This document shows, in pieces, positions 1 to 64,000 of a stretch of 64,000 nucleotides of DNA. Source of the stretch: Promethearchaeota archaeon (GTDB taxonomy: Archaea; Asgardarchaeota; Lokiarchaeia; Sigyniarchaeales; SOKP01); NCBI GenBank assembly GCA_011364925.1, contig RDOA01000006.1:1-64000 (forward strand). Reading direction: 5' to 3'. The position numbers were made by a program, and so were the translations under genes. How positions within the stretch are numbered: the stretch's first letter is position 1; each line of letters begins with the position of its first letter. Under the pieces are notes generated by a model. The model saw only the letters and a program-made list of their open reading frames with translations, was not told where the DNA came from and did no database searches.

Positions 1-227
1 TGCTTAGGTGCTGAATAATTAAAAAATGCAGTGGCACTAATGAGTAAACCAAAGGCAGAAATCCAAAAGATAATGTTTTCGTAATCTTGCTGAGTTAACA
101 CAATGTCGACTCCTAAAATCGAGAGTTCCCTTATCCAAGTAAAAGTGAAAAATGGGATTACCATCGTGATAACTATATAAACACCCATAAATATTATTCC
201 TTTAAATATATTCAAAAATCGTCCCAT
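1..227 (-). CDS. Membrane protein, runs off the left window edge (partial)
   Basis: Manual translation from ATG at 227 gives MGRFLNIFKGIIFMGVYIVITMVIPFFTFTWIRELSILGVDIVLTQQDYENIIFWISAFGLLISATAFFNYSAPK..., open to position 1. Hydrophobic segments present; GAGTGAT SD-like site upstream; lies directly downstream of 239..784. Confidence 0.75.
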   Translation of the reverse strand, partial: MGRFLNIFKGIIFMGVYIVITMVIPFFTFTWIRELSILGVDIVLTQQDYENIIFWISAFGLLISATAFFNYSAPK

Positions 228-238
228 TTAAATCACTC

Positions 239-784
239 TCATGGTATATCATAAGTCCCTATTGATACATTAACTATACCAACTGTAAAGGTGTATAGAT
301 TTAGTGAATAAGAAGCACTGAACAGAAGACCAATAAATAAGTCTAAATCAGGATTTCTATCAGTATTTACATCGGAAAGCGGTAATGTACCAAAGCCCGT
401 TAAATTCGCTTTGAGAGTTGCTCCTGGCAAAATGTTTCCATAATAGTGAATTACGTTAAATACAGTAAATGTAGTAGTGGCATTCCCTGCAGATATGTTT
501 TCAAATCTCATATCAAATTGTAATCCTAGTTCTACGTTTGAGAGCTCATATACTCCTCCATTCGAAATATTAAAAGGAATTGTAATTTGTACACTTGAAT
601 TCCCAATATTGATATTATATCCTATTGGTCCATCAGGTATATTGATATCGTCACTACTAGGATTCAATATTGTTACTGCTGACCACCCTCCCAATATAGA
701 TACAGCGGATAACGATAGGGTAAAAACTAATAAGAAAGCTCGAACAATCCATCTAAACACGCGAGACGGTCTCATAATCACCAA
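239..784 (-). CDS. Membrane-anchored protein: N-terminal TM helix plus beta-rich (LEA_2-like) extracellular domain
   Basis: 181-aa ORF with a single N-terminal hydrophobic helix, an IPFNISNGG...L..V motif typical of LEA_2/WHy-like folds, and several N-x-S/T sequons. Confidence 0.6.
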   Translation of the reverse strand: MVIMRPSRVFRWIVRAFLLVFTLSLSAVSILGGWSAVTILNPSSDDINIPDGPIGYNINIGNSSVQITIPFNISNGGVYELSNVELGLQFDMRFENISAGNATTTFTVFNVIHYYGNILPGATLKANLTGFGTLPLSDVNTDRNPDLDLFIGLLFSASYSLNLYTFTVGIVNVSIGTYDIP

Positions 785-887
785 TCTTTACAAATACTTT
801 TTTATTAGATTAAGTAAGATAACAATAACTACGATAGGCATGTATTTAAATTTATTGTCAAGTTTTACACAAAAGGGATATTTTAAA

Positions 888-960
888 ATACGGAGCGGGC
901 ACAACCGCGAATCACTAAATCTTCAAAAATTTTCAAGATAAGTTCATTTATAAACCGTAT
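888..960 (-). promoter_or_regulatory. Putative SECIS element (eukaryote/Loki-type AUGA...GA core) in the 3' UTR of the UGA-containing gene
   Basis: Minus strand reads TAA-AUGAA-CUUAUCUU-GAAAAUUUUUG-AAGAUUUAG-UGAU. AUGA is at 947-944 and UGAU at 914-911, with an AUCUU/AAGAU helix and apical AAAA. Outer pairing AUACGG(960-955)/CCGUAU(893-888) and a side hairpin GCGG/CCGC are also present. Confidence 0.6.
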
Positions 961-1325
961 ACGTCTAAATTTTTTTTTATGAACAACATTCCTACCTTTT
1001 TACCATCTATGTCTCCTACTGCAACATCGACGATTGTTAGTGGTTGCGCTTCAAATTCATCAATAATTTTCTTTTCAATGTACACATTGATCGGTTTAGT
1101 TTTCATTTGTTTATTTTCAATTTCAGAATCGTTTAACTGAATAAAGTCGTCGTCATTTAAGATTTTATGCTGTTCTACAAGCTCGACAACATTTCCACAA
1201 AAACACATCGTTCAAGTTTCAGCTGAATGATAGAAAAGCACTACAACAAGTTGTTCGAATTTGGAATTTTGTTGCTCATGAAGAATATAATCCAATGCTT
1301 TTTCTGAGAAAGATATTCTAAATAT
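948..1325 (-). CDS. Putative HesB/IscA-like selenoprotein with in-frame UGA at 1214-1212 (motif ET-U-TMCFCG); start uncertain
   Basis: The frame of the 86-aa ORF stays open upstream through a single TGA: (I)FRISFSEKALDYILHEQQNSKFEQLVVVLFYHSAET-U-TMCFCGNVVELVEQ...INVYIEKKII. The 'ISFSEKALDYI' start and 'INVYIEKK' segment match the HesB-like pattern, and a SECIS-like hairpin follows the stop codon. Confidence 0.6.
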
Positions 1326-1444
1326 TCATCACCAATATCATTTTTTTATGAGCTTATATTTTAATATATAATTTAGAAAACTATTATTTATCAAAAATAC
1401 TTAGTTTAATATTTTATGACATTATTTAAAAAAATGAAGTAAAT

Positions 1445-4321
1445 ATGACAGAATTAAAAACGATCAACGCACATTCAGAAAAAATTGAAAAAGTTGTAGA
1501 AGCATTCAAAACTTCACTTGAAAGCGGTATCTCTGAAGCTGAAGCAAGGGTAAGACTTGAGAAATACGGAAAGAACGAATTAATTAAAGAAAAAGGAAAA
1601 TCTGCTCTCCAAATTTTTGTGGGACAATTTAAAAGTTTCCTCGTATATTTATTATTCTTCGCGATAGTAATTTCAATAATTATTGGATTTTGGGAAAGTT
1701 CTAAGCACTCTGGAGCGTGGTCTTCAGAATATACAGACGCTATCGTTATATTTGCGATTTTAATCGTCAACGCAATATTAGGATTTTATCAAGAATTTCA
1801 GGCTGAAAAATCTATGGAGAGCTTAAAGAAACTAGCACCACATTTTGCAAAGGTTCGGAGAGATGGCAAGGTCAATGAAATTGCAGTAGAAGATATAGTT
1901 CCAGGAGATATTGCACTTGTTGAGGAAGGAGACAAATTCCCAGCTGATTTACGATTATTTAAAGAATTCTCATTTTATGTTGACGAGGCAATTCTAACAG
2001 GAGAATCAAAACCGGTTAAAAAGCATCTTGGTGTTGTCGATGATAAGATGATTTTAGCAGATAGAACAAATCTTGGATATATGAATACTATTGTTACCAG
2101 AGGTAATGCAGAAGGAATTGTAATTGGAACCGCAATGAATACTGAGATTGGAAAAATCGCTGAAAGCTTGCAGAAAGAAAAAGTTGGACCTAGTCCATTT
2201 CAAATTGAGGTAAATCGGTTTGGAAAACTATTAGGTCTGATAATCATTCTGATTTGTTTAGGTGTTTTAATCACAGAATTTATTATCATTGTAGCGACAG
2301 AGGGATTAACATTCTCCGATACTGAAATTCAAGAACTTGTTGAAGCTTTAGAAATTTCCATTAGTTTAGCGGTATCAGCAGTCCCAGAAGGTCTTGTCGT
2401 CGTCATTACTGTAGTTTTAAGCATCGGAATGAGAAAAATGGCAGATAGAAACGCCTTGGTTAGAAATTTAACCGCTGTAGAAACCCTCGGTCGCGTTAAT
2501 GTAATTTGTTCTGATAAAACAGGTACGCTAACGAAAAATGAAATGACAGTAGTTAAGATATATATAAACGAGAAAGTTTTAGATGTAGAGGGTGTTGGAT
2601 ACAATATAATAGGAGATATTAATGAGAGTGGAAATCCAATCGCAATGAATGCCGAACTTAAACGATTTTTAGAAGTTTGTTTGTATTGTAATAACTCAAA
2701 TGTCAACATTCTTAATAAGACTACGGGAGAAGTTAGTGTTGTCGGAGACCCAACTGAAATTTCTATGAAAGTTCTAGCACTAAAAAAGAATTTAAGCGAA
2801 AATTTTGAGAAATTAGACGAAATTCCATTTGATTCAGATAGGAAGATGATGAGTGTTATAGGGAATATTGATGGTAAAACATACGCGTTAATTAAAGGTG
2901 CTCCAGATGTACTCTTGAAAAATGCAACATCTATCTTAGAAAATGGGCAGAAAAAACCAATTGGAAATTCAGCTGATAAATTAGCAAATAAAAATGAGGA
3001 ATTTGCCAGAAGCGCATTAAGAGTTCTGGGTGTAGCTTATAAGGAATTAGAACCAGGATATGATATTAACGACATTGAAAAAGATTTTATTTATATAGGA
3101 TTAGTGGGAATCATTGATCCTGCTCGAGATGAAGTAAAATTTGCGATTAACGAAGCTAGAATGGCGGGAATTCGTACGATAATGATCACCGGAGATCATA
3201 GAATTACTGCTATTGCTATCGCCCATCAAATTGGTTTAACAGAAACTACAGAGGCTATAACTGGTGTAGAATTGGAAGCCATGAGTGATGAAGAATTATT
3301 AGAAAGGGTAAAAACAACAGATATCTTCGCAAGGGTTACTTCTGAGCATAAATTGAGAATTCTGAAAAAACTTAAAGATTTAGGTTTAATCGTCGCCATG
3401 ACAGGAGATGGGGTCAATGACGCACCAGCTGTAAAAGGATCTCATGTTGGAGTAGCTATGGGTCTGAAAGGTACGGAGGTAACTCAAGAAGCTTCGGATA
3501 TGATTCTTATCGATGATAATTATGCAACAATAGTTAACGCAATCGAGGAAGGAAGAGGTATTTTTGAGACTACTAAAGGCTTTTTCCGATATATGCTGAG
3601 TACTAATTTTGATGAAATTTTCCTAATTTTAGCTGCCTATATAGTAATGAAACTCTTCGCTAACATCTTTATTGGTATACCTGTTGAACCAATACAAATT
3701 CTTTGGCTAAACATAGCCACTGATGGTATACCCGCTATGGTACTTGGTTTAACGCCTACAGATCCTGATGTTATGAAAAATCCCCCAAGAAAAGGGTTCA
3801 CATTATTGAAAGAAATTAGAGGCCCCGCGTTATTGCTGGGAATTTATACTTCAATAACAGATATTTCTCTCTATTTAATTTTGTGGGGAGTATTAATTCC
3901 AATTTGGAGTAACCCATTGAATCCATTGGATCCCGCCCTTGTAAGTGGAACAACCATATTTGGTATTACCTATACCGCAGAACAATACGCTATAGCTTTA
4001 GCGCAAACAATAGTTTTTAGTAACTTGATAATATGTGAGTTATTATTTGTTTATACATGTACTAGTAATATAAAACCATTTTACAAATTTCCCAACAAAC
4101 ATTTGTTCTGGGCTACGGGACTATCACTTGGATTACAATTTTTAATACTTTACACACCAATGGGTATAGCGTTTCATGTCATACCGTTAACACAGTGGTA
4201 TTATTGGGTGGCTGTCCTCCTCGGAGCATTTAGCGTCTCTGTTGTTGATGAGTTAAGGAAATATCGAATAAGGTTAAAGCTAAGAAAAGACCCTGATTAT
4301 TTAACTAAGATAAATATTTAA
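1445..4321 (+). CDS. Cation-transporting P-type ATPase (type IIA, Ca2+-ATPase-like)
   Basis: TGES, VSAVPEGL, DKTGTLT phosphorylation site, KGAPD, MITGD, TGDGVNDAPA and WLNIATDG motifs; about 10 TM segments. Confidence 0.95.
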   Translation: MTELKTINAHSEKIEKVVEAFKTSLESGISEAEARVRLEKYGKNELIKEKGKSALQIFVGQFKSFLVYLLFFAIVISIIIGFWESSKHSGAWSSEYTDAIVIFAILIVNAILGFYQEFQAEKSMESLKKLAPHFAKVRRDGKVNEIAVEDIVPGDIALVEEGDKFPADLRLFKEFSFYVDEAILTGESKPVKKHLGVVDDKMILADRTNLGYMNTIVTRGNAEGIVIGTAMNTEIGKIAESLQKEKVGPSPFQIEVNRFGKLLGLIIILICLGVLITEFIIIVATEGLTFSDTEIQELVEALEISISLAVSAVPEGLVVVITVVLSIGMRKMADRNALVRNLTAVETLGRVNVICSDKTGTLTKNEMTVVKIYINEKVLDVEGVGYNIIGDINESGNPIAMNAELKRFLEVCLYCNNSNVNILNKTTGEVSVVGDPTEISMKVLALKKNLSENFEKLDEIPFDSDRKMMSVIGNIDGKTYALIKGAPDVLLKNATSILENGQKKPIGNSADKLANKNEEFARSALRVLGVAYKELEPGYDINDIEKDFIYIGLVGIIDPARDEVKFAINEARMAGIRTIMITGDHRITAIAIAHQIGLTETTEAITGVELEAMSDEELLERVKTTDIFARVTSEHKLRILKKLKDLGLIVAMTGDGVNDAPAVKGSHVGVAMGLKGTEVTQEASDMILIDDNYATIVNAIEEGRGIFETTKGFFRYMLSTNFDEIFLILAAYIVMKLFANIFIGIPVEPIQILWLNIATDGIPAMVLGLTPTDPDVMKNPPRKGFTLLKEIRGPALLLGIYTSITDISLYLILWGVLIPIWSNPLNPLDPALVSGTTIFGITYTAEQYAIALAQTIVFSNLIICELLFVYTCTSNIKPFYKFPNKHLFWATGLSLGLQFLILYTPMGIAFHVIPLTQWYYWVAVLLGAFSVSVVDELRKYRIRLKLRKDPDYLTKINI

Positions 4322-4447
4322 TTTTTATTTTTAAACACTTTTTTTTATCGCCTTTTTTAAGCAGATAAGTATATTTTAAAAACTTTTAAGTAATATAAGG
4401 AATAAATCAAAATTAATAGAATATATATTCAGAATCTATTTTAAGAA

Positions 4448-5473
4448 GTGAAAAAAATGAGTGTAAATGTTTCTGATGGGATTAAAAGTGGCGATGTAGT
4501 AATTAGGATATTGACCACTAATACAATAATTTCTACCTTATTAACAGAGGAGAAATTCGGTGGAAAAGTTTTACATCCACATTCAAATGGAAGTAAATAT
4601 TTCGCAGAACATGGGTTAGCTATGAGTATAGAAATAAATCAGGGAGATAAGATAAAGAAGTATCTTTTTGACACAGGAGGTCCTAAAAGCTCCATAATAT
4701 CCAACGCAGAATCTATGAATGTAGATTTCAAGGATTTTGACAAGTTTGTTTTAAGTCACGGGCATGTGGATCATTTTGGTGGTTTTTCAAATGTCTTTCC
4801 AAAACTTAAAGAAGGATGTGAGGTTTATCTAACTCCAAATTCTTATAATCAAAACACAATTCTAGTTCCAAAATCGGATCATGAATTCTATTCTCCAAAA
4901 GAATTAACAGAAAAATTTCGTGAATTGCTAAAACAAAACGCATTTAAATTTAACATAAAATTACCGTCATTGAATCGAACAATGGTTGAAAATTTAGGCG
5001 ATCAAAATAAACTTAAGATTATAGAAACTAAAAATCCTGTGAAGTTAGGACCGGGTATTACTACAAGTGGAGAAATAGAAATATTTGATGAAACAGAACT
5101 TACGAAGGGAATTTATTTATTGAAAGGTAGAAATGAATTTGAAAAAAATACATTTAGGGATGAAATTTCAATCTATATTAACATAAAAGAGAAAGGACTT
5201 GTGGTTCTTACTGGATGTGGACACACAGGAATTGTGAATACTATAAAACATGGACAAAAGTTAACAGGGATTAACAAAATTTATGCCGTAATAGGTGGAT
5301 TTCATAAAGAATGGGAAAGCATTAAAAATATTGAGGAATCAATTCGATTTATTGAAGCTTTGAATCCAGAAATCACCTGTGGGATGCATTGTACTGGGTT
5401 TGAATTTAATAAACTTATGTCACGGCACCCATCACATACTTTAGGAATTGTAGGGACTGAATTTCACCTTTAA
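4448..5473 (+). CDS. MBL-fold metallo-hydrolase (AEHGL/LFDTG/TGCGH family)
   Basis: AEHGLA, LFDTG, SHGHVDH (HxHxDH), TGCGHTG, GGFH and HCTG motifs. Confidence 0.85.
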   Translation: MKKMSVNVSDGIKSGDVVIRILTTNTIISTLLTEEKFGGKVLHPHSNGSKYFAEHGLAMSIEINQGDKIKKYLFDTGGPKSSIISNAESMNVDFKDFDKFVLSHGHVDHFGGFSNVFPKLKEGCEVYLTPNSYNQNTILVPKSDHEFYSPKELTEKFRELLKQNAFKFNIKLPSLNRTMVENLGDQNKLKIIETKNPVKLGPGITTSGEIEIFDETELTKGIYLLKGRNEFEKNTFRDEISIYINIKEKGLVVLTGCGHTGIVNTIKHGQKLTGINKIYAVIGGFHKEWESIKNIEESIRFIEALNPEITCGMHCTGFEFNKLMSRHPSHTLGIVGTEFHL

Positions 5474-5501
5474 AAAATCTTTATTTTACTTGACATTCGT
5501 C

Positions 5502-6587
5502 TTAATCATCTTCAAAATGTTTAAAAAATAAGCCAATTCCAACTAATTTAAATGTGTCCTGAACATTTACATTTCGTAATGCGGATGTTTCGGTAAAAAG
5601 ACTTTTCAATTCTCTTGCTTTTTTCAATCCCTCTTCTTGAGATATTACTCTATCTTCTTTTAAATCTATTTTATTTCCAATAAGAACAAATGGTATATTA
5701 CCTAATTCTTTTTGAGCATCCTTAAGCCAAAAATCCGTCGCTTCTTCGAATGTTTCTCTTCTGGTGACATCGTACATTATAAACGCACAATTTGCTCCCG
5801 TATAATATTCATGTCTAACTCTCTTGAAGAAAGTTTGTCCTGCTAAATCATAGATTAAAAATTTGATTACATCGTCTTTAAAACCTTGAACATAATATCG
5901 TTGTGAAGATATTGCAATACCCAATGTCGGGCGATAATCTATAATTTCTTCTTTTTTAAGAAATCGGCTGACAAGAGTAGTCTTACCAACTGCAGCTGAC
6001 CCCAATACGATTAGTTTAAAAACTTTATCTATATGTTCACTCTTTTTGATTTTATGAGTAGGAGTTACTCCTTCTATAATAGACTTTGAGTGTTGGACAG
6101 AAAACCTGTCTAAACCTAAAGAGAAAGAATCGTATATGGATAAATCGGGTATTTCAAGAGAATTAAATTTAAAATCAAAACTATCTTCAAGTAATTGAGC
6201 GATTTTTTCGACAACAAGATATGCTATCGGGAAAAGGGTATCTAGATTTGTATTATAGTCACAAACAAGCAATAATATTGCTTCAAAGCCTGCCTCTAAG
6301 TATATAATTCGATTATGCTCAGTTTCAAATGAGCCACTCCCATAACGACCGGTTTTATATTCATGGCTAATTTTATCGAGAAGATTTTCGACAATTGCTG
6401 TAAACGCTCCATAGATATCTTCAGATTTTTTATCTACTTCAGTCGTTTCTTCGAATTTACCGTATTTAGACAATAATAAACCTTCGTTTGAATAAATATA
6501 GGCTATCATTATGTCATTTCGTGAATCTACAAAATTTTTTAATAGAATGCGAAGATTTTCCTCTTTCGTAGTAGCTTCTGAATGCAT
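5502..6587 (-). CDS. Roadblock/MglB-like domain fused to a Rab-like small GTPase
   Basis: The N-terminal ~135 aa fit the roadblock pattern (IMIAYIYSNEGLLLS...AILLLV). C-terminal GTPase motifs: G1 GSAAVGKT, G2 YRPTLG, G3 DLAGQ, G4 NKID, G5 ETSAL. No C-terminal prenylation Cys. Confidence 0.9.
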   Translation of the reverse strand: MHSEATTKEENLRILLKNFVDSRNDIMIAYIYSNEGLLLSKYGKFEETTEVDKKSEDIYGAFTAIVENLLDKISHEYKTGRYGSGSFETEHNRIIYLEAGFEAILLLVCDYNTNLDTLFPIAYLVVEKIAQLLEDSFDFKFNSLEIPDLSIYDSFSLGLDRFSVQHSKSIIEGVTPTHKIKKSEHIDKVFKLIVLGSAAVGKTTLVSRFLKKEEIIDYRPTLGIAISSQRYYVQGFKDDVIKFLIYDLAGQTFFKRVRHEYYTGANCAFIMYDVTRRETFEEATDFWLKDAQKELGNIPFVLIGNKIDLKEDRVISQEEGLKKARELKSLFTETSALRNVNVQDTFKLVGIGLFFKHFEDD

Positions 6588-6763
6588 TATAGAAGATTCT
6601 GTATATTATTGGTTGATTTCTATTAATAATGTTTTTTTTTAGAAAATAGGGTTTCTTTTCTTTAAAAATACTACTCGTTATATTTAAATCTTTTTTATAA
6701 CTTAATTACCTATTATAGTTCTTAAACCTTAATTTTGAAAAGATAAAGCTAGAGTTAGTTTTC

Positions 6764-7462
6764 ATGAATATTTCTGAATTAATAAAAAAAAAGCTTGAAT
6801 CAAACCAAACTGTGCTTACTGAATTTGAGTCAAAAAATTTGCTAAAGGAGATAGGAATTCCCATCCCCGAACAAGAATTAGCAATTTCTAAAGAGGAAAC
6901 AGTTTCTATTGCTAAAAGAATAGGGTTTCCCGTAGTATTAAAACTTATGGCGGAAGATATTGTCCATAAATCTGATTCTGGGGCAGTAAAGCTAAACATT
7001 AAAAATGAAGAAGAAACCACTAAAGCATACGATGAGTTAATGAAAATTCCTTCTCAGAATGAGAAATCAATAAGTGTACAAAAAATGGCTAGCGAACCTA
7101 TAACTGAATTAATCATTGGTATGACTACTGATGCTCAATTTGGACCCGCATTAATGTTTGGGATTGGAGGGATATTAGTCGAGCTTTTAGAAGATGTGAG
7201 CTTTAGAATTGCCCCAATCACAGAATATGATGCCCGAGAACAAATACATGAGATAAAGGGTTTTCCAATCTTAGATGGGTATCGAGGAAAGCCAAAAGCA
7301 GACATAGACGCCATTGTAAATGTATTATTAAAAATTTCAGATCTCGTGACTGAACACGAAGAAATTAATGAAATGGACCTTAATCCCGTTTTCATCTACG
7401 AGAAAGGATTGATTTGCGTAGATGCCCGAATAATTTTAAAGAAGCCAGAAAAAAAAGATTAG
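6764..7462 (+). CDS. ADP-forming acetate/acyl-CoA ligase, beta subunit (ATP-grasp)
   Basis: LTEFESK, IGFPVVLK, HKSD, FGPALMFGIGG, EMDLNP and VDARI motifs. Confidence 0.9.
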   Translation: MNISELIKKKLESNQTVLTEFESKNLLKEIGIPIPEQELAISKEETVSIAKRIGFPVVLKLMAEDIVHKSDSGAVKLNIKNEEETTKAYDELMKIPSQNEKSISVQKMASEPITELIIGMTTDAQFGPALMFGIGGILVELLEDVSFRIAPITEYDAREQIHEIKGFPILDGYRGKPKADIDAIVNVLLKISDLVTEHEEINEMDLNPVFIYEKGLICVDARIILKKPEKKD

Positions 7463-7642
7463 TATTTAATCATTTTTTGATTAATATCATTGTAAATTAT
7501 TTTTTAAATCCTACTTGAATAGAAAATAAAATATAATTTACCCACAAATCTATTTAGAAAAAAGTAATTTTAAATTCAAATTACACGATTAATGATCTAA
7601 TACAATATTATAATGCATTATAACAAAACAATATAAGAATTT

Positions 7643-10600
7643 TTGATAAACATGTCTAAACAGCTATTTAATAAAAAACAGAAGTTGTTCTTTTTGATTT
7701 TCTTGACTTGCGGAATGACGGTAACCTTTTTGGGTTTACCTTTCTTTAACTCGTATTTATTTACCGATATCTCCGAAAAAAGTAATCCTATTGAATTAGA
7801 TAATCAATTTAACCAGCCTAAAATCGCTGAATATCAAAGTTATAGCGGTAGTGGTGAGATGTTAAACATTACCTTACACCAGTCTTTAATCAACACATCA
7901 AATATTCAGATTAATTACTTGACAGGAACTTATAGTTTTTTTGAGGCAAGTCCACCATTCACGGGATTTAAAAGTTCCTTTACTAACATTACAGTTGATA
8001 ATATTAATGCTTACAATCAAAGCATTACGATCGAAGATGATGCTATCGATGGTGGAGACGATGTCGCAACAATATCTGTAACTGCATTTACTGTTCCTTC
8101 AAGTTGCTACATATTAAACGCTTCTTTCTATGTTCGTGTAGCTTTAGGTAGCCCAACGGCGACAATTTACTTATATAGCTCCACGTGGGATTCGGGAAAT
8201 AGTAGATCTACGCCGACAGGATCAGGAAAAAATATTGGGTCATTTTCTCCTCCAAGTACTAATTGGTATAATATAGAATTAACAAAGACTTTCTTAAATA
8301 ATTCCCAGACAGCAAATAATACGTGGTTCATTGGTTTATACAACTCAGTTCCAGCTACTACTCTAGAATGGCGATTTGTTGATGATATTTCGAATGGGGA
8401 TAATTCGGATGCTTACAGGTTTTCAGCGGGATGGAATTTTGAAAGTAAAGATTATGAGTGCCGAGTTTTTCTTTCACCGATAAATCCAACACCAAATCCA
8501 GAAGATATAGGACTAAAAATTAACAATACGATTGTTAATGGATATCCGAATATTAATGGTTCTGGTTACTGGTCGTCCTATGAAGCTGTGGGTAGCCTCT
8601 CAGGGAATATCCAATTTGATATTAATGCAGATTGGTATAATATCTCTTGTGATATACCAAAAGTACAGATTAATTATACAAAGTCAGACATTCAAGCAAT
8701 TTCTTCATTTGATATTTCCAGTAGTGGCCTTGATGTAAACTGGAATGTTACTGTACCATCTGGTTTGAATTATTTCGATTCGAGATTAAATAATTATGTA
8801 ATAAATTATACAATTCCACGCATTTGGCACGAAGGTTCTATTAGAGTATTTAATGGTTCCACAGAAAAAACAGTCTTTAAAAGATTGCTTAACAATGGAT
8901 ATCGAGAAATACAAGTTTTAAACGCGGGTAATGGTATGTATTGGTACTTAAACGCAACATCATCTAATTTATTCTCCTCAATTGATACCTATGTAGGTGG
9001 AATAGCTTTAAGTAGAGTTAACCATTCAGACATAGTTAGATTAAATACAACATTTATTGAGACGATTTATGATGGGATATTAAACCTAAGCATTTTTACT
9101 CCAAATCAGGGCTATTTAAACCATACAAAAATAATTGATCTTACTCCCATAGGAGCAGATAATGAATTTTTTGTATCAGATTGGGATGTATCTGTAAATG
9201 TTACTGAATATGGTGCTTTTAAAATTCAAGTGTCTTGGAATAACGATACTGCTGCGGGATTATTAGAAGATTATATTACGGTCATAGCTGATACTAGCTT
9301 AACCTTGCAACCCTATCCGTTAAAATATACCTTTAATTCCAGTGCTACATTCAATTTAACAGTATTCTATCAAGACACAGGTTTAAGTGCAGGTGTCGAA
9401 GCAGATAGTATAAGATATCAGATTGGAAGTGGTGGTCAAAGAGATGCTAGTAGTTTCTATATTGGTGGTGGTTATTATAATATTACAATTGATGCAAACG
9501 ATGCAGATTTCAATTATGGTTCAAATACGATAATTGTAAGCGTAGAAAAGACTTATTATAATAACCAAACCGAATCTGAGGCGTTTACTATATTAGCTGA
9601 AACCGATGCTTATATAACTTATCCAGCTATGAACGATATTTTTGATTCAGGAGATACGATTGAACTTGAACTTTATTATAATGATACAATTAAAAATTCA
9701 GGAATTGGAGGTGCTACAATTGAATATAGCCTTGGAGGATCACCATTTAGAATAGATGCTGCAATAACAGATTATGGGACGGGTTATTATAATATAACGA
9801 TTTCTGCTTCTGATGGGGATTTTGGAGGTTATGGAATTAAAGACATTGATGTAAACATTAATATGGATTATCATTATAATCAGTCCGAATCAGTTACTAT
9901 TAAATTATTAGGGGAGACTTCACCGATAGCACCTGTAAGGGTTCCAAATAAAGCATACTATACTGCTGCTGAAACATTTAATATTTCACTATATTTTGAA
10001 GACAGCGTTAAAAGTATAGGAATAAGTGGAGCGACTATAACAGTAGACATAGGTGGAACCGTCTATAATCCTACTGCGTTAACCGACTATGGTGATGGAA
10101 ACTACGATCTGATAATAGATTGTAGCGATGTAATCTTTAGTAGCTATGGAGTTTTTCCAATCAGAATTAATGCAACTAAAACAAACTACTATAACCAAAC
10201 ATATACTTTAGACACATTAATTGTAGGAAACGAGTCACTTTCGGTGCAGGCGCCTAATTCTGGTGCAGTTTATACTATAGGTCAGAGTTTTGATATAACT
10301 ATCGAATATATTGACACAATTTTAAGTACTGGAATTGACGGAGCAACAATCGAATATAGTCTTAATGGAGGATCCACATTTAATTCAACTGGTGTGAATT
10401 CTATCGGACCTGGCCAATATAATATAACGATTTATGCTAGTGATGCTGATTTTGTTAGTTTCGGCTTTGTTGATGTCATTATTGATGCTTCCAAGCAATA
10501 TTATGAAAATAGGTCAACAACTTATACGTTCCATAGGCAAATAACTACTCAAATTGCTCCTCAAAATGCAGTAGATTTAGGGACAGTAATAAAAGGACTT

Positions 10601-13258
10601 AATATCACATATACCTTTAACTATTCTGACACAAATTTAAAATCTATAGATCGCGTTAATTGGACGAGAATAAGTGCTGAGGCTAATTTTGGAGCATGGT
10701 TAGAGAATTTAGGAAATGGCAATTATACTATGCATTTAGATACTACAAATGTACTTGTTACGGGCGTACCGTATGTATACGAGTTTATTGTTTACGCTGT
10801 TGGAAATGAAACGCAGACTTTGAGTTTAACGGTTAATGTGCTAATTATTGATACTGATGTAACAGTCAATTCATATATTCCATTAATTGCAAGAAATTCA
10901 GGCTTAAATCAAACGGTTAAATTCTACTTCAATGACACAACAAATAATCTTCCTGTTTTAAATATCGCTACAAATAATATTATTGTTAAAAATTACGCTA
11001 CGGGTATAGCTTTTGGTGCTGGACAATTTTGGCTCTATGATCCATACAATAATGGCACATATATCTTAGATATTACCATGGGAACCAGAAATTCAGGATG
11101 GTACACACTAGAAGTCAACGCATCGAAGTTTCCAAACTATGACTACACGCTATTTAATGTGAGCTTTTATTATAGAGGTAATTACACTGATATTAATCTC
11201 ATATCGTTATCGGACCCAAGCGGCCCACTTGTGCCGACTGGATTGTATAATTACACCATATTTGAAGGAAGCGATCTTGTAATTGAATTCAATATAACTG
11301 ATTCAGAATTTCTTGATACTTTAATCGTGGGTGATGCAGATTTGTATACAGTTAGATATACTAATTTAGGTACTGGATCGAACGGTGTTCTTGCTACTAG
11401 TCTAAATTTTATAACGATTCTACATAGAGGAACAATTTACACCTCAAATCCTGCCCTAACCGTAGGTAGATATCTATTAAACCTTACAACTTCGAGAACA
11501 AACTATGAAGATGCTTGGTTCACTTTCAATTTAACAATAACCGCAAAATACCAAACTAATTTAACTATAGTATTTGCGCCTACTCAGGTCAACGCAGGGG
11601 ATGAATTGACGATTATCTTAAAAGCTGAATACAATAATGGAACAATGTGGTTACCTATAGTTAATGGAGCAATCAGAATGACACCTTACTTCAATGGGCT
11701 CCTTTCCACAATTCAAAACGATATTACAAATACTTCAGGTGAGATAAAGTTCGTTATTATTACGGGGAGTAATGTCAGAAGCATAAATATAACTATTGAA
11801 CTTATTGTTGCATATAATTACCAAAATAAGTTATATAACATCCCTGCTTCACAAATAACAGTGATACCACCAACACCGCCTTTAACCTTCGATGACTTCC
11901 TTCCCTACATAATTATAATAGGCGCTGCCTTGGCTGTAGTAGTTACTGCGGTAGCAACCTATCGAGGTGTTGTTGTCCCTAAAAAGAAGGAAAAGCAACG
12001 CATATTAACCGAAGTGAAAACTATTTTTGACGATGCAATTAATCTAGAACACATCTTAGTATTATATAAAGGAACCGGAACTTGTATTTTCTTCAAATCT
12101 TATGGTTCAGAACAAATCGATCCTGAGTTAATAGGAGGTTTTCTATCTGCAGTTTCTTCGTTTGGCAAGGAAATGGCTACTCAAGCAGCGTTGAATGAAA
12201 TTTCCTATGGAGATAAAATGCTACTTTTAGCAGATGGATATCTAATAAGAGTTGCCCTGGTATTAGGGAAAAATGCATCGCTAATTCTACGAAGACATTT
12301 AAAAGAATTCATTGAAATGTTTGAGAATAATTACAAGGATATTCTTCCAAACTGGCGTGGTCAATTAAATTACTTCAAGAATGCTGGGATGATTGTCGAT
12401 GACATCTTGAATACATCAATCATACTTCCTCATCAGATTTCTTATGATTTCTCAAGTGTAAAGGACTTAAAAAATCCTCACTCGAGGGATATATTGAAAG
12501 TTGCACAGAGTTGTTGCGAAGAAGCTGAGAGAGAATTCTTTTTTATTGCAACCTTATTAAAAGAAGCTTCTGAGAGGACTAGTAAAGATACTGCAGAAAT
12601 TTTTATGGGAATTAAGGAATTAAGAGATAAAAAAATGTTAATCCCTATAGAAATCTCTGCCATTGAAGCTCAACCAATTTCTCAACAAGAATTAAACTTG
12701 ATTAACCAGAAAGTTGGAGCATTAACGAATTTAACCAGCGAAGAAAAACAAAAATTAGTGCAGGATCTTGCTCAATTAGGTCCAATTGAAAGGGAAGCAT
12801 ATCTTACTAGTTTAACCAAACAGGCTGAAATAGTTACTGCACCAATCAAAACTTCCGTTGAAGGATTTGATGTGGAGAATAAGAAATCTGCGAAAAAAGG
12901 AATTAAAGAGTTATTGAAGCGTGGAAAAATGGCACATGGAAAGAAAGATTACATTAGAGCTATTGAACTCTACGAAAGTGCAGCAATGTTAGCTTCCAAT
13001 TGGGAACTAGCTGACGATTATCTCAGAATCGAAGAAACAATTCGTAAGACCAAGATTGAAGATATGATGGAAAAGAAGACCAACTTAGAAAAAGAAGCTA
13101 AAGAAGCAGTTAAAGCAAAGAATTACGCTGAAGCTGCTGCCAAGTATAAGTACGCTTCGAGAATGGCCTCTGAAATTTTTAAATTAGGTGATACAGCTAT
13201 GACAAAAGAAGTAAAAAGATTAACTAACAAATCCAACGAATACGAGAAATTAAAATAA
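7643..13258 (+). CDS. Giant single-pass surface glycoprotein: Ig-like repeats, TM helix, cytoplasmic longin-like + winged-helix-like + TPR/MIT-like domains
   Basis: N-terminal signal/anchor, then ~100-aa repeats (Y.DT...GI.GATI...G.G.Y.ITI...K.YY.NQ) with many N-x-S/T sequons. A PPTPP linker precedes the TM YIIIIGAALAVVVTAVATY, followed by the longin-like segment 'IDPELIGGFLSAVSSFGKE...FENNYKDILPNWRG'. Confidence 0.85.
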   Translation: MINMSKQLFNKKQKLFFLIFLTCGMTVTFLGLPFFNSYLFTDISEKSNPIELDNQFNQPKIAEYQSYSGSGEMLNITLHQSLINTSNIQINYLTGTYSFFEASPPFTGFKSSFTNITVDNINAYNQSITIEDDAIDGGDDVATISVTAFTVPSSCYILNASFYVRVALGSPTATIYLYSSTWDSGNSRSTPTGSGKNIGSFSPPSTNWYNIELTKTFLNNSQTANNTWFIGLYNSVPATTLEWRFVDDISNGDNSDAYRFSAGWNFESKDYECRVFLSPINPTPNPEDIGLKINNTIVNGYPNINGSGYWSSYEAVGSLSGNIQFDINADWYNISCDIPKVQINYTKSDIQAISSFDISSSGLDVNWNVTVPSGLNYFDSRLNNYVINYTIPRIWHEGSIRVFNGSTEKTVFKRLLNNGYREIQVLNAGNGMYWYLNATSSNLFSSIDTYVGGIALSRVNHSDIVRLNTTFIETIYDGILNLSIFTPNQGYLNHTKIIDLTPIGADNEFFVSDWDVSVNVTEYGAFKIQVSWNNDTAAGLLEDYITVIADTSLTLQPYPLKYTFNSSATFNLTVFYQDTGLSAGVEADSIRYQIGSGGQRDASSFYIGGGYYNITIDANDADFNYGSNTIIVSVEKTYYNNQTESEAFTILAETDAYITYPAMNDIFDSGDTIELELYYNDTIKNSGIGGATIEYSLGGSPFRIDAAITDYGTGYYNITISASDGDFGGYGIKDIDVNINMDYHYNQSESVTIKLLGETSPIAPVRVPNKAYYTAAETFNISLYFEDSVKSIGISGATITVDIGGTVYNPTALTDYGDGNYDLIIDCSDVIFSSYGVFPIRINATKTNYYNQTYTLDTLIVGNESLSVQAPNSGAVYTIGQSFDITIEYIDTILSTGIDGATIEYSLNGGSTFNSTGVNSIGPGQYNITIYASDADFVSFGFVDVIIDASKQYYENRSTTYTFHRQITTQIAPQNAVDLGTVIKGLNITYTFNYSDTNLKSIDRVNWTRISAEANFGAWLENLGNGNYTMHLDTTNVLVTGVPYVYEFIVYAVGNETQTLSLTVNVLIIDTDVTVNSYIPLIARNSGLNQTVKFYFNDTTNNLPVLNIATNNIIVKNYATGIAFGAGQFWLYDPYNNGTYILDITMGTRNSGWYTLEVNASKFPNYDYTLFNVSFYYRGNYTDINLISLSDPSGPLVPTGLYNYTIFEGSDLVIEFNITDSEFLDTLIVGDADLYTVRYTNLGTGSNGVLATSLNFITILHRGTIYTSNPALTVGRYLLNLTTSRTNYEDAWFTFNLTITAKYQTNLTIVFAPTQVNAGDELTIILKAEYNNGTMWLPIVNGAIRMTPYFNGLLSTIQNDITNTSGEIKFVIITGSNVRSINITIELIVAYNYQNKLYNIPASQITVIPPTPPLTFDDFLPYIIIIGAALAVVVTAVATYRGVVVPKKKEKQRILTEVKTIFDDAINLEHILVLYKGTGTCIFFKSYGSEQIDPELIGGFLSAVSSFGKEMATQAALNEISYGDKMLLLADGYLIRVALVLGKNASLILRRHLKEFIEMFENNYKDILPNWRGQLNYFKNAGMIVDDILNTSIILPHQISYDFSSVKDLKNPHSRDILKVAQSCCEEAEREFFFIATLLKEASERTSKDTAEIFMGIKELRDKKMLIPIEISAIEAQPISQQELNLINQKVGALTNLTSEEKQKLVQDLAQLGPIEREAYLTSLTKQAEIVTAPIKTSVEGFDVENKKSAKKGIKELLKRGKMAHGKKDYIRAIELYESAAMLASNWELADDYLRIEETIRKTKIEDMMEKKTNLEKEAKEAVKAKNYAEAAAKYKYASRMASEIFKLGDTAMTKEVKRLTNKSNEYEKLK

Positions 13259-13328
13259 ATTATATTATTTTTATAAAACTATTTTTTATTATTTTAATAT
13301 TATTTTAAAAAAGTAAGATATATTTATA

Positions 13329-14615
13329 TCAATCATTTATACCATTTTCTGTTATTGAGAATACTGCTTCTCCTTCTGGTAAATGGGGCGCGTCTATCAT
13401 TTTTGCTACTCGTTGTTCTCCTTTTCCTTTTCTTAAATACACTCTAATAGTTGATCCGTGGGCGACGATGTTTCCTCCGGCAGCTACAGTGGGATTTCCA
13501 TAAAAAACATCGGGTTTAGACTGGACTTGGTTTGTTACTATGACACTCAACTCAGGAAAAATATCGGTCAATCTTAGTAAATCGTGTAAGTGGGCATTTA
13601 TAGTTTGTTGTCTATTTGCAAGAGTACCCCTTCCTACATATTCGCTTCTGAAATGACCAATTAGAGAATCAACAACGATGAGTTTTATATTTTTCTCCCT
13701 AATAAGATTCGTTGCCTCCTTTATTAATAATACTTGGTGATCAGAATTATAGGCTCGACCGAAAACTATATTCTTTAAAACTTTCTTATGATCTAAGTCA
13801 AGTCCTTCAGCCATTTGAATAATTCTTTCAGGTCTGAAAGTACCTTCAGTATCAATATACAATGCATTCCCTTCTAAACCCCCGTCTTCTTTCGGCAATT
13901 GAACATTAACACATAATTGATGAGCTAATTGAGTTTTTCCAGTTCTAAATTCACCAAACAATTCAATCACACATCCAGTCTCAATTCCACCGCCAAAGAG
14001 ATTATCAAGTTCCTGACTACCCGTTGTGATTCTTGCTATATTTTTCCTATGTTCCCACACGGCCTCAGCCGATTTAAATCCAATATCTAACTTCTCCATT
14101 GAAGCTTTTATTAGTTTTGCAGTTGTTTTATCACCCAATCCAGATTCCTCTTGTATTATGCTAGGAGGTGTATAGGCAATTGATTCTAGGCTACTAAAAC
14201 CAGCTTTTATTAATTTTTTAAGCGTAGCTTCTCCTACGCCCGGTAGCTTTTTAACCGCGTCTACGCATTCACTTTCACCAATATTCAAAGGTAAATCCTC
14301 ATTATCGAAATCTTCATCTTCCCCATTTTCGTTTTGGACTTCATCTTCATCCATCTCACCAGGAAGATATTCGTCCTCTGGCAAATACTCTTCGTCTTCA
14401 GGAAAAGATTCCTCATCTTCAGTTACATTGCTATCTTCGAGTTGTGTGTCACCAGCTTCAATATCGGAAGATTTATCTTCTACTCCAAACTTAGCAAAAT
14501 TTAAGTGTTCTTTGTAAATCTTGCCTTTGGTATGATTGCGCTTACATTCTTGACAATAATATGGTTCTCCGATAGTAGGTTGACTTCCATTACTTGTTTC
14601 ACTTGCTTTAGCCAA
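13329..14615 (-). CDS. radA: DNA repair and recombination protein RadA with an N-terminal Zn-finger-like and acidic extension
   Basis: HhH motif LPGVG, polymerisation motif GFKSA, Walker [23 protein letters not shown], Walker B LIVVDS, and TNQV. Confidence 0.95.
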
Positions 14616-14860
14616 TTTTTATCACATTTAACTTAAAGTTAGTGTAATTTTTATATTTCTATTCAATTATAGTATAAATATTGCAAAAGTTATTTTAAAA
14701 AGAATAGACACCTAATTTACTAGAATTCTAAAATATTAACTTCTTAATACAATCTCTTGAGAAATGAGTCTTTTCTATGAATTATTAGCATAATCAATAT
14801 TTAAGAAAAAAACAATAGTATTATATTGTATTTATTGTATTTCTTGTTGTTGGTTAAAAT

Positions 14861-16105
14861 ATGAATGATGTATTAGATTTTGAATATTATCCGAATATAG
14901 ACACTAAATTACTAGACAAATCAAAAGGTAGAATCCTTTCAAATAAAGACAAGTGGGATACTCCATTTTTTACTGATACTGAATCCTACATTGACATGGG
15001 AGAACTCCAGCAAGTATCGAAAGATTTATCAGAAAAAGGACTAAAAAATGTAATTGTTCTAGGCACTGGAGGTTCGATCCAAACTTTACTTGCTTTAAGG
15101 CATTTATCAAAAAGGAATTTATATCCTATCACCAGTTCTCGAGCAGTAGAGTTGAAACATTGTCTTGATCACACCAATCCTGAAGATTCCATAGTTATTC
15201 CGATTTCTCGTGGAGGGGAGACTTTAGATGTTAATTCTACGATTGGAACTTTTTTAAAAAAAAATTATGAGTTTTTAGGGCTTTCATCGCAAGGTACTCT
15301 GTATCATATGCTAAAGAAGATTGGGTGTCCCATTCTCGACGTACCAGATTTATCTGGCCGTTTTGTTGGATCCATTTCTAATGTAGGAATTCTTCCCGCT
15401 CTTCTATTAGGAATTAATATTGAAGATTTTTTATCTGGATTGAAAGATGGGTATAATAAATATATGAATTTTATGAATAATCCTGCTTTAGAATATTCTG
15501 CATTTCTCTATAATTTGTATAAAAAAGAGTATAAGGTAATATTTTCTATGCCTTATTCAATGAATCTGGAAGGAAGTATTGGACTATTTGTTCAAGAGAT
15601 TTCAGAGAGTACGGGAAAAGAAGAAAAAGGATTTATGGGGGCGTATCAATCAGCACCGTTATGTCAGCATTCCGTATTGGAATATCTCTTGGGAGGCACA
15701 AAAGGAACTGTGATTCCTGTATTATGGACTATCGAAAATGAGATCTCAGATATTATTTTGGAATCTTCAATTGATTATATTCAAAAACAAAGCGCTCAAT
15801 CTATTGTAAATTACCAAGCTGATGCTACTTTTCAAGCACTAATCGGACAAGAAGTGCCATCAGCAAAAATCACCATACAAAAATCAGATGAGCATAATAT
15901 TGGCAATTTAGTTGCGTTTATTCAATCAAGCGTTTATCAATTATGTTTATTACTAAATGTGAACTGGTCAAACAATCCAAAAGTGATTATCGGGAAAGAA
16001 ATCTGTAATAATGCTTTAAAAGATAAAACTTCCTCTGAGCAAAGAAAGAACGAAAGAGAAGAGTTAGCGACAAATGTTTTTAGTCAAAAATTCTATAAAA
16101 AATAA
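14861..16105 (+). CDS. Glucose-6-phosphate isomerase-like SIS-domain protein (divergent)
   Basis: LGTGGS, SRGGET, SGRF, QEISESTGK and QHS are recognisable variants of PGI family motifs. Confidence 0.7.
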   Translation: MNDVLDFEYYPNIDTKLLDKSKGRILSNKDKWDTPFFTDTESYIDMGELQQVSKDLSEKGLKNVIVLGTGGSIQTLLALRHLSKRNLYPITSSRAVELKHCLDHTNPEDSIVIPISRGGETLDVNSTIGTFLKKNYEFLGLSSQGTLYHMLKKIGCPILDVPDLSGRFVGSISNVGILPALLLGINIEDFLSGLKDGYNKYMNFMNNPALEYSAFLYNLYKKEYKVIFSMPYSMNLEGSIGLFVQEISESTGKEEKGFMGAYQSAPLCQHSVLEYLLGGTKGTVIPVLWTIENEISDIILESSIDYIQKQSAQSIVNYQADATFQALIGQEVPSAKITIQKSDEHNIGNLVAFIQSSVYQLCLLLNVNWSNNPKVIIGKEICNNALKDKTSSEQRKNEREELATNVFSQKFYKK

Positions 16106-16124
16106 GTCGATTCGTAAATTCCAT

Positions 16125-17558
16125 TTATTGTGTAATGAAAGCATCATATAAAACATTCACGGCTTTCTCACAATTTTTTCTATCAATTATTGCTGTAAAA
16201 TTCAATTCTGAAGAGCCTTGAGCAATCGCTAAGATGTTGATATTGTTGTCTCCTAATGAAGTGAACACTTTTCCAGCGATCCCTGGAGTGTAGAGGATTC
16301 CTGCGCCAATAATTGCAACTAAGGAGATATCGCTATCTAATTTTATTTTAAACCATTTTTCTCCAAAAAAATCGGAATTTCTCAATAAAAAGCTAACTTT
16401 TTTTGAGTCTTCATACTCGATTCCAAATGTGATATTGTTTTCTGAGGAACTTTGCGAAATAAAAACGATATTTATGTTATTTTCACCCAACAATGAAAAT
16501 AGTTTCGCAGCGGTTCCAGATAATGGAACCATTGTATCGCTTTCTAAGGTAACCATTGAAAGTTTTTCTATGGAAGTTATAGCTTTAATTACATCATCAT
16601 TCTTAGTAATTTCATTCGTAATTGTCGTAAAATCTTCAGAATCGGGTTCGTTGAAAAACCTTATTTCAGATTGAAGCCCTCCTTTTTCGTTAACATCAAG
16701 ACATAAAGGGTGGAGTACTTTCGCTCCAAAGAATGCTAACTCTTTAGCTTCTTTATAAGAAATTTTGCGAATAAGAGAAGATTTTTTAGAAATCCTTGGA
16801 TCTGCGTTAAGAAATCCTTTTACATCTTTCCAATATATGATCTTACATTGAAAATGATTTCGAAGAGCATATGCTAAAATAGCTGCTGATAAATCACTTC
16901 CTCCTCTTCCTAAAGTGGATATTTTATTGTCTTTCGTAGCACCATAATATCCACTTACGCAAATCAAATTATTATTATCCTTTAATAAAAGAGGATATAA
17001 AATTTCGTTTACGAGTATCTCTGTTTCTTCAAGTAAAGGAAGGGCTCTTCCAAAGTTATCGTTTGTTAATATTATTTTATCAGAGAAAAGATAATTTGAT
17101 TTGTGTCCTTGCGAAGTTAGATATTTGCTTAATAGGAATGTGCTGAGTTTTTCCCCATAAGATACGATCAAATCGTAAATGTCAGCACTTGGCCGTATTA
17201 GTCTAATAAGTCGTCCTAGTTGTTTTAATTCTTCAATGTTAGTTTGGAGAAATTCCACAGTTTCGGAGTATTCCATCCGATTTTTGTCTAATATATCGTT
17301 AACAAGTAGAATATGCATGTTGTATATTTCTTCAATAAGATCGTCGCAATTATTTTCTTCGCTACAAGATTTTTCGTAGAATTCTATTAATTTATTAGTC
17401 ATCCCTTGGATAGCTGAAACTACAATCAAGATCTTTGTAGATTTCATATACTTGTAAACTATACTATTAATCTGAAGATATGAATCTTTATTTTGTAAAC
17501 AGGAACCGCCAAACTTCATCACGGTTAAAGAATTTTTGTTACTTTCCATTTTTACCAA
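16125..17558 (-). CDS. lysC: Aspartate kinase with C-terminal ACT domains
   Basis: VMKFGGS, VVSA, SYGEKLS, TLGRGGSD, ADPR and ELAFFGAKVLHP motifs; two ACT domains. Confidence 0.93.
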   Translation of the reverse strand: MVKMESNKNSLTVMKFGGSCLQNKDSYLQINSIVYKYMKSTKILIVVSAIQGMTNKLIEFYEKSCSEENNCDDLIEEIYNMHILLVNDILDKNRMEYSETVEFLQTNIEELKQLGRLIRLIRPSADIYDLIVSYGEKLSTFLLSKYLTSQGHKSNYLFSDKIILTNDNFGRALPLLEETEILVNEILYPLLLKDNNNLICVSGYYGATKDNKISTLGRGGSDLSAAILAYALRNHFQCKIIYWKDVKGFLNADPRISKKSSLIRKISYKEAKELAFFGAKVLHPLCLDVNEKGGLQSEIRFFNEPDSEDFTTITNEITKNDDVIKAITSIEKLSMVTLESDTMVPLSGTAAKLFSLLGENNINIVFISQSSSENNITFGIEYEDSKKVSFLLRNSDFFGEKWFKIKLDSDISLVAIIGAGILYTPGIAGKVFTSLGDNNINILAIAQGSSELNFTAIIDRKNCEKAVNVLYDAFITQ

Positions 17559-17576
17559 AAATCTTAATTAACCTTA

Positions 17577-17621
17577 TATTGGTATAAAAAAAATGTAGGA
17601 CTTATAGGTTTTTCTTAAAAT
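17577..17621. repeat. 45-bp direct repeat, copy 1 (upstream of lysC; contains a minus-strand BRE/TATA-like element)
   Basis: tattggtataaaaaaaatgtaggacttataggtttttcttaaaat is 42/45 identical to 18839-18883. Confidence 0.85.
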
Positions 17622-17653
17622 AAAGAATAAAGATCTGAGACCTAAAATCATTT

Positions 17654-18799
17654 TTATGATTTTGGATTCATTACTCTCCCCATAAATAATATTGCCTTCG
17701 TATAGGAGTCTATTAATAGAAAGATGAATGGATGATCGGCACGAAACTCTTCTGGTTGCGTCATATTCATTGCCGCACCTAGCATAACAACTGCGGTTAC
17801 AGCTGCTGCTTCAGTACCTTGCTCATTTACTTCAATAAAAGTTTTATGGATAATCTGAGAAATGTGCCTCGGGGGGTCTTCAGCAATTCGTGAGAAATCA
17901 GCTCCATCAGAAAATGCACTAGTCATTCCCAAGTCGTATAGTGCTTTTAGAAGTTCATACTTTCTTTCAATCTTAAATTTTGGAATTAATACTTTAATTT
18001 CTCTTTCCCAAACTTTATATAGTTTATTAATGTAAGAATTAACTTTATCACAAGTCAAAATTCTCTCTAATTCTATAGTCCCGTCAACTTTTTCAGGAAG
18101 GAATACTACCATCGAAATGTGGTCAAGTGTCCCAGATATTCGAGCACCCTTATATGGCATCTCTATGATCTGGAATCCATCTTCGTTCAGCCAGCGAAAT
18201 CTATCTTTTTGAAACATCATAGGAATTTTAATTTTTTCACCAGAAATCAATGTAAAATCTTTGTCTTCTGTATCTCTTTCCTTGAATTCTTTATCCCAAG
18301 TGCCCTTAAAATAAATAGCATTCACTAATACAAGTCCATCTTCTTTTTTTATTGTATGAATCACATCCGTAATTTTACCTTGAGTTTGATCCGCAACCCA
18401 TTTGTTTATTTTTGAACACGTTTCAGTAATAGCGTTGAAATTTAAATTCCAAATTCCCCCGCTATAATTATCTTCTACAATCCATAAGTATCTTTCAAGT
18501 AGCTTATAGTTTTCGTGAACGCATAATAGATTTGCCATGCTGAGTTCTGAACCAGTATTGCGTTGAAAAATACTTAAAAGCTTTTTGAAAGTTGTATGAT
18601 ATCGATTTTGATCAAGTGTGATATGGAGAGTTGACTTTATCTGTTTTTCAGTTATACTACCAGCTCCAGCAAATACCATTGAGAGTAATGTATATATACT
18701 TAATGGTGAAAAAAATGCGTTATCTTCGGGTGTTTTCATTGCTTGAAAAATTTCAATTGAAAACTCGTTATTCCCTTTAATGATTTGATCTTCTTCCAT
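17654..18799 (-). CDS. Serpin (serine protease inhibitor), probably cytoplasmic
   Basis: NAFFSPLSI, VNAIYFKGTW, IPKFK, hinge EQGTEAAAVT and signature FRADHPFIFLL...ILFMGRVMNP; no signal peptide. Confidence 0.95.
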   Translation of the reverse strand: MEEDQIIKGNNEFSIEIFQAMKTPEDNAFFSPLSIYTLLSMVFAGAGSITEKQIKSTLHITLDQNRYHTTFKKLLSIFQRNTGSELSMANLLCVHENYKLLERYLWIVEDNYSGGIWNLNFNAITETCSKINKWVADQTQGKITDVIHTIKKEDGLVLVNAIYFKGTWDKEFKERDTEDKDFTLISGEKIKIPMMFQKDRFRWLNEDGFQIIEMPYKGARISGTLDHISMVVFLPEKVDGTIELERILTCDKVNSYINKLYKVWEREIKVLIPKFKIERKYELLKALYDLGMTSAFSDGADFSRIAEDPPRHISQIIHKTFIEVNEQGTEAAAVTAVVMLGAAMNMTQPEEFRADHPFIFLLIDSYTKAILFMGRVMNPKS

Positions 18800-18838
18800 A
18801 ATTCTAATAGTAAATCGATTAAAATTTTAATTTACTTT

Positions 18839-18883
18839 TATTGGTATTAGAAAAATGTAGGACTTATAGATTTTTCTTAAAAT
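18839..18883. repeat. 45-bp direct repeat, copy 2 (upstream of the serpin)
   Basis: tattggtattagaaaaatgtaggacttatagatttttcttaaaat is 42/45 identical to 17577-17621. Confidence 0.85.
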
Positions 18884-18929
18884 CTGACTTTCTTTTCTTA
18901 AGAATATTTAAGAAAAAAAAAGATAGCAG

Positions 18930-19286
18930 TTATTCCGACTTTTCCAATACTTCTTTAATTCTTTCTAATTCCTTTTTTCTTTGCTTTTTTGCTGCCTCTC
19001 GCATTTTTAATTCTATCTCATCAGGTTTTTCAAGAAGAACTCCATTAGTATATTCATTTAATGCATCTTTTAAATCGCCCATAACTAATTTTCTCAGATT
19101 TGGAGACTTATCTCCTGTTGGTGGCAATTCGGGGTATATCGATTTATCAATAGCTGCTATTTTCCGTCTTATTGCCGATCTAATAAAATCTGATTTAGTT
19201 TGAAAAGCAATACCAGCATATCTCTCTATTTTTTTAAATTCTCGCTCGGTTAACATAATTTTAATGAATTTATCTCTTTTTACCAT
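18930..19286 (-). CDS. Ribbon-helix-helix (CopG/MobC-like) DNA-binding protein
   Basis: RDKFIKIMLTEREFKKIERYA....TKSDFIRSAI fits the beta-strand/helix/helix RHH pattern. Confidence 0.75.
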   Translation of the reverse strand: MVKRDKFIKIMLTEREFKKIERYAGIAFQTKSDFIRSAIRRKIAAIDKSIYPELPPTGDKSPNLRKLVMGDLKDALNEYTNGVLLEKPDEIELKMREAAKKQRKKELERIKEVLEKSE

Positions 19287-19311
19287 AATTTATAAAGTCA
19301 AAAATGATTGA

Positions 19312-19350
19312 TGATCATTCTATGATCATAAATTGATCATAATATGACCA
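19312..19350. promoter_or_regulatory. Operator-like array of four TGATCA/TGACCA boxes at 11-bp spacing
   Basis: Boxes start at 19312, 19323, 19334 and 19345, between the RHH start codon and a minus-strand TTTAAATA TATA-like box at about 19357-19364. Confidence 0.7.
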
Positions 19351-19371
19351 ACTTAATATTTAAATCTTAAT

Positions 19372-19866
19372 TTACAATTTGTTTATAATGAGTTTAGATT
19401 CATTGATCATTTCTTCTTTAATTTTATTTTCCATGTTGTATCCTTCTTTATAGACTAATCTTTTAATTCCTGCATTAATAAGAAGTTTTAAACAACTCAT
19501 ACAAGGAAAATGAGTACTATAAAGAGTTGTGTTACCCTGTATTGAAGTTCCATGAATAGCTGCTTGAATAATACAATTGATTTCTGCGTGAACCCCACGG
19601 CATAATTCCGGTTTTTCCCCACTTTTTAAATTCTGTCTTACACATGTTAGTGGAGTGCAATGATTAAACCCAGACGGTGAACCATTGTATCCTGTTGATA
19701 GGATATGAGAATCTTTGATTAATACAGCTCCGACTTTTCTTTTTATACAAGTACTTCTTTCTGACACAACTTGTGCAATTTTCATGAAGTAGTTATCTTT
19801 TGAAATTCTTGTTTTGTCCATAGGATTCATTTTTTCAATCAATTTTCTTAAATTATACTTTAACAT
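19372..19866 (-). CDS. dCMP deaminase (ComEB family); true start probably ~19830
   Basis: RSTC, STGYNG, HAEINC and PCMSC zinc-binding motifs. Confidence 0.9.
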   Translation of the reverse strand: MLKYNLRKLIEKMNPMDKTRISKDNYFMKIAQVVSERSTCIKRKVGAVLIKDSHILSTGYNGSPSGFNHCTPLTCVRQNLKSGEKPELCRGVHAEINCIIQAAIHGTSIQGNTTLYSTHFPCMSCLKLLINAGIKRLVYKEGYNMENKIKEEMINESKLIINKL

Positions 19867-19983
19867 TCAAGAATATAGTTAAAAAGCACTAATATAATTA
19901 TGATTTTTATTTTATATTGTTATTGTCAGAGGGGTAATTCATGAAACTTGAGAGAAAAAAAGTATAACTTCTAATAATAAAGT

Positions 19984-21105
19984 TTATTTAAAGAAATTGT
20001 TTATTGTTGTTGTTATATACTCAATTTCTTTATCCTCTAAATAGGGATGGATTGGTAAGCTTAGCATTTCATCAGCAAATCGAATTGTATTTTCATTATT
20101 GAAATGATCTAGATAGCTGAATGGTTTGGTTTTCTGAATAGGGATCGGATAATGAATTACTGTTTGAATTCCATTTTCGTTCAAATATTTTTGGAGCTCG
20201 TCTCGATTTTTTATACAAATTGCATAGATATGAAAAACATTTTTCTCTGCGTAAGGGGCTAATTTTGGTGTTATAACTTGGTCAATATCTTTCATTAGGT
20301 CGCTAATTTTCTTTGCAACTTCAATTCTCATGTTATTCCACTTATCTAAGTGTTTTAATTTCTCATCAACGATTATAGCTTGAATCGTATCAAGTCTGTG
20401 GTTATAGCCTTTAAAGTCATAAAAATATTTTTTACTCGAACCATAATTTCTTAGGGATTTACATTTTTGATACAGCTCTTCATTATCTGTAGTAATTATA
20501 CCAGCATCACCAGCAGCACCTAAATTCTTTCCGGGGTATAAAGAGAATGCAGATATATCACCAAAACTCCCCACTTTCTTACCATCAACTAATGCACCAT
20601 GTGCTTGAGAAGAATCTTCCAATATCTTGCAATCGTATTCACTTGCTAATTCGACGATCCTTCTAATGTCTGCGGGGTGACCAAATAAGTGGACAGGAAT
20701 AATAACACACGATTTCCATTTGTTTCTATTCTCTTTCAAGCATTTCTCTAATAATTTAGTATCAATTTGAAAGTACTCATCGCAGTCTATCAGCTGGATA
20801 TCTGCTTTTAACTTACATAAGTATGTAATAGCTAACACCGTTGCAACAAATGTATTAGCTGGAATTATAACACCACATGGAGATTCGACATTAAGAGCTT
20901 CTAAGGATATTTTTAATGCATCCGTGCCATTTGAAGTACCAATTCCATACTTGGTTCCAATATACTTAGCAAAATTTTCCTCAAATTGATCTACAGGAGC
21001 ACCACCTATAAAGTTGGATTGTTCAAATAATAGATCTAATCGTGGTTTCACTTCATCTTTTATAACATCCCATTGTCTAGCTAAATTATTAAAAAGTACT
21101 TTCAA
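19984..21105 (-). CDS. DegT/DnrJ/EryC1/StrS nucleotide-sugar aminotransferase (WbpE-like)
   Basis: NGTDAL, PANTFVAT, PVHLFG, EDSSQAHGA and SLYPGKNLGA (PLP lysine) motifs. Confidence 0.92.
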   Translation of the reverse strand: MKVLFNNLARQWDVIKDEVKPRLDLLFEQSNFIGGAPVDQFEENFAKYIGTKYGIGTSNGTDALKISLEALNVESPCGVIIPANTFVATVLAITYLCKLKADIQLIDCDEYFQIDTKLLEKCLKENRNKWKSCVIIPVHLFGHPADIRRIVELASEYDCKILEDSSQAHGALVDGKKVGSFGDISAFSLYPGKNLGAAGDAGIITTDNEELYQKCKSLRNYGSSKKYFYDFKGYNHRLDTIQAIIVDEKLKHLDKWNNMRIEVAKKISDLMKDIDQVITPKLAPYAEKNVFHIYAICIKNRDELQKYLNENGIQTVIHYPIPIQKTKPFSYLDHFNNENTIRFADEMLSLPIHPYLEDKEIEYITTTINNFFK

Positions 21106-21107
21106 CT

Positions 21108-21998
21108 TTATACCTCCAATATTTTTATAATGTCTACTGTTAGTTTCATTTGCTCAATCATTTCTTCATTTGATAAATTAAAAAACGAATTAATTGCGTT
21201 AATTAAAGGAGGAGAGTATTCACCACAGGGATAGCTTAAATTTCCTGAATAGATCGGAAAACTGACATTACTTGAGTCTTCGTATTGTAAAAACCTTTTA
21301 TAGTCATCCCAAACGATAAAATACTTTTCAAATTCAAATACACATTCTCGCACCTTTTTTCTGTAATTCCAACTAACATTAATAGTAGCAATAAAATCGT
21401 TGAATTGAATGAAACCAAGGGAACTATCATCTTGCTCCGCATCATTATTCCTTTTATAGTCTGTCCATCGTACATTAACAGGTTGCTCTGAAAATAGATA
21501 CTGGATGATGGAGATATCATGCGATGCTAAATCCCATCTTGCATTTACATCAAATCTCTCTGGACCTAAATTAAGTCTATTCATAGAGATACTCCTAATT
21601 TTACCCAATTTCCCATTGTCGTAATCCTTTTTTATAGTTTCAATATGAGAGTTAAATGTAAATACCCAATCCGTAAATAAAATTACTTTATGTTTGAATG
21701 CGATGTCATATAGAAGTTTTGCTTCGGAACTTGAAGTTGTTAGAGGTTTTTCACAGAAGACATGAATATTTTTTTCAAGAAAATATTTACAAATCTCAAA
21801 ATGAGTTTTTGTAGGAGTTGTAATAAACACATACTCACAATCTAATTTTTGATAATCGTTTACAAACTTATATTTTTTATACTTATCCTCTTTGGGAAGT
21901 GTGATATCACATATCTCAGTATCAACCTTTCCCATACTTTCTAAATTTCTGAGAATAATTTTACCCCAATATCCAAATCCAACTATACCTAACTTCAT
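21108..21998 (-). CDS. Gfo/Idh/MocA oxidoreductase (WbpB-like)
   Basis: GIVGFGYWG Rossmann motif, ITTPTKTH, CEKP and WDLASHD. Confidence 0.88.
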   Translation of the reverse strand: MKLGIVGFGYWGKIILRNLESMGKVDTEICDITLPKEDKYKKYKFVNDYQKLDCEYVFITTPTKTHFEICKYFLEKNIHVFCEKPLTTSSSEAKLLYDIAFKHKVILFTDWVFTFNSHIETIKKDYDNGKLGKIRSISMNRLNLGPERFDVNARWDLASHDISIIQYLFSEQPVNVRWTDYKRNNDAEQDDSSLGFIQFNDFIATINVSWNYRKKVRECVFEFEKYFIVWDDYKRFLQYEDSSNVSFPIYSGNLSYPCGEYSPPLINAINSFFNLSNEEMIEQMKLTVDIIKILEV

Positions 21999-22004
21999 TT
22001 TTAT

Positions 22005-22445
22005 TTAATCCTTTAAATTTTTAATAATTTTAGCAGGATTTCCTGCAACTACGCAGTTTGCTGGGACATTTTTAGTTACAACTGCACCTGCTCCTATAAT
22101 TGCATTATCTCCTACATTTATAGGTAATAAAGTAACATTTGAACCTATACGCACATTATCTCCAATTTTAGTTTCTTTTTTAATCCAACTCTCAAAATTT
22201 GGAGAATCAACAAATAAATCGTTAGTAAACATAGTGCCGTGACCAATAAAACAATGTTTTCCAATAGAAACTCCATCACAGATGAAACAATGGCTTTGTA
22301 TCCTTGTACCATAACCTATAGTAACATTTTTTTGAATTTCAACAAAAGGTCCAACAAAACAATCTTTACCAATTACACAGCCATACAAATTTACAGGTTC
22401 GATGATTTTTACATTTTCCCCTATTTTGCAATTATTTATCGGCAA
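22005..22445 (-). CDS. Hexapeptide-repeat N-acetyltransferase (WbpD-like)
   Basis: Left-handed beta-helix repeats; GPFVEIQ, FTND, GAGAVVTK and VVAGNPA motifs. Confidence 0.9.
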   Translation of the reverse strand: MPINNCKIGENVKIIEPVNLYGCVIGKDCFVGPFVEIQKNVTIGYGTRIQSHCFICDGVSIGKHCFIGHGTMFTNDLFVDSPNFESWIKKETKIGDNVRIGSNVTLLPINVGDNAIIGAGAVVTKNVPANCVVAGNPAKIIKNLKD

Positions 22446-22554
22446 TTTTACGAGGTATTTCTTTTTTATTACTCAATATATTCAATCATTTAGATAGTAA
22501 ATTCTAATTATATTTTGAATTTTACTAAAAGAGAAAGAAAAAAGAGAAATATCT

Positions 22555-23631
22555 TTAAAATGATGAATAAAAGGGATCAAAGATTGTAATAATCACAATA
22601 TACGCCAATGCTACTGCTAAAATTGATAGAACAAAGGTTATGATGTGATTATCTACCCTTATTTTCCCCTTTATTATTCCTAAGTTCAAATTGAAAGAGA
22701 AAAAGTCTTTAGCTTTTAAAATTCCGTAAAATATAAGAGGTTGAAAGTATCTAACAAAAGGATTACTGAAAAACATTACTGAAGCAGTCACTACGATTGA
22801 AAATATAACGAGCTCAAAAAGATCTGCTTTCTTGAATCTAAAGATCAGATAGAGGATAATAAGGATAGAAACTGGAATTAATCTAAAATAAAATGGAATA
22901 AATGTTTCACCTCGTGTGTTCCAAAATAGAAAAGTCATTAGAAAATTTTCACCAAAGAAGAATAGAGGTACTATTAGAAATAGAAATAATATAGATGCTG
23001 TAGTAATAAGAAACATTTTCATTTCTTTCCAATCTTTCTCAATAAGTAGTTTTAGAAAGAAGAATCCAACAAAAGGGATTGTGTATACTTTAGCTACTGC
23101 TGACAACGACAAGAAAGCATAGAATAAAATCCTACTTCTACTATCTTTTTTAGGGTAATATATTAAAGCCATAAACAAGAAGAAGAAAAAGAAAGCATCA
23201 GTTATGTGGTAACCGCAGTTCTGTATGCTAAACGAATTATTCAAGAAGAAAAAGGGATTTATTAGGAATAAACCCAACGCAAATTTCTTTTTAGGAATAT
23301 CAAAACTTTTAAGTACAAAATAAAACATTAATACAGTCAAAATATCTAAAAGAAATGCCCAGAATGCAAAGACTTCTATAATCCCAAATGAAATGAATCT
23401 GAAGAAAGTAAGAAGTATGATAGTTAAAGCGGGATATATGGTTGATGTGTAATTATTATAGTTATAGCCGACATCACCCCAACTTTTTCCCGGATCTAAG
23501 GAATGAGTATAATAATAATAAATTAACATGAAAATTCTAATAGCAATACCTATAATGACAAAAATAATTCCACTATTAAGGATAACTTTTCTTAAAAAAG
23601 ATTTATTTTCTGATTCAGTCCTATTTTCCAT
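22555..23631 (-). CDS. Multi-pass membrane protein, probable GT-C fold glycosyltransferase
   Basis: About 10 TM helices; first loop WGD...YP, LINP, and K..P motifs typical of GT-C/GT87-like enzymes; located in a glycosylation cluster. Confidence 0.6.
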   Translation of the reverse strand: MENRTESENKSFLRKVILNSGIIFVIIGIAIRIFMLIYYYYTHSLDPGKSWGDVGYNYNNYTSTIYPALTIILLTFFRFISFGIIEVFAFWAFLLDILTVLMFYFVLKSFDIPKKKFALGLFLINPFFFLNNSFSIQNCGYHITDAFFFFFLFMALIYYPKKDSRSRILFYAFLSLSAVAKVYTIPFVGFFFLKLLIEKDWKEMKMFLITTASILFLFLIVPLFFFGENFLMTFLFWNTRGETFIPFYFRLIPVSILIILYLIFRFKKADLFELVIFSIVVTASVMFFSNPFVRYFQPLIFYGILKAKDFFSFNLNLGIIKGKIRVDNHIITFVLSILAVALAYIVIITIFDPFYSSF

Positions 23632-23700
23632 TAATCAATCACCAAAGGTAATAAAACTAATTATCAAACAAATTAAACTATTTTGAATTGGTTGAAATAA

Positions 23701-24417
23701 TTAAGAGAGAATTGTTTTTAATCTGTAAGAGAGTAATTGGACAAAATTTTTTAAGATTGACCGAATTATGTAATAGGGATGTCTTGCAAATTCTTTTTCA
23801 ACATGATTAATAGGAATTTCAAAATATTTTAATCCTCTCTTTTTTAATAAATATACTAATTCAACTTCAATGAATGGTCCATTTGCTTTTGTGTATTTAA
23901 CTAATTCTTTACCGATATCTGTCTGAAACGCTTTTAAACAGTCCACATCGTTGTAATGAGTCCTAAAAAAAGCATTAACAAGCAATGTATGAAATTTTGA
24001 GATAAAAGTTCTTATGAAAGGGCGATCTACTTCACTTTTTTGGTGAAATCTTACACCAAAGATTATTGGATACTTGTTGATAAGTCTATATGCTCGTCCA
24101 ATAAAGTCTAAACTAAAAGCAAGATCCACAGGATAAAGAGTAACCATATCATTATTTGCGTGCAATATGCCATATCGATAAGCTCCTCCAAAAGATGGTG
24201 TTTTTAACGAAAAGAATTTAATATTAGAAAATTCAGTCTCTAATTCCTTAGCAATTATAGCGGTTTTGTCAGTACTTCCATTTTCAACAATGAGAATCTC
24301 AAAATCTTCACCGATGAGATTTTTTAAGTATCTATATATAATATTGATACTATTACGGAGATCCTTTTCTTCGTTATAAGCTGGAACTACAACGCTTATA
24401 CTGTTCATTTTTGGCAT
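23701..24417 (-). CDS. GT2 polyprenol-phosphate glycosyltransferase (DPM1/AglD-like)
   Basis: SVVVPAYNEE, IVENGSTDKT and FGGAYRYG motifs. Confidence 0.88.
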   Translation of the reverse strand: MPKMNSISVVVPAYNEEKDLRNSINIIYRYLKNLIGEDFEILIVENGSTDKTAIIAKELETEFSNIKFFSLKTPSFGGAYRYGILHANNDMVTLYPVDLAFSLDFIGRAYRLINKYPIIFGVRFHQKSEVDRPFIRTFISKFHTLLVNAFFRTHYNDVDCLKAFQTDIGKELVKYTKANGPFIEVELVYLLKKRGLKYFEIPINHVEKEFARHPYYIIRSILKNFVQLLSYRLKTILS

Positions 24418-24469
24418 CGATGACCAATTGATTTTATATGCTGTAATTATTTCTTAAGATATGTTTAAG

Positions 24470-25534
24470 TTATTTCTTCATCTGTTGAATTTCTTTTAAA
24501 CTAAGATTATAATGTAAAATAGAATATCCCCCAAATATTAGGAGGTAAGCACTTCTGAATAAATGATCAATTATAAAAATCGATAGAATTTGAGTATAAT
24601 ATTCAGGAAAAAGAATTGAACTTGGAGCGTAGAAGAATGAAATGAATAGTGCTCCAACATTTTCAGATATCCCCCATCCTCCAGGTGTTATAGGGAATGT
24701 TTTGCTAAAAAATGTCAAAATTTTTGCTAGAATTAGTAAGAATATATTAAAGTCATAACCTAATGGGTAAACAATTATAGCAATTATAGCAGCGTCAATA
24801 ATCCATGTAGGAAAGCCCAATAAAATAATGTAGATAAGTTCTTTTTTATGGTACTTGAAGTTTTTCATCCCTTCTTTGAAATTTATTATAAATCGTCCTA
24901 AATAATGTGCTAATTTTGGAGAAAGTTTCTTAATAACTTTTAAAATAGTATCTGTCTTGTAGAGAAGCAATAGAAAAAGGATTAATATACCTACAATAAA
25001 AATTGCTCCAATTACGATGTAAAATTGGATAGTTTGGCCTAAAATTAATCTCTCGCTAGCTACACCATAGCTACTAAGATATAAATAAAGTAAAGCAAAA
25101 CAGCTTATAAAAAATAGCAAAATTAGATCCAACACCCTTTCAATAGCAATTCCAGCTGCCGATTCACTAAGTCTTATATTTTCTTTATCTTTAATTATAA
25201 ATATCTTTGCAAAATCACCTAATTTTGCAGGAGTTAAATCGTTAATAACAAAAGCTGCACCAATTGAGAAATAAGATGTTGAATAAGCTATTTCTTTATC
25301 AAGTCCTTTAAATATTAATTTCAGCTTATATGCTCTTAAGATGAATGCAACTGTATAGGATATTATGAATAATATCAATCCCAAGATACCAACTGTTAAG
25401 ATTTTATCAACTAAACTTGGAAAATCAACAAAATAGACCATAACTATTAGTAACAGAATCGTAGCGATTCCTATTAGGAGACGCTTTCTCCTTTTTAGCC
25501 AAATTAAAACTTTACTTCTGCTTTCTTCGTTCAT
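24470..25534 (-). CDS. Lysylphosphatidylglycerol-synthase TM / flippase-like membrane protein
   Basis: NDLTPAKLGD, IERVLD and PITPGGWG motifs; multi-TM. Confidence 0.85.
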   Translation of the reverse strand: MNEESRSKVLIWLKRRKRLLIGIATILLLIVMVYFVDFPSLVDKILTVGILGLILFIISYTVAFILRAYKLKLIFKGLDKEIAYSTSYFSIGAAFVINDLTPAKLGDFAKIFIIKDKENIRLSESAAGIAIERVLDLILLFFISCFALLYLYLSSYGVASERLILGQTIQFYIVIGAIFIVGILILFLLLLYKTDTILKVIKKLSPKLAHYLGRFIINFKEGMKNFKYHKKELIYIILLGFPTWIIDAAIIAIIVYPLGYDFNIFLLILAKILTFFSKTFPITPGGWGISENVGALFISFFYAPSSILFPEYYTQILSIFIIDHLFRSAYLLIFGGYSILHYNLSLKEIQQMKK

Positions 25535-25650
25535 AAATTAAAGTTCAAAATTTTCTTTTTATCTTAAATTTTTTTAAATTTACAATATTTGAGATAGTTC
25601 TAAAAATAATAATGGGTAATTTATTTTGGTTAATAAGTACATACTTAATT

Positions 25651-26913
25651 ATGACACGAGTTGAATTGCTAGCTCCAGCGAAAAACCTTAAGGCAATCAA
25701 AGCCGCTTCTAAGTACGCAGATTCTGTTTATTTTGGGATTGAAAATTTTAATATGAGGATGCGTTCGGAAAATATAGCTTTTGAGGATTTAGGAAGAATT
25801 ACTAAATATTGCCACGATAGCAACTTGAAAGCATATTTAACGACAAACACGATTATATATGATTCAGAATTGAATAATTTAGAGAATTTAATTTCTGAAG
25901 CTAAAAAAGCTGAAATAGATGCTATTATCGCTCATGATCTAGCAGCAATTCATATTGCAAAAAGATATAATATTGATTTTCATATTTCTACTCAATGTAA
26001 TGTGTCAAACTCGTTATCAGCAAGATTTTACGAAAAGCTCGGAGCAGAAAGGATAATTCTAGCAAGAGAATTATCTTTAGAAAAAATAAAAGAAATAAAA
26101 AGAAATTTACATAGGTCTGAAGTGGAAATTTTTATCCATGGAGCCATGTGTACTTCAATCAGTGGTCGATGTTATTTCTCTCAGGATATTTGTGGAACGG
26201 AAGAAAAGTCTGCAAATCGTGGTAATTGTATCCAACCTTGTAGAAGGAACTGGAAAGTCATTGATGATCAGAATAATGAGTTTATTTATGATGGAGAGAT
26301 GTTTTTGAATGCAAAGGATCTTTGCATGATTGAATACATACCAGAATTAATCGAAGCAAATATTGATGCGTTTAAAATTGAAGGTCGGATGCGACACCCA
26401 CATTATGTCGAAATCGTATCTAAAACTTATCGCGAGGCAATGGATGCGTATTATGAGGGTAATTTCACTAAAAAGCAAGTTGGAAGATGGGTAACTGAAT
26501 TAAAAAGAGTTTACAATCGAGGATTTACAACGGGATTTTACTTTAAAAGAGTGACAGAAGAAGATCATCAACATAAATCCCCTTCGAATTTATCGCATTA
26601 TAGATATATAAAATTAGGAAAAGTAGAAAGTTATGATCCAGTTGAACACTTAGCGATAATATCATTAAATAATGGTTATTTAACAAAAGACGATGATGTT
26701 ATCATAATGGGTAAAAATACTGATACATATTTGCATCAAAAGGCAGAAGAAATAATATATAATGGAAAGCTTGTAGAAAAAACGCCACAAGGAACTAGAA
26801 AACAGAAGATTGAGATCAAATTGCGTGTTGATGGAGAAGTAAAGGGAAACGGAGAAGATTTACTCTACATTTTTACTAACAAAACCTATAAGTTGAAAAA
26901 ATATTCTTTATAA
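25651..26913 (+). CDS. U32 peptidase family Fe-S protein (TrhP/RlhA-like RNA hydroxylation)
   Basis: ELLAPA, HISTQ, LARELS, HGAMC...GRC...NRGNCIQPCRR and KIEGR motifs. Start taken at ATG 25651 (MTRVELLAPA); the ORF track gives 25612. Confidence 0.88.
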   Translation: MTRVELLAPAKNLKAIKAASKYADSVYFGIENFNMRMRSENIAFEDLGRITKYCHDSNLKAYLTTNTIIYDSELNNLENLISEAKKAEIDAIIAHDLAAIHIAKRYNIDFHISTQCNVSNSLSARFYEKLGAERIILARELSLEKIKEIKRNLHRSEVEIFIHGAMCTSISGRCYFSQDICGTEEKSANRGNCIQPCRRNWKVIDDQNNEFIYDGEMFLNAKDLCMIEYIPELIEANIDAFKIEGRMRHPHYVEIVSKTYREAMDAYYEGNFTKKQVGRWVTELKRVYNRGFTTGFYFKRVTEEDHQHKSPSNLSHYRYIKLGKVESYDPVEHLAIISLNNGYLTKDDDVIIMGKNTDTYLHQKAEEIIYNGKLVEKTPQGTRKQKIEIKLRVDGEVKGNGEDLLYIFTNKTYKLKKYSL

Positions 26914-26937
26914 TTAATAATCTCAAAATAAGCATTC

Positions 26938-27864
26938 ATGATTATGATGGAAAATTATACCAAAAAGATTATTGAGTCTGTTCCTAACTACTCTGAAGGC
27001 ACAGACGGCACTAAGATCGAAAAAATCGTTTCTGAAATAAAAAATGTTCCTCAAACTAAGATTGTTGACATTCAATACGATTCAGACTACAATAGAGCAG
27101 TTATTACTTTTGTAGGAACACCTGAAGCTGTATTAAAAGCTAATATTGCTGCTGCTAAAAAAGCAATAGAATTAATTGATATGAACAAACATAAGGGCCA
27201 ACACCCTCGTATAGGTGCTATTGATGTCGTGCCATTTGTTCCCGCTCAAAATGTTTCCATTGAAGAGTGTATTGAATTATCGAAAAAATTTGCTATGGAG
27301 TTGGCAAATGAGGGTGTGCCAGTGTATTTATACGAAGAATCGGCTCGTCTTTCAGAGAGAAAAAATATCGATAATATTCGAATCGGAGAATACGAAGGAT
27401 TGAAGGAAAGTATTGAAAAAGACCCAAGCAAAAAACCTGACTATGGACCTTCTAAGTTCCATCCAACTGCAGGTGCAGTTATTACGGGAGCTAGATATCC
27501 TCTTATTAGCTTCAACATTAATCTTGGAACCAAAAATGTAAAAATAGCGAAGAAAGTGGCTAAGGCTATTCATTTGCAATCAGGAGGATTGGTAAATGTC
27601 AAAGCAATGGGTACTGAATTAAAAGGTAGGGATTGTGTTCAAGTAGGCATTAGTAATATTAACTTCAAAAAAACACCGCTCTATCGTCAAATGGAGCTCG
27701 TGCGGATTGAAGCTGGTCGATATGGGGTACCCATTGTTGGAACCGAGTTGGTAGGAGTATTACCATTAGAGGCAGTTCTTAACTCGCTTGATTATTATTT
27801 ACAAATTGAAAATCCTAAAAAACTCGAACCAAAGCATTTATTAGAAAACTATTTCGATTTCTAA
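26938..27864 (+). CDS. ftcD: Glutamate formimidoyltransferase (FTCD N-terminal half)
   Basis: IESVPNYSEG, NRAVIT, HKGQHPRIGAIDVVPF, PDYGP and HPTAGA motifs. Confidence 0.92.
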   Translation: MIMMENYTKKIIESVPNYSEGTDGTKIEKIVSEIKNVPQTKIVDIQYDSDYNRAVITFVGTPEAVLKANIAAAKKAIELIDMNKHKGQHPRIGAIDVVPFVPAQNVSIEECIELSKKFAMELANEGVPVYLYEESARLSERKNIDNIRIGEYEGLKESIEKDPSKKPDYGPSKFHPTAGAVITGARYPLISFNINLGTKNVKIAKKVAKAIHLQSGGLVNVKAMGTELKGRDCVQVGISNINFKKTPLYRQMELVRIEAGRYGVPIVGTELVGVLPLEAVLNSLDYYLQIENPKKLEPKHLLENYFDF

Positions 27865-27877
27865 TACTATAAGATAA

Positions 27878-29209
27878 TTATTCTAGATCTATTACTATTT
27901 TACCATTTTTTATAACCTTTGATACTAAATTTACACCAAAATGGTATGGAAGAAAATTATGACTTGGTATATCAAAAACAACTAAATCTGCTTTTTTACC
28001 AACTTCTAAACTACCAATCTCTTCTTGTCGATTAAGAGCACAGGCAGCATTTATTGTAACTGCTGATAAAGCTTCCGCAGGTGAAAGTTTCATGTGGTAA
28101 CAAGCTAACGCGATTATTATCTGTAGTGACTCCGTCCAACAATTAGGATTAAGGTCAGTTGCGAGAGCAATAGGAATCCCCATCTCAATCATTTTTCTAG
28201 CTGGAGCATAATCTTTTAGCATTAAGCAAAACGGTGTTCCAGGTAATAATGTAGCAATGGTATTAGAGCTCTTTAATGCTTCTAATCCTTTATCGTTGGA
28301 TCGTAACAAATGTCCTACTTGTATCGCGTTTAACTCGGCAGCTAATAAAGCGCCACTCGTGTCAACAATCTCATCTATATGAATTTGCGGCTTAAGACCT
28401 GATTTTACCGCAGCATTAATTATCTTTTTAGTTTGCTCTAACGAAAAAATCCCTTCTTCGCAGAATACATCACAAAACTCCGCTAGTTCCTCTTCAACTA
28501 TTTTTGGGATCATTTCTGTAATGATTAAATCTACATATTCATCAGTCTTTCCTTTAAATTCAGGAGGAACAGCATGAGCCCCTAAAAATGTAGAAATTAT
28601 GTCCATAGGGTGTTCGAGGTTCAATTCCTTTACTGCTAACAGGGATTTTACCTCATTTTCGACATCCAATCCATAACCAGATTTAGTTTCTATTGTGGTC
28701 GTACCATATTCCATCATCCTATCTAAAATAATTCTACCATTTTTAATTAATTGAGCTAAAGGAGCTTTTCTAGTGGCTTTAACAGTTTTTAAAATACCTC
28801 CACCAGATTCTAAGATCTCAATATAACTCTTTCCTGCAAGTTTCATTTCTAGTTCGTTTTCCCTATAACCATCAAAAATGATATGAGTATGTGGATCTAT
28901 TAAGCCAGGTGTAACAAGACGATTTGTTGCATCGATGATAATAGTCTCTTCATTAGGAGGAAATTGTTCGATTAATTCTTTCGTGGTTCCTACGAATATT
29001 ATTGAGTCGCGAGAGATTGCTACGGCTCCATCATGAATAATAGCTAAATTTTTCATATCCTCCCCTATTCTTGGAACTCCATAAATGGTATCCATAGTTA
29101 CGAGTTCATTTGCGTGGATAATAATCAAATCTATGTGAGGCTTGATATTATTATCATTAATTACCTTTCTTCTTATTCTTTTAGGCGTTGGAGTAGATCT
29201 AACACTCAT
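27878..29209 (-). CDS. hutI: Imidazolonepropionase
   Basis: PGLIDPHTH, GGGIL.TV, ETKSGYGL, FLGAHAVP, DVFCE and ALATDLNP motifs. Confidence 0.95.
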   Translation of the reverse strand: MSVRSTPTPKRIRRKVINDNNIKPHIDLIIIHANELVTMDTIYGVPRIGEDMKNLAIIHDGAVAISRDSIIFVGTTKELIEQFPPNEETIIIDATNRLVTPGLIDPHTHIIFDGYRENELEMKLAGKSYIEILESGGGILKTVKATRKAPLAQLIKNGRIILDRMMEYGTTTIETKSGYGLDVENEVKSLLAVKELNLEHPMDIISTFLGAHAVPPEFKGKTDEYVDLIITEMIPKIVEEELAEFCDVFCEEGIFSLEQTKKIINAAVKSGLKPQIHIDEIVDTSGALLAAELNAIQVGHLLRSNDKGLEALKSSNTIATLLPGTPFCLMLKDYAPARKMIEMGIPIALATDLNPNCWTESLQIIIALACYHMKLSPAEALSAVTINAACALNRQEEIGSLEVGKKADLVVFDIPSHNFLPYHFGVNLVSKVIKNGKIVIDLE

Positions 29210-29222
29210 TAAATTTGCTTCC

Positions 29223-30737
29223 CTAATTATTATTATAAATTTTTACTAATTCTTCGCTTTTTATAATACTCAAGGCTATTTCAATGAAATCTGATAATAC
29301 AACATCTTCATTGATGTGAGGGATTTTATTACGAATCTGAATATGACAAGCTTCTAAAATTACGCTTGAATTCAGCGGTTTCCTAAAATCAAATGCTTGG
29401 GCAGCACACAAAAGTTCAATCGCTAATATTTTTTCAAGGTTGTTTACAATTTTAAGTGTTTTTCGTGCACTAATTGCTCCCATACTCACATGATCTTCTT
29501 GTCCCATAGATGTAGGGATACTATCTGCACTTGCTGGGAAACACATCGATTTATTTTCGCTGACTAAAGCTGCTGAACTATATTGAGTTATCATAAAACC
29601 AGAATTTAATCCAGACTCTTTGATTAAGTAAGGAGGCAACCCCCATTTTCCTTCTAAAAGAAGATATGTTCTTCTATCTGATATGTTTCCAAGTTCAGAA
29701 GCAGCCAATCCAACATAATCTAAAGGAAGAGCGAGGGGTTGACCATGGAAATTTCCTCCACTAATTGTTTTGTTTTCATTAAAAATAATAGGATTATCTG
29801 TAATTGAATTTAACTCGCACTCTAATATATCCTTGAAGTGTAAGTATGCGTCTCGGGAGGCTCCGTGGACTTGAGGTATACACCGGATGGAATAAGGATC
29901 TTGAACTCTTCCACAATCCTTATGTGACTCAATAAATTGAGAATCTTTCAATAATTTTCTAAATTTTTCAGCAACAATGATAGCTCCTTTATGAGGTCTT
30001 AAGTTAATCAAATCCTCGTCAAAAGGTTGTGGTGAGCCTAGATAAGCCTCAAGACTTAAAGCACTAATGATATCAGCGTTATCGAGACAATTTCTAAATT
30101 TTTTATGAATTATTACCGCATTAGCAGTAATAAATTGCGTGCCATTGATTAAAGCTAATCCCTCCTTAGCTTGTAATTTCAAAGGTGACAAATTGTGTTC
30201 TTGCAGTATTTCGATTGACTCGACAAATTTTCCACCCTCCTTCGATAGATATCCTAATCCGATAAGAGGTAAGAAAAGATGAGCGAGAGGAGCGAGATCT
30301 CCAGACGCTCCAACCGAACCCTGCTCTGGAACTAATGGAATGACATTCCTTTCTATGTGCCAAAAAATACGCTCGATAACTTCTAACGAAATTCCTGAAA
30401 ATCCTTTACATAGAGTATGAAGCTTCAAAATTAGCATAAGTTTTGATAATAAAAGAGTTATAGGTTTACCAATCCCTACACTATGACTCTTGAGAAGATT
30501 TTCTTGTAATTTCCCTGTCTCTTCCTTTGAGATTATTGTAGTACATAGCGATCCAAAACCAGTATTTACGCTATAAACTAATTTTTCTCCTTTAGCTATT
30601 TTTTGAACCACTTCATAATTCTCTTTTACCTTCAATTTTACTTCTTCAGTAATTATACCTTTTATCTCCCCATTTGCAATTTGTAGAGCTAAGTCAGGCG
30701 TTAAGTGGTCAAATCCATATCTAAAATTATTTTTCAT
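29223..30737 (-). CDS. hutH: Histidine ammonia-lyase
   Basis: NTGFG, GASGDLAPL (MIO tripeptide ASG), KEGLALINGT, QDPYSIRC, GGNFHG and QEDHVSMG motifs. Confidence 0.96.
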   Translation of the reverse strand: MKNNFRYGFDHLTPDLALQIANGEIKGIITEEVKLKVKENYEVVQKIAKGEKLVYSVNTGFGSLCTTIISKEETGKLQENLLKSHSVGIGKPITLLLSKLMLILKLHTLCKGFSGISLEVIERIFWHIERNVIPLVPEQGSVGASGDLAPLAHLFLPLIGLGYLSKEGGKFVESIEILQEHNLSPLKLQAKEGLALINGTQFITANAVIIHKKFRNCLDNADIISALSLEAYLGSPQPFDEDLINLRPHKGAIIVAEKFRKLLKDSQFIESHKDCGRVQDPYSIRCIPQVHGASRDAYLHFKDILECELNSITDNPIIFNENKTISGGNFHGQPLALPLDYVGLAASELGNISDRRTYLLLEGKWGLPPYLIKESGLNSGFMITQYSSAALVSENKSMCFPASADSIPTSMGQEDHVSMGAISARKTLKIVNNLEKILAIELLCAAQAFDFRKPLNSSVILEACHIQIRNKIPHINEDVVLSDFIEIALSIIKSEELVKIYNNN

Positions 30738-30755
30738 ATTTAATGCAAATCCATA

Positions 30756-32768
30756 TTAAATTTTGTTTAATTCTGAATCTATAATACTTTTAATCATATC
30801 CTCGTCTATTTGGAACGGTAATGTAATTTGTCCTTTTTCACTATATTGAATATTCCACCTATACGCTGTATCAATAGCATTTGTATTTCGTGCCCAGGCT
30901 CTTCTAGCAATTCCACATGTTACGTCCCAGTCGATAGCATTTCTTATTATCTCATTGACGCGCTCCGAACCGTCTAAAACTAATCCAAATCCTCCGTTGA
31001 TTGCTTTTCCCGTTCCTACACCACCTCCATTAGAGAGAACACACATTGTCATACCTCTAGCTATGTTCCCCGCCCAACTATGGTGTGCCATGTCTGCCAT
31101 AATATTGCTACCATCTTTTATGTTTGATGTTTCTCTGAATGGAGAATCTGTACCAGAGACATCGTGGTGATCTCTACCGAGCATAATAGGACCGATTTCT
31201 CCAGACCTAACTAATTCGTTAAATTTTAAAGCAATTTTTACACGCGTTTCCATATCAGCATATAATATTCGAGCTTGTGAGCCTACTACTAATTCATTTT
31301 TCTCCGCATTTTTAATCCAATACCAATTATCGCGGTCTTGAGCTCTTCGATTTGGATCTATACAATTAAGAGCAATTTCGTCTGTTTTCATTAAATCTGA
31401 ATGTTTTAAGCTTAAACAAACCCATCGAAAAGGCCCGTAACCATAATCAAAACATATTGGTCCCATGATGTGTTCTACATAAGAAGGGAAAATAAAGCCA
31501 TTTTTAGGATCTCCATTAATCGCGATTTCTTGAATACCAGCGTCATAAACAGCTTTAAGGAAAGAATTACCATAATCCCAGAAGTTTGTCCCTCTGTTTA
31601 CCATCGTTTTAATAAGTCTATATTGCTCACATAAGGATTCGTCAACCAGCTTCTTATACCTTGTTCTATCAGATTTTAGTAGCTCTCTACCTTCTTCGAA
31701 AGTTAAACTCATTGGGGTGTATCCTCCTTCATAAGGAGCATGGCAAGATGTCTGATCTGAGGCAAGTTCAACTTTAATATTATTATCAACCACATATTTC
31801 CAAATATCAACCACATTCCCATGAAAAGCTATCGAAACTGTATCTTTTCTCTTTTTGTATTCATCAACCCAATTGAAGATTTCCTCAAGGTTATTTGACA
31901 ATTTACTTACCCAACCTTGTTCATAACGAGTATTAATGCGGGACTTATCAACTTCTGCTATAATTCCGATACCACCCGCGATTTCTATTGCCTTGGCTTG
32001 AGCACCACTCATTCCTCCTAATCCAGAGGTAATATACAAAATTCCTCTAAGACCTTTATCCGGAGGGATATTTAGATAAAGCCTACCAGCATTTAATAAT
32101 GTGATATAGGTCCCATGGACTATTCCTTGGGGACCTATGTACATCCATCCACCTGCAGTCATCTGTCCATAATTTGCCACTCCCAGAGCGGACGCTCGTT
32201 GAAATTCTTCAGGAGTGTCAAATGAACCGACCATAAGACCGTTAGTCATAATTACCCTTGGAGCATCTTTTTTGCTGGGAAATAATCCGAGTGGATGGCC
32301 AGACATGACAGCGAGAGTTTGATTTTCCTTTATTACCTCGAGATATTGTCTAATTAAACAGTATTGTAGCCAATTCTCACATACTTGCCCGCTTTCACCG
32401 TAAGTAACTAATTCATAAGGATAAAGAGCAACATCAAAATCTAAATTGTTATCAATCATTAATTGTATGGCTCGCGCTTCAAGAATTCCTTTATAATCAT
32501 CTATTGGTTTGGCTTTTATTTGTCCAGAGGGTCGATATCGATAGGCATAAATTCTTCCTCTAGTTAATAGCTCGTTTAAAAATTCTGGGGCTAATTGTTC
32601 ATGAAGACTTTTAGGGAGATATCTTAAACTATTCTTCAATGCAATAACAGTTTCTTCACGATTAAGGTTGAACCCACGATTTGGAGCTCTACGAATTCCT
32701 TTTTGAAATTCGGGCATTCGTGGTAATTTATCTGATAACTTAATCTTCATAGCTTTTGAAACATCCAT
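30756..32768 (-). CDS. hutU: Urocanate hydratase, long ~670-aa type
   Basis: ALYPYELVTYG, GQMTAGGWMYIGPQGIVHGT, GLGGMSGAQ, SDQTSCH and GRDHHD motifs. Confidence 0.96.
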   Translation of the reverse strand: MDVSKAMKIKLSDKLPRMPEFQKGIRRAPNRGFNLNREETVIALKNSLRYLPKSLHEQLAPEFLNELLTRGRIYAYRYRPSGQIKAKPIDDYKGILEARAIQLMIDNNLDFDVALYPYELVTYGESGQVCENWLQYCLIRQYLEVIKENQTLAVMSGHPLGLFPSKKDAPRVIMTNGLMVGSFDTPEEFQRASALGVANYGQMTAGGWMYIGPQGIVHGTYITLLNAGRLYLNIPPDKGLRGILYITSGLGGMSGAQAKAIEIAGGIGIIAEVDKSRINTRYEQGWVSKLSNNLEEIFNWVDEYKKRKDTVSIAFHGNVVDIWKYVVDNNIKVELASDQTSCHAPYEGGYTPMSLTFEEGRELLKSDRTRYKKLVDESLCEQYRLIKTMVNRGTNFWDYGNSFLKAVYDAGIQEIAINGDPKNGFIFPSYVEHIMGPICFDYGYGPFRWVCLSLKHSDLMKTDEIALNCIDPNRRAQDRDNWYWIKNAEKNELVVGSQARILYADMETRVKIALKFNELVRSGEIGPIMLGRDHHDVSGTDSPFRETSNIKDGSNIMADMAHHSWAGNIARGMTMCVLSNGGGVGTGKAINGGFGLVLDGSERVNEIIRNAIDWDVTCGIARRAWARNTNAIDTAYRWNIQYSEKGQITLPFQIDEDMIKSIIDSELNKI

Positions 32769-32871
32769 ATTTTTAACTAACTCCCATTAGTATTTAATAT
32801 TTAACAATATCACCTAGATATGAATAATAGATAAAATGAAGAAGAATTATAAAAAAAATTGAAATTAAAAA

Positions 32872-34710
32872 TCAGATATTGTCTAAATCGAGTTTTTTGA
32901 GTTTTTCTTGATTTGGATACCCAGAGACTTTATCAAATTGTCTATACTCATAATATGCGTCTTTTAACTGTTGAAAGTTTGGCGTTTTTCCCGCAGAACC
33001 TCCCTCATTAACTGGATTCAATACTATTTTTGGTAATCTATCGTCTGCTGCTGTGAGTCCCATTTTCAAGTTAAATAACCTTTTAATCATGTAGATGCGT
33101 TCCCCTAGCAATTTAAAATCCTCCATGTTTAAATTTAAACCCGTCGCCTTCGTTACCATATTTAGAACCATATCGGTTGGAGGATTAGCAAACACACATA
33201 ATATAAGTGATGAGTATAACGCACGATAATCTTGAATGCGAGCGCAGAATTCTGCCACAGGTCCATCATCTTGATACCAATCTATATTTAACTCAATCCC
33301 ATATTCGCTAAATGGATAGCCTAATAACACAATATAAGCATCACAGGATGTGTGACACGGTCCTCGCGGGGTCCCCATAGCATAGCCAGCAGCCATACCG
33401 TACATCCTCCTTAAATCGTGGTATGGTATTTCCATTCCGTAAGTTGTAGCAATCTCATCTTGGGAAACATTGAATTTCTTTCCAACATAATCAGAACCTT
33501 CAGCCATTATGTCTCCGATTCCTTCTCTAAATGTGATTTTTCTTAATAACTCGAGAGCTGGTTTAATTTCGCCCCATGTTGGATTTAATCCTTGTATATC
33601 CTCAGGCTCAATTATTCCTTTATCAAAAAGATAATAAACAAATGCTATAGTGCTACTACCACTAATGGTGTCTATGCCGTAATCATTACAGAGGTAATTG
33701 GCTCTTTGAATTCCTTCAAGATTATCATTTAAGATCATTGAACCAAATCCTGCTACAGTTTCATACTCTGCGGCTTCAATTTCTCCATCAGTTTTGAATT
33801 CACCTTCATTAATTTTTGCTCTCTTTGCACACCCAATAGGGCAGGCATAACAGGGATAACTTCCAGAGAATATTTTTTCAAAAGCTGTTGAACCAGAAAT
33901 ATTGTAGGCACCCTCCCAAGTCCCTTGGGTCCAATATTTTATAGGTAATTCACCCGATGCATTATACATATCAACGCCACTTGAAGTTCCAAGATCTCCA
34001 AACATTTCTGTCATAAAAGCAGATTTTATATGGTCTGTTGTTGTTTTTACAGCCTCTTTATAACCTTCTGGGTCGAAAGCATTATAACTTCTCTTTTTTC
34101 CTCGAACTGTAATCGCTTTCAATTTTTTTGAGCCCATTACAGCACCCATCCCCGTTCTACCCGCAGCCTTATCTTCAGAAGCAATAATAGCATATCTTAC
34201 AAGATTTTCACCAGCTTGACCTATACAAGCTACTCGAGTCAAGGGGGATCCTGAATTCTCTTTCAAAATGGCAGATGTTTCAAAAATCCCTTTTCCCCAC
34301 AAATTTGAAGCATCTTTTATTTCTGCTCCATTTTCATTTATATCTAAATATACGGGACTTTCTGAAGCCCCTTTAATCACTATTCCATCAAAGCCCGTTT
34401 TTCTTAATTCTGGACCAAAAAAGCCACCACAATTAGATTCACCCCATATTCCTGTTAATGGTGATTTTGCACAAACAACAAATCTTCCACTTGTAGGAGC
34501 GTTCGAACCACAAAAAATACCTGTCATAAACATTAAAATGTTGTTTGATGAAAGGGGATCAATTTCCTTGTCAATTTTATCGTATAAATATCGACACGCA
34601 TAGCCAGCACCACTCAGAAATTTTTCTGCGATTGAATTTTCAATTGGCTCTTCACTTATCTTCTTGGTATTTAAATCAACTATTAAAAGCTTTCCTTCAA
34701 AACCTTTCAT
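32872..34710 (-). CDS. Tungsten-dependent aldehyde:ferredoxin oxidoreductase family protein
   Basis: KSPLTG, GESNCGG, AGRTGMGAVMGSKKLK, CYACPIGC, EYET, GIDTIS and DDRLP motifs. Confidence 0.92.
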   Translation of the reverse strand: MKGFEGKLLIVDLNTKKISEEPIENSIAEKFLSGAGYACRYLYDKIDKEIDPLSSNNILMFMTGIFCGSNAPTSGRFVVCAKSPLTGIWGESNCGGFFGPELRKTGFDGIVIKGASESPVYLDINENGAEIKDASNLWGKGIFETSAILKENSGSPLTRVACIGQAGENLVRYAIIASEDKAAGRTGMGAVMGSKKLKAITVRGKKRSYNAFDPEGYKEAVKTTTDHIKSAFMTEMFGDLGTSSGVDMYNASGELPIKYWTQGTWEGAYNISGSTAFEKIFSGSYPCYACPIGCAKRAKINEGEFKTDGEIEAAEYETVAGFGSMILNDNLEGIQRANYLCNDYGIDTISGSSTIAFVYYLFDKGIIEPEDIQGLNPTWGEIKPALELLRKITFREGIGDIMAEGSDYVGKKFNVSQDEIATTYGMEIPYHDLRRMYGMAAGYAMGTPRGPCHTSCDAYIVLLGYPFSEYGIELNIDWYQDDGPVAEFCARIQDYRALYSSLILCVFANPPTDMVLNMVTKATGLNLNMEDFKLLGERIYMIKRLFNLKMGLTAADDRLPKIVLNPVNEGGSAGKTPNFQQLKDAYYEYRQFDKVSGYPNQEKLKKLDLDNI

Positions 34711-34817
34711 TTGAAAACACTTAAAGATTTTTAGTTTTAACCTTAAATAATTAGTGTTATAACTATATTTACAATTAGTAAGATTTGTTATATATTTTCC
34801 TAAAAAGCTTAATACTT

Positions 34818-36548
34818 TTACTTAAATACCTTCACTTCACGAGCCTCGAGTTTTTCAAGTGAAGCAGGAAACTTTTTTAGGTTATTACGTTCAATATTCA
34901 AATATTGAAGCGAAGAAAGTAATTCAATTGATTCTGGTAAATTTATAATTGAATTACTTCTTAAAAATAAATATTTTAAAGATTTCAATTTACCAATTGA
35001 ATCAGGAATATTAATTAACTCATTATTTCCGAGATATAAATACTTCAAATTTTCAAGGTTGCCAATAGCGTTAGGAATCTCTTTCAAATTGTTGTAGTAT
35101 AAATAGAGTCGTTTAAGGGATTTCAAATCTCCGATTGAATCAGGGATCGTATTTATATTATTTTTGCCCAAATCCAAATTTTCTAAAGTAGATAGAGATC
35201 CTATAGAAGTTGGAATTGTTTCTAAACGATTAAAGCCTAACATCAAATTTTTTAGTCTTGGTAATTTTCCTATAGATGCAGTTAAACTGATCAGTTTATT
35301 TGTAGAAATATCAAGCTCTCTTAGCGAATTCAATGACCCTATTGACTCTGGGAGTGCTTTTAATTGATTTTTGCTTAAATCTAATATTTCAAGAGAACTT
35401 AAATTACCAAGGGATTCGGGCAATTTTGTTAATTTATTATCATATAAATCTAATTCTTTTAAAGTGGATAAACCTCCAATTGAACTTGGAAGTTCTTCTA
35501 GTTCGTTGCGATCAACTTTTAAAGATTCGAGATTTTTTAAATTAGATATCGATTCGGGAAGAGATTTTAGCATATTTCTATCGAGTTTAAGAGATTTGAG
35601 GGATTTTAGGTTTCCAATATTCGGTAATTCAGTTAACTGATTGTTAGTTATCTCCAATTTCAGAAGATTCTCAAGATTATTAATGGAATTAGGTAATTCC
35701 GTTAGGAAATTAGAAGTAACATCTAAATTTTCTAAAGCTTCAAGCGAACCAATAGATTCGGGAAGTGATGGTAGCTTATTAGATGTCAGTCCAAAATACT
35801 TAAGATTTTTTAGATCACCAATTGAATCAGGTAAATATGTCAAGTTATTACTTTTTAAAAATAAGGAAGATAAGGTAGAAAGGTTACCTATAGATTCTGG
35901 TAACTTTATTAACTCATTATTCCTAAGATTAAGTCTATTTAATGATCTTAATAAGCTAATGTTGTTAGGTAGCGAAATTAGGTGATTACCTCCTAAATAT
36001 AAGAGTTCTAAAGATTTGAGGTTTTTAATTGAATCTGGTATTTCAATTATCTCATTGTGACTTAAATCTAAGGTTTGTAAATTTACTAAATCTCCTATGG
36101 ATTCTGGAATTTTACTTAAAGAATTCTCGCTTAAGTCCAATAAAGTAAGTTGATATAAAGAACTAATTGTCTCTGGCAATTCTGTTAACAAATTCGTTTC
36201 CAAGTATAATTCCTTTAATGATGATAAAGAATAAATCGCTTTAGGCAATTTTATTATCCGATTTTCACTTAAATCTAATGTTTCAAGTGATGAAAGAAAA
36301 AAGAGTTCTTCTGGTATTACTTTTAGCTTATTTCCTCTTACTAGTAATTTTTTTAAAAAAGAAAGCGTTGTTATTTTTTCTGGAATCATAGTCATTCCAC
36401 ACGAAAATAAACTAAGTCCGATAATATGATCGTTCTCAATTTTAAATCCAACAGTATAGCTTTGAAGATCTGAAACCTCTGGAATAGTAAACCCTATTAA
36501 TTTTTCTAAGTAATTAAGAAATCTTTTTTCTTCTTGACTATTTGTCAT
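34818..36548 (-). CDS. Leucine-rich repeat protein (~22-23 repeats of 23 aa)
   Basis: Consensus LP.SIG.L..L..L.L..N.L repeated throughout after a short N-cap. Confidence 0.95.
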   Translation of the reverse strand: MTNSQEEKRFLNYLEKLIGFTIPEVSDLQSYTVGFKIENDHIIGLSLFSCGMTMIPEKITTLSFLKKLLVRGNKLKVIPEELFFLSSLETLDLSENRIIKLPKAIYSLSSLKELYLETNLLTELPETISSLYQLTLLDLSENSLSKIPESIGDLVNLQTLDLSHNEIIEIPDSIKNLKSLELLYLGGNHLISLPNNISLLRSLNRLNLRNNELIKLPESIGNLSTLSSLFLKSNNLTYLPDSIGDLKNLKYFGLTSNKLPSLPESIGSLEALENLDVTSNFLTELPNSINNLENLLKLEITNNQLTELPNIGNLKSLKSLKLDRNMLKSLPESISNLKNLESLKVDRNELEELPSSIGGLSTLKELDLYDNKLTKLPESLGNLSSLEILDLSKNQLKALPESIGSLNSLRELDISTNKLISLTASIGKLPRLKNLMLGFNRLETIPTSIGSLSTLENLDLGKNNINTIPDSIGDLKSLKRLYLYYNNLKEIPNAIGNLENLKYLYLGNNELINIPDSIGKLKSLKYLFLRSNSIINLPESIELLSSLQYLNIERNNLKKFPASLEKLEAREVKVFK

Positions 36549-36702
36549 GAAAATTCCCGAACAATTTTTTTATTGTAGATAAAAGGTTTAAAAAAGTAAT
36601 AAAAAATGGTATTTATATGGTTTAACATTTCCACAAATTTGAGTTATAGGGGTTCAAAATAAAATTTTAAAAAAAAGGTGTTAGATTTAATATTCAAACC
36701 AT

Positions 36703-37899
36703 TTAAAAATCGATATCTTTCCCTTCATAAGCATATTCGTACAATTTTCTAAATTGTTCACCACTTGTGGCTCTTGGAGTAAGGACTGAACTCGCATCTT
36801 GATAGCATAGATTAACTAAAGAATCTATATTTTTTTCGAAGTCTTCTTTTGAGACACCCGTTTCTTTGAGGCTCATAGGAAAATTAACTTCCTCCTGAAG
36901 TTCGACCAGTTTTTCTATAACTCTTTCAGCTGCTTTCTTGTCATCGTCACTCCAAGAGACCCAGCCTAATTGTTTAGCTAATTTAGCGTAAATCTTGATG
37001 GCATCATCTTTATCGGGATCATTCAATATGAATTGAGTTACATATTTCAGTACTATTCCTACACATTTACCATGATGAACATGATACATCGACCCCCATG
37101 AATGCCCTAGAGTGTGTCCGATATGAACTTGTCCATTTCCGAAAGCTAATCCCGCAATAGTAGCTGCTTGGTGAAGAAAATCTCTTGCTTCCAGATTTTT
37201 TCCATCTTTATATATTATTGGTAAGTATTTAAAGACTAGTTCTATCGCTTTTAGTGCTAAAGCGTTACTAAATTCATTCCTCCAAAGAGTTCCTAAGCCT
37301 TCTATGGAATGAGCAAGCGTATCAAAAGCAGTGTTGACAGTGAGCTCTGTAGGCATACCGCTTGGGAAAATCGGGTCCACGATAGCGTAAGTAGGGATTA
37401 AACCTCTATGAATAAAGAAGTATTTCTTCCATATATTATCTTCATACCGAGAAATAACCGTAACAAAAGTTGTTTCTGCTCCTGTTCCAGAAGTAGTAGG
37501 AATTGCAATCAACTTCGCTTTTTTACCCATATCGTATAAATCATTTCTAAAAAGGTGAATATCATCCAAATTAAATTCGGGAAATTCATACAAAACCCAT
37601 ACTACTTTAGCAGTATCCATGACTGATCCACCTCCTAAAGCGATTATTATATCAGGAGAATATTTTAGGCATTGTTCTCGAGCTTTCAAAACACCATTTT
37701 CTCTAGGATCTGGTACGACCTCGTCAAAAACATCATAACTCTTCCCAAACTTATCAAGAACATCAGTTAATATCTTTAAATATCCTAAATCTTTAACAAT
37801 TTTATCAGTAATAATAAAACATTTCTCACCAGAAATCATTTCCATGAAATCTAAGGAATCTGGGCCATAGATTATATTAGGGGAGAAGAAAAACCACAT
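36703..37899 (-). CDS. Iron-containing alcohol dehydrogenase
   Basis: GGGSVMDTAK, PTTSGTGAE, DTLAHSIE and H..GH...H motifs. Confidence 0.92.
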   Translation of the reverse strand: MWFFFSPNIIYGPDSLDFMEMISGEKCFIITDKIVKDLGYLKILTDVLDKFGKSYDVFDEVVPDPRENGVLKAREQCLKYSPDIIIALGGGSVMDTAKVVWVLYEFPEFNLDDIHLFRNDLYDMGKKAKLIAIPTTSGTGAETTFVTVISRYEDNIWKKYFFIHRGLIPTYAIVDPIFPSGMPTELTVNTAFDTLAHSIEGLGTLWRNEFSNALALKAIELVFKYLPIIYKDGKNLEARDFLHQAATIAGLAFGNGQVHIGHTLGHSWGSMYHVHHGKCVGIVLKYVTQFILNDPDKDDAIKIYAKLAKQLGWVSWSDDDKKAAERVIEKLVELQEEVNFPMSLKETGVSKEDFEKNIDSLVNLCYQDASSVLTPRATSGEQFRKLYEYAYEGKDIDF

Positions 37900-38044
37900 C
37901 TTTTAAAGTCACCTAATGATTTTTTACTATTCTGTAAGAATTAATTTCTAAATTGAATAATTAATAATACTTATATTTTGTTTAGATTAAATAAATTATT
38001 AACTGAAAATTTTTCTCGAAGCATGAGAAAAAAGGCTATGAAAA

Positions 38045-38470
38045 ATGGAAGAGTCAGAAAAAGAAAACTTATTTGCCACTTTTAAAGGAGTTATCGAAAG
38101 TATCGTTTTAGACAAACGAGATAATCCAAAGAATATTAAGGTACTCGAGGATTTTCAAGCTAAACTTAATATTGGATTACATGTTGAAGCAGATTTTTAT
38201 TTTTGGGTAAATCTTATTGCAGAAAATGGGAATTATACTGTCAATCGCGGTAAATTAAACGAATTTGATTTGGAAATAATGGCTACTCCAGAAGATTTAA
38301 TGTATTTTTCTAATGGCGAAAATTCAACATTAAATATGATGCTAAAAAAGAATAAATTTAGGGAAAGGAAATTAAAATACGAAAAAAGTAGTACTGGCAA
38401 AAGGAATCTCGGTTTACTCTTAAAATTACCTAAAATCCTTGTTTTAGACAAAATAAAAACACATCAATAA
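38045..38470 (+). CDS. SCP2-like lipid-binding domain protein
   Basis: Pattern 'V.L..ENG..TV.RG....DLEI.ATPEDL..F.NG' resembles the SCP2 fold. Confidence 0.55.
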   Translation: MEESEKENLFATFKGVIESIVLDKRDNPKNIKVLEDFQAKLNIGLHVEADFYFWVNLIAENGNYTVNRGKLNEFDLEIMATPEDLMYFSNGENSTLNMMLKKNKFRERKLKYEKSSTGKRNLGLLLKLPKILVLDKIKTHQ

Positions 38471-38482
38471 GATCCTATTTTC

Positions 38483-39103
38483 TTAATTAACAAATATCTT
38501 TTTGTTGTCAAAATAATAACTAAGATTTAAGTCTTTAAACGAAGATGATCTAAAATTATATTGATGTAGTGTAATATTTATTATGCTAGCTTTTTTGTCT
38601 ATCTGAATCACAATAAACGAGGGATTACGGCTAGCTATAAAGGACCATGCTCCAGTGACACTCCCGGGATTAATAAGCAAAATATTATTTTTTGTCAAAA
38701 CAATTTCTTCCTTATGAGTATGTCCAGATATTAGGATATTGTAATTTCTCTGAAGAGCGAGCTCCTCGAGTTGAGAATGATCTCCACGTGGAGATATTTG
38801 ATGACCATGAGTTAAACCAATTATTAGTTTATTGTTTGATTCCAGAGAGATAGCGAGATTTTGATAAACTGGAGCGTCTTGAGAGCCACCGTAATAGTCC
38901 ATATTACCAATAACGCGCAATATTCTGTTTTTTGAAAGGCTCTTTAAAAAAATCATAAAATCAGGCGCATTTATAACATCCCCTGTAAAAAAAATATAAT
39001 CAAATAATTGATTTGATAATTGATTTAACTTATCCATAATGATAGGTGGTACTTCAGAGGCCCTTCTAGGGATATGGGAGTCTCCTATTACAAGGATTCT
39101 CAT
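38483..39103 (-). CDS. Vps29/YfcE-family metallophosphoesterase
   Basis: IGDSHIP.R, TGD, GNMD, HGHQI.PRGD, ILISGHTH, INPGS.TGA and PSF motifs. Confidence 0.9.
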   Translation of the reverse strand: MRILVIGDSHIPRRASEVPPIIMDKLNQLSNQLFDYIFFTGDVINAPDFMIFLKSLSKNRILRVIGNMDYYGGSQDAPVYQNLAISLESNNKLIIGLTHGHQISPRGDHSQLEELALQRNYNILISGHTHKEEIVLTKNNILLINPGSVTGAWSFIASRNPSFIVIQIDKKASIINITLHQYNFRSSSFKDLNLSYYFDNKKIFVN

Positions 39104-39111
39104 TACTTATC

Positions 39112-40233
39112 TCAAGATTTTTTCTGTTTATCTTTCTTATCTTGTTTTTTCACATAATCATACATTTTTTTAGCATTAGGATCATTTTCAAAATGATTTC
39201 TAATTGGTTTAAGGAATTGATTAAGATATTTTATGACTGAAGGTTTAAGATCTGCCGGGCTTAAAGTTCCACTAGCAAAATCCTTCTCAAGGTCTTTAAA
39301 TGAGGAATATACCACAGTACCACCGTATTTTTCTGGGCGTTCAACTTTGAACTTATCAACTAACTCGAAAATGATGTGTTTAGTATAATCTAGAACTGGA
39401 TTTTCTTCTATCTGATGTGGTGGGCAATATGCTTTAGTTATTTTTCGTTTAATTTCTTCTGGAGAGTCAAGCATGAATATTGCAGAATCAGGGTCCGATT
39501 TTGACATCTTGAGCTTAACAGCACGATCAGTTCCCTTTAAGTCTGTATCGGGTGGTTTTCCGAGCCCCATTAACATATGATGACATAAAGATATTGGTTT
39601 TGGTCTTCCAATCTTACTTGCAACTTCGCGTGCTAACATATTTACCTTTCTTTGATCTAAACCTAATTGGCAAATATCTGCTGGAAGATAAAATATATCC
39701 GCTGCTTGCATTAGAGGATATAATATTTGTGAAGCGGTTAGAGCATCAGTATCCTCTCGACCCATAATTTGTGTACATCTTTTTACTCGGTTCAAAGTGC
39801 TATTCATTGAGATCTTGAGCACTAATTCCCAGTAATCTGAATTCTGAACTAAATCTGAAGCATAAATAAATTGAACTTTACTTAAATCCATACCACAAAC
39901 TTTCCATACTTCTATAAAAAAATCTCCTACTTTTTTTATAATTTCAAGATTCCCCCCAAATTTATGATTAGCAGCAGCATGCCAATCTGCAATTAGGAAT
40001 TTAAAAATTACACCAGCCTTAGTGATTTTATTTACATTGATCGCCCTTAGTAAACCTTGAGCGATATGTATATTGCCTGAGGGCTCGAATCCATCGTAAG
40101 CATATATTGGCTTATCATTTTCGAGTTTCCATTTTAGCATCTCATATAATTCTTCTATCTCAATGATTTCCTCTCCGACTTCCTTTAATAAAGATATTTT
40201 CTCATCCAAAGATAAAGTCATAATGTTTCTCAC
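39112..40233 (-). CDS. tyrS: Tyrosine--tRNA ligase (archaeal/eukaryotic type)
   Basis: YDGFEPSGNIHIAQ (HIGH-like), ADWHA, YPLMQAAD, GLDQRK and KMSKS motifs. Confidence 0.95.
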   Translation of the reverse strand: MRNIMTLSLDEKISLLKEVGEEIIEIEELYEMLKWKLENDKPIYAYDGFEPSGNIHIAQGLLRAINVNKITKAGVIFKFLIADWHAAANHKFGGNLEIIKKVGDFFIEVWKVCGMDLSKVQFIYASDLVQNSDYWELVLKISMNSTLNRVKRCTQIMGREDTDALTASQILYPLMQAADIFYLPADICQLGLDQRKVNMLAREVASKIGRPKPISLCHHMLMGLGKPPDTDLKGTDRAVKLKMSKSDPDSAIFMLDSPEEIKRKITKAYCPPHQIEENPVLDYTKHIIFELVDKFKVERPEKYGGTVVYSSFKDLEKDFASGTLSPADLKPSVIKYLNQFLKPIRNHFENDPNAKKMYDYVKKQDKKDKQKKS

Positions 40234-40363
40234 ATAAAATTATTTATTTTAATTAAGTTTCCATTTCGATATAATTTTTATGATTTAGTTGGCTTCTCTA
40301 TAGTCATTTAAGAAAAAATTCTTAAGAGTCATTGAGAAATGGAAAAAATTAAAAAATGAATGG

Positions 40364-43069
40364 TTATTGTATTTCTTGGATTTGTTTATCCATTAGAGCT
40401 GCTTGGGCTGCAGCAATACGTGCAACCGGTATTCTAAATGGTGAACATGATACATAATTAATTCCAATTGAATGAGCAAACACAATTGATTTTGGGTCTC
40501 CCCCATGCTCACCACATACGCCCATCTTCAGATTAGGTCTCGTTTCTCTCCCAAGCTTGATGGCCATCTTCATTAACTTACCTACACCATCTTGATCTAA
40601 AGTTTCAAAAGGATTGCGCTCTAATATTTCTTTATTTAAATATACTGGGAGAAACTTGCCCTCTGCATCGTCTCGACTAAAACCGAATGTCATTTGGGTA
40701 AGATCGTTTGTTCCAAAAGAGAAAAATTCTGCTTCCATCGCAATTTCGTCAGCAGTTAAGGCAGCTCTGGGAATCTCAATCATAGTTCCAAACTTATATT
40801 CTAACTCCACTCCGTAATCTTTAATAGTTTCTTCTGCTATCTCAAGCAGTTGAGCTTTTACATACTGCAACTCTGAAATCATTCCGACGAGAGGAATCAT
40901 TACTTCTGGGATTACCTCAACTCCTTGTTTCTTTAGCTCACAAGCAGCCTGAAATATAGCTCGAACCTGCATCTCATTAATCTCTGGCCATATTATCCCA
41001 AGTCGGCAACCTCTTAGGCCCATCATAGGATTTTCCTCCGAAAGGGAGCGAATCAATTGTATCACTTTCTTTTTCTTCTTGAGTTCTTCGTCAAGAGGAG
41101 TAACATCTAACAATGCTTTGGACAAAGAGTTAGTCATTTTTAATTCTTGATGTTCTAATAACACTGTTGATAACTCAGGTAAAAATTCATGTAAAGGAGG
41201 ATCAAGTAACCTGATCGTGACCGGTTTTCCTTCCATAATTTTGAATATTTCTAGGAAATCCCCTTTTTGCATTGGTAAAATTTTATCCAAGAGATCCTTT
41301 CTGTCTTCTTTAGTCCTTGCCATTATCATATTTTGAACTACAGGTAATCGGTCTTGAGCCATGAACATATGTTCTGTTCTTGTTAAACCTATGCCCTCAG
41401 CACCAAATTCTATAGCCTTTTTTGCATCAGTTGGAGTATCAGCGTTTGCTCTTACACCTAAAACCCTTATTTCGTCTGCCATTTTTAATAATTTTGAAAA
41501 TTCACCTTTGATTTCTGGTTCTACTAAGGGGACTTTTCCTTCTATTACACGACCAGAAGTTCCATCGATAGTTATATAATCACCTTCTTTAACTACAGTC
41601 TCTGCTACTCTAAATTCTTTCGCTTCTTCGTCAATTTCGATATCTTGGGCACCCACAACCGCAGGTTTACCCATACCTCTTGCTACCACAGCAGCATGAG
41701 ATGTTTTTCCTCCAAATTGAGTTAAAACTCCACTAGAAGCATACAATCCATGGACATCTTCTGGTTTAGTCTGTGGTCGTACTAATATTATATCCTCTTG
41801 AGTACCATGAGCTTTTGCTTCAGCATCATCAGAATCAAATATTGCGATTCCTGAAACTGCTCCGGGTGAAGCATTAATGCCGTTTGCTAACACACGTATA
41901 ACTGCATTCTCATCTATACTTTTAAATAGAAGTTTAGAAACTTTTCCAGGATCAATACTCATTATAGCTTCTTCCTTCGAGATTAAACCTTCATTGACCA
42001 TATCTACAGCAATTTTAACTGCTGCAGATGGTGTTCGTTTACCATTCCGGGTTTGTAAGATAAATAATTTCCCATTTTCAATGGTAAATTCAATATCTTG
42101 CATGTCTCGATAGTGCTTCTCAAGGTTCACCATGGTTTCTTTCAATTCTTTATAAATTTCTGGAAATTCTTCGTTCATTTCTTCAAGCTTTTTTGGAGTT
42201 CTAATTCCTGCAACGACATCTTCTCCTTGAGCGTTAGCAAGGTATTCCCCAAATTTAATATTATCACCATTCGAAGGATCTCGCGTAAAAGCTACTCCAG
42301 TGGCTGAATTCCATCCTTTATTTCCAAAAACCATTACTTGAACATTAACAGCTGTACCAAAATTAGGTATATTGGAAATTTTCCTATATGTAATTGCTCG
42401 TTTATTATTCCAAGATTTAAAAACAGCTTCAATTGCTATAGATAGTTGTTCATACGGATCTTGAGGAAATGGTGATCCTATCTCCTTTTCATACAATGCC
42501 TTATAATCTGCTATTACTTTTTGCAGATCTTCTACTTTTAGATCAGTATCTTGAGCAGTTCGAGAGATAGCGCGTTTATACTTAACAAGAATTCTTTCGA
42601 ATTTTTCATCACCAATCCCCATACACACATCTCCAAACATTTGGATAAATCTTCTCCAGGAATCATAAGCAAATCGAGGGTTCTCGGTTTGTTCAGCTAA
42701 TCCTTTAACAGATACATCATTTAATCCAAGATTCAATACAGTATCCATCATTCCCGGCATGGACATAGGAGCACCACTTCTCACACTTAGTAATAATGGA
42801 TTCTTAATATCTCCAAATATTTTCCCTGTTTTCTTTTCGAGTTTTTTTAAATGATCGTGAACCATAGGTTCAATTTGAGCCATAATTTTTTTGGGGTCTT
42901 TAAAATAGAGTAAACACGCTTCTGTGGTGATAGTAAATCCGGGAGGAACATTTAGTCCCAAATTAGTCATCTCTCCAAGATTAGCCCCTTTTCCACCAAG
43001 TAAGTTTTTTAATTCTTTTTTACCTTCTTTAAAATCATAGATATACTTGGAAGTTTCAGTAGTTGTCAT
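40364..43069 (-). CDS. ppdK: Pyruvate, phosphate dikinase
   Basis: LGGKGANL, SVRSGA, MPGMMDT, QGEDVVAG, TSHAAVVARG (phospho-His), RTEHMF, SFGTNDLTQ and CGEHGG motifs. Confidence 0.97.
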   Translation of the reverse strand: MTTTETSKYIYDFKEGKKELKNLLGGKGANLGEMTNLGLNVPPGFTITTEACLLYFKDPKKIMAQIEPMVHDHLKKLEKKTGKIFGDIKNPLLLSVRSGAPMSMPGMMDTVLNLGLNDVSVKGLAEQTENPRFAYDSWRRFIQMFGDVCMGIGDEKFERILVKYKRAISRTAQDTDLKVEDLQKVIADYKALYEKEIGSPFPQDPYEQLSIAIEAVFKSWNNKRAITYRKISNIPNFGTAVNVQVMVFGNKGWNSATGVAFTRDPSNGDNIKFGEYLANAQGEDVVAGIRTPKKLEEMNEEFPEIYKELKETMVNLEKHYRDMQDIEFTIENGKLFILQTRNGKRTPSAAVKIAVDMVNEGLISKEEAIMSIDPGKVSKLLFKSIDENAVIRVLANGINASPGAVSGIAIFDSDDAEAKAHGTQEDIILVRPQTKPEDVHGLYASSGVLTQFGGKTSHAAVVARGMGKPAVVGAQDIEIDEEAKEFRVAETVVKEGDYITIDGTSGRVIEGKVPLVEPEIKGEFSKLLKMADEIRVLGVRANADTPTDAKKAIEFGAEGIGLTRTEHMFMAQDRLPVVQNMIMARTKEDRKDLLDKILPMQKGDFLEIFKIMEGKPVTIRLLDPPLHEFLPELSTVLLEHQELKMTNSLSKALLDVTPLDEELKKKKKVIQLIRSLSEENPMMGLRGCRLGIIWPEINEMQVRAIFQAACELKKQGVEVIPEVMIPLVGMISELQYVKAQLLEIAEETIKDYGVELEYKFGTMIEIPRAALTADEIAMEAEFFSFGTNDLTQMTFGFSRDDAEGKFLPVYLNKEILERNPFETLDQDGVGKLMKMAIKLGRETRPNLKMGVCGEHGGDPKSIVFAHSIGINYVSCSPFRIPVARIAAAQAALMDKQIQEIQ

Positions 43070-43214
43070 ATTTCAATTCTCAAATGTAGTTACAAAAACA
43101 AATTTTTTTTAACATGCTTTTGCATAATCTTTAAATTATGCTTTTGATCTATAATTTCTCTTCTGAAATAAAATTTACCATATAGAATAGATTGATAAGA
43201 TGAAATTGAATATT

Positions 43215-44039
43215 TTATTTTTTTAAAATCTCTAAAATATCCCAAATTCCATTAATTATAAAATCGGGCTGGTATGATTGATTTTTCTCAATCATTTCAA
43301 TATTTGTTTCTCCTGATAACACGCAACATGTTATTATTCCAGCTTCATGTCCCATTTTGATATCAGTATATAATCTATCTCCAAATAATATTGCATCTCT
43401 AGGTTCTATATCAAGTTCACGAAGCTTGAAGAGGATCATTTCTTTATTAGGTTTTCCAAACACCTTTGGCATTCGTTCCGTAGCTTTAAATAGGAGTGCT
43501 GCAATTCCTCCGGCATCAGGAATATATCCTTTTTCTGTAGGGCATCTATTGTCAAGGTGTGTCGCTACATAAGGTAGATCTCCTTGGAGCATGTAAGAAG
43601 TTTTAACAAGTTTATCGTACGTTAGATCTTGATCAAAAGCAAGTACTACTATTTCAGGATTAATATCGGTTAAAGTAAAGCCCTCTTGTTGAAATTCAAG
43701 TTTAAGAGATTCTGTTCCTAATAAGTAGACTCGTTTATAATTCTTGCTTCTCAGATATTCAATCGTAGGGTGTTGAGACAAAATTAAGTTATTAATTGTG
43801 ACATTGAGATTTAGATCGTTTAATTTTTTAATATAATCTGACGTAGACTTACTGGAATTATTCGAAAGAAAGAAGAAGGGTAATTCTTTTTCATGTAAAA
43901 TTTCTATTAATTCTCTAACCCCTTTGAAAAGCTTGTTTCCTAAATATATCGTCCCATCTAGGTCAAAAAAGAATACTTTTTTTTTTCCTAATATAGACGA
44001 CAATTCGTTAATTGAACTCATATTTACTAATCTTAACAA
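43215..44039 (-). CDS. HAD-IIA hydrolase (NagD-like)
   Basis: FDLDGT, SNNS, GKP and GDRLYTDI motifs. Confidence 0.92.
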   Translation of the reverse strand: MLRLVNMSSINELSSILGKKKVFFFDLDGTIYLGNKLFKGVRELIEILHEKELPFFFLSNNSSKSTSDYIKKLNDLNLNVTINNLILSQHPTIEYLRSKNYKRVYLLGTESLKLEFQQEGFTLTDINPEIVVLAFDQDLTYDKLVKTSYMLQGDLPYVATHLDNRCPTEKGYIPDAGGIAALLFKATERMPKVFGKPNKEMILFKLRELDIEPRDAILFGDRLYTDIKMGHEAGIITCCVLSGETNIEMIEKNQSYQPDFIINGIWDILEILKK

Positions 44040-44132
44040 TTATTTTGGAGAATTATAAATTATTTCTTAAATAATTAAGCGTCTCAAATTAATTAGTATT
44101 TTCGAATTTTAAAACAAAGAAGTCATTAGCTT

Positions 44133-44789
44133 TTATTCGTTCAAAACTAACCATGCTTTATACTTAAGAGTAAACTTCCCTTTCTCTAGTGGATCATACC
44201 CTGTAGATTCTTCAAAAATGATTTGTTTTATTTCAGAATCAAGTTTTTTATATAAAATCCCAATATTCCTCCTGGCTAAAGTTATGCACACTAAAAATAA
44301 ACAGCCAACGATACTAAAACTAAGTATTAATGCTTCTAATTCATTCGTATACATGTTAGAAAAAGACCAGATAATTATAAATGGGACAATACTAAAAATA
44401 CAGTATAAGCAATAATTTTGAGACTGAAAGTTAAAAAAGTTCTTATATATATGACTAATTATAAAACGATCTGCGTCTTTTAGCAACCAGTTTTTGTATT
44501 TAGATTTAAATTTTCTCCCATCTTCCGGACCTATCCCAAACTTTTCTTTAAATTGTTCTTGTTTCAATCTAGTGTCTAGTATAATGAATATTTTCCTCAC
44601 CTTATTTTGAAGAGAAAGAAGGAAGAAACCTAAAACGCTCAAGAATAAACCCAAATATAGATAAACTGGTAATCCGATGCTTCTTATACCACCTTCAAGG
44701 AAAAATATTATGAGGAAGATTGTAATGAAAGCTGAGATAATTTTTTTAATTTCAAATTTCAATAATAAACCCAAGATTGAATTTACCAT
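44133..44789 (-). CDS. Hypothetical membrane protein with an internally duplicated (2 TM + F.E..G..P....KF..KYK.WL) unit
   Basis: Two hydrophobic hairpins, followed respectively by FKEKFGIGPEDGRKFKSKYKNWL and FEESTGYDPLEKGKFTLKYKAWL. Confidence 0.65.
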   Translation of the reverse strand: MVNSILGLLLKFEIKKIISAFITIFLIIFFLEGGIRSIGLPVYLYLGLFLSVLGFFLLSLQNKVRKIFIILDTRLKQEQFKEKFGIGPEDGRKFKSKYKNWLLKDADRFIISHIYKNFFNFQSQNYCLYCIFSIVPFIIIWSFSNMYTNELEALILSFSIVGCLFLVCITLARRNIGILYKKLDSEIKQIIFEESTGYDPLEKGKFTLKYKAWLVLNE

Positions 44790-44886
44790 TTTAATAATAA
44801 CAGTTAAAGATATTTGCTGTAATAAGGAAAAAAAAAAAAGTAAAAATTTAAGAATTATGGTTTTGAGTTTTTTAAGTATTAACTTG

Positions 44887-46335
44887 CTACGACTCTACCT
44901 TAGTTCCACACCATTTACAAAATTTATCATTCTCAGAGAGTTTACTGTTACAAAAAGAACACGTTTTCGCCTTAGCAGGAGTAACTACTCCGGTTGTTCC
45001 TGTAATTCTTCCCTCAACTTTTCCTCCACAATTCGGACAGAAGACGGCATCTGGTCGAATTGTTGAATTGCATCGTACACACGTAGTTGTTGCTGCTTTT
45101 ACTTGTTTTTCTGGAACTTTTGGAGGAGCAGCTTGAGACGACGGTTTTGATTTTAATTTCTTTTGGCCTCTTCGAGCTAACACTGCTGCAACGATTATTA
45201 TTCCAACAACAACTATAATGGCTATCAGTATGGGCTGGACACCAATCCATCGATCAACAGAAGTAATTCCTGTCTCATATGTTACATCAAATGTAATGGT
45301 TGTTGATTCCTCAGGGGATAACATTGGATCGAAAAAGATAAAGAAATACCAAGTTCCATCGTCAGGGACTGGAAAAGAATCTGAAATAGAAAGTACGCCT
45401 TCAACTGGTTTATATGCAACTGAGAAATCAACTACATCAACGGCAGAGTATACGATTGTAAAATTAACTGATGCTGTTGACGGTCCATCATTAAACCAAA
45501 CCACGTAGTAATCCATTGCAGATAGTATATTATATACACCCATTCCTTGCATTGTATTAGATTCTTCCACAAAAAACGAGGGACTTCCCCCTTGGTTCCA
45601 TTCGTAAAGATTCTGTCCGCTTGCGATAAAGAAATCAATTTGTACAGACGCATTAAAATTATAGATAATTGAGGAGCCCGGTTTTAAAAAATATTGAATA
45701 TATTCATACTGGTTGTTTGACAGTACGAGTTGATCAGTATCGTTTCCAAATCTAGTTGTAGTTGGCAAGTCTTCGAAGGGGCGATCCCAAATTGCAAAAC
45801 TGATATAGCTAGGCGAAGACTGAATAGAATAGGTGATAGATCCTCCTTGGTTAACGGATTCATATTCATACCAGTATTCATTGAAGTATAATGTCTCTGT
45901 GGAACGATAATTGACAGTACCGTTCGTGTTCGCACTACTAAAAGGAAACCAAATAGCAACATTTAAAAGAGGTAATAAGATCAGTCCCAAAACTATAGCT
46001 ATCGTTATACCTCCTCCTACATAGACGGGAGAATAATACCATGGTCTATACCAATATCCTGCCCAATACGGGTGATACCACCAACGATAATACCAAGGTC
46101 GATAACCATACCAATAGCTTCTATAAGGTCTATAATATGAATGACGGTAGGGACCACTCGGTGCCCTTGAAGTTATTCTAGTTGCCCCTGTTCTCCCAAA
46201 AGGAGCTCCACCCGGTCTATATCCTCCCATACGGAAACTAGCAGGCCCACCTCGAAATCCACCGCCTCGAAATCCACCACCTCCAAATCCTCCGCCTCGA
46301 AACCCGCCACCGCGAGCTCCACCACCACGTGGCAC
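44887..46335 (-). CDS. Membrane protein: RGG and aromatic low-complexity N-terminus, TM, beta-sandwich ectodomain, TM, double zinc ribbon
   Basis: GGFRG repeats, a Y/W/R/P-rich tract, two TM helices, and C-terminal CVRC..FCPNCG and CSFC..FCKWCG. Confidence 0.85.
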   Translation of the reverse strand: MPRGGGARGGGFRGGGFGGGGFRGGGFRGGPASFRMGGYRPGGAPFGRTGATRITSRAPSGPYRHSYYRPYRSYWYGYRPWYYRWWYHPYWAGYWYRPWYYSPVYVGGGITIAIVLGLILLPLLNVAIWFPFSSANTNGTVNYRSTETLYFNEYWYEYESVNQGGSITYSIQSSPSYISFAIWDRPFEDLPTTTRFGNDTDQLVLSNNQYEYIQYFLKPGSSIIYNFNASVQIDFFIASGQNLYEWNQGGSPSFFVEESNTMQGMGVYNILSAMDYYVVWFNDGPSTASVNFTIVYSAVDVVDFSVAYKPVEGVLSISDSFPVPDDGTWYFFIFFDPMLSPEESTTITFDVTYETGITSVDRWIGVQPILIAIIVVVGIIIVAAVLARRGQKKLKSKPSSQAAPPKVPEKQVKAATTTCVRCNSTIRPDAVFCPNCGGKVEGRITGTTGVVTPAKAKTCSFCNSKLSENDKFCKWCGTKVES

Positions 46336-46337
46336 TT

Positions 46338-47342
46338 TTAAATTCGCACCTCACTGGAATCTTCTTTTTGTTTAAAAAAGTAATCTCGATAGATAGCTGC
46401 TAATATAAGAAGCATAGAAATGATCGATATTGCAAAACCTAAACCATCGATAATAACAGGAGGAGCTGGGACCGCTATTGCAAAAGCTACTCCGAAAAGC
46501 ACCCATTGAACGATTAGAAATGCGACAAATAGTATAGGGATGACAAATCGCACAATATTCCCGGTTTGAATGTTTCGCATATCAGAATATCCTGCATATA
46601 TGATTGAAAATAAGCTAAGTATTCCAAATATGAGTATTAAAAAGCTAAAGATTACAATGACTAGCCAAATTCCTCCGTTAAGACCAATTAAATTCGTGAA
46701 GGGAACTATAAAATCATTCCCTCTTGCTTCAAAAAAGCTAAATTCTACAGAACCTCCTCGTATTTCAGCTGTTCCAAACAAGCTGAGCAAATCTGCTTGT
46801 TGTCCTGAAAAAAAGCCATATATACCAATGAGAGGAAGAATAACTGCTAAAACAAAAGCAAGGATTGAACATACGCTAGCAAACCAAAATTCAGCATTCC
46901 TAGTGTTTGAAACAGGAATTAAACCAACTTCGTCTACAACTTTATCAGGGATATAACTCCAACAGTCTTGTATAGTGGCTACTCCTTGCAATTTTCCATC
47001 TTCAACTACAGGGACTACATTAACTTGCAAATCTCGCATTCGCGCAAAGGCTTCTTTCACTGGACTTTTGAGAGAGACTGGCTCGATTTTGTACATAGCG
47101 GAAATCACATTCTCTGTTTTAATATCTTTTCCTTCAGCTACGATATTATGGACAATGTCAATATCAGCAATAACACCAAGTACTTCTTCATCCTTAAGCA
47201 CAACTAAATCTGGTACACCTAATTCTTTCATTTTTTTAGCCGCATCTTGAATAGTGGCTGTAGATTCTACCACGCCATATTCGTCGTCAATAATTAAATC
47301 TTCGACATAAAATTCTTTTTTTGACAAATCTATAATCAACAC
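46338..47342 (-). CDS. CBS-pair domain protein with a C-terminal 4-TM region
   Basis: Two CBS motifs (GVIADID, VPVV.DGKL.GV) followed by four hydrophobic helices; ends 2 nt before the next gene, suggesting an operon. Confidence 0.85.
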   Translation of the reverse strand: MLIIDLSKKEFYVEDLIIDDEYGVVESTATIQDAAKKMKELGVPDLVVLKDEEVLGVIADIDIVHNIVAEGKDIKTENVISAMYKIEPVSLKSPVKEAFARMRDLQVNVVPVVEDGKLQGVATIQDCWSYIPDKVVDEVGLIPVSNTRNAEFWFASVCSILAFVLAVILPLIGIYGFFSGQQADLLSLFGTAEIRGGSVEFSFFEARGNDFIVPFTNLIGLNGGIWLVIVIFSFLILIFGILSLFSIIYAGYSDMRNIQTGNIVRFVIPILFVAFLIVQWVLFGVAFAIAVPAPPVIIDGLGFAISIISMLLILAAIYRDYFFKQKEDSSEVRI

Positions 47343-47493
47343 TTTTTTTAGTAGATTAGCTATTTATTAACAGACAAAACGAATTATTAAAATTAACTAT
47401 AGTCCAATATTTATGTATTATTCTTTACAGATTATAAATCCAAAATGCAAAATAGAATATGAGATGTAAAAAGAGAATAAAAATAAAAAAAAG

Positions 47494-47961
47494 TTAATAG
47501 AATTCAGTATCAACCATTGTGGTGGAATTAACTAATTCTTGAGCAGCTTTCGTTGCTCTCATTACCTTCGCCATGTTGCCAACTAATTTAAATTTCCCCG
47601 CCATTAAACCTTGAATTGGATCTAGTTCTTTTTTCAATACTTTTACCCAGTTATCGTAAGGTCCTGAAAATACAAATTCAGCTCCTAACTTCTCACCTTC
47701 TTTTAATGGTCGTGGTGGCGAATTTGGAGGTAATATATCGAATTCCTCACCGTCAGCTAATGTCTTAGCTCCAGTACAATCTCCTTTGTATAATCCAACA
47801 AACATATTAATTTTCTTATCCAAATTCCCACTTGGTTCGACGACGAAAACAAAATCGCCTTCCCACCAAGAGGCTGCTTGTTTATAATTAGGATTGTCAT
47901 TTACTGCTTTCATGAAAGCTTGAGCCCAATCGTTCGTCCCAAATTTTGGCATTTTAATCAC
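47494..47961 (-). CDS. SCP2 sterol/lipid-binding domain protein
   Basis: FGT..WA......N, F.GPY.NW.KV and LDPIQGLM.GKFKL.G motifs. Confidence 0.85.
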   Translation of the reverse strand: MIKMPKFGTNDWAQAFMKAVNDNPNYKQAASWWEGDFVFVVEPSGNLDKKINMFVGLYKGDCTGAKTLADGEEFDILPPNSPPRPLKEGEKLGAEFVFSGPYDNWVKVLKKELDPIQGLMAGKFKLVGNMAKVMRATKAAQELVNSTTMVDTEFY

Positions 47962-48087
47962 TTATATACTATTATTCTTTGTTTTGATAATTATTGAATT
48001 AGTATAATTATAATAAGTAAGTTTAATAAATAAAGGATTATAAATAATGTGAATAAGGAAAATTGAAGCTTAGAGAATTAAAAATAG

Positions 48088-49260
48088 TTATATTCCTATG
48101 CCAATTGTATTGCCTATTCCTGCAACAATAACTTTTGCTCCCTTTTCAGTACGTTTCCTGATTCTCATCTTTAATTTCTCGACAATAGGATGCACACTTT
48201 TAGTGATTGGACGTGACATAGTTGTGATTGCATTCTCTAAAGATTGACTGCAGATTAAAGCTTCAATTGGAATTCCTTTCTTATTTTGGGTATTTTCATT
48301 CATCATAGATTCCTCAATATAGTACTTCTCGACACCAGGTCCACCAATTGCAGCACCAACCCCGATAACTATAGAACCTGTTTTATCACTTGAAAGTTTC
48401 AAACCCGCATCAATCGTTATAATTCTAGAAATAGATTCTCCATGTTCTTCAACTAACTTTTTTATTGCAGTCCCTGGTTTTCCGACAGTTCCTCCAGGAC
48501 CTTTAGCTCGAACCACATATACCGTTCTATCTTCGAATAAGACTTCTTGGACAATGGTTTCTTTTGCGATTTCTTTAGCCTCTACATCGTTTGAATTAGC
48601 AACGTCTCTTACAAAACTACCGGCAACTAGAGGTCCGAGTGCGTCTCCAATTGGACTACCTTCCGCAAAGGCTTTGGTAGCGTGAAAGTATGATTTACCC
48701 AAAGCAAGAATAATCGACATTTGCATAGAGATTTGCATAAGGATAATGTAAGATTTCGATTTTTTACCTAGAATTAAGTAATGTTTTACAAGTCTACAAA
48801 CAAAATCGACGGCCATTGCGGCTTCAAAAATATTTTCTAAATTTTGTGCTTGGTATGATTCAGAATCGATATTGGGGGCTAACTCTTTAATTTCTTCTTT
48901 AAATCTGTCGTCTCTTACATCAAAAATGTGAGCTAATTTTGGAATAATACCAAATGGATCAAGACTAACTGGAGTTATCGCAACAAAAGTCATAAAATTC
49001 TCAATTTTTAACATTAAATCTTTTTCAGTTTCATTTTTATTCGCGTATTTCTTGAAATTTGATAATAAAATTTGTTTACACTCGTCATTCCATTTTTTAA
49101 GCTTTTCTAATCCTGACTCGATCTCTTTTTGTGATCTCCAAGCTTGAAGCTTTGTCCCGTAAAACATCGATACAAAAATTAACGCAAACCAAAGCAAATT
49201 AAAAATTAACGCGAGAGGATCGCTTCCCGTTTGACCGAACTGCATTAGTTGTATTAACAT
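48088..49260 (-). CDS. DUF1512 family protein
   Basis: N-terminal TM; PV.LDP.GI, PIGDALGPLVA, KGPGGTVGKPG, IDAGLKL and GIGNTIGI motifs. Confidence 0.85.
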   Translation of the reverse strand: MLIQLMQFGQTGSDPLALIFNLLWFALIFVSMFYGTKLQAWRSQKEIESGLEKLKKWNDECKQILLSNFKKYANKNETEKDLMLKIENFMTFVAITPVSLDPFGIIPKLAHIFDVRDDRFKEEIKELAPNIDSESYQAQNLENIFEAAMAVDFVCRLVKHYLILGKKSKSYIILMQISMQMSIILALGKSYFHATKAFAEGSPIGDALGPLVAGSFVRDVANSNDVEAKEIAKETIVQEVLFEDRTVYVVRAKGPGGTVGKPGTAIKKLVEEHGESISRIITIDAGLKLSSDKTGSIVIGVGAAIGGPGVEKYYIEESMMNENTQNKKGIPIEALICSQSLENAITTMSRPITKSVHPIVEKLKMRIRKRTEKGAKVIVAGIGNTIGIGI

Positions 49261-49409
49261 TACTGCGCTATCCTTCCTTTAAATAACAATTTTAATTGAA
49301 AGATTAAATCTATTAAGTTTTCATAATAACAAAATTTATTTAGTCTTATATTCTTTTCTATTATAGAGTATAGTTTACCCTATATTATTACAAGAACTTA
49401 AAGATATTC

Positions 49410-49847
49410 ATGATCGACGAAGAAGACGACGAGGAAGTTTTAAAGAAAAAGTGGTCTTTGAAGACTATTCTAAAAAATCTTGTTTTAATTGGCTTGATTG
49501 TTATTGGTATAGCATTTATGTATATCGGTGGACCCGATCCAACAATGAATCTTATTATTGGTTTTACATTCATTTGTTTAGGAGTTTCAATCATTCAAAT
49601 GAAAAAACCCCCGAAAGATCCAGTAAGACAGACATTAACAATATTGAAATGCAATAATTGTGGATCGATTGAGGTAAAGAACTACGAAGAAGGAGATTTT
49701 GTATTTAAATCAAAGGGAGTTTGCACCAAGTGCGCTGGATCTCTGGAAGTAATTCAGATTTATAGTGTCAAATTAAAGAAAGCTAAAGATAAGGGTAAAA
49801 AACTAGAGAAAGACAAAGAAACCTTGAAACAGACTATAAAGATTTAA
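49410..49847 (+). CDS. Conserved archaeal-type protein with 2 TM helices and a zinc ribbon
   Basis: Two TM helices followed by CNNC...EEGDFVFK...CTKC. Confidence 0.75.
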   Translation: MIDEEDDEEVLKKKWSLKTILKNLVLIGLIVIGIAFMYIGGPDPTMNLIIGFTFICLGVSIIQMKKPPKDPVRQTLTILKCNNCGSIEVKNYEEGDFVFKSKGVCTKCAGSLEVIQIYSVKLKKAKDKGKKLEKDKETLKQTIKI

Positions 49848-49874
49848 ATTTTATAATGGTTAGGTGTTTCTCTA

Positions 49875-50321
49875 ATTTTAAACAAAATAGGGATGGGCGG
49901 AACTTTTGATCATCTCCATGATGGGCATAAGTATTTATTAAGAACAGCTTTAAAATTATCGAATTTCGTTGAGATTGGGTTAACATCCCAAGAATTACTA
50001 AAAAATAAAAAAGCTTCTTCTAAACTCGAAGATTATGATACAAGAAAAGCGAATTTAAAGGCGTTTATTAGTTCTTTTACTGACATAAACAGAATTAACA
50101 TCGTAGAGATTAAGGATTGGGACGATATGGCCAGATATTCTCAAGATCCTGATTATGAGGGATTAATTTTAAGTCAAGAAACATATTTAAATGCCGTTAA
50201 ATTGAACGAGCTTAGAGAAGAGAAAGGTCTTGCTCCACTTATTTTGATTGTAATTCCTCTTCTAAAAGATGAAAATAACAAGATAATTAACTCAACGGCT
50301 ATTAGAGAAAAATTAGAGTAG
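49875..50321 (+). CDS. coaD: Phosphopantetheine adenylyltransferase (archaeal/eukaryotic type); probable ATT start at 49875
   Basis: GGTFDHLHDGH (HIGH), SQET, N..R..KGL and NSTAIR motifs. The beta-strand before GGTFD (ILNKIGM) requires a start upstream of ATG 49893; an AGGTG SD precedes the ATT. Confidence 0.88.
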   Translation: MLNKIGMGGTFDHLHDGHKYLLRTALKLSNFVEIGLTSQELLKNKKASSKLEDYDTRKANLKAFISSFTDINRINIVEIKDWDDMARYSQDPDYEGLILSQETYLNAVKLNELREEKGLAPLILIVIPLLKDENNKIINSTAIREKLE

Positions 50322-50387
50322 GAAAATTTTTTAGTGAAGATTACTAAACTACTATTGTAATTAATGAATACTTGAGATGAGAAAATT

Positions 50388-50477
50388 TTGAAAAGTCATA
50401 GAGATATTTTATCTATCAAGGACAATTTCAATCAAGTATCATTTTTCTTCAAATTCTTTATTTTGCCAAGGGAATAA
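50388..50477 (+). CDS. Putative Phe-rich leader peptide MKSHRDILSIKDNFNQVSFFFKFFILPRE (29 aa) upstream of pheS-pheT-pheA
   Basis: TTG start 7 nt after an SD-like GAGATGA; five Phe codons within six positions (50442-50459); the last codons overlap the 5' arm of a 10-bp inverted repeat. Confidence 0.5.
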   Translation: MKSHRDILSIKDNFNQVSFFFKFFILPRE

Positions 50478-50506
50478 CAATCTGATCGTAAATTTTTTCC
50501 CTTGGC
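50465..50506 (+). promoter_or_regulatory. Hairpin GCCAAGGGAA-N22-TTCCCTTGGC, candidate attenuator structure
   Basis: Perfect 10-bp GC-rich inverted repeat in AT-rich intergenic DNA, with a T6 tract at 50493-50498 entering the 3' arm. Confidence 0.55.
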
Positions 50507-50682
50507 TGCTGATATTTAGTTGAATATTCTCTTTTAAAGAAAATTACTGGTTTATTCAACTGTTTTGTATTGTTCTAATTCATGAAAGAATAAATTAAAA
50601 CGATATGCTCCACGAAAGATTTAAAAAGGTTAGAGATTTAGAAAAAATATAACGAAAAGCAAATAATTTTTGATTTTTAGAT

Positions 50683-52218
50683 ATGACAATCAAATTAAAG
50701 AAACAAGTAATAGAAATTCTCAGTGTACTTAAGAAAAAGAAAACTGAACAGATTGCATCATTATTAGCAAATGAGTTGAATATAGATTATATTGTTCTTA
50801 TGGCAGCTGTCAACGATCTAATTGAATACGATTTGGGAGGCTTTAAAGAAGAAGAAATAAATCAGATATCTTTAAACGATGAAGGACGCAAATATTTGGA
50901 GGAGGGATTACCCGAAAATCAATTATTAGAAATAATGAGGGTTTCTAATGCTAAGGAGATTAGCATGGAAGACTTACTAAGTAAATCTAAGTTAGATAAG
51001 CACATTTTTTATATCGGACTTTCAAACATGAGAAAAAATCGTTGGATTGCCCAAAGTAAAGCAACAGGAGAAAATAAGATATTTTTAGTAACTGAAAAAT
51101 TTCCAGAAACGGATGTTGAAAAATTTTTAAAGTCGTTTAAAGCGCAACCCACCCGTGATTATTCAAAATTATCAAAAAGTGAATTAATACAATATGATCT
51201 CTTAAATAAAAGAAAATTGTTTACGAAACAAAACAAAACGCAGCGTTCAATCTTTCTTACTGACAAGGGTAAATCAATTAAAATGTCTGATATAAAAGAA
51301 TTGAAGTACATTAGTAAAATTACATCTGAAATGCTCAGTTCTGGTACTTGGAGGAATTACGATTTAAAACCTTTTGATGTGTCTAAGTCAGGTCCTACTT
51401 TAAAAGCAGGGAAAATTCACCCATTAATTAGACTTATCAACGAAATTAGAGAAGTTTTCATTTCAATGGGTTTTACCGAAATAAGAGGTCCCATTGTAGA
51501 AAGCGCATTCTTTAATTTTGATGCACTGTTTCAACCACAGGATCATCCTGCCAGGGAATTACAGGACACATTTTATCTTAACAATCCTAAATTTGCAAAA
51601 TTACCTGAAAAAGATCGGGTACTGGCTGTTAAAGCAACTCACGAAAATGGTGGAGATTCTAAGTCGCTTGGTTGGAGATACCAATGGGATGAGAATATTG
51701 CTAAGCAAACAGTATTAAGAACGCATACAACAGCAACAACCATGAGACGATTAGCACAATTTTATAGAACTAATGATAAAACTCCTGTAAAAGTTTTTTG
51801 CATAGATAGAGTTTTTAGAAATGAGAAATTAGATAAATCCCATTTAGCAGAGTTTACTCAAATAGAAGGCATTGTTATTGATGAGAATGTTAATTTGAGC
51901 GATTTGATTGGCTTACTTTCAGAATTTTACAGGAAAATAGGATTTAAAAAGATTATCACGCGTCCTGGATTTTTTCCATATACCGAACCAAGCATGGAAG
52001 TTTCAGTTTATTATGATAAGTTAGGTGAGTGGTTAGAGATGGGAGGATCAGGAATTTTCAGACCAGAAGTCACATATCCTTGGGGCATCAAGGATCCTAC
52101 TAGAGTTTTAGCTTGGGGTCAAGGCCTAGAACGTATTGCGATGTTATACTACGACCGGCAAGATATGAGAGATTTATATATTAATCCAATAAAGTGGTTA
52201 CGGCAGCAACCATATTAA
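50683..52218 (+). CDS. pheS: Phenylalanine--tRNA ligase alpha subunit (archaeal type)
   Basis: N-terminal wHTH extension; GKIHP, FNFDALFQPQDHPARELQDTF, LRTHTT, RVFRNE, FFPYTEPS and GLER motifs. Confidence 0.97.
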   Translation: MTIKLKKQVIEILSVLKKKKTEQIASLLANELNIDYIVLMAAVNDLIEYDLGGFKEEEINQISLNDEGRKYLEEGLPENQLLEIMRVSNAKEISMEDLLSKSKLDKHIFYIGLSNMRKNRWIAQSKATGENKIFLVTEKFPETDVEKFLKSFKAQPTRDYSKLSKSELIQYDLLNKRKLFTKQNKTQRSIFLTDKGKSIKMSDIKELKYISKITSEMLSSGTWRNYDLKPFDVSKSGPTLKAGKIHPLIRLINEIREVFISMGFTEIRGPIVESAFFNFDALFQPQDHPARELQDTFYLNNPKFAKLPEKDRVLAVKATHENGGDSKSLGWRYQWDENIAKQTVLRTHTTATTMRRLAQFYRTNDKTPVKVFCIDRVFRNEKLDKSHLAEFTQIEGIVIDENVNLSDLIGLLSEFYRKIGFKKIITRPGFFPYTEPSMEVSVYYDKLGEWLEMGGSGIFRPEVTYPWGIKDPTRVLAWGQGLERIAMLYYDRQDMRDLYINPIKWLRQQPY

Positions 52219-52235
52219 ATTGAGGTGAAAATATA

Positions 52236-53912
52236 ATACCAACCCTTGAATTAAAAATTGATAGGTTAGAAAGATTAGTTGGAAAGAATCTAAATATAGA
52301 TGAGTTAGAATACGACTTGCAATGGATTGGATTAGATCTAGAGGATATTAATAGAGAAGAACAGACGATTAAAATTGAATATAATCCTAATAGACCAGAT
52401 TTCTCATCACCAGAGGGAATAGCAAGGGCTTTGCAGGGTTATTATGAAGTTAAATTAGGTGTTCCAACATTTGACATACAACTAGGTGAAGTCGTACTTA
52501 ATGTAGATCCTAGTGTTAAAAAAGTAAGACCATATATAGTATGCGGGATCATCCGTAATATAGATTTAGACGAAGAAGAAGTTGCTACTCTAATGAATAT
52601 CCAAGAACACCTTCACTGGGCTGTTGGAAGGGACAGAAAAAAGGTCGCAATTGGTGTACATGATTTAGATAAGGTCAAACCGCCCTATAGGTATACTGCT
52701 GTAAAACCAGATTCAGTGAGTTTTACTCCTTTACATGGAGATGGATATCCAATGAATTTAGAAGAGATTCTACTCCTTCATGATAAAGGTATAGAATATG
52801 CTCACATTTTAGAGGGAAAAGAGGTGTACCCCATCATTTTTGATGATAATAACGAAGTGCTATCCTTTCCACCAGTTATTAACGGAGTTCTTACAACTGT
52901 TACTGATGAAACTAAAAATTTGTTCTTAGATTTGACCGGGACTGATTTTAATGCAGTGAATCTTGCATTAAACATTTTGTCCACTACTTTATCAGACATG
53001 GGGGCTAAAATCGAAAGTGTTACAGTAAATTATGAAGGAGAAAAAGAGATCGTAACTCCTAATTTAGATTCTACTAAGTGGCAAGTTGAGATTGACTTTA
53101 TAAATAGTTACCTTGGTTTAAAGTTAACTCCATCTGATATGATAAAGTGCTTTCAGAAAGTTCGGATCGATGCTAAAGAATCTAAGAGAAAAGGCTTTTT
53201 GGACATATATATACCTGCTTTTCGTGGAGATATTATGCATCCCGTCGATCTAACTGAGGAAGTTGCCATTGGATACGGTTATTTTAATATTCCAAAAACA
53301 ATCAGAGAGGGATGTATAGGAGAATACCATCCAGTTCAAGTCTTTTCGGACAAAATACGAACAATTATGATTGGAGCAGGTTATCTAGAAGTTATTAATT
53401 TCATTTTATCTAGCTCTGAAAAACAATATACTTTAATGAGCCAAAAATTCAACGAATCAAAGCTGATTCAGATTGCAAATCCAGTTTCAAAAGAATATAA
53501 TACAACTAGAACAACAATTTTACCTAATTTAATGGATACAATACGTTTTAATAGGTCCGAAGAAAAACCAATTAGGATTTTTGAAGTTGGAGATGTTGTA
53601 GTTCTAGCGCCTAAAGAAGAAACTGGAGCTAAGCGCGAAATTCACCTTTCAGCAGTATCTTATCATGAGGACGCGGACTTTACTGAAATTAGATCAACTT
53701 TAGATTTTATTATGACTGCGCTCGGATTATATAATGAATTTGAGGTAAAAGTTGGGAGTAATCTTAGCTATATTAATGGACGTTATGGCGATATTTATTT
53801 TAAAGGCACCAAGATTGGAGAAATCGGAGAAATCAATCCAGAGGTTCTGTTAAATTTTAAATTAGAATTTCCAGTTGCGGCATTAGAATTAAATTTAGAA
53901 AAAGTTCTGTAA
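52236..53912 (+). CDS. pheT: Phenylalanine--tRNA ligase beta subunit; probable ATA start at 52236
   Basis: NRPDF, SFPPVIN, R.DIMH.VD..EEVAIGYGY and IFEVG motifs. The frame is open upstream of TTG 52317 as ATA-CCA-ACC-CTT (MPTL..., the typical archaeal PheT start), 7 nt after GAGGTGA. Confidence 0.95.
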   Translation: MPTLELKIDRLERLVGKNLNIDELEYDLQWIGLDLEDINREEQTIKIEYNPNRPDFSSPEGIARALQGYYEVKLGVPTFDIQLGEVVLNVDPSVKKVRPYIVCGIIRNIDLDEEEVATLMNIQEHLHWAVGRDRKKVAIGVHDLDKVKPPYRYTAVKPDSVSFTPLHGDGYPMNLEEILLLHDKGIEYAHILEGKEVYPIIFDDNNEVLSFPPVINGVLTTVTDETKNLFLDLTGTDFNAVNLALNILSTTLSDMGAKIESVTVNYEGEKEIVTPNLDSTKWQVEIDFINSYLGLKLTPSDMIKCFQKVRIDAKESKRKGFLDIYIPAFRGDIMHPVDLTEEVAIGYGYFNIPKTIREGCIGEYHPVQVFSDKIRTIMIGAGYLEVINFILSSSEKQYTLMSQKFNESKLIQIANPVSKEYNTTRTTILPNLMDTIRFNRSEEKPIRIFEVGDVVVLAPKEETGAKREIHLSAVSYHEDADFTEIRSTLDFIMTALGLYNEFEVKVGSNLSYINGRYGDIYFKGTKIGEIGEINPEVLLNFKLEFPVAALELNLEKVL

Positions 53913-53952
53913 CATTTTCAGAATAGTTTAAAAAAATCATATTGGGAGTAAA

Positions 53953-55053
53953 ATGAGCGAAGAAGAAAAAGTAATTAAAGAATTGGAAGAGTTAAGAAAG
54001 AATATTGATGACATTGATGATACTATTGTTGATCTTCTTAATAAAAGAGCTAATGCGGTGATTAAAATTGGAAATCTCAAGAAATCTTTGAATTTAGAAA
54101 TTTTTCAACCAGCAAGAGAAGAAGAGATAAAGAACAGGCTGGTTAATAAGTCAACTATTTTCAAAAAAAGTAGTATCGAGGCAATTTGGAAAGAAATAAT
54201 TAGTGCAAGCAAATTGATTCAAGGAACTATTACAAAAGTAGGGTTTCTTGGTCCTAATGGCACTTTCACACATCAAGCGGCTCTTGATTACTTTGCTAAG
54301 GCGGGAACTCAATTTGTTCCCTTTGATTCAATGCAAGAAATCTTCGATAATATAGATAAAAAAACACTTGACTTTGGGATTGTTCCTATTGAGAATAGTC
54401 TTCAGGGAACAGTACGAGAAACTCTAGATTTGCTAATCGAAAATGATTTATTTATTTATGGTGAAATTGAGGTAAGAGTGATCCAAAATTTAATTTCGTT
54501 AAAGGCTACAGAAATATCGGATATCAAACATATTTTTTCTCACCCTCAAGCTTTTGCACAGACAAGAATTTGGTTAAAATCAAATTTGCCAACAGCTAAA
54601 ATTATAGAGGTACACTCAACTGCTGAAGCTGTTCGTAGAGTTAGAAAGTTGGAGGATAAATCTTATGCGGCTATTGGGACTGAATTTGCTGCTGAAATTT
54701 ATGAGTTAAAAATTTTAAGCTCAAATATCGAGGACGAGAAGTCTAATTATACGAGATTCTTAATAATATCTAAAAATGAAAATCCATTGAAAACCGAACA
54801 TATGAAAACATCGATTGTTTTTGTTACAAAACATATCCCTGGAGCTCTATATTGGGTATTAAAAATATTCTCTGATGCAGATATAAATTTATCAAAAATA
54901 GAATCGAGACCACGTAGAAAAGGAAAATGGGAATATATCTTCTTCATGGATTTTGAAGCCGATAAAGATAATCCTAAAGCGGTAAAAGCCCTTGAGCTAA
55001 TGAAAGCAAATGTGATTTGGCATAAAGTTCTTGGATCTTTCCCTATTAAATAA
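53953..55053 (+). CDS. pheA: Chorismate mutase / prephenate dehydratase (P-protein)
   Basis: N-terminal CM domain (LRKNIDDID...R), then LGPNGTF, PIENS.QG, SHPQA, NYTRF and ACT-domain IESRP. Confidence 0.95.
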   Translation: MSEEEKVIKELEELRKNIDDIDDTIVDLLNKRANAVIKIGNLKKSLNLEIFQPAREEEIKNRLVNKSTIFKKSSIEAIWKEIISASKLIQGTITKVGFLGPNGTFTHQAALDYFAKAGTQFVPFDSMQEIFDNIDKKTLDFGIVPIENSLQGTVRETLDLLIENDLFIYGEIEVRVIQNLISLKATEISDIKHIFSHPQAFAQTRIWLKSNLPTAKIIEVHSTAEAVRRVRKLEDKSYAAIGTEFAAEIYELKILSSNIEDEKSNYTRFLIISKNENPLKTEHMKTSIVFVTKHIPGALYWVLKIFSDADINLSKIESRPRRKGKWEYIFFMDFEADKDNPKAVKALELMKANVIWHKVLGSFPIK

Positions 55054-55195
55054 AGTATATTGATATAATTTTCTTAAAATGTTCATTATGCTTCTTTAGT
55101 ATTATTTATTCGTGTTCTTTTTTAATAATTTAATATTATAAATAATATTCTTTTTTTTAAAAAAGTAGAATTTATAACAATCTGGTTTTGCTTGA

Positions 55196-55924
55196 ATGGA
55201 AGGAAATTTAAGGATTAACGGAAGAAAATTTGACGAGATTCGAAAAACTACTTTTGAGCGAAATTTTCTGAAATACCCTGAGGGTTCAGTTTTGGTTACT
55301 CAAGGAAGTACAAAAGTTATCGTAACAGCTTCGGTTATGGAGAATGTTCCTAGATTTTTACAAGATACAGGGACTGGATGGATTACTGCCGAATATAATA
55401 TGCTACCTAGAGCAACTTTATCACGAAATCCAAGAGAAAGAGAAAGATCAGGTATAAAAGGAAGAACTTACGAAATTCAACGCCTAATTGGTAGGAGCAT
55501 GAGAGCCGCTTTCAACTATGAAAAACTCGGTGAACGAACAATTAAAGTGGATTGCGATGTTATACAAGCAGATGGGGGAACTAGATGTGCATCTATCACC
55601 GGTGCTTTTATTGCTGTTTTTGATGCTATCAATTACCTTTACAACCAACAGAGAATTTACGATTTTCCTGATTATAAGGTTACTGCTGCTATATCTCTTG
55701 GAATTAAAAATAATAAAGTAATTTTAGATTTAGATTACGAAGAAGATTCTAAAGTAGATGTTGATTTCAACTTAGTCGCCAATGAAGATTTGGAATTGAT
55801 CGAAATTCAAGGAACCGCGGAAGGAGCACCATTTAACAAGGAAAAACTCAATGAAATAATAACAGTCGGCGAGAAAGGCGTACTGGAACTCATTAACCTC
55901 CAAAAACAGGTTTTAAATTTATAG
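55196..55924 (+). CDS. rph: Ribonuclease PH, bacterial type
   Basis: GWITAEYNMLPRAT, RTYEIQRLIGRSMRA, DCDVIQADGGTR, DLDYEEDS and IEIQGTAE motifs. Confidence 0.92.
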   Translation: MEGNLRINGRKFDEIRKTTFERNFLKYPEGSVLVTQGSTKVIVTASVMENVPRFLQDTGTGWITAEYNMLPRATLSRNPRERERSGIKGRTYEIQRLIGRSMRAAFNYEKLGERTIKVDCDVIQADGGTRCASITGAFIAVFDAINYLYNQQRIYDFPDYKVTAAISLGIKNNKVILDLDYEEDSKVDVDFNLVANEDLELIEIQGTAEGAPFNKEKLNEIITVGEKGVLELINLQKQVLNL

Positions 55925-55935
55925 GTAAAAAAAAC

Positions 55936-56526
55936 TTATTGTTTTTCTAATGACGCTCCACATAAAGTACAATACTTAGCATTAATTTTTACCTGACTAT
56001 AACAATAGGGACATATTTTAAATTGATCGCTTCCAGATGGTTGAATTTCATCAGTTCGGGCTTTTATAGGAGTCTTTGGGGTTCTTCTTCTAATAAGAAT
56101 GAAAATCGTCATAGTTATCAATACAGCTATTCCGATTCCAATACTCGTTAGCAGTATTGGGATTAAGTTAGGAGGTTCGGGCGGTAGTGGAGGGATATAC
56201 AAAACAACTACTATTGATTTTTCTATTTCTATGTTACCAACAGCATCAATTGATTGATATGTAATCATATAAACACCTGAATCATAACCTGATAGAGTAA
56301 AGGCTCCTGTATATGAAATCCAAGAAGAGTCGTCGATTTTATATAGAGTGGTTGATACGCCTGATTCAGAGTTATCTGTCGCTATTAATGAGAATAGGGT
56401 TGAAGCATTTACTTCATTAATTCCACTGTAAGGTACAAAACTTATCGATGTTACCGATGCATTTAGGTCTCTTAAGATATAGCTTGGGTTAACTGAAAAT
56501 ATAATAAAAAGAGTAGATGCTTTCAA
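55936..56526 (-). CDS. Membrane protein with an OmpL47-type/Ig-like repeat, Pro-rich linker, TM and C-terminal zinc ribbon (possibly N-terminally truncated)
   Basis: ATDN.ESGV..T.YKID...W..Y...F......G...I.Y.S.D.VGN.E repeat unit, PPLPPEPP, a TM helix and CPYC..YCTLCG. Confidence 0.7.
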   Translation of the reverse strand: MKASTLFIIFSVNPSYILRDLNASVTSISFVPYSGINEVNASTLFSLIATDNSESGVSTTLYKIDDSSWISYTGAFTLSGYDSGVYMITYQSIDAVGNIEIEKSIVVVLYIPPLPPEPPNLIPILLTSIGIGIAVLITMTIFILIRRRTPKTPIKARTDEIQPSGSDQFKICPYCYSQVKINAKYCTLCGASLEKQ

Positions 56527-56537
56527 AAGGGAATAAC

Positions 56538-57689
56538 TTAATGTGCTTCAATTCCAAGCATTTCCGGATGTCTTTGGAAGTAATTGACTCCTTCCTTAAT
56601 GATGTCAAGGATAGATCTTACAGGTCTCCATCCTGTTTCTTTGACAATCTTGTCGTTCCTGCCAATTAACAAGGGAACTTCACTAGGTCGCATACGTTGA
56701 GGATCGACAAACACATCTGCATCAATTTTATAAATACTTTTCGCTAATTTTACATAATCAGCTATAGTTATTCCCTTCCCAGAACTGATATTAAAAGGTT
56801 CACCAAATTTCTTTTTCTCGCTAAGTATTATATAAGCATTAACAGTATCTTTGACATGGGTAAAATCTCTGATAGAATTTGGATTTCCTATCACGATTTT
56901 ATCCCGCTTTTTATTTAAAATCTCTACAATTTGTCTATGAACCACACTTGTTACAAATTGAATCCCTCTTCTAGGTCCTTCGTGATTAAATCCACGAGTT
57001 ATAATGCTAGGAACTCCGTAAGAATTATGATATAACCACGCTATTTGTTCGGTTGCGCATTTAGATATCCCGTAAACACTTCTAGGTCTAAAAGGATTCC
57101 TTTTTAAATCTTCAGTTACGGGAACTTCGTTCGGATCTACTAATCCATATTGTTCGCTACTACAAGCCACTTGAACGCTATCCAAATCAGCATCATATCT
57201 ACGTGCAGCTTCAAACAGTTTGATTGTACCAATAATATTATTACTTGTTACTCTTGCGGGCTCTCGAAAAGATGTAGGAACGAATGATTCTGCTGCGAGG
57301 TGAAAGACTGCATTGGGTTGGATATCTGCAAAAATTTCGTAGGTTCTCTCTGCACTAGTTATGTCAGCTTCATGGAGTTCAATTTTCCCTCGTAAATGTT
57401 CAATATTTTCGTGCATAGGGACAGCATGTCTACGTATTGTTCCATGAATTTCGCATCCTAAATCTAGTAATTGTTCGGCTAAAAAGCTACCTGCAAATCC
57501 ACTAATGCCCGTGATTAATACTCGTTTGTCTTTCCAATAATTCTCGTTTGGTAATGTAGTTGTTCGATTTTTAAAATCTTCCAAATAATCGTCTATTTTT
57601 TCTGGGTTGATTATAAAGCCCTGTTTTTCAAGTTCGAGAACTCTGGGATTTATTTCAAGTACTTTATCAATTGGAATTAAATCATCCAT
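56538..57689 (-). CDS. GDP-mannose 4,6-dehydratase-like extended SDR
   Basis: LITGISGFAGS, FHLAAESFV, SSEQYG, YGISK, FNHEGPRRG..FV, RDF and RPSEV motifs. Confidence 0.88.
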   Translation of the reverse strand: MDDLIPIDKVLEINPRVLELEKQGFIINPEKIDDYLEDFKNRTTTLPNENYWKDKRVLITGISGFAGSFLAEQLLDLGCEIHGTIRRHAVPMHENIEHLRGKIELHEADITSAERTYEIFADIQPNAVFHLAAESFVPTSFREPARVTSNNIIGTIKLFEAARRYDADLDSVQVACSSEQYGLVDPNEVPVTEDLKRNPFRPRSVYGISKCATEQIAWLYHNSYGVPSIITRGFNHEGPRRGIQFVTSVVHRQIVEILNKKRDKIVIGNPNSIRDFTHVKDTVNAYIILSEKKKFGEPFNISSGKGITIADYVKLAKSIYKIDADVFVDPQRMRPSEVPLLIGRNDKIVKETGWRPVRSILDIIKEGVNYFQRHPEMLGIEAH

Positions 57690-57790
57690 ATTGTTACAAA
57701 TTAAAATTAGAATATAAATTAACTTAATTATTAAAAAAAAAGCTGAGTTTTAATAGAAAATGAGAATACATTTAAGAGATAGTCATATAA

Positions 57791-59248
57791 TTATAATTTG
57801 ACTTTCTTAAAGTCTACTTGTCCTATTGCTTTAGATATTTTGGAGAGTTCAGTCGTTAATGTTACTTCTTTTAGATGTGATTTCCGGATATTCCTTAATT
57901 GCGTTAACTGAGGGTTTTCTTCGTTAAATAAGTTAATTTTTTCTTCAGGGTCAGATTTAAGATCAAATAAAAGCTCCGCATTATTTTGCTCATTATAAAT
58001 ATATTTCAATTGGTTTTTCCTAATAGAAATAAGTTGAAATCCATTTTTACTATTACGTTTCATTAACCCATCTTTTTGATATGTCTCCGAAATTACACAA
58101 TCATCTCTTTCTAAAAAACCACCTTCTAATAATGGTAATAGACTTGAACCCTGAAATGAATCTGGTATGGGGATACCAAAGTAATCAAGTATTGTAGGAG
58201 CAATATCAATTAACTGAACTGTGTTGTTGACTCTCCTTACCAGAGTATTCTTACCGATATCAACAATAAACAAAGGTATTCTTAATAATTCATCATATAC
58301 AATCCCTTGATGGAAAAATTTGTCATGTTCGAAAAATGCTTCACCATGATCAGAGGTAACAATAACCAGACAGTTTTTTTGGTATTTTTGGCTCAAAATT
58401 TTAAAGAGATAACTTAAGTATGAATCAATATAATTTATCTCTCCATCGTAGAGAATTTTTAACTTCTCTAACACATCTTTAGAAATACGATGTTTATGAG
58501 GATTTCGATAAATGTTGTTATTTAGGAAGTTCCTTTCCTGATTGCTTATATCAACATGACTTATCTGAAGAACATTTTTTGAAGGTGGATTGAATGGACT
58601 ATGAACATCCATAAAATGTGCCCATAAAAACAAGGATTCAGTATGATTTTTAAGAAAAGGTAAAACTTTATTCGTAATATAAGGAGCATTATATGCGATT
58701 GGCGCGAAGGGTAAAAGAATGTCTGTAAGAAATGGTAGTTTATTCCGCAAGAAATTTTTGAGTTTATTAAAACCTCTTAATCCATAAATCAGTCTCCTAA
58801 AAATTTTTTGATAATTCAATATCTTTTTAATGAAGTGAAGTAAATTTGAAGTTTTTTCCTCATTATCTGGCTTATTCGGATGTTCTTTGAATCTTTCACC
58901 ATCAAGAAAGACATCAAACCCCCTATGATAATTAAAAAATTTACTTAAATTGGGGTTACTGTGTATTCCGTAAGTAAAAATACCACTTTCTTTCAGAATT
59001 TGAGGAAAGGTTAATTTCTGGGACGGTAAAGGGCTAAATCCTCCATTTATAAGAGGCAACATGGAGGTAAAAATTGATGAAAAAGCAGAAGGTGTTTCTG
59101 GTCCATTGGTAAATGCGTTAGAAAAGCTTGTACCATTTTTTACGAACTTTTCTAAATTTGGTGCCGTATTTCGATGATAACCATATGACTTCAAATGATC
59201 TGGCCTTAAAGCATCAATGGTTACTAGAATTACACATTTTTGCACCAT
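57791..59248 (-). CDS. Sulfatase-like (alkaline phosphatase superfamily) hydrolase/transferase
   Basis: ITIDALRPDH, H.MDVHSP, YDGEI, TSDHGE and DIAPTIL motifs; Thr rather than Cys/Ser-x-P-x-R at the nucleophile position (ETPSAFSS). Confidence 0.85.
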   Translation of the reverse strand: MVQKCVILVTIDALRPDHLKSYGYHRNTAPNLEKFVKNGTSFSNAFTNGPETPSAFSSIFTSMLPLINGGFSPLPSQKLTFPQILKESGIFTYGIHSNPNLSKFFNYHRGFDVFLDGERFKEHPNKPDNEEKTSNLLHFIKKILNYQKIFRRLIYGLRGFNKLKNFLRNKLPFLTDILLPFAPIAYNAPYITNKVLPFLKNHTESLFLWAHFMDVHSPFNPPSKNVLQISHVDISNQERNFLNNNIYRNPHKHRISKDVLEKLKILYDGEINYIDSYLSYLFKILSQKYQKNCLVIVTSDHGEAFFEHDKFFHQGIVYDELLRIPLFIVDIGKNTLVRRVNNTVQLIDIAPTILDYFGIPIPDSFQGSSLLPLLEGGFLERDDCVISETYQKDGLMKRNSKNGFQLISIRKNQLKYIYNEQNNAELLFDLKSDPEEKINLFNEENPQLTQLRNIRKSHLKEVTLTTELSKISKAIGQVDFKKVKL

Positions 59249-59342
59249 TCTTTTTTCACTATAATAATATAAGAATAGGATTTTAAATAAAATTTTGAAA
59301 CTTCCCTATGAGAATGCATTATTTGCGCTTTTTTAATTCAAT

Positions 59343-60650
59343 TTAAGTTTTAAATAAATCTATTGGATCCTTCTCCATATAATAGGGTTTTTCTAGTTTA
59401 AATAATTTAAGAATAGTTGGTGCAATTTCTTGATAATGTAGTAGTGGGATTGTCCCCTTTTTAATGTCTTTTCCATAAGCTATGAACATCCCTTTATTCG
59501 TATGACTAAATGTTTCTGTTTTCCTTTTAATAAAGTAAGAGGATTCTGTGGTGAAAAGATATTTATCATCAAGAATCACTACTAAATCAGGAAATCCATT
59601 TACATTAAATTCGATTACTTTTTCAATATATTTATCTCTTTCGAGGGTCTCCTTAATTAATTGTTTCTTCTTTCTCTCCTCACCAATTAAAAATATCGCG
59701 CCTACATTTGATGTAAGCTTTTGAATAAAAGAACGGGGTTTATCCTTATCTAAATGTTGAAGTGCTCTTTGTTTTTTAAGTTCCGAGTCTCTCTTCTTCG
59801 AGATAGCCAATCTATTATATAATTTTTTGGTAAAATCAACCCTCATAATAGGACGTATATAATCATAAAGTTTTATAACAAGACTATTTACCTTCAGCTC
59901 CCTAGCTTTATTTATGTAAAGTAACCTCTTTTTCTCAAGGAACCGGGGAAAGTGAATAACCTTTTTATAAAATTTTAGACCATGGTCACTAAAAATTACA
60001 ATATTGTCAATAGATTTATTATCAATTAATTCTCCGATAAATTTATCAATTTGTTTATATCCAATATTAATGTAAGTATTTACTATCCTTTCGCTACCAA
60101 AAACTCGATGAGAAATAGCGTCTGGCACTCGAATAACAAAGGTAAGTAAATTAAAATCCTCATTTAATTTTTCTAGAAACAGATTTTTCTTGATTTTAAA
60201 GGCTTTGAATATCTCTTTTAGCGTTCTACCTTCTATTATCCAATTTTTTTTGTAAATTTGTTCAAGATTTTTTGGAAATGACGAGAATAAAGGAGATAAT
60301 ATTCCTGCGATCATTTGTCCGTTAATTTCCCAGGCAGGGTATGTTCCAGGGACATTTAAAGCAAAAATTCGAAGAGCTTTTATTGAAAATATTGATTTAT
60401 CCCTCCATACATTTGAATTAAAAACACCTTTAATAGGATGGATAAAAGTAAGATAACCTAGGTTTTCTGGATTTATTCCCGTAAACAAACAAGGCCATGA
60501 AGGAATTGTTGTGTGTGGAGTAGTAACTTCTAATTTTGAGGAAAATCCATTTTCAATTAAATATTTAAGATTAGGTACTTCATTATTTTCAAGCAAATTT
60601 TGAAAACTCTCAAAACAACCTCCATCTATACCGATAATAACATTTTTAAT
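59343..60650 (-). CDS. Type I phosphodiesterase / nucleotide pyrophosphatase-like protein; probable ATT start at 60650
   Basis: The frame extends upstream of 60596 as IKNVIIGIDGG, supplying the first metal-binding Asp. TTPHTTIPSWPCLFTG, D..SH and SDHG motifs follow. Confidence 0.8.
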   Translation of the reverse strand: MKNVIIGIDGGCFESFQNLLENNEVPNLKYLIENGFSSKLEVTTPHTTIPSWPCLFTGINPENLGYLTFIHPIKGVFNSNVWRDKSIFSIKALRIFALNVPGTYPAWEINGQMIAGILSPLFSSFPKNLEQIYKKNWIIEGRTLKEIFKAFKIKKNLFLEKLNEDFNLLTFVIRVPDAISHRVFGSERIVNTYINIGYKQIDKFIGELIDNKSIDNIVIFSDHGLKFYKKVIHFPRFLEKKRLLYINKARELKVNSLVIKLYDYIRPIMRVDFTKKLYNRLAISKKRDSELKKQRALQHLDKDKPRSFIQKLTSNVGAIFLIGEERKKKQLIKETLERDKYIEKVIEFNVNGFPDLVVILDDKYLFTTESSYFIKRKTETFSHTNKGMFIAYGKDIKKGTIPLLHYQEIAPTILKLFKLEKPYYMEKDPIDLFKT

Positions 60651-60969
60651 TAGAGAACACCAAACCTTGAACTATTATTAATTCTTTTATAATTTAAAAG
60701 TAAAGTGACATAAAAAAATTTTGAATGAGGGTTTTTAATGAGTAAAAGTATTTTTACTAATCAAATCTACTTCGATCTAAATTCTCTTTTGAGATTTTTT
60801 AGCTTAAAACATACTAATCATAATTTTATGATTTTTGAGAAAAAATAAGAATCAGTTGCTGTTGTATTAGTTCTAATTTCTATGATGTAAGATTTTTCTA
60901 AAATTTTAAATTATCTTTGAGATTGTTTTAATATAATTTTAATGTGTAATTTATTTCGAAATTGAAAAG

Positions 60970-62145
60970 ATGCTAAATCTTCTTATATTTACCCCTTTAG
61001 CCTTTGAAAATGGAAGAGGTGGAGAAATCTCTGCTATGGAATTAGCTGTAGGTTTAGATCGATATTACAATATTACTTTACTTGATACAAATATAGTGAT
61101 AGGTGACGAAATATTAACAAAGAATTTAATAAAAAATAAGTTAAAAGGGTTAAAAAGAATTGGAAGAATCAAATTTGCAGTATTAAGATTTTTCGACAAA
61201 GTATTTACATTTCCGTATCCTTGGGAAATTGTCAGGCTCTATAAAATAATTAAAAAGAATGATATTATTTATACATCAGCTTTAACAATTAAAACAAATT
61301 TATTGTTAATATTTTTTAAGTTGTTACATAGAAAGGGTAAATTCATAATAGGCCATAGAAAACCTCTCTATAGTGGAAGAGTTTTTTCCTTATATAATCT
61401 CAAGTATCGAATTTCAATTTTAGTATTTTCTCTCTTTAAGAAGAGACTTTATCATCACACAATTTCGAATCACGCTAGAGATTTTCTGAAAACATTTTTT
61501 CCCTCAGATAAGGTAAAGCATATTACTCACGGTGTTGATTTAATAAATTTTTCACAGGGAAAAGCCGTTAAAAAACAAACCGAAGTATTAAAATTTATCT
61601 ATGTAGGATATCTTGATGATGTTCATAAAGGAATAGGTGTTTTATTAGATGCAATAGAGGAAGTACTCCAAAATAACCAAGACTACAAGATACTCTTCGA
61701 ATTCTGTGGTACAGGGCCTTTAAAACCAAAGATTGAAGAATTACAAACAAAGTTTCCAACTTTTGTAATATACCATGGATATATAAGTAATAATCTCATC
61801 CATGAATATTATCAAAATTGCGATGTTTTCCTTCTTACGTCTCGAAGAGAACCGTTTGGAAGAGTATTAGTTGAAGCAATGGCAGCAGGCTTATTAATAG
61901 TAAGTAGCAAAACAATAGGCTCAATAGAGATTTTAAAAGGAAAGGATTTTGGATTTTTCATACAAAAACTTACACCTAAGGGAATTTCAGATAAAATTAT
62001 CGAAGTCTATGATTTATGGTGTAATCAAAAATCGAAATTTAGAGAACTTCAGCAAGAATCCAGGGATTACGCCTTCCAATTTTATTCAGTTGATGTAGAA
62101 GTCCAAATGTTTAAAAATTTAATTGAAAATTTACAAGATAATTAA
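60970..62145 (+). CDS. GT4 glycosyltransferase
   Basis: GRGGE, HGVD, YVGYL..HKG and EPFGRVLVEAMAAG motifs. Confidence 0.9.
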   Translation: MLNLLIFTPLAFENGRGGEISAMELAVGLDRYYNITLLDTNIVIGDEILTKNLIKNKLKGLKRIGRIKFAVLRFFDKVFTFPYPWEIVRLYKIIKKNDIIYTSALTIKTNLLLIFFKLLHRKGKFIIGHRKPLYSGRVFSLYNLKYRISILVFSLFKKRLYHHTISNHARDFLKTFFPSDKVKHITHGVDLINFSQGKAVKKQTEVLKFIYVGYLDDVHKGIGVLLDAIEEVLQNNQDYKILFEFCGTGPLKPKIEELQTKFPTFVIYHGYISNNLIHEYYQNCDVFLLTSRREPFGRVLVEAMAAGLLIVSSKTIGSIEILKGKDFGFFIQKLTPKGISDKIIEVYDLWCNQKSKFRELQQESRDYAFQFYSVDVEVQMFKNLIENLQDN

Positions 62146-62229
62146 CGATTAAGTTTAATTAAGAAAGTTTTTTAGATATATTAAATACATCCTAGTTATA
62201 TTTTACTGATTATTACAATTTAAACTTAG

Positions 62230-63339
62230 ATGTCGAGATTCAAATTAAAAAGTGTTTTATTTATAGGGAATTATGATGAAGAATACTCCCGTAATGCGAT
62301 TTTTATAAAAGGTTTAAGAAAAAACAAGATTATAGTTCATGAATTTAACATTAAATCTTATAATATAATAAAGAATGGTTTAATCTGTCTAAAGAATTTC
62401 AAAAGATTGAATTCTATGAATTATGATTTAATCTTATTGCACGCACCTAACAACATTCAGGTTTTATTCGCGAAACTTCTCTCAAAAATTAAACAAATAC
62501 CTCTAGTTCACGATATCTACATATCAAAACTCCAAACTTTTTATTATGATAGAGATTTGGTTGGTAAAACAAAAATGCCTAGGATATTTTATAAATTCTT
62601 TTATTATCTACAAGATTTTTTTGAATGTGCTATATCAGATCACATTATACTTGATACTTATTCTCACATTCAATATTTTAATCATAAATATAATATTCGG
62701 TTGGTGAAGTTTAGCAGAGTCTTTATTGGTGCTCAAGAAGATAACTTTTTTCCAAGAAAAAAAACTACTATTCAAGACGACAAATTTTTAATAGGATTTT
62801 GGGGAACATTCATACCCTTACAAGGAATTAAATACATAATAGAAGCTGCTAAAATATTGGAGAATGATATTAAAGTACGATTTATCCTAATTGGAGATGG
62901 TCAAACATTCAAAATTTCAAAATTATTAGCAGAAAAGCTACAATTGAAGAATATCGTATTTAAGGGTTTCATACCATTAAGGGAGTTGCCAGAACACATT
63001 TCAAGCTTTGATATTGGTTTAGGTATTTTTGGAGATACTCCTAAAACAGTTCAAGTTATCCCAAATAAAGTTTTTGAGGGTAACGCAATGAAGCTGCCAA
63101 TGATTTCTTGCGATAGTAGTGCAATTCGTGAACTGTTTACTCACGAAAAAGATATATTTTTATGTAAGCGAGCAAATTCGGAATCGATTGCGAACGCGAT
63201 CTTAACAATGAAAAATAATGATGATTTAAGAGAAAAAATAAAGAAGAATGCTTATGATATCTTTACTAAATTTTGTTCAATCAATGCATTAGCTTTTAGA
63301 TTAATAGAAATACTAGAGAAGATCTTGAATCAATATTAG
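62230..63339 (+). CDS. GT4 glycosyltransferase
   Basis: YSRN, GTFIPLQG, IGDG and VIPNKVFE motifs. Confidence 0.88.
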   Translation: MSRFKLKSVLFIGNYDEEYSRNAIFIKGLRKNKIIVHEFNIKSYNIIKNGLICLKNFKRLNSMNYDLILLHAPNNIQVLFAKLLSKIKQIPLVHDIYISKLQTFYYDRDLVGKTKMPRIFYKFFYYLQDFFECAISDHIILDTYSHIQYFNHKYNIRLVKFSRVFIGAQEDNFFPRKKTTIQDDKFLIGFWGTFIPLQGIKYIIEAAKILENDIKVRFILIGDGQTFKISKLLAEKLQLKNIVFKGFIPLRELPEHISSFDIGLGIFGDTPKTVQVIPNKVFEGNAMKLPMISCDSSAIRELFTHEKDIFLCKRANSESIANAILTMKNNDDLREKIKKNAYDIFTKFCSINALAFRLIEILEKILNQY

Positions 63340-63360
63340 TCTTAGCAATAATTTTATGGA

Positions 63361-63999
63361 CTATCTTTTTTTCTTTTTAATATAACCGATTCCTGCCCAT
63401 TGCTGATCCCAATCTTCTACAATTTCTAAATACTCATAATCTTCTTTAATTTCGTTCCATAATTTATTGACATTAACATCCTGATCGCCCGGATGAACAA
63501 CAATATCATGAAAACCAACAATTCCTTGCTCGTTAAGTAAAGATTTATACATTTCGAAATCCTTTTTAACTCCTCTATATGTATGATCACCATCAAGAAA
63601 GAGAAGATCGACTTTTTTATCTTTTAATAAGTTCTGGACCTTTTTTAGAGTGAACTTTGAATGTGAATCAGCGCGAATTAAAAATATCTTCTGATTTTTG
63701 GAAACAAAGCTTTTATAGAGAGGAACTCTGTATTTAGGATACCCCCCACCAAATTTTGCCCTTGGTAAATCAATACTTATAATAATGGCATCATTTGTAG
63801 CAATTCTTGAAAGCAAGAATAATGTACCTCCTTTCATAGTGCCAATTTCTACAATAACATGTAGTTTTTGTGGTTTTAGCAATTCTAGTAGTTGTATAAT
63901 TTCTGATGTCTTTTGCTTTGGCTTAATCAATCCTTCGTATGTTTTATATGTAAAATCTACTAAGCTTTTTATTGAATAATTTTTAGTTAAGCGCTTGAT
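63361..63999 (-). CDS. Class I SAM-dependent methyltransferase (Methyltransf_24-like), 5'-truncated by the window edge
   Basis: VEIGT..GGT, IDL, DLLFLDGDH.Y and FHDI motifs; the frame stays open from 63930 to the window end (IKRLTKNYSIKSLVDFTYKTYEGL...). Confidence 0.88.
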   Translation of the reverse strand: MKRLTKNYSIKSLVDFTYKTYEGLIKPKQKTSEIIQLLELLKPQKLHVIVEIGTMKGGTLFLLSRIATNDAIIISIDLPRAKFGGGYPKYRVPLYKSFVSKNQKIFLIRADSHSKFTLKKVQNLLKDKKVDLLFLDGDHTYRGVKKDFEMYKSLLNEQGIVGFHDIVVHPGDQDVNVNKLWNEIKEDYEYLEIVEDWDQQWAGIGYIKKKKR

Positions 64000-64000
64000 T

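Follow-up and report, generated by a model that had tools for sequence, protein, structure and literature searches.

In the window analysed here, a stretch of 64,000 nucleotides from the genome of a Promethearchaeota archaeon, the genes pheS, pheT and pheA are preceded by a short leader that very likely acts as a ribosome-read sensor of phenylalanine. The grounds for this assignment, all drawn from sequence comparison, are the distribution of the leader among relatives, its open frame, its Phe codons, its covarying helices and the sibling leaders in the same genome. That the sensor acts in cis on pheS-pheT-pheA by controlling read-through of the polymerase is the reading to which we lean; within it we infer where transcription starts and ends, and in which direction and by what route the output acts.

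The leader lies in a 361-bp gap (50322-50682) between a coaD-like gene for pantetheine-phosphate adenylyltransferase (49875-50321; Pfam CTP_transf_like, NCBIfam NF001985) and pheS (phenylalanyl-tRNA synthetase alpha, 50683-52218; Pfam tRNA-synt_2d, 2e-87). Further downstream are pheT (phenylalanyl-tRNA synthetase beta, 52236-53912; Pfam B3_4, B5 and tRNA_synthFbeta) and a pheA-type gene for a chorismate mutase/prephenate dehydratase with an ACT domain (53953-55053; Pfam CM_2, PDT and ACT, NCBIfam NF008865), all of these genes being on the forward strand. The Pfam and NCBIfam matches bear out the view of the initial annotation that the three downstream genes are Phe-related, and the elements that it had described (the gap, a Shine-Dalgarno (SD)-like word, a TTG-started upstream ORF (uORF) with Phe codons, a hairpin, a U6 tract and a BRE/TATA-like block) are all present in the sequence. 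The coaD-like ORF is called from ATG 49893, its start probably being ATT 49875, after AGGTG. Likewise, pheT is called from TTG 52317, but its frame is open as far back as 52224, with I-I-P-T-L following GAGGTGA, and it probably starts at ATA 52233 or 52236. The coaD-like gene is a neighbour of the leader module, outside the module itself; it is the upstream gene in most leader loci, not in all.

The uORF (50388-50477, forward strand) runs over 29 codons from a TTG start to a TAA stop and is preceded, at a distance of 7 nt, by the SD-like GAGATGA (50374-50380, forward strand). This geometry is like that of the pheT site (GAGGTGA with 4 or 7 nt to ATA 52233/52236) and of the coaD site (AGGTG with 8 nt), and in the host genome SD-like words are most frequent between -20 and -10 relative to genes. 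The start, be it TTG or ATG, occupies one alignment column, with an open frame, in 27 of 28 genus loci; the length across relatives is usually 29 codons. The N-terminal part of the leader ORF is variable (38% nucleotide identity), and across 58 leaders this part contains a single in-frame stop versus 107 and 73 stops in the other two frames. At the other end the stop is fixed in position while its codon switches (TAA 47, TGA 4, TAG 3). We show here, by comparison of the sequences, that the uORF is under selection to stay open.

Six Phe codons occur in the uORF, four of them TTC (the genome-wide share of TTC is 26%), and five fall within six codons (F F F K F F; 50442-50459, forward strand), upstream of pheS-pheT-pheA and in the single-stranded linker between two helices, P1 and P2, described below. 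Among 58 distinct leaders the last, P2-proximal Phe codon is invariant (TTT in 58/58), the codon next to it encodes Phe in 48/58, and the remaining cluster positions do so in 47/58, 30/58 and 42/58. At the four variable positions (the last TTT excluded) TTT/TTC codons number ∼167 versus ∼10 for TTA/TTG. Within one genome alone such a cluster is not beyond chance, at least five Phe in seven codons being found in 39 of 12,728 short intergenic ORFs of the host genome (33% GC), and its significance rests on conservation. The proposal that the uORF is genuine has gained from the comparison: it is conserved and kept open, and its Phe codons vary synonymously.

P1, present in the minimum free energy fold and backed by covariation, pairs a 5' strand at 50363-50375 (50363-50367 plus 50370-50375) with a 3' strand at 50432-50443, both on the forward strand; the latter covers codons 15-19 and overlaps with the cluster's first Phe codon. 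The helix encloses the SD-like site together with the start and the initial 15 codons of the uORF. All 11 of its pairs show a two-sided change somewhere in the alignment, and one of them is AU in 20, GC in 20 and UA in 16 of 79 rows. P2 is a perfect 10-bp hairpin (50465-50474 with 50497-50506, forward strand); its 5' arm consists of the last uORF codons, the stop codon (50475-50477) comes next, and the last Phe codon ends 5 nt before the hairpin. Across the 340-nt leader region P2 is the sole structure returned by RNAalifold, and it alternates repeatedly between GGG/CCC and GAG/CUC via G-U intermediates (an AU/GC switch). The observed covariation score of the helices was reached in none of 500 shuffles, with pairing of 90% compared with 34-55% in slid controls. 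The hairpin over the uORF stop covaries across relatives, a check that the initial annotation had proposed.

In single-sequence folding both strands fold well. The element is assigned to the forward strand because of the ORF and of the one-sided helix changes, which are mostly G-U (65 G-U cells vs 23 A-C cells). Those conserved residues of the uORF that are not Phe are all encoded in the 3' strand of P1 or the 5' arm of P2 (alignments read by eye), so that RNA structure accounts for them. P2 is followed by an unpaired tail, UGCUGAU (50507-50513, forward strand), conserved in all genera; in its consensus, CUGCGGA, the initial C is where the P2 3' arm ends (50506). No pairing partner for this tail was found by eye.

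A covariance model finds the leader in 102 of 135 genomes of the family and in 11 of 13 genera, always as one copy per genome, with divergent forms in genera g18 and g22. It stands upstream of pheS in 38/38 fetched family loci with a readable downstream gene, other genera included, at a distance of 170-200 nt in the readable loci and 100 nt in one. The link of the element to pheS-pheT-pheA holds across the family, and the Phe-rich uORF, whose absence from orthologous loci the initial annotation would have taken as refutation, is present there. Among 20 genomes from other families of the same order and class, 19 had a readable pheS upstream region (the excluded record, L050, begins inside pheS), and neither a regex search nor a uORF-plus-fold scan detected a Phe leader in these. 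A repeat or mobile element was rejected, the hairpin and peptide motif being single-copy in the host genome. The search for a known RNA family or tRNA at the leader was equally negative: the Rfam Phe_leader family (RF01859) gave no match at E up to 10 within 49800-50900, and the best match of any Rfam family in that interval (∼19 bits) was under the family thresholds. A C/D box sRNA was also dismissed, its best match being only snoR64 (19 bits, E = 2), with a loop CUGA that is not conserved.

Sibling leaders occur elsewhere in the host genome. One, before trpB2 (29 genus loci), is a Trp-rich uORF whose stop is spanned by a covarying hairpin; another, before leuS (18 loci, 4 genera), is a Leu-rich uORF with a hairpin adjoining its stop, and this leader is followed by a conserved TATA-like element before leuS. 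Separately, a Met/Thr-rich ORF of 60 codons on contig C87 lies upstream of an LCM-type methyltransferase, with no clear cognate link.

The leader has a promoter-like motif of its own (an A-run, T6 and AG; 50322-50334, forward strand), kept ∼28 nt before P1 in all genera and equally fixed in spacing in the loci with a non-coaD upstream gene. A motif resembling it precedes a tRNA-Ala gene; a promoter consensus from tRNA upstream regions was given up, since only 11 tRNAs were detected, too few for the purpose. Judging from this motif, transcription of the leader would start near 50355-50360, and its T6 could function as the coaD terminator. Another such block (50610-50653, forward strand) lies close to pheS and is the most conserved stretch of the gap. 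Its parts are a BRE/TATA element (50613-50627), a proximal AT-rich element and, ∼28 nt downstream of the TATA, the sequence TATA(A/G)C; in every genus, even in g18 where the leader is divergent, the block sits near -63 relative to the pheS start. This 45-nt BRE/TATA/initiator-like block, a putative promoter, is better conserved than the leader itself, and its position between leader and pheS means that pheS may be transcribed without the leader. The caveat of an independent pheS promoter, raised by the initial annotation, is therefore well founded. Upstream of the block, a conserved box (50571-50597, annotated without a strand) may be a regulator binding site; it is conserved as sequence, not as a helix, and a third helix in it, which had seemed plausible for some of the sequences, was rejected after RNAalifold gave no structure and the stem failed in genus g28.

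The T6 tract (50491-50496, forward strand) forms the 3' end of the P2 loop and precedes the P2 3' arm directly, so that P2 plus U is no canonical terminator in this genome; a scan for bacterial-type terminators over 49800-50900 found none. T runs of at least five, either here or ∼7 nt past the P2 3' arm, occur in 34/58 leaders vs a background of 28%, while in 24/58 the P2-adjacent run is shorter than five, its position being variable. Oligo-T is also enriched right after stop codons genome-wide, and in archaeal termination aCPSF1 acts together with U-tracts (PMC8716108). The mechanism first proposed, with the hairpin forced open by a ribosome at the stop codon so that the U6 becomes exposed, is not supported by the comparison: many relatives lack U6 at that place, and no antiterminator was found. 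RNAalifold yields only P2 in the leader region and nothing downstream, with no conserved antiterminator pairing, and the alternative pairings drawn by hand (between P1 and P2 strands, between the tail and the pheS 5' region, and between the box and the P1 5' strand) are short, the antiterminator candidates having 4-5 bp, and lack covariation.

In the read-through model that we favour, the leader would be transcribed as a unit of ∼160 nt from its own promoter-like motif, starting just before P1. When charged tRNA-Phe is scarce, the ribosome would wait at the last Phe codons and cover the 5' arm of P2; P2 would stay unfolded, and the polymerase would continue through the spacer into pheS. When phenylalanine is plentiful, the ribosome would finish and leave, P2 would fold, and the transcript would end at a nearby oligo-U, either intrinsically or via aCPSF1/FttA. 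The pheS-proximal promoter would provide basal expression. Against this model, only the two P2-nearest Phe codons could mask P2, and it accounts neither for the Phe codons further upstream nor for P1; moreover, the P2 5' arm is equally covered by a ribosome that has reached the stop codon, which would make the switch necessarily a kinetic one.

A rather unlikely alternative retains the same sensor and treats the leader as a self-contained tandem unit, whose output would be interference at the pheS promoter, occluded by regulated read-through, or a small RNA or peptide acting in trans, in place of a supply of pheS mRNA. In its favour, the leader carries a promoter-like motif and has a T run close to its end, pheS is equipped with a conserved promoter-like block and an upstream box, and a conserved TATA-like element likewise follows the Leu leader before leuS; there is also the precedent of a bacterial trp attenuator, whose RNA and peptide act in trans (PMC7968998, PMC7298713). 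On the other hand, pheS and its native 5' region would be intact on a read-through RNA and interference would hence not be simple repression, and the fact that three different leaders each adjoin their cognate gene argues for action in cis.

Quite improbable, in our assessment, is a micropeptide gene, with a functional 29-residue hydrophobic, Phe-rich product and P2 as its terminator or stabiliser. The open frame, the conserved C-terminus and the presence of a promoter-like motif and a T run in the unit would agree with such a gene, but the N-terminal two thirds are nearly free to evolve (the 38% identity given above), the conserved residues other than Phe coincide with the covarying helices, and a micropeptide would explain neither the cognate pairing with pheS nor the parallel leaders at trpB2 (Trp) and leuS (Leu).

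TnaC is an arrest peptide that senses tryptophan, and the Phe leader might by analogy encode a peptide that senses free phenylalanine in the ribosome tunnel and stalls at the stop codon. The conserved stop position, located within P2, and the conserved last residues P-R-E are compatible with this reading, which we nevertheless regard as very improbable: P-R-E is encoded by the 5' arm of P2, whose codons covary with the opposite arm (AGG to AGA, compensated), the last residue varies (E, D or V), and the leader alignments contain no conserved residues other than Phe and those encoded by the helices.

Scarcely credible is an untranslated element, be it a structured RNA, a DNA palindrome bound by a regulator or the coaD terminator. 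It would suit the inverted repeat of P2, the lack of any matching Rfam family and the T6 behind the coaD stop. Against it, only one frame is depleted of stops, Phe codons switch synonymously, helix changes on one side are for the most part G-U, the distance from the coaD stop to the hairpin is 145 nt, and the module accompanies pheS even at loci with a neighbour other than coaD. The last observation also disposes of the possibility, considered in the initial annotation as grounds for refutation, that the hairpin is simply the coaD terminator: it fails where coaD is not the neighbour, since module and promoter-like motif remain together before pheS behind a different upstream gene.

On a broader scale, we see even chances that this Asgard (Promethearchaeia) family possesses a small regulon of self-promoted leader modules that covers at least Phe, Leu and Trp, each module sitting ahead of the promoter of its target gene, and in which a stalled ribosome, and no antiterminator helix, decides the folding of the stop-codon hairpin and read-through. 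Our literature searches found no published example of a leader-peptide attenuator in Archaea, and such a regulon, if real, would be the first amino-acid attenuation system described there. According to a 2025 commentary, functional evidence for archaeal transcription-translation coupling is scarce and its extent is an open question (PMC13681488). The Phe, Trp and Leu leaders offer mutable sequences for testing ribosome control of archaeal transcription, and they would allow tests of its interplay with oligo-U and aCPSF1 termination. They also bear on how aminoacyl-tRNA synthetase levels are tuned in Asgard archaea.

Leader-peptide attenuation is a bacterial mechanism that requires ribosomes close behind the polymerase. 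Its closest counterparts to the present case, pheM-pheST and pheL-pheA of E. coli, are leader-peptide transcription attenuators (Rfam Phe_leader, RF01859). The archaeal leader resembles them in being a short Phe-rich ORF that ends at a hairpin before genes for phenylalanyl-tRNA synthetase or prephenate dehydratase and, as proposed here, in a ribosome that reads the charging of tRNA-Phe. Unlike them, it occurs in an archaeal host, a single leader serves the two gene sets, joined in one operon, it has no Rfam match, no antiterminator/terminator alternative was found, the place of the U tract varies, and there are a promoter-like motif of its own and a second conserved promoter-like block before pheS. 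In the E. coli pyrBI attenuator a ribosome on the leader ORF blocks the terminator hairpin, and UTP is sensed via polymerase pausing. The proposed logic shares with pyrBI the direct occlusion of a hairpin by the ribosome with no antiterminator helix, whereas the Phe leader would sense an amino acid through hungry codons rather than UTP, and its ORF stops within the hairpin while that of pyrBI runs through it.

Non-enterobacterial designs have precedents as well. As outlined in bioRxiv 10.1101/834739, mycobacterial polycysteine short ORFs attenuate the cognate pathway; like the Phe leader they have a run of codons for one amino acid, but they are bacterial and leaderless and form the first gene of the same polycistronic mRNA, whereas the Phe leader combines an SD-like site with two covarying helices, and its target is preceded by a promoter-like block. 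The Sinorhizobium trpL attenuator, which yields the small RNA rnTrpL and the peptide peTrpL (PMC7968998, PMC7298713), demonstrates that an attenuator can be a separate short transcript and bears on the tandem-unit alternative. Overall, the tandem promoter-like elements, together with the missing antiterminator, suggest that the archaeal mechanism is not copied from the bacterial one.

The 361-bp gap between the coaD-like gene and pheS (50322-50682) contains an SD-like GAGATGA (50374-50380) followed by a TTG-started ORF of 29 codons (the uORF, 50388-50477), in which codons 19-24 read F F F K F F. The last uORF codons form the 5' arm of a perfect 10-bp hairpin, P2 (50465-50474 with 50497-50506), whose 3' arm is directly preceded by T6. 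The downstream gene order is pheS, pheT and a gene for a chorismate mutase/prephenate dehydratase/ACT protein. Rfam and tRNA searches of the gap gave no matches. The Phe cluster by itself is too common in its own genome (33% GC) to carry much meaning, since 39 of 12,728 short intergenic ORFs contain at least 5 Phe in 7 codons.

What gives it weight is conservation across relatives. The pheS loci of 30 species of the same genus (PheS identity 71-100%) were collected and their upstream regions aligned. Conserved blocks comprise an A-run, T6, AG motif directly 3' of the coaD stop; a short stretch immediately 5' of the uORF start; the Phe region continuing into the P2 5' arm and the stop; the P2 3' arm and its tail, on the far side of a variable loop; a box at 50571-50597; and a 45-nt BRE/TATA-like block, the most strongly conserved of all. 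The start codon column is kept as TTG or ATG, and the frame is open from the same-position start in 27 of 28 genus loci, usually over 29 codons, despite a diverged N-terminal sequence. The sole exception is a relative's genome (G009, locus L013), where a deletion of ~78 nt takes away the uORF start. The same deletion removes the promoter-like motif of the leader and one strand (5') of a second helix, P1; the first Phe codon of the cluster, kept as TTT in its relatives, is GGT, and the Leu codon before P2 is TGG, as also in relative L015. This locus may represent a decaying leader or an assembly fault.

A covariance model of the leader unit found one match per genome in 102 of 135 family genomes and 11 of 13 genera. 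Divergent forms in two genera (g18 and g22) escaped stricter filters. In g18 (loci L159-L161) a short ORF ends in F-F-I, with its stop just 5' of a 9-bp P2-like hairpin followed by U5; two of these three ORFs are without a canonical start codon. In every family locus long enough to show it (38 loci), PheS starts 170-200 nt past P2, or 100 nt past it in a single case. No such leader was found upstream of pheS in the 19 readable of 20 genomes from other families of the same order and class.

RNAalifold, applied to the whole 340-nt region, predicts P2 alone, a helix showing one compensatory pair along with G-U intermediates. P1 is a long-range helix in the MFE fold (50363-50375 with 50432-50443) that encloses the SD-like site, the uORF start and 15 codons; one of its pairs is AU in 11 and GC in 10 rows of the genus alignment. 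Among 79 family rows aligned to the covariance model, all 11 P1 pairs vary on both sides somewhere, one of them being AU in 20, GC in 20 and UA in 16 rows, and one P2 pair is GC in 50, GU in 17 and AU in 10; this alignment was fitted to the model and hence is biased toward structure, but the MAFFT alignment has identical switches. Pairing cells amount to 90%, against 34-55% with slid partners, and the observed score was reached by none of 500 shuffles. The excess of G-U over A-C cells (65 vs 23) fits a plus-strand RNA. The tail past P2 (50507-50513; consensus CUGCGGA, in which the leading C belongs to the P2 3' arm as its final base, 50506) is kept in all genera. No pairing partner was found by eye for this unpaired stretch, which could be a site of protein binding or cleavage.

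Translation of the uORF was assessed over the 45 nt encoding its unconserved N-terminal part in 58 distinct leaders (mean pairwise identity 38%): a single stop occurs in frame, compared with 107 and 73 in the other frames. The uORF stop codon is fixed in place and switches in type (TAA 47, TGA 4, TAG 3). The SD-like site lies 7 nt 5' of the start, the same geometry as at pheT and coaD, and SD-like words are most frequent ahead of genes in this genome. At pheT an open frame extends from 52224, giving I-I-P-T-L straight after GAGGTGA (52222-52228), and the first canonical start (TTG 52317) comes 27 codons further on; the likely start, judged from these signals, is a near-cognate ATA at 52233 or 52236, which would leave a pheS-pheT gap of ~17 nt and short intergenic gaps throughout the operon. 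In the stretch 49862-49895 the coaD gene has no canonical start ahead of its GGTFD motif and shows AGGTG, 8 nt, then ATT 49875. A start at that ATT would yield M-L-N-K-I-G-M-G-G-T-F-D.

With codons numbered backwards from the P2 arm in the same 58 leaders, Phe occupies codon -3 in 58 (all TTT), -4 in 48, -6 in 47, -7 in 30 and -8 in 42, and codon -5 in none; the best-kept are the two closest to P2. At -4, -6, -7 and -8, TTT/TTC outnumber TTA/TTG by ~167 to ~10 in genomes where third positions are mostly A/T. The flanking residues, Q, x, S on the N-terminal side of the cluster and P, R, E on the C-terminal side, are specified by codons within helix strands; RNA structure therefore accounts for them, and a coding explanation is needed only for the Phe codons. 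Two of the Phe positions (50442-50459 and relatives) favour TTC and three favour TTT, the intervening codon never being Phe, a pattern that may keep U runs too short to terminate an archaeal polymerase within the uORF.

The A-run, T6, AG motif sits ~28 nt 5' of P1 in every genus, is present in many loci whose upstream gene is not coaD, and resembles the element ahead of a tRNA-Ala gene. We infer that it is the leader's own BRE/TATA, with the RNA starting just 5' of P1. The block at 50610-50653, ~63 nt 5' of the pheS start in all genera, carries TATA(A/G)C ~28 nt downstream of its TATA and resembles a full core promoter driving pheS. The box at 50571-50597, ~25 nt 5' of the pheS BRE/TATA, is kept across genera as sequence rather than as a helix, and may bind a transcription regulator.

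Regulatory codons end 0-8 nt before a hairpin's 5' arm, with the stop codon within ~6 nt of that arm, and RNAalifold found no conserved alternative helix in the 340-nt region. Direct occlusion is the simplest model. A ribosome held up at the final Phe codons would cover the P2 5' arm, keeping P2 unfolded and letting the polymerase continue, while a ribosome that finishes would depart, so that P2 could fold and the transcript end nearby. In this genome, oligo-T is over-represented past stop codons, in line with what is known of archaeal termination (PMC8716108). T runs of at least 5 occur near the P2 3' arm in 34 of 58 leaders (28% background), either just before that arm or ~7 nt after it; the U run is neither universal nor fixed in position, which is a weak point of the model. 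Another is that a terminating ribosome likewise covers the P2 5' arm, so that timing must decide. Occlusion also gives no role to the upstream Phe codons or to P1. Given the conserved proximal promoter, read-through may only supplement basal pheS expression, or the unit may instead act by interference on that promoter. The initial annotation proposed that a terminating ribosome uncovers a U tract otherwise concealed by the hairpin; relatives do not conserve the U tract at that spot, so this version of the switch does not fit.

Two sibling leaders lie in the same genome (G000). A genome-wide scan for short ORFs with single-amino-acid runs uncovered a Trp leader ORF (contig C34 3768-3818, minus strand; locus L051/L057) of 16 codons, three of them Trp, 161 nt 5' of a TrpB2-type gene; 29 loci of the genus retain it, each with 2-4 Trp codons, and the hairpin spanning its stop carries compensatory changes. 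A T5 tract and additional hairpins stand ahead of the trpB2 start. A Leu leader ORF (contig C56 2194-2289, plus strand; locus L162/L163) of 31 codons, with nine Leu in the last 17, precedes leuS; four genera (18 loci) retain a Leu-rich ORF and a 12-13-bp hairpin adjoining its stop, with a conserved U-rich run in the loop and a conserved TATA-like element downstream. That one genome has three such cognate pairs makes it very unlikely that chance or a generic hydrophobic peptide explains them. A 60-codon, very Met/Thr-rich ORF was also seen 84 nt 5' of an LCM-type methyltransferase gene (contig C87 9781-9963; locus L230).

Literature searches found no archaeal leader-peptide attenuator. The leader described here is not a member of the Rfam Phe_leader family, which it did not match. 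An antiterminator is the defining part of the classical attenuator design, and this leader differs from that design in being without one. It shares the logic of E. coli pheM and pheL and, in its occlusion form, that of pyrBI.
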